Assembly (NCBI GenBank): GCA_037447605.1
Contig: CM074812.1
Coordinates: 3,224,001-3,288,000 of the forward strand
Direction: 5' to 3'
DNA: 64,000 nt
DNA from: Zygnema circumcarinatum SAG 698-1b
Taxonomy: Eukaryota; Plantae; Zygnematophyceae
The stretch's first letter is position 1. Every line of letters starts with the position of its first letter. Shown here piece by piece: positions 1 to 64,000 of this stretch. Under the pieces are notes generated by a model that had not been told where the DNA came from, searched no databases, and was given only the letters and a program-made list of their open reading frames with translations. Both the position numbers and the translations under genes were made by a program.

Positions 1-1133
1 TTGGAAATAAAAAATGGAGTTGGAAGTTCTTAAATTATGCAGCAATTTAGGTTTATGGAGTTTTAGGGTTGTGGGCTTTTAAAATTCTTGGCTCTTTTTA
101 GATTTTTAGGGTTAAGCACTATAAGGAGTGCTTATTCGGGGTGTAAATCGGAGCTTAGAGTATCGCCATTTTATGGTTTATGGTATGCATGCATTTTATG
201 TTTTTAGGGTTCAGGATTTCGATAGCTGAACTAGGTTACAAATGGGGCTTGCAGGGCTGNNNNNNNNNNNNNNNNNNNNNNNNNNNNNNNNNNNNNNNNN
301 NNNNNNNNNNNNNNNNNNNNNNNNNNNNNNNNNNNNNNNNNNNNNNNNNNNNNNNNNNNTGTATGAAGATGATGTTGCGTTGTGGCTGACATCATTCGAA
401 TTGTGATGTTGCGGATGTGTCAGTGTCTTTTGCCCTCTTTTTACATGTGCTAAATATCCATTTGCTCGTATTTTTTTGCTGTGTTTGGTTTGATTTAGTT
501 CAAAAAAAACCATAAAAATCCTAAAGCCCCTAAAAGGTCATTTATTGATAGTCAAGTCTTAATCATTACCTATCTATTTAAGGGAGAGAGAGAGGGAGGG
601 AGGGCGACAGGCATATTCCTTTACATTAAACCTTTCCCCTTTTAGCATTACTTTCATGCTACTACTCATATTAATATACAATTCACAAGATTCTCTGGGA
701 CAGTTTCTTCAGCGAGTCGTCCTGAACAGATGGTCAGAAAACATGTGAGCAGCTTTACCACGTCGAAGTGAGACTAAGTAAGCCACTGGTCACGGTACTG
801 ACAGGGAAATTTTAGATATTTTTTGATTATCAGAAGTAAAAGTTACTAAAACTACATGATTGGAGCCCATTATTGATTCTTTGATTCGTCCGCTTTTTTT
901 GCCTTGAAATCAAACCGAGAGTGCTGAAACTCCTGCACAAAAGCTACATGGCAAGTAAGCATGGGGACATAGGATTTCTACGAAGAAAACATCCTTGCTG
1001 AAAGCTGTGGAGTAATGCATAAAAAATAACAGAGAGAAATAAAAGGAAAAAAAAATCCAAAAGCATTCGTTCTCAGAAACACAAAGAGACGAGAGTCTTT
1101 AAGAGATAAGCAGAGGCAATAAAGGCACTTACT

Positions 1134-5442
<4,309 letters not shown>

Positions 5443-7057
5443 TCCGAACCTCTCCCTACTTGTGAGAGGGAGAGAGAGAGAGAAAGTGAAGGAAGAGATA
5501 GAGAGAGTGAAGGAAGAGAGCGAGAGAGAGTGAAGGGAGGAAGAGAGAGAGTGAAGGGAGGGAGAGAGAGAGTGAAGGGAGAGAGAGAGTGTGAAGGGAG
5601 AGGGATGGAAGGAGGAGAGAGGAGTAGCGGAGGATTCCTGTTCTGGAATCTGTCCCTCTCTCTCGACTGCATTTCTCAGCTCATTTCGGCGACTCCCTTC
5701 TCCCATTCGCTACCTTCCAATCTCAAACCCATTTTCTCTCTTCTGTCCCTCTTCCTCACTCCTCTACCTCCTTACCTCCCTCTCTCCCCTTTTCTCTCCC
5801 TCCCTTCCTTCACACCCTCCTAACCTCCTCTCTCTCCCTCCCTCTCTCTCTCTTTCTCTCCCTCCCTGTCTCACAATTCCCACCCTCCCTCCTCCCCGCC
5901 CTCCTATCCCTCTCTCCCTCCCTCCCTCCCTCTCTCCCACTCGTTTACACCCTCCCTATCCTTCCCTTCCCTCCTTCCCTCTTCCTCTCTCTCGTCCTCC
6001 TCGCCCCTGCCCCCCTCTCTCTCCCTCCTCCCTCCTCCCTATTTTCTCCCCCCTCTCCCTCCCTCTCTCTCCGTCTCTCTCCCTCCTCCCTCCTCCCTCC
6101 TTTCTCCCCCCTCTCCCTCCCTCTCTCTCCGTCTCTTTCTCCCTCCTCCCTCCTTTCTCTCCCCTATCCCTCCCTCTCTCTCCGTCTCTCTCTCCCTCCC
6201 TCTCTCTCCGTCTCTCTTTCTCTCCCTCTCTCTCCGTCTCTCCCTCCCTCCCACCCTCCCTTCCTCCCTCTCCCCCCGTCTCTCTCTCCCTCCCTCCACT
6301 GTGACCTGTACGAGTCACAACCCGCCCTCCCCGCCTCCCTTAGTCGGTCCTCCCCAGCCCCGTTCAGTTCTCGTATCTGCCGGCCCTTCAAACGGACGGC
6401 GGATCGCCCGTGCATGGCCACCGATCGGACGGTCGGAAGTGCCTTGCACTGACGCGCTAGATCCTTCGCACGAGTCCAAAATATACGGACAGATACTGAC
6501 ACAAATGTACAAATCTGCCGCGGATCCCGCGGATCCGAGATCGGATATTCGGGATATTTCCAAATTTTTCTATTTCCGTACTTTGCCAAATGGCCATGTT
6601 GGGGCGGCCCTAAGGGACTATGGAATCGACTGTACGGATTTCAAGTACCCAATTTGCGGCAAAGTACCAGAAGGCGACAAAAATGTGTATGTAAGTCAAA
6701 TACGTACTTTGTATGTTTGCGGAAACGAACGAAAGTTTGTTTCTTGTGCGTGTCGTGGCTCGGGACCTGGCCGGACTCTTGGATTGACGCAGATACGTCA
6801 ATATCTGTTCGTACACATCCTAAAGGACAAGGCGTACGAAAGGGCTTTCCACTCATGGCGCGCGTGCTCGGCGGCTCGCAGCATTAATTGTCGCGTTGGG
6901 GCTTAAATGCGGGACGGAAGTTGGCCACTAGGTGCCTGCCACGTGTGGAATTAGTCGTTTAACTCTGTTTCTTCATGGTTTGGCGAGGTCGTCGATTTTT
7001 TGGGGGCGACTTCGAGAGGACCGACGCAGGGGGGGTACCCGGGAGGGGAGGGGGGGA

Positions 7058-7381
7058 ACCCTAAAATCCTTAAACCCTGAAATCCTAAACCCTAATCCCA
7101 GAAACCCTACAACCCTGAACCTAAAAACCCTACAACCCTGAAACCCTGAACCCTAAAACCCTGAAACCTTAAACCCTTCAACCCTAGAATTCTAACCCCT
7201 GAAACCTTAAAACCCTGAAACTCTAAAAGCCTAAAACCCTGAAATTCTAAAACCCTGAAACCCTGAAGCCCTAAAACTCTGAAACCCTGAAGCCCTAAAA
7301 CTCTGAAACCCTAAAACCCTGAAACCCCAAAACCTTAAAACCCTGACAGCCTGAAACACTGAAACCCTAAAATCCTGAAAA
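7058..7381 (+). repeat. Degenerate telomere-like array (CCCTAAA/CCCTGAA variants)
   Basis: Repeated aaaccct(a/g)aa units visible throughout. Confidence 0.8.
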
Positions 7382-8345
7382 AAAATCATTTGTTACGACG
7401 AAATGAGCACGACAAGTATATGTACAAGAAAACTTGTCGTACTCGGATGTTTGTTACGTAACGACATGTGATAATTTGTCGGTTCGGTCACTATGTTTGT
7501 CGTTTTCTTTCTAACATGGCAGAACGAGGTCTAACAGACTTCGTCTGTCCAATTGTGCCAGCTGGCAGTCCACGCGGCCATTCTGAAGTTGTCCGTTTCC
7601 TAACCGACAGAGGACCGATCTCTCGTCGATCCCCGCGGGGTCCTTCTTTTTCCGATGTACGGCAGCGACTGAATTTTGAAGATTTCAAAAAAAAAAAAAT
7701 TCATGACGATCCTCGTCCAATCAGCAAAATTCAGAGAGTTCACTATACGGACGGGATATATCGCGCACAGAATTGCGGGGAGGTCGGGCCAACAGCGGAA
7801 TGAATAAACGAATCACAGGCAGCCACGTGGCCAACAAGAAAAACGGAATGAACCAACGAATCAAAGGCTGCCAAGCCATTCTACTGTCGACGTGGCAGTT
7901 TTTGAATGGTTAAGGCAGTCAGGTTTCAAGTCAAAGCCACACGGTTCCACGCACCTCCATGGGCGTCAATTTTTTTGGGCCCTTTCACCGTTCCTTATCC
8001 GAAAAATGCGATTTCCATGTTCAGGCCGCAACTGTATCTCGCCAGTCAGAGGTTTCGAACTTGCAACCTCCGCCCTCGAAAGTCTCCTCAGAAGCCAACG
8101 CTCCGATGAACGCGTATCCGAGCGAGGCATGGAGTACGACTGCCACGTGGCAGAGTAGCTCTGACATGGCGTCGTAGGCCTGGCGGCCGTACCGTCCACT
8201 GTCCGGCGCACAGCGACCTCGACTTTATTTTTAAAGTGCGCCTAGAGTCCTAGACCCACTCGTTGTAGAGTGTAGGGTTTCAGGGTTTTAAGGGTTCAGG
8301 GCTTTTTGGGATTCAGAGTTTTTCTGTAGGGGTTTTCTCTGTAAA

Positions 8346-8690
8346 GCTGGAAACCTTGCAAAACCTTAAAATCCTGCTTTTTTCTGTACTACTGGAAACC
8401 CTGCAAAACCCTAAAATCCTGCTTTTTTCTGTACTATTAGAAACCTTGCAAAGCCCTAAAATCCTGCTTTTTTCTGTACTATTGGAAACCTTGCAACACC
8501 CTAAAATTCTGCTTTTTTCTGTTCTACCGGAAACCCTGCAAAACCCTAAAATCCTGCTTTTTCCTGTACTACAAACCCTGCAAAACCCTAAAATCCTGCT
8601 TTTTTCTGTACTACTGGAAACCCTGCAATTTTAGGGTTTTGCAGGGTTTCCAGTATTACAGAAAAAAACAGAATTTTACGGTTTGGTTGT
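8346..8690. repeat. 45-bp minisatellite (about 6 copies) containing AAACCCTAAA, ending in an inverted copy
   Basis: Unit ctggaaaccctgcaaaaccctaaaatcctgcttttttctgtacta (15-aa periodicity in ORF 8356..8634). Sequence from about 8628 to 8680 is the reverse complement of the unit. Confidence 0.85.
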
Positions 8691-8924
8691 TGTTCTTGTG
8701 CATGTTTTTGTTGTTGTGCTTGTTGTGCATGTTGTACCTTTCACGCGTCGCCATGCGCGTTGTGGCCAATGTCCATGCGCAGCGACGTGACGTCAACAAG
8801 AACAACAACAACAACAACAACGCCACGTGGCATGCCCTTGTTGTACGGACCCCTATCAGCCAATGAGGGTTCAGCGAGCCGCGCACTCGTACCGTTTGGG
8901 TTAACGTTTGGCCGATGTGACCGT

Positions 8925-9200
8925 TAGGGTTCAGGCCCTCCAGGGGTCAGGGTTCAGGCCCTCCAGAGGTCAGGGTCTAGGCCTTCCAGGCTTAGGCTCC
9001 AAGGTGTAGGGTTGCGAGCCCAGGGTTTAGGGTTCAGGGTTCCAGGCTTAGGTTTGAAGTTTTAGGTTCTAGTCTTAGGCTGGAAGTTTTAGGTTCCAGG
9101 CTTAGGCTTGACGTTTCAGGGTTGAGCGTGTAGGGTTTAGGGTTTAGGGTTTAGGGTTTAGGGTTTAGGGTTTAGGGTTTAGGGTTTAGGGTTCAGGGTT
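8925..9200 (+). repeat. Interstitial telomeric/telo-box array (TTTAGGG) directly upstream of the PIG-Z start codon
   Basis: About 8 perfect TTTAGGG units at about 9133-9190, preceded by degenerate TTCAGGG/TTAGG units. Confidence 0.9.
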
Positions 9201-9207
9201 GCGGGCG

Positions 9208-9429
9208 ATGGCGGCCTGGGCCTGGGCGTGGTTGTGCGCGCGCGTGTGCGGGTGTGCGCTGAGCGCGTACGTGCACCCCGACGAGCACTTCCAGGGGGCG
9301 GGCCGCGCGGCGGGGGAGGCGGGGGCGGTCATGGCGGACGGGCCCGCCTGGGAGTGGGAGGGGCCCACCCCCGTGCGCTCCTGGGCCGCCATGTAAGGCA
9401 CCCAGCCAACCAGGCAGCCAGCCAGGCCC

Positions 9430-9469
<40 letters not shown>

Positions 9470-10138
9470 CGCTCTCGCTCTCTCTTTCCGTCTCTCTCCC
9501 ACTCCCTCTGCTTTGGCTCCTGCCTTCGCTCCTCTCTCGCTCCTCTCTCCCTCTCTCTTTCTCCTCATTTCTTCTCTGTCCCTTACCCTCTCCTCCTTGC
9601 CTCCCCCCTTCTCTCTACCTCTCTCTCTTTCCCTTCCCCTCTCTCTCTCTCCTCTTTCTCTCTCGCACTCTGCCCCTCTCTCTCTACCTCTCTCTTACTC
9701 TCTCCCGCTCTCTCCCTCTACCCCTATCTCTCTCGCACTCTATCCCTCTCCATCTTCCAAACCCTAATTTTCGATATCGTCGATATTGACTCCGTAATCG
9801 TTCGGCAATGCTCGCAGTGGCATCCGAAGCCAAGTCCATGTTGTCATGTTCACATCTTATTTGTTTGTTTCACCATTGTTTCAAGTTTGGGATAATTTTA
9901 CTTTTCCTTCCTTTGAATTCGCCGATAATTTTTTCTGCCCTTGTAGGGTTGAATAGGTTCTTGACATCGGGTGCGCCATTTTGGCTCCTCCGCCTCTTTG
10001 GGGAAGTTACTGGTAAGGCCATCTCTTGCTCTCTCTCTCTCTCTCTTCCTCTCTCTCGCACTCCCTCTCTCTCTCTCTCCATTTCTCTATTCCCCTGCGT
10101 CTATCTCTCTCTCTCTGCCTCACTCCCCCTCCTTTCAC

Positions 10139-10191
<53 letters not shown>

Positions 10192-11220
10192 CCTCTCTCC
10201 TTTATGGATTCAGTTCTCTAAATTTGTTCCGGCCGTTTCTTTACGCAGGGGTCAATATCGCGACATCCAGAATTTTGCTGTACTGCCCGAGAATCTGGGC
10301 AGCTCTGGCATCCTTCATTACAGGTGCTCATTAAAGAGACAACAAAACCCTTTGATCTTACACAAGCCTTGTTTGCATTCGAAATGAAGAAACAATTGAC
10401 TTTCTCTCTTTCTTCCTTTCTCCCTCTCTCACTCTCTCCCTCTCTCTCCCCCCACTCTCTCAATCTCTCTCTCTCTCCCTCTCTCCCCTCACTCTCTCAA
10501 TCTCTCTCTCAATTCTCTCTCCCTCTCTCCCCTCACTCTCTCCATCTCTCTCTCGCCCTCTCTCCCCTCATTCTCTCAATCTCTCTCTCAATACTCTCTC
10601 CCTCTCTCCCTCTCTCACCCCACTCTCTCAACCTCTCTCTCTCAATACTCTCTCCCTCTCTCTCTCCCCCCACTCCCTCTCTATCTCCCTCTCTATGCGT
10701 GTGTGCAGATTATACGGTTTTAAAATACTCTGAATTTCTTTCTCCTGAATCCTTAAACCCTAATTTCACCCTCGCCTCTTCATGGCCGATGTTAGTCATC
10801 GCGACTCGACCCTTTTCAAACTCCACAGAAACTTTTCTTTTGGCGGCTGCCCTACTTTTGACCCTGCCCGATTCCGCTGCCCGGAGAGGCGGGCAGCGAA
10901 AAAAGTCTTTTCTCCGGTCCGGATTCCTTTTGTGCTTTCTCGGCGGAGCCATCGGAGGCGTCGGAATTTTCGTCCGCCCGACTTTTTTATTTTACATGCT
11001 GCCAGTGGGCTGTGCTTTGCTGTACGGCTGCTGCGAAAAAAAATTGGAAAACATATCAGACCGGAATTTAAGGTCACGGAAAAAAAAAGACGACGACTTT
11101 CCGGAGGAAAATAGTTTGGAAATTAGATTGAAGTTTTGCAATTTTTTGCCTTGTCTGATTGGAGGAGCCGTCGCGGGAGGACTTGGCCTCGTTCTATGTG
11201 TCAGTTTGATGGTTTTTGCC
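9208..11220 (+). CDS. PIGZ: GPI mannosyltransferase 4 (PIG-Z/SMP3, GT22 family), 5' part: exons 9208-9392, 9957-10012, 10249-10323, 10709-gap
   Basis: Motifs YVHPDEHFQ, WEW..PVRS, SGAPFWLLRL, LLYCPRI, TRPFSNSTETFLL and GIFVRPTFLFY align with recalled PIG-Z motifs (YVHPDEFFQ, SGSTFWLLRL, TRTFSNTIE, GFFNRPTF). All splice junctions are GT-AG and phase-compatible. The 3' end is lost in the 100-N gap. Confidence 0.85.
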
Positions 11221-11635
11221 NNNNNNNNNNNNNNNNNNNNNNNNNNNNNNNNNNNNNNNNNNNNNNNNNNNNNNNNNNNNNNNNNNNNNNNNNNNNNNNN
11301 NNNNNNNNNNNNNNNNNNNNCTCCCCTCCCCCTCGCCCCCACTCTCCCTCTCCCCTCTCTATCCCTCTCCCTTCTCTCTCCCTCTCCCCCCTCTCCCCCT
11401 CGTCCCCCACTCTCCCTCTCCCCTCTCTATCCCTCTCCCTTTTCTCTCTCCCTCTCCCCCTCCCCCTAGTCCCCCACTCTCCCTTCCCTCTATCCCTCCC
11501 TCCTCCCCCTCCCCCCCCCGTCCCCCACTCTTCCTCTCCCCTCTCTATCCCTCTCCCTTCTCTCCCCTCTTTCCCCCACTCTCCCTCTCTCCTCTCTCTC
11601 CCTCCCTTATCTCTATTCCCCCCCCCCTCACGTAC

Positions 11636-14283
11636 CCGGAATGGAGAGGATCACTCCCGCGAACTTGGCAAACACTCCGAGAATGAAGAGGATAATGGCA
11701 CAGGCCCAGCCGGCTCTGCGCGCACCACAGCGGGTGAGGGCGATGACTCCATTGTTCTGCGCGTAGGTCGTGCAGGGGAGCATTGTGCCCAGAGCGCTCC
11801 AGCAGCACGCCAGACCGTCTGCGAGCACACCGCCCTGGATGGACTGCTCATAGTTTTCACCTGGAAACCAAAGTAAAAAAAAAAAAAAAAAAAAAAAGGG
11901 GGAGAAAAAAAGAAGTGAAAGTGGGGGGGGAAGGGGAGTTAGAAGAGAGAAGAGAGAAGAGAGAAGAGAGAAGAGAGAAGGGAGAAGAGAGAAGAGAGAA
12001 GAGAGACGAGAAAAGAGAGAAGAGAGAAGAGAGAAGAGAGAAGAGAGAAGAGAGAAGAGAGAAGAGAGAAAAAGATAGAGATGTTTAAGTTAGGAAGCAT
12101 ATGGTTTCTGGGATCACAATTGGGGGATTTCTCTTCGGTTATTTTTTACTTTTTTTAAGGGAGAAAGGATATATGCTCACCGTAAGGGACGAGACCGGAT
12201 GCTTCCGTGGTTGCAGTGATGTCTCCAATGCATTCCTGGAAGAAGAGAAGAGAGAGAGAGAGAGAAGTCACGGAATGAGTGAATAAGTGCTCAGAAAACC
12301 CAAAAAAAAAAAAAGAGAAAAAATCAAAGAAAGGATCAGATTAGAAAGCCCAAAAGGTGAGATACCTTTTTTTTCATAGACCCCACTCACTTTTTTCCTG
12401 GAAAACACTTAATTAGTTTGTTAATTGTGTGATGTGAAGGAGGGAGAAGCAACCCACCATAGAGACAACGATGTAGCAGAAGACGCAGGGGAGAACGGCG
12501 GGTGCATAGAAACCGAGCTTGAAGGTATGAACCCACAAAAAGTTGACCCATGGAGCAGCGCTGATCTCATCATTCGTCACATACCTGAACCCATGCACAT
12601 GCTCTTATAAGAGAGGGAGAGAGCGGAGAGAGAGAGAGAGAGAGGAGAGGGAGAGGGGGGGAAGGAAGGGGAAGAGAGGGGGGGAGAGGGGGGGGGGGAG
12701 AGGGAGGGGGAGAGGGAGAAATGTGGAGGAGAGGGGAGAGGGGGGGAAGGGGGAGGATGGGGGGAGAGGGGATGGGGAGAGGGAGCACAGAGGAGAGAGC
12801 AGGGGAAAGGGAGGGAGGGAGAGAGGGGGGGAGAGGGAGAGGAGAGGGAGGTATCGGAGGAGAGGGGAGAGGGGGGGAAGGGGAGATGGGGGAGAGGGAT
12901 GGGGAGAGGAGGCAACAGAGGAGAGAGCGAGGGGGGAAAGGGAGGGAGGGAGAGAGGGGGGGAGAGGGGAGAGGGAGAGGGAGGTATCGGAGGAGAGGGA
13001 GAGGGGGGGAAGGAAGGGGGGGAGAGAGGGGGGGAGAGGGGGAGAGGGAGAGAGGTATCGGAGGAGAGGGGGTGGAAAGGTGAGAAGAGTAGGGGGGGAA
13101 AGGGGAGAGAGAGAGAGAGGTAGGCAAGCGGGAGAGCAGGGATATTGAGAGAGAACCTATTGCTGCTGCACGTTTTGGAGCAGGTGGGCGGAATTCCGCA
13201 TTCCGATAAACAAACAGTCGTGTTTCCGTAAGAAGTTCCGCTCAAACTTCCAGTAATCGTATTTGTGGTGTTGTCGTATTTCAGTCCCTGAAAAGTTTTT
13301 TAAAACCCAACAACCAAAATTCAAAATTCGCAACCATCAAACATTTCGATTTATTTGTACTTTTCATGTGATGACTTTTACGGTTCAAAAGGTTCAACGA
13401 CGGGAACAGCAAAAATAAAGAAATGGGTTTTGGCGATGCATAGAGAGTTCAAGGATGAGAGAGAGCTCTGTTTTCGGGGCACCAATTAAGGCAGGGTTTT
13501 AGGGGTTCGGAAAATTAGGGTTTTGAGGAAGTTAGGGTTGTGGCTGTACCCCGGGCAGCACGTTGTAGCAGGGACACGTGGCCTTCACACAGGTCTCCGT
13601 ACACTGCGTCAGACTTGAGGCTGAGGCCACAATCATTCCCACAAGCAGGCCTACCGCCACCTGCATAAAGTCAACATAAAGTCAACATACGTCAATATAA
13701 GTCATCACAAGTCACCATAAGTCAGCATAAAGTCAGCATACAGTCATCATACAGTCATCATACAGTCGTCATAAAGTCATCCTAAAGTCAATATAAAGTC
13801 AATATAAAGTCCACCTACAGTGAACCTGAGACAAACAGAGTTAGAACCACGGCACAGAGAACCCAAAAGCAATCTCAAACAAACAAGCAACTCAATGGAA
13901 TGGAAAGTCAATTGTGAAGTAATCTTCAAAGTTCAGCATAAAGTCACAAGGGAGCCAACCACCTCCTCCAACAGAAAGTCAACTTAAACCCCATCATAAA
14001 CCCCAGCATAAACCCCAGCGTAAAGTCACCTAAAAAAACGTCAAAGTCAGCATAAACCTATATCATAAAGTCAACATTTCCCCCTCCAAACATATTTCAA
14101 ACATGGGCTGAATGCGGCGATACCTGAATGTTACGGATGAAGGGAGAGCCGAAAAGTTCTGTGAAGAGAAGAGTGATGAAGACGGAAAAGCCGAGACCGA
14201 GATATTGTTTGCTGCCAAAAGGAAGTTTCACCTCCGCGCTGCCCGAACACAATGGCTTGCTCGTCAGAACCTGCACAGAAGAG

Positions 14284-14319
<36 letters not shown>

Positions 14320-14329
14320 NNNNNNNNNN

Positions 14330-14377
<48 letters not shown>

Positions 14378-17300
14378 GTTTCATGTTTGAAATTGACTTG
14401 TCCAGATTGCCTTAGTTGAGTTATGAAGTATGAATTATGAATTAGGGATTAGGGTTATGAGTTAGGGTTAGGAGGTTCCAATACCTGCTCTCCGCAGTAA
14501 ACCCCGCCGCCCCAATACTTGAACCCTGTTCCGACGAGAGCAAAGCCTGCATCACATGATGTGGACGGTCCAACATCATGTTATGTCAGGGATGTCAGAG
14601 GAAGAGGCAGAGGGAAAGATGAGGGAGAAGGAAGGGGGAGAGAGGGAGAGATTCTTTCTTTTTTGGAAGTTGAAATTTTACCGATGAGGATGACAGTGGT
14701 GCCGGAAACCACGGGAGGGAAGATTGCGCGGAGGGCTTTGGGGGGGGCGAAAGAAATCAAGATTGAAATGATGGAGCATGTGGCCACCTGCGGGGGGAGG
14801 GGAATGGGAGAGAGGGAGGGAGGGAGGGAGGGGAGAGAGGGAGGGAGGGGAAGGGAGAGAGGGAAATCGAGGTAAGACTACGTGAGAGAGGAATCAAGAG
14901 AGCAGGAGATAGAGAGAGAGAGGGGCAGAGAGCGAGAGGGAGAGCGAAAGACAGAGCCAGAGAGAGAGTGAGGTAGAGAGAACGAGAGGGAGAGAAAGCA
15001 CAAGTGAAGGAGAGAGGTCGAGAGGTCGAGAGAGAGAGAGAGTGAGAGAGAGAGAGAGAGAGAGAGGCCTCACCGTTCCCAGAACCTTCCCGTAGGCGTC
15101 CTGGCCCGTGAGGCAGCTGCCGGTTAGGGGCACTTTGCAGGCGTTACAGGTCCCTCCCACAGAGCACGACACACTGCCGCAGGAACAGCTGCGCATGGTC
15201 TGGATGGAGGCTTCCGCTGGAGGGAGGGAGAGAGGGAGAGAGGGAGGGAGGAGAGGGAGGGAGAGAGGGAGGGGAGGGAGAGAGGGAGGAGAGGGAGGGA
15301 GAGAGAGAGGGAGGGAGGGAGGGAGGGAGGGAGGGAGGGCGAGAGGGAGAGAAAAAAGAGAGAGGTGTTAGATGCCAATGGAAAGCGTAGGTATGTAGTT
15401 GTTTAGAAAGAAAAGAGAAAATAGGAGAGGAGAGAAGTTCATACGGGATTGCATACGAATGTCAAGGGAGATAGAGGGAGACGGGGATAGGGAGAGGAGA
15501 TAGAGAAAAACGAAGAGAGAGGGAGAAGGAGAGGGAGAGGGAGAGGAAGAGGAAGTGGAAGAGGAAGAGGAAGAGGGAGAGGGAGAGGAAGAGGACGAGG
15601 AAGAGGAAGAGGAAGAGGAAGAGGAAGAGGGAGAGGGAGAGGGAGAGGGAGAGGGAGAGGGAGAGGNNNNNNNNNNAGAGGGAGAGGGAGAGGGAGAGGG
15701 AGAGGGAAATGGAGAGGGGGATGGGAGAGGGAGAGGGGGTGGGAGAGGGAGAGGGAGAGGGCGAAGGAGAGGGAGAGCGAGTGGGAGAGGGAGAGGGAGA
15801 GGGAGAGGGAGAAGGAGAGGGAGAGCGAGTGGGAGAGAGAGGGAGTGGAGGGTAGAGGGAGAGAGATTTACCGATGGGCAAAAATGTGAAGCTGATGCCC
15901 ATGACGGCAAGAAGCCCCGATCCTGTGAAGGGTGGTCCAAAAAAGAAATTATCAGCTGAAAGATAGGAGAATTCAAGGCTTCACTCATGTAATTTGTCCA
16001 AAACTATTTCAAATAAAAAAAATATATAAGCGTTTCAAGGGGTACAATTGGGGTACATACCTATGACGTATTTTGTGTACGGGATGGGAATTTGCGTGAC
16101 TTGAATGAATGACGCAATGCCGGAAATGATGAGAGCAGCGGAGACAATATCTGCAGTTGCGAAGAGGCGAGAGAGAGAAGAGGAAGAGGGAGAAAGGGAG
16201 AGAGTGAGAGAGTGAAATTCAAATGGAAAATCAGATCAGATTGCAGTGAGGGGAAGTGGGAGAGATGGTGAGATAGAGAGGGAAGGCAGAGATATGGAGA
16301 GAGGGGGGGAGGGAGAGGGAAGGCAGAGAGACGGAGAGAGGGGGGAGGGAGAGAGGGGGAGGGGGGGAGGGAGGGGGAAGGCAGAGAGACGGAGAGGGGG
16401 GGGGAGGCAGAGAGGGGGAGGGAGAGGGAAGGCAGAGAGTCGGAGAGAGGGGGAGGGAGAGGGAAGGCAGAGAGTCGGAGAGAGGGGGGAAGGGAGAGGG
16501 GCGGGAAGGGGGAAGGCAGAGAGCGGAGAGTGTGGGGAAGAGAGGGAAGGCAGAGAGACAGAGAGTGGAGGGGAGGGAGAGAGGGGGAGGGAGAGGGAAG
16601 ACGGAGAGATGGGGGGGAAGAGGGAAGGCAGAGAGCGGAGAGTGTGGGAGGGAAAGAGAATGAGGGAGAGGGAAGGCAGAGAGACGGAGAGAGGGAGGGA
16701 GGGAGAGAGGTGGCGGGAGGACAAGAGAACGAATTTAGGAAGGGGAAGGCAAAGAGGGTGGAAGGAACGAGGTGAAAAACATGTGTCAGATGGGAGGAAT
16801 GGCGAGAGTCCACAGAAGGACAAAAGTTTCTCCGAGGTTCTCCCCTCTCCCAACTATCTCTCCCACTTCCCTCCTCTCACCTCTCTCCTTCCTCTCTTAT
16901 CTTCTTCCTCTCCCTCCCTCCCTCCCTCCCTCCCTCGCTCCCTCCCTCCGTCTGTCTCCCTCCTCCCCCCTCCTCCCGCTTCACTCAGTCTAGAATTGGC
17001 GAATGCAGGCGGACCTTTCGCTAATGGAAGTTTGAAGTCTCTCTCTGGACTCACTCAAGCAGATGGAAGGATAAGAAAAAAGAGCAAACTTCGGGAGGGA
17101 ATGGAGAGAGAGGAAGAGAGAGAGAGAGTGAGAAAGAGCGGGAACGAGTGGGAGAGAGGAGGAAAGCTACCCACATTGTGACTCGTCCTGAGTGAAGTTT
17201 CCGTAGAATTTTCCACTGATGACCAGCGGGACAGTGATGATACCTCCCACCTGCACCGCCGCATCTGACTGGTGTCAGGCTCACTCCCTCTCCCTCTCCC

Positions 17301-18298
17301 TTCCGTCTCCCTCACCCTCTCCCTCTCCCTCTCCCTCCCCCTCTCCCTCTCCCTCCCCCTCTCCNNNNNNNNNNCCTCTCCCTCTCCCTCTCCCTCCCCC
17401 TCTCCCTCTCCCTCTCCCTCTCCCTCTCCCTCTCCCTCCCCCTCTCCCTCTCCCTCTCCCTCCCCCTCTACCCCTCTTTTTGCCCATCAGCCCCACTATC
17501 CCTCTCGTGCTCCAATTCGTACTTCCTTCCCTTTCGCTCCACTTTTCCTTTCTCACTCACCAACCCTCTCGCACTCTCCCACATTCTGCCCCTCAGCATC
17601 CTCTCACGCTCGCTATCTTACTCCCAATTCCCACTCCCTCTCTCTCTCCCGCTTCCCGCCTGGCCCACTTTCTCACTTATATTACTTCCTCCGCTTCCAT
17701 GCTACTCCCTCTCCCTCCCTCACGCTCCCCCCCTCCTCTCTCCCATCCCACTCCCACCAATCACACGAAACTCCCTGAATTCCTTTGGCTTCACGCATCC
17801 CACTCAAATTACAGAATTTATTTCATTTTTGGCCCCTCACTTTCCTTCGCTCCCTCCTCGAATTTCCCAGGGGACCCAACAAAATAACTTCCCCCATCCC
17901 CTACATCACTCACGCACCTCTCGCTACATCACCACCTCCTCGCTACATCACTCCCTCCCCGCTACATCACTCCTTCTCCCCCCACTCTACAGCCCTTCCC
18001 CTCCCGCGCCCCGGCGACTTTACTTCCAAATTAACCCCCCCCTCCCGCTACATTCCTCCCCCTCCCTCCCCCCCCCCCCATGGCTGCATCCCCCCCATCC
18101 CATGCATGCCGTACGGCCGTACGGACGGACCATGGCGAGCGCGTGCTGGCCCCCCATGACGAAGGCGACGAAGATGGAGATGGGGTCGTCGCGCTTGAAC
18201 AGAGGAGGGGGCTTTTTGGCGGCTCCCCAGGGGACACGTGGCGTGCAGAGGAACGTCCAGTCATAGTCGCCGATGATCAGATCCTTCATCGAACTCAT
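11636..18298 (-). CDS. NAT/NCS2 uric acid-xanthine permease (UapA-type), 13 exons recovered: 18298-18131, 17250-17175, 16150-16061, 15922-15872, 15216-15074, 14787-14682, 14546-14485, 14270-14124, 13660-13550, 13287-13157, 12584-12458, 12235-12181, 11860-11636; last exon(s) lost in gap
   Basis: [14 protein letters not shown] in TM1, [29 protein letters not shown] and the NAT signature [13 protein letters not shown] are all typical of fungal/algal UapA-like permeases. Every junction is GT-AG and in phase. Confidence 0.92.
13668..14075. repeat. Degenerate about 11-bp minisatellite (ATAAAGTCAGC-like) in NAT intron 8
   Basis: Repeated ataaagtca/taagtca/acagtcatc units. Confidence 0.75.
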
Positions 18299-19484
18299 GG
18301 CTGCCGCCTCTCCCTCTCCCTCTCTCTCTCCTCTTCCCCCTCCCTCCCCCTCTTCTCTCCCTCTCTCCCACTCTCACTCTCCCTGTATCTCTCCCACTCC
18401 TACTTCCTCTCACTCGCTCTCCCTCTCACTCGCTCTCCCGCTCTCCCACTCTCTCTCCCTCTCTCCCCCTTTCTCCCAGTTTTGGGCTTCTCCCTGCGGC
18501 CTGTCTGTCAGAGAGCAGACGACTCTCTCTCATCACTCGCTCTCGCGCTACTGTTGGGCGGCGGTCGGCAGCAGCGTCACGTCACGTCACGCTATGTCAC
18601 GTCAGGCGTCACGTCACGGCGCCGCGGCGGGCGGCGCCGCGGGTCGCCCATTTGGCGCGGATTTTTTTTTTTCGCAGTTTTCATTCTCACGTTGCAAACT
18701 CGACCCGGTCCGGTTTGAAACTGCAGCTTGTTGACGTCATCATTTGCGGCGTCGGATTCAAACTAGCTTCTGGATTGAAGTGTGCTGACGTATTTTGTAC
18801 GTCATTAAGTTTGCTGCTAGCAAACCGGCCTCTTGCCCGGTTTGCGAAATTCGGTACGCGGCGGAAAATTGGGAAAATCTTCGCAGCGATCTCGGCAGGA
18901 GGCCGCGGGGAACCGTTGGTGAATCTGGACTGTCCGATGGGCTCGATCGGATGGCAGAGATGTGCGCAGCGAGGCCCTTATTGATTGCGAGGGCGGCTAG
19001 GATCCGTATCATAGATGTACGGAATCATTTTTTTTTTGCAGATTTGGGGGAGGTGGCACCTGGCACAGGCAGCCCTGTCGTTGCTATCACGTGAGTGAAT
19101 GGGGAGCGCTGATTGGTTGCACCGACATTGTGGCGCACGTGTTCCAGCCACATGACAGATATGGGCCGAATCCGATGGTGGAGGGAATGCCACGTGGGGA
19201 AATTGTGTCAGGACCCCACGTGGACAGCGGATTTCAACTGACGGTACCATCAAAGCTTATAACCAATCAGAGCTTGTCAAGTCGGCACCTTGTCTGACGT
19301 GGAGTGCGATACCGGACGGAGAGCTCACGGTACCCTCATCCACGGACTTCCAATCCGCACCGCCACAGCAGATTTGGTCGGTGATCCTATAGATTGCAGT
19401 ACGGTAAACTCAGAACGCGACAGACGAGGCACGGCCACCAAAGCGTCAATTCGTTGACAGTACCATACGGACATACCCGCCGAC

Positions 19485-19843
19485 TAGGGATGGCCCGCGT
19501 TATAAAGTCCGACTATATTATATACTTTACAACGGGTTTAAAAGTAGTAATATAGTACGAAGTAAAACACTTTATTACATATATTATACCCACTCGTTTT
19601 GAACAATTAACGACCGTACGACCGTACTCGTACGGTCGCACCATACCAAAATTAGGTCGTTTTGGCGTTGGCGTTGCGAAATGCGTCCGTCTGGTTCACT
19701 CTGTTTTCACCGCATAATACCGTACAGTCGTACGACCGTACATGTTGTAAAGGCCTTGTAAAGTATTATATAACAGCCGTTATTTAGTCGTCACAGTTAT
19801 ATAATATAATATATATTATATAGTCGTAATTAAGCCATCCCTA
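19485..19843. mobile_element. Non-autonomous hAT-type MITE (359 bp)
   Basis: TIRs TAGGGATGGC...GCCATCCCTA and a perfect 8-bp TSD CCGCCGAC at 19477-19484 and 19844-19851. Confidence 0.92.
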
Positions 19844-20853
19844 CCGCCGACAAGATCCGGCCAAATACGACAAACTGGTCAGTTGTCAAACCGAGGGCCA
19901 ACTGGGGGTGTCAGGCAGTAGACGCACCTCTCAGCGATTGGCGCACAGCCTGACTGGAAATATCGTATATCACACAGTGTGGATATTAAATCGATCGTAC
20001 CGTCATAACGTATCGTATCGATAATTTCTAAGATATCGTATTCGAATGACAACCAGCCAGCCAACTGTACCATTTAAGTCAGTCTGTTAGTCAGTCAGCC
20101 AGTCAACCATGCGTTCCATGTTCCGTGATACTGAACGACACAGTCGCCACATGGAACCGTTCGCCACCTTAGAATCGACGCGAGAGCGGACCCTCCCATT
20201 GGCCGGCCAGCTAGTCTGCCACGTCGGATGGTCGGCACGTGCGAGGACACCACGTGGCACCACTCCCTCGGCGACCTCTGTAATTGCCTGAACCCTCAAA
20301 TCCTTGAACCCCGGTAAACCCCAACTTGCCTGGACAGGCTAAAACCCTAAAAGTTTTCTTCAAAAATAAATAAATAAATGAAAGCAAAATCTTGCTCACC
20401 TTAAACACGAGTTTTCGAGAACCCTATATTTTTTTTGAACCCTAGAATTCAAAACCCAACTCGTGTATTTCCTGGAATTTAAAAAAAAAATTATGGTTTT
20501 CTAAAACCCCCAAGGGCTGGAAAATCTGAACCCTAACTGCAGAGGGAGCTTAAGACCAGCTTACAATTTTTTTTTTAGGCTAGGGGAGGAAATTCAAAAA
20601 CTGCCCTCATCCTCCCTCCCCTCCCTCCCCTCCCTCCCCTCCCTCCCCTCGCTCCCCTCGCTCCCCTCCCTCCACTCCCTCCCNNNNNNNNNNCCCTCCC
20701 TCCACTCCCTCCCTCCCTCCCTCCCTCCCTCCCTCCCTCCCTCCCTCCCTCCTTACTTTTAATTGAAACAAATTGTTGTGTGCTTTTGAAGGCCAATCCT
20801 GCAATTAGATATCGGGATTGGGCTTATAATGACGTCAACATAACAACAAGAAA

Positions 20854-23688
20854 ATGACATATTTTCGTCAAACAAGCGGAGCGAGCAAAGCGGCAATCTC
20901 GTATGTGAGAAAGAGGTGGCTTTGCGGGTATGCTCTCTCTCTCTCTCTCCCCCCCTTCTCCCTCTCTCCCTCTCTCTCGCTCTCCCTCTGGGTGTGTGTA
21001 TCTGATCTCTCACCCTCTCTCCCCCGATTTTTCCAGCCCTCCATCATTGTCTGTTGCTCTTTCCCTCCCTCTCATACCTATCATCACCTTCTCTTTTCCT
21101 CTCACTCTCTTCATTCCTTTGCCACTCTCTCTCGTTCCCCCCCTCCTCTTTACCCCTCCCGTCTTCTCCTCCCTTACCCACCTCCCTCCCTCTCGCCCTT
21201 CTGCCCTCTCTCCTCCCCTTCCTCCCCCTTCTCTCTCCCCTTTTGCCCTCTCCCTCCCTCCCACTCTCTCTCTTCCCCCATAACCCCTTAGACTGCCTCC
21301 CTCTCATATCTCCTCCCTTCAATTGATGCCATTCAATGTTTTACATTTCCAGGCCGACATCTCAAAACTTCAAATCTGACCATTCAAGTGTATGGCCTTC
21401 CCAAGACAAACTCTTCTTTCATCCTGTCACGTCACGTCACGTCGCGCCTTCTGCCGATCGTAACGCTCCACGGAACTGGACTCCGTTCCCGCCACATGGA
21501 ACCTGCTCGCCCGCCGCCTCCCATCCTTCAAACACAGCGATGCCCATGTCCCCCCATGTGCCATGTGGCCATGTGCATGGCCATGCGTACGGGCATGGCA
21601 TGGGGGGGCATGCCATGCATGCATGCATGTGCATGCCCCGCCGGCCGTTCGGTGCGGACCCGACTTCGATTTCGGAGGGCCCTGTGGCTATCGACTACAG
21701 GTTAGATAGGCCTAAAAACCCTAAAAACCCTAAAAACCCTAAATACCCTAAATACCCTAAAAACCCTAAAAACCCTAAATACCCTAAATACCCTAAAAAC
21801 CCTAAAAACCCTAAATACCCTAAAAACCCTAAAAACCCTAAACTCTCCAAAACTCTCCAAAGCTCTCCTAAACTCTCCTTTCTTCCCCCCCTCTCTCTTC
21901 TCTTTACTCTCTTGTCTCCCTTTTCTCTCTGTCTTTCTCTTTCTCTCTCTCTCCCCTCTCTCTCTCTCGCACATACACAAACACACACATGTATACCCAC
22001 TTCTTCATTTTCTCACCCTCTACCCTGCTCGTCTACTCTCTCTTTCTGTCTCTCTCTCTCTCTCTCTCCCCCCTTTCACTCTTCTCTTTACTCTCTTGTC
22101 TCCCTTTTCTCTCTCTCTCCCCTCTCTCTCTCGCACATACACAAATACACACACATGTATGCTCTCTTCAGTGACTTCATTTTCCCACTTCTCGTTGGGC
22201 TAATCGATATCCTTTTTCCTTTTCTCTTTGATAGCGCGGCATGCAGAAAGGAGATGCCCCTGATTTCACTAATCTATCCTTGTCATCAGAAAAGTCTGAA
22301 AACCTTCAAAGCAAAAACCCAAAGAAACAAAAGAAAGCAAACCGAATACAATTGTGAATTTCGCAGGTCCCTTTTGTCGGAAGCAGATTTTCATGATTTG
22401 GCGGACACCACTCTGCTTCATCTTTTGGAAGCAATCGATGTGAGAAATTTCCGTTATACAGTTCGATTAATGTACACACATAGAACGGGGTCTCGGATTC
22501 TTGTGTGAGAATCTTAGTCGATCTTAGTCAATTTAGTCAATTCACTGTAAAATTTGCGGCGGCTGCGCTGAAACGTGCTGTTCAATGTCGGCCCAATAGT
22601 GTATATATTTAATCTTGAATACAGTTCTATGATTGTTAATAATCTATTCTATTCTTGTACACGGGAAATTGGTTTTCAGATAATCGGAGAGCGATTGGAA
22701 GTGGATGGATTCGATTGCGACTATTCGGTATGAAGAAGATGGAACGTTTTGATAATGGATTTTTTTTTTTTTTTTTTTAACAAGTAGAATGTAAAGATAT
22801 CCAACTAGAGTGAATAGAATTAAATTTCCCATTTTCAGATTAACATCAATGTGTCCTAAAAAAGGCCCTAACTGACCGATCGACCGACCGGTTGACCGAC
22901 TTTGCTGTTGATTTCGAACTCTTTTTCTTCATTTGAGCAAAAAACGTTTCCTTTCTCCCCTTCCTCCCACTCTTTCATTCATTTTTTTTTTTTGGGGTGT
23001 CCGGGCAGCAAGGAGTGCTGACTATTAAACTTGGGAGTCTGGGAACGTACGTCTTAAACAAGCAGACTCCAAATCGGCAAATTTGGATGTCTTCACCAAT
23101 CAGGTGACCGGGCTGAATCTTTCAACTCGAGACTTGCTTCCTCCATGACCCTCTCTCTCTTTCTCCTCCCTCCCTCTCGCTATCGTTCTCTCCCTCCTCT
23201 GCCCTTCCATCAGTCCCCCTCCCCTAGGAACCCCTTGAAAACCTCTTAAAAACCCTTTGAAAACTACCAAAAAACCTCTAGAAACCTTCCAGAAAACCCC
23301 TTGAAAACCCCCGGAACACCTCTTAAAAACCCCCAAAAAACCCTCCAGAACCTCCCCTCCCCCTCCCCCTCCCCCTCCCCCTCCCCTTCCCCCTCCCCCT
23401 CCCCTCCCCCTCCCCCTCCCCTTCCCCTCCCCCTCCCCCTCCCCCTCCCCCTCCCCCTCCCCTCCCCCTCCCCCTCCCCCTCCCCCTCCCCCTCCCCTCC
23501 CCCTCCCCCTCCCCCTCCCCCTCCCCCTCCCCCTAACTCCCTCCCTCCCTCCCTGCAGCGGCCCCTCCCGTTTCGATTGGCTGCCTGAGCGCAGGTTGTG
23601 GGTGTACCGCCGCCATCAGTCGGAGCTGCTCTCCCTCCTCTCTGCGGAGCTCGCCTCGCTGCTCGGGACCCCCGTTGACCTGCGTTGA
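20854..23688 (+). CDS. FH: Frataxin, 6 exons (20854-20927, 21353-21700, 22367-22439, 22680-22727, 23009-23103, 23559-23688)
   Basis: [30 protein letters not shown]|[32 protein letters not shown]|GPSRFDW matches plant frataxin. The N-terminal transit-peptide exons are inferred from phase only (less certain). Confidence 0.93.
21710..21842 (+). repeat. 9-bp telomere-like repeat (CCCTAAAAA/CCCTAAATA) at the start of frataxin intron 2
   Basis: About 14 tandem 9-mers. Confidence 0.85.
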
Positions 23689-24502
23689 CCTTTCAAATTT
23701 CATTTGGCAACCGGATATTTTTTAACCACAAATTGGATGTGTTTGTGTTTGTGTTATGTTTGTGTTGTGTGTTTCCCCCCAGAGGGGAACGAAGTTTTTC
23801 CGGCTCTCTCGTTTCCGATTTCAAATAAAAACACTACACCTAAACCTGCAGGGGGGGGGTCTCCTAGCAAGATTAAAAAAAATTGGTTGAGGGTTAATAT
23901 GACTTAATCAAGATTTTGCCGCCATTAGTTGGAAATCTCTTGCCAAAGATTCTACTTCGCTGACAACTGTTTCAAAGCAACGGTTGAATCTTCAAAACAA
24001 AAGCCATTGCGAGCTTGAGCTGCAGTTCACACTTTAAAAGTAAATTTAAGTGACGAGGAAAATATTACAGGTGAGATCGAAATGCAGTAGGGTTGCAATG
24101 GAAGTCAAAAACAGAAATAAAGAGGCGATATATATTTTGGAATCTATTAGCTATTATCTTCTTTTACCTAGTATCTATTATTATCCATTATCCAATAGCT
24201 TCCCATCATATTTTAGCCAAAGAGATAAACATTTAGTATCTGATCGGATACTAACGGAACAGTCCGACCTTCCTCGAATTTCACATAAAAACTGTACAGC
24301 TGACATGATGACTCAACTACAAAGTGAGAAACTAGTTTTCTCAAACCAGGTTTTTGCGAGAAAACCTAAGTCGTCAGGCCATTTTGAAAAAACGAGAGAA
24401 CCTAAACTTTCCAATGCAGTGTTATTGATGTATGTATCGAGAAGTTGAATAATAAGTTTTCAAAGGAAAACTCAGGTTTTTCGGCGTTTCCTCGATCTAC
24501 TA

Positions 24503-33540
<9,038 letters not shown>

Positions 33541-35153
33541 CTGAATCAAAAAAATAAAAAGACACAATTATGGCCCTTATTATGAAAGGGAGGGGCCCAC
33601 GACAGCGCACGAGGGAGCAATTTGATAGAGAAGAAAACAATTGGCTTAATAAATAAATAATGAAAACGGACGTGTACGGAGTAACTCTATTTGTAAATAT
33701 GCACTCAGAAAGTTACACAAGTAGATAAACTTTATGAGGCACATTTCAGAAAAATGCACTCCTCCCTCCCTCCCTCCCTCCCTCTCTCCCCCACTTGCTC
33801 TCTTCCATCCTCCCCTCCCTTCCCTCCCCACCCCCTTCACCTCCCGCTCTCTTCCCTCCTTCTCTCTCTCCATCCCCTTTCCCTCTCCCTACCGCTCTCT
33901 CCTTCCCTCCCTCCCTCCCTACCTCCTCCGTCCCTCCCCTCCCTCCCTCCCCTCCCTCCCTCCTGCAAACAATGAACATTTGGACTGCCCCAAATCTCCT
34001 CCTGTTCTTCTCCTTCTTCCTCTCCTCCTCACTCTGTTTCAATTTCTGCTTCTTTCCCTTCTTATTCTGCTTCCCTGATCGACAGAGACAGACAGAGAGG
34101 CGAGAGAAGCAGCGCCCACATCCTCATCACATCCCTTCCTTCCTCCAAATTACATTCCATCACTCACATCTCCGCGCGCCCAAGGCCACCAGCTGCCTCT
34201 CCTCCGCCTCTCACCCGCCGCCTCTCCCTCTCTCCCTCTCTCCCTCTCTCCCTCGCTCCCTCTCTCTCTCTCTCTCTCTCCTCTCTCTCCTCTCGCACTC
34301 TCGCTCGCTCTCTCCTCTCGCTCTCCCCCTCGTCAGAGAGAGCGGCTTCGCGATACGATACGATACAAAATGACGAAATACGATACGACACAAAATGACG
34401 AAATACGATACGACAAGCATTTGTCTCGATACGACACGCAGTTTCATGCATGGATCACGCAGTCCAGTTACCAGCATCGTCGTTGAACGGCAAGTTTTAA
34501 GATTTTTGAACATCTCAATCCAATTTTATGAATTTGAACAAATTCATTTTGGAATTCTTTCCAGCTGAACAGTTCAACTATTTCACGTGTTCAATAGGTA
34601 TCCACCAGTTGTTCAACTCTGGATCAAGAGTATGGTTTTGGAAGGTCGTCACTTGTGGGTTCAACGCGGGTCAACAGCGAACAGCGCACTAACTTAGTTG
34701 GTAACTGAACTGCGCACATAGAGCGAGGGCGACCCTCCGTTCAAGCGCTTGGCAATAGAAAACGCGTTTGCATTTGCAATTACATTCTGCATTTCATTTT
34801 GCATTTTTTAGCCCAAGAAGCCCTGAACCCTCAAAATATGTAGAATTTCTCAAAACCCTGACAACCCAAAGCAGGAGAAGAGGGAAAGGGAGGGGTGAGA
34901 GAGGGGGAGAGGAGAGGGACAGTGGAGAGAGAGAAGGGGGATAGTGGGAGAAGGTCGAGGGAGAGAGGAGGGGGAGAAAGGAGGGAGGGAGAGAGAGGGC
35001 GAGAGAACGAGACGGAGGGAGAGAGAGAGCGAGAGAGTGAGAGGGAAAAGGAAAGGGATGAGAAAGGGGGAGAGGAAAGGGACAGTGGAGAGAGAGAAGG
35101 GGGATAGTGGGAGAGGGGGGGGGAAAGGGAGGGAGGGAGAGAGAGGGAGAGAA

Positions 35154-35188
<35 letters not shown>

Positions 35189-35303
35189 CCTTGACGATAA
35201 AGAACACCTGCTGCGGTTTTCGAATCCTAATTTACAAGATCGAACAGCGCCTACAGCTCTGATAGCAGCTCGTGCCACATTCAAAACTTGACTCTGCCTT
35301 TGT

Positions 35304-36954
35304 CTAAAACCGCGGGTTGCTCGGGACAGATGTCATCCCCGCATTGGCTGCGCTCCGCCTCTTGCGTTGGTACACAATCCTCCCACAGAGGCCCAAAATG
35401 ACCAGCATGATGCCCTGGGGTGAACCACAACACAACCGCAAAAGACAAAAAGAGAAATTAAGGACATCAACTCCTACAGTGTCGGACGCAAGAATGAATG
35501 TTCTTAAGATTTTTAGGGTTTTTAGGGTTTTTAGGGTTAGAACGTGGGCATGCATGAAATGTTGTTCAACGACAGAAGCATGTGAGCACACCGATGTGTT
35601 GTGCCCCTAACCCTAGAAAAGCCCCCAGATAGGCTGGTTGGACTTGAACTGTTACGGTAGCACAGAACCGTTACTTACCTCAAAATTGAGCACACTGAGA
35701 GTGTCTTCCCCCTCCGGATTGCAGCTCCGAAAACTTTCCGACACACTTTCAGCATCAGCACTCGCCAGCAGAAGCCTCCAACCTGGCCCCTCCCTCCCTC
35801 CCTCTCCCTCTCCCACACCTCTCTCTCTCCCTCCCTGCAGCAGCGGAACTCTTAAGACCTTTCGTCTGTTGCGCGAGCCCTCCTCGTCGTCACCTTCCGG
35901 CGGATTGCGAGTGGTTTTCTGCGCAAACCTCCGAACGCAGCGAATGGCCTCGCGGTAGCCGGTGGGCTTGCAGGAGGGCTCCTCCTCCTGCAAACAAAAA
36001 AAAAAAAAAAAAGTGGCAATTCAAAAAATGGGCAAACCAGCAAGGTATAATAGGAGGGGATGCAAGGATTTTTAGGGCAAAAGTTTGGAAGGAATGCACA
36101 GGACTGAAGACCTTTAGGCTCTCCAGAGAATATTCAGTTTTTATGTCTTCCGGGGTTTGGAATGATCATAGTTTTTGCATTTGAAGGGGGTCAAATTCTT
36201 GCAAGGTTAGAACCCTAAAACATTCAGAGACGGAGGCGAGGGGGCACCATCTGCTGGGCGGTGCAGGGCAGGCAGGCGGAGGTGACGTTGCACGCCATCG
36301 TGCTGGCGTCAGCGGCCGCGTCTTTGGCGCTGCTGCCATCGCTCTCCGCCCTGCGGGAGGGAGGGGCCTCCGTGATGAGGGGAGAGAGGGAGAGAGGGAG
36401 AGGGGGAGGTGGAAGGGGGGGAGGGGGAGGGGGGGGAGGGGGAGGGAGGAGAGGGAAGAGAGGGAGGGAGGGAGAGAGAGGGAGGGAGGGAGAGGGAGGG
36501 AGGGAGGAGGGAGGAGGGAGGGAGGGAGGGAGTGGGAAGGGAGGTGAGGGGGGGAAGGGAGGGAGGGAGGAGGGAGGGAGGGAGAGGAGGGAGGGAGGAG
36601 GAGGGAGAGAGGGAGGGAGGGAGGGAGAGGGAGGGAGGAAGAGGGAGGGAGGAGGGAAATAGGAGGGAGAGATGGGGGGGAGAGACGGCGGAGGAGGGAG
36701 GGTGGGAAGGATGGAAGAGGGAGGGGGGAAGGGGATGGAGGTAGGGAGGGGGAAAGGGAGGGAGGGAGGGAGGGAGGGAGGGAGGGAGGGAGGGAGGGAG
36801 GGAGGGAGGGAGGGACGCTTAGCAGCAAGAGATGCGAAGGAAGAGGGCGAGGGGAAGAGCAAGCGAAGTACCTGGAGGCATCTCCGAGGGAAGCCATGGC
36901 GGCGAAGTGCAGCGCGAGGAGCAGCAGCGCGCCATGGCGGACTATCGCGGCCAT
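35304..36954 (-). CDS. JTB-like single-pass membrane protein, 4 exons (36954-36872, 36350-36248, 35987-35679, 35414-35304)
   Basis: Signal peptide MAAIVRHGALLLLALHFAAMASLG; Cys pattern CNVTSACLPC..SCKPTGYREAIRC..SFRSC; then LSVLNFEGIMLVILGLCG (TM) and a basic stop-transfer VYQRKRR. This resembles the JTB family as recalled. Junctions are in phase. Confidence 0.7.
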
Positions 36955-38752
36955 GGCTACCTCCCGCCACTCTCACTTTCCCTCTCCCTCTCCGCCCTAC
37001 TGTAACCCTAAATCTGCCCCTGCCGGCGTGTACGGTCCGTGCAGGCCTTATTACATTAGAGGGCCGGCGGCGCTGGAGGGACCAGAACTAAAGTATTTTA
37101 GGAAAATGATAATAAAGGTGGAAAAAAAAAAATAGCAAATTATAGCTTCACAGCAAGGAAAAAGAAAATCATCAAAATCATAATTTTCATTGTATTGTTC
37201 AAATCATCTGGTTCACTTATCAAAACCGGTACAGCCCAAAAATGACCGTACGGACCCTGCTACAACACGCCAAATTTTGAGTGGCAATTTCCCTTCCAGT
37301 CACGGCACGTCACGTCACACGTGTACATCGTCGTCCAAAGCGCCAAACTCGGCAAAATCTCGACTTCCTTGAAAGTCCCGCTTTTGTCACGTAGCGCCAG
37401 GTCGATCAAGTCTACCACCGACCAATCGGGCCCGCGTTTAGCCCGACCACTACGTGACAAGACAATTCGCACTTGCAATTATGGTCGGTGGTGAGATGCT
37501 GTCCACGTGCCGGCGCTTAGTGGAAAATACCTACGCTAAACTGTAACGGGCACTGGAACTGGACCCCATGGAACGGCGTAGATGACGAGCCCAATGGAGG
37601 TCTGCCTCGCCAGGCCATGGCTTCCGGCGCTGCTGCTCTCCCTCCTGGGGACCGCCATGGCACAGCCGCCTTCTCAAGGTACTCCCTCGCCTCCTTCTTT
37701 CTGCCCCTTCTCTCCATCGTCCTCTCCCCCCTCCCTCTCTTCCCCCACTCCCTCGCTCTCCACTCCTGTCTCCCTCGTTCTCCCGCATCTCTCTCCCCCT
37801 CCCCCCATCGCTCCCTCGCTCTCCCCCCTCTTTCTCACATCCCTCTCCGTCCCCCTGTCTCTTTGTTCTCCTCCTCTCTCCGTCACCCTCTGCTCTCTCT
37901 CTCTCCCCCAATCTCTGTCCCGGCCCTTCCTCTCGCGCTCTCTCCCCCCCTACTCTCCTCGAGCCTCGTTGGCTTCCCCTCTGACCCCTCTCCCTCCTTC
38001 TGCATGTCTCGCTTCCAATATCGCGCCCTCTCCATCCTCCCCTCTCTCTCCCTCTCCCTCCCCACTCTCTTCCTTTCCCTCCCCTCTCTCTCCCTCTCCC
38101 TCCCATCTCTCTCCCACTTTCTCCCCTCTCTCGCCCTGTCCCTCCCCTCTCTCTCCCTCTCCCTCCCCTCTCTCTCTCTCTCCCTCCCCACTCTCTCCCT
38201 TTCCCTCCCCTCTCTCTCCCTCGCCCTCCCCTCTCTCTCCCTCTCCCTCCCCTCTCTCTCTCTCCCTCTCCCTCCCCTCTCTCTCCATCTCTCTCCCCTC
38301 TCTCTCCCTCTCCCTCCCCCCTCTCTCCCTCTCCCTCCCCCCTCGCTCTCCTCTCCCTCCCCTCCCTCTCCCTCTCCCTCCCTTTCCTTCCCCTTTTGGG
38401 CTTGCGCTCCTTCACACGCATTTTACGAGTAATTTAATGTACAACTGGAGCCTTTGTCTCTTTCACTATCATCCATCTCATCTTTGTGGGCCTTCCCTTT
38501 TCTAGACATTTTCAACAATCTCAAGCATCCAAGGAGTAGAACATATATCCGCAAAAGCTTTATTCCAAAACTTAACAAGAGCTCAGCATCCTATGCTTTC
38601 CTTAAAGCTCAAGTTAACAAAGACACACAAAACACGAGTCTTATATCTGTCCTTCCTAAAACCTCGCCGCCAAAATGCATAACATGATGAACAACACGAA
38701 CCATACGATCAAAGGTCTTGGGATTCACACTACTTCCTAAGCACTCAACACG

Positions 38753-39322
38753 TGTTACTCGGCTCGTACAATTCCATACACTATATCCGAACAAATGTTC
38801 CGTACGACTCTATGTACAATTGTACGGATCTCAACAATCCCCCTCTGATCCGTGCAATCACTACATCATTCCTATCAACTGAACACATGTGCGAAGAATC
38901 GCTCCAGATACTCCTTTTGTCATCATATCTGCCGCCTCTTCCGTCGTCCGTACGAATTCCACTCTGATCTTCTTCTTCTTGACGTGCTCCCTTATAAAGT
39001 GATAATAGAGATCAATGTGTTTTGACCTCTTGTGGTTGACGGGATTCTCTGTGAGTGCAATCGCTGATTTGTTGTCGATCAAAATCAAAATTGGATCTTG
39101 TGCATATCCACACTCCTGAAAAAATATCTTAAGCCATATTGCCTCCTTCGCCGCGTGACAAGCTGCCATGTACTCTGACTCAGTACTGGACAGCGCAACT
39201 GTCTCCTGTAACTTCGAATTCCATGTGATGCATCGTCCTCCACACATAAACACATATCCTGACGTGGACCTACCAGTATCAGCGTCTCCTCCCCAATCAA
39301 CGTCTGAATATCCGTACACCTG
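38753..39322 (-). mobile_element. Ty1/Copia 3' fragment (RNase H + PPT + start of 3' LTR) in intron 1 of the PLAT-like gene
   Basis: ORF 39319-38861 has GYSDVDWGGD..RSTSGYVF, VALSSTESEY, IDNKSAIAL.ENPVNHKRSKHIDLYYHFIRE and ADMMTK, followed by the purine tract AGAGGGGG and TGTTGAG at 38836. The distal LTR end is uncertain. Confidence 0.9.
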
Positions 39323-40206
39323 AATTGTTTGAAGCTGCCTTACTCATTATGGTTGTGATAGCAGTGGCATCTCTCTTTTTTCTCTCCCTCCCTCTCTCGT
39401 CCTCTCTCCTCCACCCCCCCCAAACGTTTCACTTCCACTTTTTGTTAATAGTAACGGGATTTGAAGGTGGGTTCAATGTGCATGTGTTGGTGGCGGAGTC
39501 GGATACACATGCAGGTGACAAGAAGAATGTTTACATTCAAATATTTGGAGGCAATGGGACTCGAACTTCGGGACCTTGCCGTCACTCGCATTAAGTTTGA
39601 CCTTTACAATTTAACTTCACTAGAAAACTTTGGACCGGTCTCTCTTTTCAATTTTACGGATTCTCCAATTCCATCGACCATTCGTGAGCCAAATTTATGT
39701 ACGGCTGCACTTCATAGCTCTGCTTGGATCATCGTTAAGTTTGTTCCGAAATTAACTCACTCTACTTTTGATTCTATATCCAAATTTCACTTCGCATGTC
39801 CTTCTAATTTTTATTTTTGGTACAGGAATTCCATCACCTCCAAGTGGCACTGATGCAGTGAGTTACATGTGGCATTTAGCTCCTCCCATGTGCGCCTAAG
39901 CCTTGTTTTGGACTTCGATAATGAAAGATAATATATAATAATCTTATGAAATACGTTTCAGTATTCCGTACTTGTGTTGTGACCGATTGCCACCTTGGCT
40001 TAAACCAAAATCTGCCACCACCAACTCAACTCCTTCAACTCTTGCGTCTAGGCGTGTGCCCTTATTTCTGAAATGTGGAGTCTAACAGCGCTACGCGCAC
40101 CTCCCTGCAGGTCTGGCGTCGTGGGCAGTGGCCGTCATCGTGGTGGCGATACTGCTCACCATTGTGGGGCTATCCATCTCTTTTGGCTACTATCTGCCTA
40201 GCCAGC

Positions 40207-40798
40207 GCGGTAAGGCCTTGCATAGGAGCAGGAAGGAAGCAGCCTGTCCTCTCGGATAGAACCACGAGTTGCGAGCTCATGACTGACCCCGTCCTATCGC
40301 TCTCCCTCCCTTCCTCTCCTCCGCCCTGCTTCCCCATGCCCCCTTTCCCTCTCTCCATCCCTACCCGCTTCTTCTCTGGCCACCCTTCCCTCTCTCTCTC
40401 TCCTTCTCCCCTCGCCGTTCTCCCCTCTCCCCACTCCCTCTGCCCTCTGCCCACTCCCCCCTTCCCCCCCCGTCCCTCTCCCCTTCCCCCCCTCCAGCCT
40501 CCTCTCTCTCCCCCCCCTGCTTCCCACTCACTCTCTGCCACTCTCCCCTACTCTTTCTCTCTTCCCCCCCCTCTCTCTCTTCCCCCCTCCCCTACTCTCT
40601 CTCNNNNNNNNNNCCCGCCCTCTCTCTCTCGCACTCCCCCCCCCCCTTCCCTCTCTCTCCCCCACTCCCTCTCTCTCCCCCCCCCACCCCTCTCTCTCTC
40701 TCTCCCCCCTCTTCTGAAGTACCCTAAAAACCCTTCTAAACCGAATATTTAACCTTTCCTCTGTACGGTTAGGCTGGCTCACAACGTTTACTTAAGTA
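40207..40798 (+). repeat. Left copy of a about 600-bp direct duplication (intron segment including its GT donor)
   Basis: Sequence gcggtaaggccttgcataggagc...ggctggctcacaa..acttaagta is repeated at 47999-48645 with point differences. Confidence 0.9.
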
Positions 40799-40823
40799 AA
40801 ACGAAAAAAACGAAACGAAAACG

Positions 40824-41549
40824 TTAGGAAACGATTTTGGCCCATCCGTACACGTACCTGATCTTCGGGGATATTCCATACCCATACCAAGCGTACGATT
40901 CGGTAAACGGCCAGCTACTGTTTTGGGTCTTGAGCCATTTCCCGATCACCTGGTTGGTGATGGAGTAGTCAGAGCGAGCTACGGGCAGAACGTTTCCGGA
41001 AGCTCCGGGGATGAAGGTGGACCAGGGAATGAAGGAGCTAGAGAGGTAGATCCTGGCCAGCTGGGAGCCGTTGAGGCGGAGGGTGGCGGAGCCCGTCTTC
41101 TTGGAGCAGAAGGAGTAGGACACCGCGGCAAAGGGGATGGCGTACTTGCTGGATCCGAGGGTGTCCGCGCTGGGCGAGAAGGGAACTTCGGAGAAGGCGA
41201 CATCGAGGCTCCCGGACTTAAAATAAGTCAAGCCAGTGGCGGAGCCCCAGGATATGTACTGTCCGACGGAGGTGTAGCCAGGGGCGTAAGGAACGCTATT
41301 GAAGCCGTCTTTGGCCAGATTCATGATCTGCAAAGCGAACCGAAAAAGAAAGAAGCGCTCAGTATACCGCGGGGACCACGTCAACCGGGATCCAGCGATG
41401 ATGCGGTGGAAACAATTTCCACTGCGGCAGTAGTTGGAGACCACTCACCGACTCGAAGTATCTTGTTCCGCCATGACTGACGAGCTTCAAAGCGGAGGCG
41501 GCGGTGGCGGAGGCGAGAGGACGACGGCGACAAACCCGAGGTCTGCCAT
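40824..41549 (-). pseudogene. Truncated, frameshifted PstS-like paralogue (exon 1 41549-41449, exon 2 41327-40824)
   Basis: Collinear with the 44803 gene: same intron position and recognisably homologous intron, GSATG, VAFSEVP, IPFAAVSYSFCSKK, SGNVLPVARSD, SPKIRYV. Exon 1 is 101 nt (1-nt deletion) and the ORF stops after about 170 exon-2 codons at the cassette edge. Confidence 0.8.
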
Positions 41550-41694
41550 GACTTCAGAATAATCTGTATGACGCTGTTTGTCTGTAGTGAGACTCGACTT
41601 TACCCAAGAGATGAGCACGCACTCTAGAGATCCTCTGTTTGTCATGAGTGAGGACTAAAGCACCGCCACCCGCCCCCAGGCTACGCACGGACCC

Positions 41695-42130
41695 GCGGGC
41701 GGGCAGCCGCCACCGTACGGCGCGGTACTATTTGTCGCTTCCGCGGCAAAGCCGCCCCGGGCGCTGTCGCCCGACCAGTGGCGGCCGAGAGTCGGCGGAG
41801 GCGAAGAATCTTCGCAGAGGCCTAATGCGACAAAAAAAATGTGTCCGGGAATCTTCTCTGCGCGGCACGAGCGGGGACTGCAAGCCGCCACCGTACGGCG
41901 CATGTCGGCAGAGACGAGGAATCTTCGCAGAGGCCTAATGCGACAAACAAAATGTGTCTGGGCATCTTTTCTGCGCAGGCTCAGGCGGGGACGGCATCTT
42001 CAGGCGGGCAGCCGCCACCGTACGGCACGCGTCGGCGGAGGCAAGGAATCTTCGTAGTGGCCTAATGCGACAAACAAAATGTGTCCGGGAATCTTCTCTG
42101 CGCAGGCGCAGGCGGGGACGGCATCTTCGG
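41695..42130 (+). repeat. About 120-bp unit repeated 3 times, with an inverted homologue at about 43455-43640
   Basis: cagccgccaccgtacggc...gaatcttcgcagaggcctaatgcgacaaa..aatgtgtccgggaatcttctctgcgc recurs at about 41705, 41883 and 42010. Confidence 0.8.
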
Positions 42131-42183
42131 TCGGGCGGGCGGTCTTCGTGGGCTCGGGCTGTGGCTGACTTGTTTTTGTTTTT

Positions 42184-43254
42184 GGGTAGTGTTATTTCCA
42201 CCCCTTTTTTGGATCAAAACACCCCTTCCCGGCCGGGTAGATTTCAAAAAGGATTGAAAACGGAAAATGCTTTTTTCACACCTTTTTAAAATCGATACCC
42301 TCGATACGTCGGGCAAGTTTTTTTTTTGTGAAACAAGGAAAATGATACCCCATCACCCCATTTTGAATATCCCGCCTCCCTGAAATTTCCTTTCGAGGGA
42401 AAAAAATATCGTTCTGCCCGAATCCGCTCTGAGCTGAAGATCCGTCCACGAGATCGTTCGCGGGTGTGCGTCCTTCACAAGTGCAGTCAATCTCAGCCGT
42501 CGATTCCCTGGCAGATCGCCCCACGGCAGATAAGCCTTTGATCTGCCGGGCTCCATCCCAGCGAATGCCAAGCGCTCACGGGTCTCGCCAAAGCCGTATG
42601 GCACGTGCGAGTGCGCGCGTCCCTCGGCCCGAGATCTCCGCAAAATTATGAGCTGGACCGGCCAGCCTGCGGCGGCTCGCTATTGTCCGCTTCCAGCCAA
42701 TCAACATCTACCGCGTGTTATATTTATGACGTGGCACGTTTTGATTGGTTTAAGATCTAAATGTAATAATATTTTGCGTTTCCTCGAAGTTGCGACCGTA
42801 CGAAGTTTGTACGGACCCACTTTTGAGACGGCTTTGGCGGGATACGTGGGCACGTGTCATTTGCTGCGACCGAGCCCGGCTGAAGATCAAACGGTGATCT
42901 GCTGTGGTGCGATCTGCGAGGGAATTGGCGGCTGCGATTGACCACACGTGTGAGGACGCACACCCGGGAACGATCTCGTGGCGGAAGATCTTCCGCTAAG
43001 AGCGGATTCGGGCAGGCAGATATTTTTTTCCCTCAAAAAAAAAATTCAGGGAGGCGGGATATTCAAGATGGGGTGACGGGGTACTGTACCATTTTCCTAG
43101 TTTTGCTAAAATAAAATCTGCCCGACGGAAGAAGGTGGGGTATCGATTCCAAAAAGGTGTGAAAAAAGCATTTTCCGTTTATAATCCTTTTTGAAATCTG
43201 CCCGGCCGGGAAGGGCTGTTTTGATCCAAAAAAGGGGTGGAAATAACACTACCC
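42184..43254. mobile_element. Foldback/MULE-like non-autonomous element FB1 with long TIRs
   Basis: Ends GGGTAGTGTTATTTCCACCCC...GGGGTGGAAATAACACTACCC; inverted arms extend about 400 bp and are homologous to FB2; no TSD seen. Confidence 0.75.
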
Positions 43255-43290
43255 TAAATCGTGATGTGTAACCGTACAATCATCATACAA

Positions 43291-43451
43291 TAGGGGGTGT
43301 CAGACTTAACAAAATCTTACGAAAAGCGTTACGAAAAAAAAGGTTACGAAAGTACTCCGCCGCAGGAGGATCGCGATTATACTGGAGTACTCGTTCTGAT
43401 GTCAAACTTACGAACACGCGTACTGAAATTTTTTAAGTCTGACACCCCCTA
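43291..43451. mobile_element. Small MITE (161 bp), 19-bp TIR
   Basis: TAGGGGGTGTCAGACTTAA...TTAAGTCTGACACCCCCTA; a second copy lies at 63585-63716. No 8-bp TSD, so the superfamily is unresolved (TA TSD possible). Confidence 0.85.
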
Positions 43452-43650
43452 ATGGTACGTTCCGGAGAAGATGCCCGGGCCCCGGACACATTTTTTTTGT
43501 CGCATTGGTACGACTTCTGCGAAAATCCCGCGCCTCCGCTGACGTGCGTCATGTGGTTGGGGGGCGTGTGCCGACAAGTGCCTGACACAGCCTTGCGACT
43601 GAAGCGACAAATAGTGCCGCGTCGTACGGTGACGGCTGCCCGTCCTGGCC

Positions 43651-44627
43651 GGAAAATTCTATTCTCACACCTTTTTTGTCTACACACAGACCTTTTTTCG
43701 CCGGGCAGGTTCTATTTTAGAAAAAAATGGATAAAAAACGAAAAATGCGTTTATCACACCTTTCTGGGATCGATACAAACCTTTTTCCTTTGGGCAGATT
43801 TACCCCCTGATTTTTTTTTTTGGAGAGAAAGAATATCGGCTTGCCCGAATCTGCTATGAGCGGAAGATCCGTCCGCCACGAGATCGTTCGCGGGTGTGCG
43901 TCCTTTACACTTGCGGAGAATCTGCTCCGTCGAGTAACTCGCAGATCGCACAACGGCAGATCACCATTCGATCTGCAGTCGGGCTCGGTCCCAGCGAATG
44001 GCACGAGCCCACGTGTCCCACAAAATCCGGCTCAAAGTGGGTCCTTACAAACGCTGTACAGTCACACCTTCGAGGAAAGGTGAAATACCGTACACTGAGC
44101 GCCTGGACCAATTATAATTTTCCACGTCATTGACAATTACACGTGGCAGATGGTGATTGGCTGCTAGGCGAGCCGCAGCAGGCTGGCCGCTCCAGCTCAT
44201 AATTTTGCGGAGATCTCGGGCCAAGGCACGCGCACTCTAGCAAGTGCCAGCCGGCTTTGGCGGGAGACGTGGGCACGTGCCATTCGCTGGGACCGAGCCC
44301 GACTGCAGATCGAACGGTGATCTGCCGTTGTGCGATCTGCGAGAGAATCGACGGCGGAGATTCACCGCACTTGTGAAGGACGCACACCCGCGAACGATCT
44401 CGTGGCGGACGGATTTTCCGCTCCATCAGATTCGGAGAAAGCCGATATTTTTTCTCTCCAAAAAAAAAATCAGGGGTAAAATCTGCCCTACGGAAAAGGT
44501 TTGTATTGATTCCAGAAAGGTGTGAAAAAAGCATTTTTCGTTTTTTATCATTTATTTTCTTAAATAGAACCAGCCCGGCGAAAAAAGGTCTGTGTGAAAA
44601 AAAAAAGATGTGAGAATAGAATTTTCC
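43651..44627. mobile_element. Mutator-like (MULE) non-autonomous element FB2 (977 bp, about 390-bp TIRs)
   Basis: Ends GGAAAATTCTATTCTCAC...GTGAGAATAGAATTTTCC; 9-bp TSD with one mismatch, GTCCTGGCC (43642-43650) / GCCCTGGCC (44628-44636). Confidence 0.85.
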
Positions 44628-44720
44628 GCCCTGGCCGGGCTGGGCCGTACCTCCAGGCCGGAGATGCCGGCCGGTGGGCGCCGTCCGCGGGTCCGTGCGT
44701 GGCCGGGCGGCGGGTGGCGG

Positions 44721-44728
44721 GCTATAAA
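44721..44728 (+). promoter_or_regulatory. Candidate TATA box of the PstS-like gene
   Basis: GCTATAAA about 80 nt upstream of the ATG, at the end of a GC-rich proximal segment. Confidence 0.4.
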
Positions 44729-44802
44729 CCTCGCGCTCAACAGACTAATGATTTGCATTGGTTTCTGTTATTTCTTATTATCGCCCACTGCAGTCTGAAA
44801 TC

Positions 44803-45934
44803 ATGGCTGCTCTTGTGTTAGTTGCCGTCGTCCTCCTCTTTGCCGCCGCCTCTGAGGCGCAAATTCGTATTGGTGGAGCCACCTCCTTCGCAGATGTGAG
44901 TGTTCTCCAATTTGCTGCAGTGGGAATTGTTTTTATCACATCGCTGTGCTCCGGTTGACATGGTTACCGTCATACTCAGCGCATGCCTTTTTGTGTCGGC
45001 TTTGCAGGTTGCGACGGAAGGAATGGCATCCGTTAGTGGTAATTTTCCTTTTACCGACGGCACCTTATCAAATTACCAGTCCGTTGGCTCCACTGCGGGT
45101 AAGGCTTCTTTCATTGACCGGGGTCTCGAGGTCGCCTACTCTGATGTTCCTCTCACTCTCGACGAGGATTCCCGCGCCGGTGGATCAGAGAAGCTCACCA
45201 TCCCCGTCGCCGTGGCGGCCTACTCCTTCTGCACACAGAAGAAGGGTGGCAACATTCTCCGCCTCTCTGCCTCCCAGCTGTTCAACATCTACACCTCCAA
45301 CTCCTTCATTCGCTGGTCCACCTACATATCCAAAGCATCTGGAAATGTTTTGCCCGTTGCTCGTTCGGACGACTCTGGCAGCACCCAGATGATCGGAACG
45401 TGGTTGAATTCTCAGGTGGCTGCTTGGCCCTACACGGATTCCATCAGCTGGAGGGGTAGGCCCGGAGTGTCCTCTAAAATCAGATACGTGAATGGTGCAA
45501 AGGAAATGTATCAGGCGCTTCGAAGTGACTCCAACAGGATCGGATACATTCAGGCTGGGGCATGCACGGCTACCAACGGCGTTCCCGCGGTGGCTATAAA
45601 TAATGCGGCCGGGAAATTCGTTGTGACGAATGCCAAATTGGACGTTGACTCGCTTATGCCCTCCCCTATCCCTGCTTACGATGGCTCGGAGTGGAGTGCT
45701 GTGAGTCTCATCAACAAGCCCGGGATCTCAACATATCCCATCGTCGGTATTGTCTACATGTTCGTCAGGAAAGACTATTATGATGGTGACGTCAACTATC
45801 TTGTGTATAAATGGGTGCAATTCTGCATGGGTAGCCAGGTACAGGATTTGAATCGATATTACGGTTTTTACCCGATCCCGTATCCGTATCGCGGGGCTGG
45901 TAATGCCGCAGCCGATCTCATTTCTGTTAATTAA
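44803..45934 (+). CDS. Secreted PstS-like phosphate-binding protein (PBP type 2), 2 exons (44803-44895, 45008-45934), 339 aa
   Basis: Signal peptide MAALVLVAVVLLFAAASEA; PstS hallmarks GGATSF, NYQSVGSTAG, AYSDVPL, VARSDDSGST, IGYI, INNAAGKFV and LINKPGISTYPIVGIVYMFVRKD, collinear with E. coli PstS as recalled; in-phase GT-AG intron of 112 nt. Confidence 0.88.
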
Positions 45935-47109
45935 GTATTTGGGTAGCGTTTGAGAAATGGCTGTTAGGAAAGTCTAGCAATGAAATCTGAAAAGTAAAAT
46001 GAGCGATAGCAGGATAAACTTGCATCATGAAAGGAAGAGAAGGACACGTGTCTACTTGCCACAGTCAATTTTATGTGATAACGATATGTTGCTAATGTTT
46101 GATAATGACATCGATTTGTCTTATCGTTTTTTTATGTTTTCATTTTTCTCTGGAAAAGACAGATAGACATTTTCATCAAGTCGCAGCATTTTTGAAATTG
46201 CTAAATATAACGTCTCGTCTTTCAGTTGTGTTAGCGTCATACTTACCCTACCCTTACTCTACCCGGGTGAATGGAAATGCAAGTATCTAATCAATCCAGT
46301 TTGCGAAAATTCCCTGGAAAAGTCTGTCTGCGAAAATTAGTAGAAAAAGTCTGTTCGACATTTCACATTTACCTCTACTGATTATTGCAATTGTGTTCAA
46401 CACATAGCAATGGCGAAGATGAAGTTGTGTATCTTCATTTTCAGAACCCAGCAAGCAGTAAGAACGATGGATGCTGATGTATGTTTTCCTTTGATCTCCT
46501 GCGACAATGGCAACGCAACAAATTAATCAATTGGCTGCAAAGAATTTGCTTTCAATAAATGTTTATTGGAGTTGTAAATATCCGGAACGACTGTTCTGTA
46601 TTTTCCAAATTCTGCTTCGAAAGCTGCAAGTACACTTCGGTTAAGTGTGACATGCAGTCAGTATCCAGGCCAGCCAGCTAATGTCTGTTCTCCAGACTAT
46701 GCATTGTACAATTCCCACTAACGGACTTGATAAAAAAACTCTACATGACAAAAATAGCACCAGTGTGCCACAAGGAAAACTCCCATTCCCGTATATTAAG
46801 AAATTAACTCCGACCTGTCTTCTTGAACCTCCTTACATTTATCCTCATTCCAAATCCACGGCCTGCAACGCCCTAATCCATCATTGCTAACTCATATACC
46901 CTCAGGTCTAAACACTAGTCGACAAGCACTGAACTACTTGGGTCAACCCGACATGCTCGAAAACTTGCTGCAATGTTGGATCATGCACAACATGCAAACA
47001 CGCGTATCATGCTAGCTGTGTTGACAGTGCAATGCAGTCACATAAGCAGGACGATACGTTTGCGTCGTGCCCAAAACTAACACAACAAGGTGTTGATGTC
47101 ATGCTCATC

Positions 47110-47200
47110 AAGGTTTTTAGGGTTCTTAGGGGTTTTTTAGGGTTTTCAGGGTTTTTAGGGTTTTAAGGACTTTAAGGGTTTTTAGCGTTTTTAGGGTTTT
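47110..47200 (+). repeat. Degenerate TTTTTAGGG telomere-like tract
   Basis: tttttagggttcttaggggttttttagggttttcagggtttttaggg... Confidence 0.7.
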
Positions 47201-47206
47201 TAGGAT

Positions 47207-47815
47207 CTTAGTCACGCTTAGTAATAGCCGCTGTTAGTCACGCTTAGTCACAGCCGCTCTTAGTCATCCTTATTAATCACGTTTAGTCACAGCCGCTTAT
47301 AGTCATGCTTAGACACAGTCGCTTTTAGTCACGCTTAGCTATAGTTGCTCTTAGTCACACTTAGTCACAGCCGCTCTTAGTCATGTTTAGTCATAGCCGA
47401 TTTAAGTCACTCGCAATCGCCGTTTTTATTCACGCTTAGTCACAGCCGCGCCTAGTCGCACTTAGTTAAAGCCGCTCCTATCACCCTTAGTCACATCTGC
47501 TCTTAGTCACAGCCACTCTTCATCATGCGGTCAAAGCCGCCCTTAGTACGCTTAGTCATAACTGCTCTAAGTCACGTTTACGGCTGCTTTTAGTCATGTT
47601 TAGTCACAATGGCTTTTAATCACGCTTAGTCACAGCCGCTCTTAGTCCCTCTTAGTCACAGCTGCTATTAGTCATGCTTAGTCACAATCGCTCTAAATCA
47701 CGCTTAGTCACAGCCGCTTTTTGTCATGCTTAGTCACAGCCGGTCTTAGTCACGCTTAGTCATAGCAGCTTTTAGTCACTCTTAGTCACAGCCGCTCTTA
47801 GTTACGCGTAGTCAC
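47207..47815 (+). repeat. About 26-bp minisatellite CTTAGTCACGCTTAGTCACAGCCGCT (degenerate, about 23 units)
   Basis: Recurring TTAGTCA cores and cagccgct throughout. Confidence 0.85.
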
Positions 47816-47998
47816 AATTCTTGCACCGATACGTCAAAGGACCCTTCCATGTGAAGCGCGGGGTGACCCATTGACACTGACAGGGAATGAGAAATGAAAC
47901 ATGGAAAGACCAAGTTGGAATCCACGTGCAGATGGCTGAAGGAAGTCCGTTCACACTCTCTCGACATAAACTATGGCCACACCACAACATGTGACTAA

Positions 47999-48645
47999 GC
48001 GGTAAGGCCTTGCATAGGAGCAGGAAGGAAGCAGCCTGTCCACTCGGATAGAACCACGAGTTGCGAGCTCATGACTGACCCCGTCCTATCGCTCTCCCTC
48101 CCTTCCTCTCCTCCGCCCTGCTTCCCCATGCCCCCTATCCCTCTCTCCATCCCTACCCGCTTCTTCTCTGGCCACCCTTCCCTCTCTCTCTCTCTCTCCT
48201 TCTCCCCTCGCCGTTCCATTATATATGTGATGTAGTATGCATCTTTACATAGTTGTGTTATGTTTCTCCCCTCTCCCCACTCCCTCTGCCCTCTGCCCAC
48301 TCCCCCCTTCCCCCCCCGTCCCTCCCCCCTCCCCCCCCTCCAGCCTCCCCTCTCTCCCCCCCCTGCTTCCCACTCACTCTCTGCCACTCTCCCCTACTCT
48401 TTCTCTCTTCCCCCCCTTCTCTCTCCCTCCCCCTTCTCTCTCTCCCCTCCCTCCCTCTCTCTCCCGCCCCCTCTCTCTCGCACTCCCCCCCCCCTCCCTC
48501 TCTCTCCCACCCTCCCTCTCTCTCCCCCCCCTCCCTCTCTCTCTCTCTCTTTCCCCTCTTCTGAAGTACCCTAAAAACCCTTCTAAACCGAATATTTTTC
48601 CTTTCCTCTGTACGGTTAGGCTGGCTCACAAGGTGTACTTAAGTA
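47999..48645 (+). repeat. Right copy of the about 600-bp direct duplication
   Basis: Matches 40207-40798, with a about 48-bp AT-rich insertion (about 48216-48263) and SNPs. Confidence 0.9.
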
Positions 48646-49337
48646 CATTAAGTTCACCAGTAGTGGTTGGGAAACGATTGAAGCAGGGAGGTCAGAACTA
48701 GGAGGCTGAAATTTGGTGCACAACGGATGACCACTGAATTAGATTTTAGGAATTGATTATTTTACCATCTACTGGAATTTTCCACGAAAGTAAATATTGT
48801 TCTTGACTATAAGAATGGAGATCGATGGAAGCAGAGGTGTGACCATCTGCAAAGGACTTCCTGCCTTTTTCGGATTTGAGGAATAGGGGAGAGGTGAGGG
48901 GAGGTCTCATTTACTCCCTACTTCAGCGAGGCCAACATCACAACCTTTGGACTACAACACTACATTGATTATATCAAAGACACAGGACATGAAAAACGGA
49001 AACTAGCCCCAGCTGCTTATTTGAGTTGATGACTAATATTCCCAGAAAAAGAAGTGGTGGATTCAAAATCAGTACCATCCACCAGGTTTATTGTTGTCGA
49101 AGTGCAAATGAAACAAAAACTTTCAAAAAACAGTTTCCATAAAAAACCAAAACTGTACAGCAAATGTAACAGTGACATTATCGGTTGCAGCGTCGGCGGG
49201 TGCTTCCACCGAACACTTCCGAAATTATTGACCTCCCTCAGGACCGCTTGATCCGAGAGAAGCAAAAAAAGTTCATCCCCCCCCAGCCATTTACAGGCAG
49301 CCACGTCAGCACACGAGCAGGAGCAGATATTTACACC

Positions 49338-52300
49338 TCAGCAACAGTTAGAATTCCGCTCCCCAGACACTCCCTCCTTCCCTCTTCCGCCTCCATCTCC
49401 CCCTCCCTCTCCCTCTCCCTCTCCCTCTCCCTCTCCCCCTCCCTCTCCCTCTTCCTCTCCCTCTCCCTCCGCAACCCCCTCTCCATCGCCAGCCGCTTTA
49501 CTGGACCCCTCTACCTCTCCCTCCCCTTCTCCCTCACCGCCTCCCTTGGCCCCACTTTCCTCTCCCTCCCCCTCTCCCCCTCCTCTCCCCCCCCCGCTAC
49601 TTCCGCTTGCCGAGCCGGAGGAGGAGGAGGCGGGAGGCTCCGGCGGGAGGCTCGGGCCAGGTCGGGGCGGAGGGTCGGGAGGCTGCAACTCCACGTCCGG
49701 GTACGCGGCTCGGAAGCGTGCGCGCACCTCCGAATCGACTAGTCGCACACCTTCGAGCTGGTTGCCAAGGGATATCCACCTGCGGAATGATGCACCTTTA
49801 CCCCCGGCTCAGAAGGGGAGAGAGAAGGGACGAGAAGAAAAGAAAGGGAAGAAGGGGAGAGGGGGAGAAGGGGGAGAAGGGGGAGAAGGGGGAGAAGGGG
49901 GGCAAGGGGGAGAAGGGGGAGAAGGGNNNNNNNNNNGGGGAGAAGGGGGAGAAGGGAGAGAGGGGGAGAGGGGGGAGAGTGGGGAGAGGAGGGAGAGGGG
50001 GGAGAGGGGGTGGAGGGGGGGAGGCGGGAGGGGGGGAAAGGGAGAGAGCAGAAAGGACACGTTCCAAACTTGCGTCGAGGTAAAAGAAAAGTCGCGCTCG
50101 GCTCTCTCGACAATGGCTTATACTAGGGTTTCTTTTGAATTTTCTTTAGGGTATTTTTTTGACAGCACACAACACTGAGGCAGAAGGAGCAGGAGGTGAG
50201 GATTACCCTGCGTGAGTGTTGTGCATGCGAGCGAACATCTCCAACTTGCGCGTGTTGGGGCTCACTCGCTCTAGCAAGGGGTACATCTGCTAAAGCCACA
50301 GCCCAAAGCCGGAGCCACAACCGAGGCTCAGACGAATCCCTGGTGATCCCAATTCTCTCTCCACTCTCTCCTCCCTCTCCCTCTCCTGCTCTCCCTTTCC
50401 ATTGCCCCTCCGCCCCCCTGGTCTCCTTCGTCTTCAGTCCTCCCACCCCCCTCACTCTCCTTCCCTCCACCCTCCAATCCGTCCTCTCCACCCCTCCCTC
50501 TTTCCCGCTTTCCACTCCCTCCTTCCCCTTTCTCTCCCACTGACTCCTCCCTGCCTCTTCTCCCTCTCTTCCCTTCTCCTCCTTCTCTCCCTCCCCCCTT
50601 CTCTCTGCCTCGAGGTCCCTGCCTCCTCCCTTCCCCTCCCCTCCCTCCCTCCCTCTCCTCTACCTTCTCCCTTCCTCTTTCCTCCCTCGTCCCTCCCTCT
50701 CCCCTCCGCTTCCTCCCTCTCCCCTCGTCCCTCTCGTCCCCTCCCCCTTCCATCCCCCTTCCCCTCCCTCCCCTCTCCCTCCCTCCTTCCTTCTCCCTCC
50801 CTCTCCCCTGCTCCCCTCCCCTTTCCTCCCTCTCCCCCCCCCCTCCCCCACCCCACTTCTTTCTCCCCTCCTCCCCCTCCCTCCCCCAATCTCTCCCTCC
50901 CCTCCTCCCCCTCCCTCCCCCAATCCCTNNNNNNNNNNGGGGAGAAGGGGGAGAAGGGAGAGAGGGGGAGAGGGGGGAGAGTGGGGAGAGGAGGGAGAGG
51001 GGGGAGAGGGGGTGGAGGGGGGGAGGCGGGAGGGGGGAAAGGGAGAGAGCAGAAAGGACACGTTCCAAACTTGCGTCGAGGTAAAAGAAAAGTCGCGCTC
51101 GGCTCTCTCGACAATGGCTTATACTAGGGTTTCTTTTGAATTTTCTTTAGGGTATTTTTTTGACAGCACACAACACTGAGGCAGAAGGAGCAGGAGGTGA
51201 GGATTACCCTGCGTGAGTGTTGTGCATGCGAGCGAACATCTCCAACTTGCGCGTGTTGGGGCTCACTCGCTCTAGCAAGGGGTACATCTGCTAAAGCCAC
51301 AGCCCAAAGCCGGAGCCACAACCGAGGCTCAGACGAATCCCTGGTGATCCCAATTCTCTCTCCACTCTCTCCTCCCTCTCCCTCTCCTGCTCTCCCTTTC
51401 CATTGCCCCTCCGCCCCCCTGGTCTCCTTCGTCTTCAGTCCTCCCACCCCCCTCACTCTCCTTCCCTCCACCCTCCAATCCGTCCTCTCCACCCCTCCCT
51501 CTTTCCCGCTTTCCACTCCCTCCTTCCCCTTTCTCTCCCACTGACTCCTCCCTGCCTCTTCTCCCTCTCTTCCCTTCTCCTCCTTCTCTCCCTCCCCCCT
51601 TCTCTCTGCCTCGAGGTCCCTGCCTCCTCCCTTCCCCTCCCCTCCCTCCCTCCCTCTCCTCTACCTTCTCCCTTCCTCTTTCCTCCCTCGTCCCTCCCTC
51701 TCCCCTCCGCTTCCTCCCTCTCCCCTCGTCCCTCTCGTCCCCTCCCCCTTCCATCCCCCTTCCCCTCCCTCCCCTCTCCCTCCCTCCTTCCTTCTCCCTC
51801 CCTCTCCCCTGCTCCCCTCCCCTTTCCTCCCTCTCCCCCCCCCCTCCCCCACCCCACTTCTTTCTCCCCTCCTCCCCCTCCCTCCCCCAATCTCTCCCTC
51901 CCCTCCTCCCCCTCCCTCCCCCAATCCCTNNNNNNNNNNTCCCTCCCTCCCCTCCTCCCCCTCCCTCCCCCAATCCCTCCCTCCCCCCACAACGCACCTC
52001 GTCCGGCTTGCGAGAGGTCTCCCGCACTTCGGCTACGAGCACATCTGTGTCCAGGTGGCGGTTCAGGAGTGGTCTGCCCTTCACGCCAACGAGGCAATGC
52101 TCTTTGGAGTGGTTCAGCCAATGGCCGGTCCGCCCTGTGCGGATAATGCGCTGCAGCTGATTGGTCTTCACCCATATCACCTCCTCCACTCGCTGGTAAC
52201 CCCACAGCTCAAGACTGCCCCTCTCCCACACCCCCTCTCTCCCTCTCTCTCGTCAGACCGAATGCAGGGCCACTTCTCTACCTCGGTTTGCCCCCTATCT

Positions 52301-53052
52301 CCTCTCTCTCGCACTCTCACCATGCAGTGAGAATTTTAGGATTTTTAGCCATACGGAAATCGGGTTTCGGTATTGGGTTAGGGATAGGACGAGTCTCGAC
52401 GGAGTCACATGTGTCACCCGTGACGGAAGTAGAACAGAACGGAACTGAACAGGATGTGACAGGACAGAATTGAAGCGAACTGGATAGAACAGAAGAGGAT
52501 GGTGCACCCCGTACGATCATCCATACTATTATAATAATCCAAGAAAATGAAATTTTGTACTGTACCGTAGATTTGTAGGAGACCCATACAGATGCTACGG
52601 TATGCCAGAATGCTTTTGGCCCACTTCTGAACACTTTTTTTGAGCATGCTAAAAAGGATGGTCTCCTTTAGAGGGACAAGTAACGGATATCATACTGTAT
52701 AGCTCGAGCTGCTTAAACTTTAAGGAATTGCAGATAGCAAACTCAACACAGTTCTGTAGGAGGGCGACGGATATATGGAGTCCGAATCATTGTTGTGTTA
52801 TTCACATCTCCAATGAAACGGCGAAAAAGGAGTGTCTATTGCTTAAGATTGGGAAAACTGCTCCCAGGCCACGTGCCTCATCCGCATTCGCTTGAACTTT
52901 CACAAAGAAAAACACAAGGGTGAGTTATGGATGAAGGAATGCCACGTGGCAACGTACCATTCGCGGCCGAGCTCCATAGCTCGCCCCGTCACCCACAGGA
53001 AGATGAGGCCGTCCGTTTGCAAGGCCTGCATCTCATTGACCGATATCAGTAC

Positions 53053-53099
<47 letters not shown>

Positions 53100-53222
53100 G
53101 TACAGGGTCGAGAAAGGAAGCAGATAGAGCGAGAAGGGAAAGGGAGATGGAATTAGGAGTGGAAAAAAAAAAAGCCTCGGCATAGAAAGACAGAATACAA
53201 CAGTGTGAAGAGAAAGAGTCAC

Positions 53223-53292
<70 letters not shown>

Positions 53293-54098
53293 AGAAATTA
53301 AATGTGACGACCGTAAGACTGAAATGGAACTGAACGGTTAACGGAACGGTTAACAGTGGACTTACCGGCACGTTAAGGTTGCGCATCTCGTCATCTGCCA
53401 TAGTTCCGTACGGCAGTTCCATGTGAATGTCCCACGGAGGGTCCGCCATAATCACTCCAAACTGCCCCAAAATATCCATCCGAAAATTTCGAATATCGCA
53501 ATTTATCCACTGCGGCTCTCCGAGTTCCGCTGCAGAGCAATATTCCGGCCGCCGATTTCTGCCCTGTCCGGGCAGGTAACCAAAATTTTGGGGTCCGAGT
53601 TGACCCATCATCATCATAGGTGGAATATCGGGAGTGGGGTCAAGCTCGTAGTGAACATATTTACAGGTCTGCATGAGGGGACAACCCTTTGAGGGAGATC
53701 AGAACGAATGACTAACATCAGATTGAGAGAGGGAGACAAGTGACTAGTCAAATGACTAGACTTGTTGTCAATGATGATGGTAGAATAGAACAACACCTTC
53801 ATGTGGCGACACGTGTCGAGGAAGGAGCAGTCACCGAGGGTTGTGTCTGTATGGGGAGCGATGATACGGCGAAAATGCATCTGCAGAGACTCCATTTCAG
53901 TGAGAGAGGACTCTCACATACTCCCCTCCCACTGCCCACAGTGGTTTTCCCTCTAAACAATGGGGCAGAACAGTCGAGGAGTCGAACTACTCGCATACAG
54001 ACGTTAAAGATAACGTGATGAAAGTGTTTGATTGATGGAGAGAGCGAGGAAGAGTGGCAAGAGGAGACCAAAACAGCGACAGTGGAAGTGAGAAAGTA

Positions 54099-54193
<95 letters not shown>

Positions 54194-56611
54194 ACCTTTT
54201 CACAGGCGACAAAGGATCGGTGCTCGCGGCGACAATCATCTTTTGTAAGGTCCGGGCAGTACTCCTTTAGAGAAGCTCCTCCCTTCGTTTTGAACTGTAT
54301 GTGCGTGACAGAGAAACAATGTAGGTGAGAGAGAAAGAGAGAGAGAGAGAGAGAGCATTGACCATGTATGGAGGCAATTTAAAAAAGTGGAGAAGGAGAG
54401 GGGGAACTTCTGCAGACTTTCCCTTCCTATCTGTGAGGCCTCTTCAAGGTACCTCATCACCCTCTCTCACTCTCTCACTCTCTCTCACTCTCTCACTCTC
54501 TCACAACTATACCTAACTATAACGCTATCTCACACACGATCCGTTCAAAACAATAGCGCTTCTATCGCTTCAGCACAACAAAAAATGAAAAAAAAACTTC
54601 CAAAACCGTTACTTCTGACATCCCAGAGTTTTTCCGATGCACAGTTTAGTCATAGTTTTGGTTTTGACAACCATTGTGACCTTCACCACCACAATACAGA
54701 TTCAAGTTTGCCTTCTACACTTACGTTTTCGACGCTGTCAAATCTACAGAACCACTTATCTTCATTATGAAATCTATCAAATTTATCTGCCAACACAGTA
54801 GCTGAACCTGAGTTCACCATTTCCTTCCCAATCTCCTCTCAGTCTCCCCTCCCACCTCTCCCCTTCCTCCCTCCCTCCCTCTCTCCCTCCCTCCCTCGCT
54901 CCCTCGCTCCCTCGCTCCGTCCCCTCTCCCTCCCTCCCTCCCTCCCTCCCTCGCTCCGTCCCCCCTCCCTCCCTCCCTCCCTCCCTCCCTCCCTCCCTCC
55001 CTCCCTCCCTCCCTCCCTTCCCCGCTCCTTGCCTCCCTCCCTTCCTTCACCCCACTCACCTTCCCTCCATCCCTCCATCCCTCCATCCCTCCCTCCCTCC
55101 CTCCCTCTCCCTCTCACCTTCTCTGCCACAGCCGTCTCCTTAGCCGTGGGTTTCTGCAGCAGCTGCAGAAGCTCTTCCCCCGACTTCGACTTCTCCTTCT
55201 CCTTGAACGACTTCTTCGACAGCAGCGCCTGCAGCCCTTTCGCCGTCTCACCTTCTCTTCCCTCCCTCCCTTCGCCTCTCCCTCCCCTGCCACCCCCACT
55301 CCCTCCCTCTCGCTGCATCCCCATTGGCCCACCAGCGCCAGGTGGCATCCCAGGGCGCATCGGGCTAAATCCACCGCCCAACGGAACGGGGAACGCATGT
55401 GAATGCCCGGGAAAGGGAGGCGGATGAGGAAGCCTCTGAAAAGGGGGCATCCCTCCAAAGGGAGCGCGCATATTCGGACCCCCATTACCTGCAAACCCTA
55501 AAATCCTCCCTCCCCCTCCTCCTCCTCCCCCTCCTCCTCCTCCCCCTCCTCCTCCTCCTCCTCCTCCTCCTCCTCCTCCTCCTCCTCCTCCTCCGCGCAT
55601 GTGACCTATCATGTGTCCGGGAGCACCACCCATCCCCATTCCAGCTGGCAGCCCCCTAGGACCCACGGAGCCCATAAAGGGTATAGGGACCAATGGGAGT
55701 CCTCCGCTAGGAGATACCGGCAGCTCCCCATTCATTGAATCTGGCTCCATTTCCGGCACTTCCTCCTCCCCTATCTGAACCCCTCCCCCTGCCCCTCCCC
55801 CTCCTCCTTCTCCTCTTCCTCCTCCTCCTCCTCTTCTAACCCCTTCTGCCGTCAGTTCGAGCTCTGCGGAAAGCCGGCTCCGATCAAACTCCACAACCAT
55901 GAGATGGGTTTTTCCACTCACTACAAAATCTTCCACTTTCACTGAAGCTTGGGGGCCCTCCGAAAGCGATCGAATTGCCCTCTCTACCGCAGCATTGGGG
56001 CCTCCCTCTCCGCCGAGCTCAAGAAGAGCATCCCGATCGCCAGTTGTCAGACTCGCATTGATCCTCCTCAGCAGCCCCGCAGCATCCAAATAGTCCTTAG
56101 TGGAGGAAGACATCAAACAGATCGCTACGAGCCTCCGTACGATCTCGATAGGGCTTCCCGGCTTCCTCTCTACTGCCTCTTCAGGAGCCCCACGTGGACA
56201 AAACGCATGTCCAGATTCAGAATCCCTCCCTCCTCCCTGCTCGCCGCTGAAGCCGTTCAGCTCCTCCCCCCCAATGGCGCTCCCCCCCCGCCCGTTCTCT
56301 GTCCTGACGGATGACGCTGAATTGGGAGCATGGAACGGAGCGGAGGGTGAAGGAGAGGGGGAGGTTTCTGGGTCGGAGGAGAAGCCCGCGCGGGTCCTGC
56401 GGAAGGCGGTGGCTTCCGTGTGATGGAGGGAGAAGGATAAGGAGAGGCCTCTCCCTCCCTCTCCCTCTCCCTCTCCCTCTCTCGCTGCGGGAGAGCCGTC
56501 CTCCTGCAGGAAAGCGGCGGAGCCTGCTCGTCGGCGGCCCTCCAGCCGCTGTCGGAGGCGGCTGCGCTCCTCGCGGAGACGGGAAATTTCGTCGTGCTCG
56601 TCCCGCGACAT
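49338..56611 (-). CDS. MTA: mRNA m6A methyltransferase MTA/METTL3, 8 exons (56611-55118, 54294-54196, 53880-53797, 53668-53366, 53025-52958, 52214-51998, 51287-51208 [duplicate at 50286-50207], 49779-49338)
   Basis: [28 protein letters not shown] (plant MTA motif), CCCH zinc fingers, catalytic [81 protein letters not shown] and WISLGNQL. All junctions are GT-AG and in phase. Confidence 0.97.
49926..51929. repeat. Tandem 1001-bp duplication containing MTA exon 7, bounded by 10-N gaps
   Basis: Apparently identical sequence at a 1001-bp offset (ORFs 50123..50515 and 51124..51516 are identical). Confidence 0.9.
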
Positions 56612-56699
56612 TGAATTTTCCTCTCAAATCCTCTCTTTCGGGAAAAAAAATGAGCTTTACAAGGAAAGAAATTAGGGTCAGGGTTTAGGGAATGGGTTA

Positions 56700-56922
56700 G
56701 AGTTCGGGTGAGGGTTAGGGTAAAGGTTAGGGTTAGGGTTAGGGTTAGGGTTAGGGTTAGGGTTAGGGTTAGGGTTAGGGTTAGGGTTAGGGTTAGGGTT
56801 AGGGTTAGGGTTAGGGTTAGGGTTTGGGTTAGAGTTAGGGTCAGGGTCAGGGTTAGGATTAGGGGCAGGGTTAAGGTTAGGGTTAGGGTTAGGGTTAGGG
56901 TTAGGGTTAGGATTAGGGTTTG
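56700..56922 (+). repeat. (TTAGGG)n array immediately 5' of MTA
   Basis: About 15 perfect hexamers (about 56726-56820) plus degenerate flanks, about 90 nt upstream of the MTA ATG. Confidence 0.93.
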
Positions 56923-57791
56923 GACGGAAAGGGAGAATTAGTCTGCGCTACGTGGGGGAGAGTTGGGGAGAGCGGGCGAGGGAGAGGAAGAGGGACATGG
57001 AAAAGGGAAGATCCAGCTGAAACTGTAACAGTAACTATATCTGGAACTGTATACATGAAATCCAAGTCAGGTGCGGGAGGGAGAGAAACAGAGAGAGGGA
57101 AAGCGGGGGGGTCTGCGAGGAAGGAAGGGACAAGGAAGTGGGCATGGAAGAGAGAAGAGAGGAAGAAGAATAGACAGAGAGACAGGGAGAGAGAGAGAGA
57201 GAGGGAGAGGGAGAGGGACAGACAGAGAGTGGGTGTGAGAGATGGAGAGGGAGGGGGGAGAGAGAGAGACAGCGGGAGGGGGGGAGAGAGTCGAGAGAGA
57301 GAGAGAGGGGGGTGGGGGTGGGGGTGGGGGGGGAGAGACGGGTGCGCAGAGCCCTAGCAGCCCCTAGCGCGGCATTCCCCGGCCGCCATGGATCCCCGCG
57401 GAGAGGTTCCCCTCTGCACCATGTCGTCCCCCGGTCCACGCGGTTCCATGCGCGCTGCTCCGTTCCACATAACGCAGAACTGGCGCTGCTTTCCATGATC
57501 GCACCACATCCCATGTCGTGTTGAAAAAAAACGTACGGGTTCGGCACCAATGAGGGCTTGCGACGTAGGACAAAATATGCACAGATCGGACCATTAGACA
57601 AACCAGTCGACTGGTTGGCAACCAGTGGTTGCGGACCGAAACAACCATTCGACTGGTTGCCAACCAGTGCCGCCGGATCGAAACAACCATTCGACTGGTT
57701 GCCAACCAGTGGCATCCACTGGTTCCAAACCAGTCGACTGGTTGCCAACCAGTGCCGCCGGATCGAAACAACCATTCGACTGGTTGCCAAC

Positions 57792-58223
57792 TAGGGTTGG
57801 GGGCACGGGGCACGGGCATGCCCGGGGGGGGGGCATGCCCCCCATTTTTGACCGTCCGTGCCCGGGGCACGCCTCCAAAAATTTTCCCCATATATTTCGT
57901 GCCCCCCCGTGCCCCCTGTCACGTGACGCTTACCTCGTACGACCAGGCCCGGGCCGGTGACGATTGTTGTGTTGAGTACTGTCCGTACTTTTCATATTTT
58001 CCCGTACATGTGTACCTTTATCCGTACGTTTAGTACATTCATCTATACTTTCTGTACCTTCATCCGTACCGTTTTTAAAATAGTATATTCTTTTTGGGAC
58101 CGATTTGAATTGCTCAATGCAGTCACGTCACGGGGCACGAAAAAGGGGCATGCCCCCCCCCCAAGGGGGGGGGGGCACGTGCCCCTGGGCACGGGTCGGA
58201 GGGGGACCGTGCCCCCAACCCTA
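57792..58223. mobile_element. Non-autonomous hAT-type MITE (432 bp)
   Basis: 17-bp TIR TAGGGTTGGGGGCACGG...CCGTGCCCCCAACCCTA; perfect 8-bp TSD TTGCCAAC (57784-57791, 58224-58231). Confidence 0.93.
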
Positions 58224-58418
58224 TTGCCAACCAGTGCCGCCGGATCGAAACAACCATTCGACTGGTTGCGAACCAGTGGCGCAGGACTGAAACAACCATT
58301 CGACTGGTTCGGAACCAGTGATCCAATGGTTGGCAACCATTGAATTTCTGAAATTATGCCTTTTTGCAAAAATGGGCCGTATGTGTTTTTTGGTGGGTTG
58401 CCAACCGTTGACAACTAG

Positions 58419-58563
58419 TGTAACAAGCCTGATGCGTACAAATGCGTACGGATCCGTACCGCCGATTCGTACGGATGTACGGAGATTCTGTACGGCTGAA
58501 CCGTAATAGTTTTCTCCGAAACGCCGACGGCATTTTGGTAACTGTAGCGTTCAGTTCGCTACA
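58419..58563. mobile_element. Solo LTR (145 bp)
   Basis: TGTAACA...TTCGCTACA with 5-bp TSD ACTAG (58414-58418, 58564-58568); termini match the TRIM LTRs at 59861. Confidence 0.82.
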
Positions 58564-59860
58564 ACTAGTGATTTAATGGTTGCCAACCATTTGATTTAAT
58601 GGATATTACCATTCGACTGGTTGCCAACCAAGTGCCGCCAGATCGAAACAACCATTCGACTGGTTGCCAACCAGTGGTTGCGGACCGAAACAACCATTCG
58701 ACTGGTTGCCAACCAGTAGACGTCCAACCATTGCCATCCAATGGTTGTCCAATGGTTGCCGATCCACTGGTCCGAACTGTGAAAATATGCACGCGGCAAC
58801 CTGCAACTGGCTGACCTTCTGTGGATCTCGGTAGGGATACAGACGTAACGGATCCACTGTGAGCGGCACCGATTGGAGGGATCGGCATGGATCGAGATCA
58901 ACGGAAGAACCACGAGGAGCCAACCTGTCGCAGAGGGCCCAGGGACGCTACGAGGAACCATGCGCTGACCATTTGGTGTAGGCCCAACAACAACAACAAC
59001 AACAACACCACAAACGCGGCTCTAGACGCAGGTCTGGGCTCGAGCGCGCTCATGTTATGCGATGGCCAACATGGAGAGAGAGAGAGAGAAAGAGAGAAAG
59101 AGAGCGCTGCATGCAGCGCTTTTAGCAGCACAAGTGGTTGGCCTACTACTACATATACGAGTTAGCCCCCCCCTCAAAATGGGCTTAGGCCCGCCCTAAG
59201 CAAAAATCCTGGATCCGCCACAGAGCAACCCCACCGCTGTTCAGCGGAAGGGTTCAGGGTTCAGGGCCATGGAAAGCGCCTCCCGCCTTCAAGGGTATTG
59301 ACGACGTCTCATTTATTCCTTTGTTCCTTGTTATTGGTTCCGCACTCTCCTCAGTATGAGGTTGTCTCCTGAATGACCCTCCAGTTGCGGTTTCGTTTTG
59401 TTGTTTGTTGTTCGCTGGGCTCTTCGTTTACGACCATTTTGTTTGCCTTTACATGGTTCCGTTGGTTTGACAAAGCGTTGTTTTCTTGCCTTTATGTGCA
59501 TGACACGGCTGGCTGGTCACTTTCGGGCATTCTGTAGCCTATTGTTGGCTCTTGAGCGGTCCATGAGTTGTTCGATTGCATGGCACGTAGAACAGTCATG
59601 TCTGGGACGACCGCCAAAGCTCAAACTTTGGTGTTTCGACCTGTTCGACTGTTCGACTGTTCGATTGTTCGATTGTCCATGCATGGCCATGCTTGCATGG
59701 GGAGGGGAGGGCTTGGGAGATGATGGGAGGTGGGAAGGGCGGGCATGCAGTGACTGTGTTCGTGCACTGGTGTGTTACAGACCCCGTGAAGGAAGGGTAT
59801 GTGCACACATTCGCGATGTTAAACCTGATGAATTCATTTGAAACAAGTTGAACCACACAA

Positions 59861-60308
59861 TGTAACAAACCCGCCCCTGGCAGGGTTCGAACACAGGACC
59901 TCCCGGTACCCACCTAAGTGCTTTACCATTAAAAGGCAACCGCGGATGTAAGTACTAGGCCGTACAACACATGTATAGCGTTTCGCTACATTCCTCCCCA
60001 CCTAAACCGTGCTCGTCCTCGAGCACACAGCTCAAGGGTTTTCACGAGCTGCATTCAAGCTCCTTCAACACAGGCCCCCTCTGTACGGTTCAGACCCTCT
60101 GGCCAACAGTACCATGCTCGGAGATCACGGTGTTTTTAGGGTGGATCGCAAATACCGGGAATTAGGCTCTGATACCAATGTAACAAACCCGCCCCTGGCA
60201 GGGTTCGAACACAGGACCTCCCGGTACCCACCTAAGTGCTTTACCATTAAAAGGCAACCGCGGATGTAAGTACTAGGCCGTACAACACATGTATAGCGTT
60301 TCGCTACA
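59861..60308 (-). mobile_element. Intact TRIM (terminal-repeat retrotransposon in miniature), 448 bp, with tRNA-derived LTRs
   Basis: Two apparently identical 130-bp LTRs (59861-59990, 60179-60308; TGTAGCG...TGTTACA on the minus strand), PBS TGGTATCAGAGC (iMet) next to the 5' LTR, PPT AGGTGGGGAGGAA next to the 3' LTR, and a 5-bp TSD CACAA on both sides. Confidence 0.96.
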
Positions 60309-60789
60309 CACAATATTCGTTCTAGAGTATTTTCTCGGTTTGCGGATTCTATTAAGAACTTGTGGACATAGAGAAACAAATGTAACCACAAAACAAAACA
60401 AAACAACAAAACAAAAAAGTTCATGCTCCAATGCCAATTCGTTCAATAATATTTGAATTTGAAAGCTCAGTGGAATGGACTGAAATCTTCTTGAATGTCT
60501 TATTTGAATGTTTCAAAGGATGTATTTATGTAATTTTTCTTTTCGTGCATTTATTCATACAATGTTTCGGCGGCGCGGATGCGGCCGCTTCCCCCCTGCA
60601 CACCGGCACATTCTCCGTTGCATTGCGCGCCATGAGCATGCGCACGCACGCACGCGCCTGTTCAACACGGACAGTTCTGTCCGTACAGCCCTGAACCCTG
60701 CCGAGGCGAACCCAGACGTCCGTCTCCAACGCGACAAGAGCCGTACGGCGCATGCGTCCAAAACCCTCATCCACACGTACGGTACGGCC

Positions 60790-61010
60790 GACTCTGAACC
60801 CTAATTCTCTAAACCGAGCACCGTACTGCCTATTCTCAGCAAACCCTAAAACCACGACATCCTAAACCCTGTAAACACTGAAGTCCTTTAAACCCCAGGA
60901 TTCCTGAACACCTAAAACCCCTTAAACCCTAAAACCCAGAATACCTCCCCTACGCCCTTAAACCCCAGAACTCCTGAACCCCTGAAGTTGAGAGCAGCCC
61001 TAAACCGAGG
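60790..61010 (+). repeat. Degenerate AAACCCT telo-box tract upstream of the Lys-rich gene
   Basis: Multiple aaaccct(a/g)aa units just before the ATG at 61020. Confidence 0.65.
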
Positions 61011-61019
61011 GAGGGGCCC

Positions 61020-63011
61020 ATGGCGAAGAAGCGCAGCCAGAAGAAGGCATCCGGCGGAGCCGCGGCCATGGCGGTCGACGAGGAGGGGGACGGGGGGCGG
61101 ACAGCTGGCAGCGCCGCACAGCCGCAGCCGGCCGGCGGAGAAGGTGCGGAGGAGCCCAATTTTTACTTTTTCCTACAAGTTTTTGGGGGGTCTTCATGAC
61201 CAAAACAAGGATTTGCTGGAGCTCATGAATTGGAATTAGGGCTAACCCTTTAAAAATGTTCCATACTCTGCACTGAATTCTGACGCCAAAACCCTGAACT
61301 TGAATTCCTGAAACTCTGAACCCTATTCTGAAGCCTGTGTCCTATGACCCTCAACCTTGCAGAATTTAGGGTGTAGGGCTTAGTGTTCGGGTCAGGGTTT
61401 AGGGTTTAGGGTTCAGGGTTGACTCATCACCTCAAAATCAATCTACCTTAGATTTTACCTTAGATTGGTTTTAAAGTTTGAGACCTTTTTGATCCAACAC
61501 GAAAACAAACTTTCTGTCTTCAAGATTAAGGAATTTTCATCTGTTTTTCAAGGTCATGAATCATCATCAAGCAGCATCCTGAAAATCTCATGTGCGGTTG
61601 AGAGGGCTCAAGCCTCGTCGTTGGCTCCGCCTCTGAACGAATGCCCTCGAACCCTAAACTCCGTCGCATCCCTCGCAACTCTCAAAGACCTTCTCGCAAA
61701 GTTGAGGGTTTATGGTTTCGAATTTTGAGTTTTTTGGGGCTGTCGGGTCGCCCCTTTTGCCCCGCCGCAGCTATGGACACGACCGAGGGGGCCGACCGGA
61801 GCCTTGGAGCGAATGCGAAGGTGACATCTGGCAGCAGCAGGCGAGATCCTATAACCCTAAACCCTAAACCCTTAACCTTAAACCTTAAATCTTAGACCCT
61901 TAAACCCTAAACCCTAAATTTTAAACCCTAAACCCTAAACCTTGAACCGTAAACCCTAATCCTAAACCATAAACCTTAAACCCTAAACTCTAAACCTTAA
62001 CCCACAACCCATTCCGTACCCTAAAAATCCTAAAATCCCGGACTAAACAATAGAGTTAAACCCCAAACCCTAAACCTTAAGCCCTAAACCCTCAACCCGA
62101 AACCTTAAACCCAAAAACGCTAAACCCTAAACCCTCTCCTTTCCAAGTGCTTACAACGATACCACTCAAGCCCTGCTCATCAACCCCTCGACTGCTTTTT
62201 GTGACCCGCACGAGGCGCCCCGTTTCTCATCAAGACTTTGTTGTCTCAAATGCGGAGGGCCGTAGAGAACTGTTTCTTTGTGCTTGCTGCTTTCCGTAGA
62301 AGCCGGAACTATAGAACCACGGTGCCTTGAAAACCTCAAAATGAGCACCCAAAAACCCTAAAACCTCTAGTGCGCGCCTTGTTCATGTGGGCCTTGCGAG
62401 GGAGGGAGGGAGGGATGGTTTGGTTTTTGGATGTGCGTAGAAGGGTCCTTGTTCATATTGGTTTGTTTCTTGGATGTGCGTAGAAGGGTCCTTGTTCATA
62501 TTGGTTTGTTTCTTGGATGTGCGTAGAAGGGTCCTTGTTCATATTGGTTTGTTTCTTGGATGTGCGTAGAAGGGTCCTTGTTCATATTGGTTTGTTTCTT
62601 GGATGTGCGTAGAAGGGTCCTTGTTCATATTGGTTTGTTTCTTGGATGTGCGTAGAAGGGTCCTTGTTCATATTGGTTTGTTTCTTGGATGTGCGTAGAA
62701 GGGTCCTTGTTCATATTGGTTTGTTTCTTGGATGTGCGTAGAAGGGTCCTTGTTCATATTGGTTTGTTTCTTGGATGTGCGTAGAAGGGTCCTTGTTCAC
62801 ATTGGTTTGCCGTTTGAATGTCCATAGGAGGCCGGAGTTGGGCGTCTTGAAACGGAGCGGAAAGAAGAGTGCAACCACGCGTCGCGCGGTTACCCTGAAG
62901 AAGCGGAAGGCGGCGGAGAAGGCGGCGGCTCTCCTCGAGAAACAAGACGAAAGGGTGGCGAGGAGCGCCGCCCGGCGGGACAAGTTGCAAGAGGCCAAAA
63001 AGTTGTATTGA
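61020..63011 (+). CDS. Small Lys/Arg-rich protein, possibly Alb1-like ribosome-biogenesis factor, 3 exons (61020-61143, 61771-61840, 62828-63011)
   Basis: MAKKRSQKK..AMAVD..|AMDTTE..|..KKRKAAEKAAALLEKQDERVARSAARRDKLQEAKKLY resembles a recalled conserved plant family (MAK..K..AMDT..AKxLY). The frame requires a GC donor at 61841. The Alb1 link is tentative. Confidence 0.6.
61850..62135 (+). repeat. Degenerate (CCCTAAA)n interstitial telomeric tract in intron 2
   Basis: Numerous aaaccctaaa/aaccttaaa units. Confidence 0.85.
62427..62810 (+). repeat. 43-bp perfect tandem repeat, 9 copies
   Basis: Unit ttggatgtgcgtagaagggtccttgttcatattggtttgtttc at 62427 + 43n. Confidence 0.96.
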
Positions 63012-63584
63012 TGAAACTTGTCAAATGTATTGTTCTAGTCGTTTCACTCCGCTCCGTTTGGGAATAAAGTCGGTATCATAGGCTGGTTGGTTGGTTGGTT
63101 GGTTTTGTTCATATTTTGTTAAGGGCTCGCCTCCCTTGCGGATGGTTCAGTCCCGAGGTAGCCATTGATGTGATGAGTTCACGTGCGGAGCCGGCCTCGC
63201 TCATTGGTCGAGCATGGTGGTGGTTTCGGATTGTGAGTTTCGCGCTTCCTTTGTTGGGAGGGAGGTGCGCTCATGGTTACATTTTCGGCCTTAGTTGGCC
63301 GTAGTTTACTTCTGGGGGCAATAGTTAAACTTCTAGTTGGGTTTAGTTTAAGTTGAAATTAAACCACACTATCGCCACTGGGGAGGTGTACCTCAAGGTG
63401 GGGCGTGTGCGCTTTGTCCTGCGCTTTCCTCTCCTTTCCTCTCCTCTCCACGAGGGTGCACTTCACAAGAGGAGGGGTTCAGATTCAAACTGTAAACGGC
63501 CATAGATATCTAGCTGTCTTCCGCAGTGTCACCTTAGTGCGGTCCCTTCAGCTTCCTTTGTGTTCGTTTCTCGTCGTTGCACAT

Positions 63585-63716
63585 TAGGGGGTGTCAGACT
63601 TAACGAAAACCTGACGAAGTCACTGAAGTACTCCTCTAGTAGCGCATCGCGATGTCACCGGAGTACTCGTTTTGGTGTCAAACTTAAGAACAACTTGTTA
63701 AATCTGACATGCCCTA
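63585..63716. mobile_element. Second, more degenerate copy of the small MITE at 43291
   Basis: Left TIR TAGGGGGTGTCAGACTTAA is intact, right TIR is TTAAATCTGACATGCCCTA; shares the internal AGTACTCC...GGAGTACT hairpin. Confidence 0.8.
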
Positions 63717-64000
63717 TTGTCTCGGTTCGATTTGTAGTTTCTACCGTAGTTCCTTTCAATCCGATTCGCCCCCTCGCAGGGCCCTCTTCGTGTGTGCCCC
63801 TTCGCCCTTTGACGGCCATGGCCATGGCCATGACCATGCCATGCTATGACCATGCCATGCCATGGCGCGCATTTCGAGAAAGTGACGTTCTATGGCGCAT
63901 GGCCGCATGCATGCATGCATGGGCCGTCCGTCCATCCATGGGGCCCCCGAACTGCCAACTCGTTCGCTCACATGTGCGGCGTCAGTCACCACTCACCAGG

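Follow-up and report, generated by a model that had tools for sequence, protein, structure and literature searches.

Among the described relatives of the protein discussed here are the phosphate-binding proteins of the PstS type, in which the presence of an aspartate in the binding cleft makes a difference: cyanobacterial PstS1, with such a 'D-type' site, binds inorganic phosphate (Pi) with nanomolar affinity, whereas the Asp-less proteins bind it more weakly (PMC13614923). According to two accounts (PMC2817009, PMC2225411), the DING proteins are also phosphate binders of the PstS superfamily, and their eukaryotic genes are missing from the databases. A 2011 survey lists, as genes of prokaryotic affinity, diatom genes for a 'Phosphate-binding protein PstS' with a signal peptide (PMC3237598). 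For the Zygnematophyceae, our search of the literature turned up no paper on any zygnematophyte genus that deals with PstS, with a phosphate-binding protein or with a phosphate ABC transporter, and no functional study of the PstS-like family of this group in which a signal peptide is followed by GGATS; the literature on the Pfam family PF12849 concerns bacteria or GPCR fusions.

Here we examine a gene within a 64-kb stretch of nuclear DNA from Zygnema circumcarinatum (hereinafter, the window) that appears to belong to this superfamily, and ask what it encodes, how old it is in these algae and how it compares with the systems outlined above.

The gene, its upstream region and its mirror copy

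Reading of the 64-kb window reveals a two-exon gene on the forward strand, with the ATG at 44803 and the end at 45934 (Table 1). The joined reading frame of 339 codons is open and the splice sites are canonical, including the pyrimidine-rich 3' end of the intron, which sits eight codons past the first G of GGATS, that is, directly after GGATSFAD. The spliceosomal intron proposed in the first-pass annotation is thus confirmed. Exon 1 begins with a short hydrophobic, signal-type stretch that ends in SEA immediately before Q, with IGGATSFAD downstream, and the predicted mature protein, of approximately 320 amino acids, would start with QIRIGGATS. The signal peptide is judged to be present from these features and from its occurrence throughout the family: comparison of exon 1 with ten family N-termini yields a common layout in which the signal peptide directly precedes GGA(T/S)S, so that the earlier assignment of a eukaryotic signal peptide also appears to be sound. 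Elsewhere in the window, there are an exon of a plant-specific SBP-box transcription factor, an MT-A70 exon and fragments of copia-type retroelements. This is plant-lineage nuclear DNA, and the evidence supports the intact gene as a genuine spliced nuclear gene of a plant-lineage alga. In all sequence searches described below, the exons (exon 2 and exon 1) were used separately, and structure prediction with AlphaFold and structure comparison with Foldseek were performed on exon 2 alone.

Table 1. Features of the locus and of the compared Closterium genes
Feature	Coordinates	Strand	Description
GC-rich block	44681..44720	+	approximately 90% conserved relative to the upstream region of the partner copy, 41663-41702 (inverted repeat I15; pairwise alignment)
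TATAAA	44723..44728	+	approximately 75 nt 5' of the ATG; sequence reading and alignment
Exon 1	44803-44895	+	31 codons; signal-peptide-like stretch MAALVLVAVVLLFAAASEA, then QIRIGGATSFAD with the Thr10-equivalent loop
Spliceosomal intron	44896-45007	+	112 nt, GTGAGT...TTGCAG, phase 0
Exon 2	45008-45934	+	308 codons and TAA, in frame; PstS-type two-lobe body
Partner exon-1 remnant	41449..41549	-	8-nt insertion in the signal-peptide region, leading to a stop after 20 codons
Partner intron	41328..41448	-	121 nt, GT...AG; homologous to the intron of the intact gene, same site
Partner exon-2 remnant	40824..41327	-	47% identical to residues 1-167 of intact exon 2 (tblastn, alignment)
Spacer between the head-to-head copies	41650..44650	.	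3 kb; nested short inverted and direct repeats (I2-I14, D2-D7), MITE-like
GA/CT-rich dispersed repeat	40207..40798	.	0.6 kb; adjoins the partner copy where the latter is truncated
Second copy of the dispersed repeat	47999-48645		2 kb beyond the 3' end of the intact gene; 90-97% identity between the copies
Assembly gap	40604-40613		10 N, within the 0.6-kb repeat at 40207..40798
Closterium introns	L007 6118-6307; L008 6103-6264		eight codons past the first G; the two genes read GGAQPLEP and GGASTFAT before the intron

Upstream of the ATG, the conserved GC-rich block is a candidate shared promoter element and the TATAAA a candidate TATA box; at the position of the latter, the partner copy reads TTTAGT. 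A scan for the PHR1-type P1BS motif (GNATATNC) detected none within 1.7 kb of the ATG, the nearest sites being located 1.7-2.4 kb upstream, inside repeats, with the two that are closest to the ATG occupying opposite arms of a single inverted repeat. Across the 64-kb window, there are 12 such sites against 5.5 expected. Given that the nearest sites are distant and reside in repeat arms, PHR1-type control gains no support from these observations.

The partner copy is an inverted partial duplicate (41549-40824, minus strand) that is arranged head-to-head with the intact gene at a distance of 3.2 kb. The duplicated segment takes in approximately 145 nt of promoter sequence, exon 1 together with the intron, and exon 2 as far as codon 167. 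In the remnant of exon 1, the reading that is homologous to the intact gene (...HGGTRYFES) does not share the frame of the ATG, and in the remnant of exon 2, the equivalent of D56 is replaced by Glu and that of G140 by Ile; the homology breaks off near 40827, where a stop codon stands, and the window contains no counterpart of the C-terminal 140 residues. On the strength of the 8-nt insertion with the ensuing stop, the change of TATAAA to TTTAGT, the two replacements in the phosphate site and the truncation at a stop codon, the partner copy is a pseudogene, a dead duplicate. Because the assembly gap lies inside the repeat next to the truncated end, a mis-join at the partner copy is conceivable. 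The first-pass annotation viewed the gene as expanded by local duplication. One inverted partial copy does exist, but it is frameshifted, truncated and dead, so this view is true only in the sense of a single failed duplicate. With an intact gene next to its dead mirror copy, the locus clearly illustrates how genes are born and die within the family.

Fold, putative phosphate site and the DING question

Comparison with profiles places the product of exon 2 in the PstS/PBP_like_2 superfamily: the match to Pfam PF12849 (PBP_like_2) scores 55 bits (cut-off 27; E 1.4e-14) and covers profile positions 40-249 of 267. The best NCBIfam model is TIGR00975 (PstS), with an E-value of 6.7e-20 and a score of 71.4 bits that falls below the cut-off of 205, and the protein is accordingly to be regarded as a relative of PstS rather than an equivalog. 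When exon 2 is compared with all PDB sequences using phmmer, the best matches are PstS chains that align over nearly the full length, with E-values of 7.6e-8 for the PstS of cyanophage Syn19 (7xg7) and 6.5e-4 for that of E. coli (1ixh).

The AlphaFold model of exon 2, built from an alignment of 30 relatives, has a mean pLDDT of 87.7 and a pTM of 0.86. It is uncertain at the first 20 residues only, and these would pack against the strand contributed by exon 1, which the model does not include. In a Foldseek search with this model, the top 18 structures are all phosphate binders of the PstS or PhoX kind (TMq 0.71-0.76), led by phosphate-bound PstS from Xanthomonas (8ods), M. tuberculosis (PstS-1), a cyanophage, Yersinia and E. 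coli (TM 0.72-0.76, E 1e-16 to 5e-19); TMt for the best-ranked PstS chains is 0.68-0.78.

The HMMER alignment with 1ixh allows a residue-by-residue comparison of the phosphate site. Ser28, Asp46, Arg119, Asp121, Ser123 and Gly124 of exon 2 are equivalent, and identical, to S38, D56, R135, D137, S139 and G140 of E. coli PstS, in line with the ligand assignment in the first-pass annotation, and Ser125 occupies the place of T141, a conservative Thr-to-Ser change that was absent from that list. The respective aligned segments of exon 2 and E. coli PstS are VGSTAG/IGSSGG, VAYSDVPL/FGASDAPL and VARSDDSGST/VRRADGSGTS. The remaining ligand, T10, has its likely equivalent in the GGATS of exon 1, where it was matched by comparison of this motif with the family N-termini only; the proposal that it lies in GATS agrees with this match. 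Thus, with D56 and the other PstS ligands retained, the protein can be classed as a putative 'D-type' binder in the sense of PMC13614923, with the phosphate ligand set intact.

Could this be the gene that has long been sought as the source of a eukaryotic DING protein? We consider this next to impossible. The idea derives from the resemblance between the N-terminal GGAT motif and DINGGGATL, which had been taken as an echo of the DING N-terminus; however, the GxGAT motif is common among PstS proteins generally, and DINGGG is absent from the predicted mature protein. In the phmmer comparison, DING chains match exon 2 with an E-value of 1.6e-3 over residues 50-147 only (98 residues), behind eleven PstS sequences, compared with 7.6e-8 and nearly full length for PstS. 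In the Foldseek search, they rank lower, with TMt of 0.56-0.62 and poor coverage of the approximately 375-aa chains. The Pseudomonas fluorescens DING protein (2q9t) and the 'human' HPBP (2v3q) share with the algal protein the PstS superfamily, the phosphate-binding cleft and the GGAT-containing N-terminus, but at approximately 375 aa, with the start DINGGG, they differ from the shorter protein encoded here in both features, and the latter is matched better by ordinary PstS. With N-terminus, length, sequence match and structure match all speaking against it, the DING identity has to be rejected, and the intact gene leaves the DING puzzle standing.

Relatives, age and inheritance

How isolated is this gene? 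A word-index search of 5.8 billion protein clusters with exon 2 yielded only three weak matches, to lipoproteins of the actinobacterial type. An exhaustive HMMER search retrieved 541 proteins at E <=0.001, none of them more than 35% identical to the query, and since neither search yielded anything above this level, these collections hold no transcript- or genome-derived copy of the gene. By their N-termini, the top matches are of three kinds: proteins of approximately 330 aa with a signal peptide and GGA(T/S)S, multi-domain algal proteins, and ordinary bacterial PstS, many of which carry lipoprotein signals. By total score, first place in the exhaustive search goes to a multi-domain protein, Mv02212 of Mesostigma viride (E 1.5e-46), and the closest single-domain relatives are the proteins of approximately 330 aa in which a eukaryote-type signal peptide directly precedes GGA(T/S)S.

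All members of the latter kind, or of its sister group, for which the source is named come from Zygnematophyceae. Mesotaenium endlicherianum has two adjacent pairs of family genes, and the genes of Spirogloea muscicola include a divergently oriented pair separated by about 7 kb; several Closterium strains also carry family genes, and a member from Netrium digitus falls in the sister group. Other relatives come from single-gene contigs of 1.1-1.5 kb that are transcript-like in appearance, and one is found on a metagenome contig, adjoining a retrotransposon integrase.

In a careful maximum likelihood tree of 68 rows, the protein belongs to a clade of 27 rows (UFBoot/SH-aLRT 100/99) in which all named members are zygnematophytes (Mesotaenium, Spirogloea, Closterium), and this clade joins its sister group with support of 99/98; the tree supports membership in the 27-row clade rather than any position within it. 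The family and its sister group are set apart in this tree from the PstS of E. coli, the lipoprotein PstS and that of cyanophages. A quick tree of 152 rows likewise places the protein inside the same family (SH-aLRT 95-98). The multi-domain algal family is joined to the Zygnematophyceae family in the quick tree but not in the 68-row tree.

The history of the family can be further constrained by gene structure. Two Closterium genes, examined at their genomic loci, contain one intron each, in phase 0 and at a site identical to that of the intron in the Zygnema gene (Table 1), and their neighbors are ordinary intron-bearing eukaryotic genes, including those for an aminotransferase and a syntaxin. 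Taken together, the shared intron, the subclades each containing different genera and the eukaryote-type signal peptide point to long vertical inheritance: by these sequence marks, we regard the family as old, multi-branched and vertically inherited in the Zygnematophyceae, recognizable by the signal peptide, GGA(T/S)S and the phase-0 intron. The intron position that is common with Closterium argues, in particular, for long residence in the genomes of zygnematophyte algae. The family as a whole may descend from an ancient bacterial or cyanobacterial source. The domestication event peculiar to this locus that had been suggested is contradicted by the strongly supported zygnematophyte clade and by the intron common to the two Closterium genes. 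The first-pass annotation had also named, as the outcome that would speak against it, a characterized, vertically inherited algal family; the clade and the intron indicate that the family is vertically inherited, but it is not a characterized one.

The same evidence bears on the notion that the gene was recently imported from bacteria or represents bacterial contamination of the assembly. The fold and the family are typically bacterial, and metagenome sources label relatives of the protein 'ABC-type phosphate transport substrate-binding protein'. Nevertheless, the chances of this being the case are slim in the extreme: the spliceosomal intron occupies a site shared with Closterium, the signal peptide is of the eukaryote type and not a lipobox, plant-type genes and retroelements flank the gene on the contig, and the nearest relatives are algal and are separated in the tree from PstS of the E. 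coli, lipoprotein and cyanophage kinds. On these grounds, both recent import and contamination are ruled out.

Within the clade, the Zygnema protein stands out by its branch, which is the longest in both trees (0.94-1.1 versus a median of 0.44-0.58) and could reflect relaxed constraint. This raises the question whether the intact gene might be a silent or decaying paralogue, with the frame still open and the copy no longer expressed or needed, like its dead neighbor. In addition to the long branch, such a reading would be compatible with the failure to find an identical or near-identical protein in very large transcript and genome collections, and with the location of the gene among invading repeats, beside a duplicate that has become a pseudogene. 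Several observations argue to the contrary. The 339-codon frame is intact, the splice sites are canonical and the TATAAA that is lost in the dead copy is kept, as are all ligand residues. The intact copy retains 38 of the 46 family-conserved columns, which ranks it 13th of 31, in the middle of the range, and where such columns are altered, the replacement is mostly conservative (I/V, F/I, L/V, T/A). On balance, we consider silence or decay of the gene rather unlikely.

Function and comparison with known systems

The reading that we prefer, with moderate confidence, is that the intact gene encodes a predicted secreted, high-affinity Pi binder with the PstS fold that would function as an orphan of PstCAB. 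Under this scenario, a soluble protein of about 320 residues would enter the secretory pathway, as suggested by the signal peptide, and adopt the two-lobe 'Venus flytrap' fold of PstS with a complete D-type site, including the equivalent of Asp56. Given the completeness of this site, the most likely ligand, bound with high affinity on the outer side of the plasma membrane, would be Pi or a tetrahedral oxyanion closely resembling it. Because no PstCAB partner is evident, the role of an orphan binding protein appears most likely, whereby the protein, in the space of the wall or the mucilage, would hold or buffer scarce phosphate for the ordinary eukaryotic Pi symporters or, as an alternative within the same proposal, report on external Pi. 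The first-pass annotation had suggested extracellular capture that would feed PHT/PTB transporters, a role that is likewise hypothetical. The points that weigh against this scenario are the TIGR00975 score (71 versus 205), the longest branch in the clade, the replacement of D56 in 9 of 30 relatives, the lack of any match above 35% identity in the word-index and exhaustive searches, and the lack of a P1BS site close to the promoter. In the respective alignment of 30 relatives, R135 is invariant, and given the replacement of D56, phosphate binding is not clearly a conserved function of the whole family.

The main functional rival is a role as the binding subunit of an unrecognised membrane partner, a diverged ABC permease or a receptor that is encoded elsewhere, in transport or in signaling. 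The fold and, as far as the model goes, the cleft are fully PstS-like, and in bacteria, sensor kinases and chemoreceptors likewise receive input from binding proteins (PMC8050422). A tblastn search of the 64-kb window with the E. coli proteins detected no pstC, pstA, pstB or phoU (best E 0.15), which upholds, for these 64 kb, the earlier claim that pstC/A/B are absent at the locus. Nor is there any pstC/A/B next to two Closterium homologues or one metagenomic homologue, and we found no literature describing a Pst permease in these algae. Eukaryotic genes need not cluster, and therefore absence from 64 kb proves little in itself; all things considered, a hidden partner seems unlikely to us.

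If the orphan Pi binder is real, the secretion of a bacterial-type binding protein that operates with no transporter of its own would be an unusual strategy. Phosphate is one of the main growth limits in the oligotrophic, semi-terrestrial habitats of the Zygnematophyceae. The way in which the sister lineage of land plants gathers phosphate is relevant to what the earliest of these plants inherited and what they lost, and given that none of the 31 nameable relatives comes from land plants, the family may have disappeared along the path to the latter. The broader proposition that phosphate acquisition without any ABC transporter represents a eukaryotic mode not described so far is a tentative one, and we incline to doubt it.

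It remains to place the locus among the known systems. With the D-type PstS of bacteria and cyanophages (1ixh, 8ods, 7xg7), the algal protein shares, according to the model and the alignments, the two-lobe type II fold (TM of about 0.75), the ligands for phosphate (among them the aspartate of the Asp56 type and the pair R135-D137), a similar size and an N-terminal export signal. However, it is only 18-25% identical to these proteins, carries Ser in place of T141, and possesses a eukaryote-type signal peptide where PstS has a Sec or lipoprotein signal; furthermore, its gene is split by a spliceosomal intron and comes without a pstCAB-phoU operon or nearby partner. The multi-domain 'HGSGTTNPSK' PstS-repeat proteins (Mesostigma viride Mv02212 and MMETSP transcripts) are eukaryotic as well and combine a signal peptide with PstS domains, but they contain 2-5 such domains in tandem over 900-1800 aa, display another N-terminal motif and form a separate clade. 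The diatom PstS genes (PMC3237598) are similar in that a PstS-type protein with a signal peptide is encoded in an algal nuclear genome, without a functional study, but they belong to a different lineage.

A further counterpart is the family of the Zygnematophyceae themselves (Mesotaenium ME000013S00800 and ME000013S00797; Spirogloea SM000365S13725 and SM000365S13721; Closterium CAI5530945 and CAI5487174), with which the Zygnema gene shares the clade, the architecture and, as checked in Closterium, the site of the phase-0 intron. Members of this family often occur in adjacent or inverted pairs, and the intact gene likewise lies beside an inverted copy. Its protein differs from the others in being at most 33-35% identical to any member and in having the longest branch, and it carries the full D-type ligand set, in contrast to the 9 of 30 aligned relatives in which the Asp is replaced. 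The locus is thus a further member of a known family, not a new kind, and what it adds to that family is a member that appears to be ligand-complete (D-type) and yet fast-evolving.

Repeats around the PstS copies

The intact PstS-like gene, its inverted, frameshifted and truncated pseudogene and the spacer between these head-to-head copies are all enclosed between two copies of a GA/CT-rich element that are 90-97% identical to each other. The truncation point of the pseudogene adjoins one of these element copies, and inside that same copy lies a 10-N assembly gap (40604-40613). The spacer harbors a nest of short inverted repeats (arms of 50-175 nt, 78-94% complementary) that looks like the outcome of repeated MITE insertions, as well as a 127-nt unit present three times in tandem (41770-42136). 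The CT-rich satellite comprises about 52 copies of a 101-103-nt unit, with matches of 81-89%, and gives rise to ORFs of 1700-1800 codons that are spurious. GA/CT-rich tracts related to this satellite are also found at 36.4, 38.0, 40.3, 48.3 and 50.6-51.8 kb of the window.

Repeat and coding features in the window
Feature	Position	Strand or orientation	Size	Basis
ORF with part of SBP (SQUAMOSA-promoter-binding) domain	4435-5706	-		E 1.3e-14
CT-rich satellite	26491-31816	strongly strand-biased	5.2 kb	
copia-like ORF	38861-39319	-		appearance of translation
GA/CT-rich element, two copies	40207-40798; 47999-48645	same orientation	0.6 kb	
Spacer between PstS copies	41650-44650		3 kb	
ORF with MT-A70 (m6A methyltransferase) domain segment	51329-52231	-		E 4.2e-23

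Other coding segments

When translated, the ORF located 1.5 kb from the pseudogene resembles the polyprotein of a copia-type retrotransposon, specifically the RNase H-like region at the C-terminus of that polyprotein; a Pfam search of this ORF yielded no match at E 0.001. The first 47 positions of the SBP domain sit at the end of the respective ORF, which probably represents an exon from a gene for an SPL transcription factor, a plant-specific type. Immediately upstream of the MT-A70 ORF is a 300-nt direct repeat (49998-50297 and 50999-51298), the copies of which are 95% identical and 1 kb apart.

C-terminal tails in the algal PstS-like family

In the alignment of relatives (A1), two subfamilies of the algal family possess a short additional C-terminal tail (relatives P0015, P0019, P0050, P0053, P0018, P0035, P0082 and P0144) that ends with a Pro-Phe-type motif, e.g. 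...ARGVK-VPF. The equivalent of the phosphate ligand Asp56 of E. coli PstS is also absent from members of one of these subfamilies. Given the tails in both subfamilies and the loss of this residue in one, sequence comparison suggests functional divergence inside the family.
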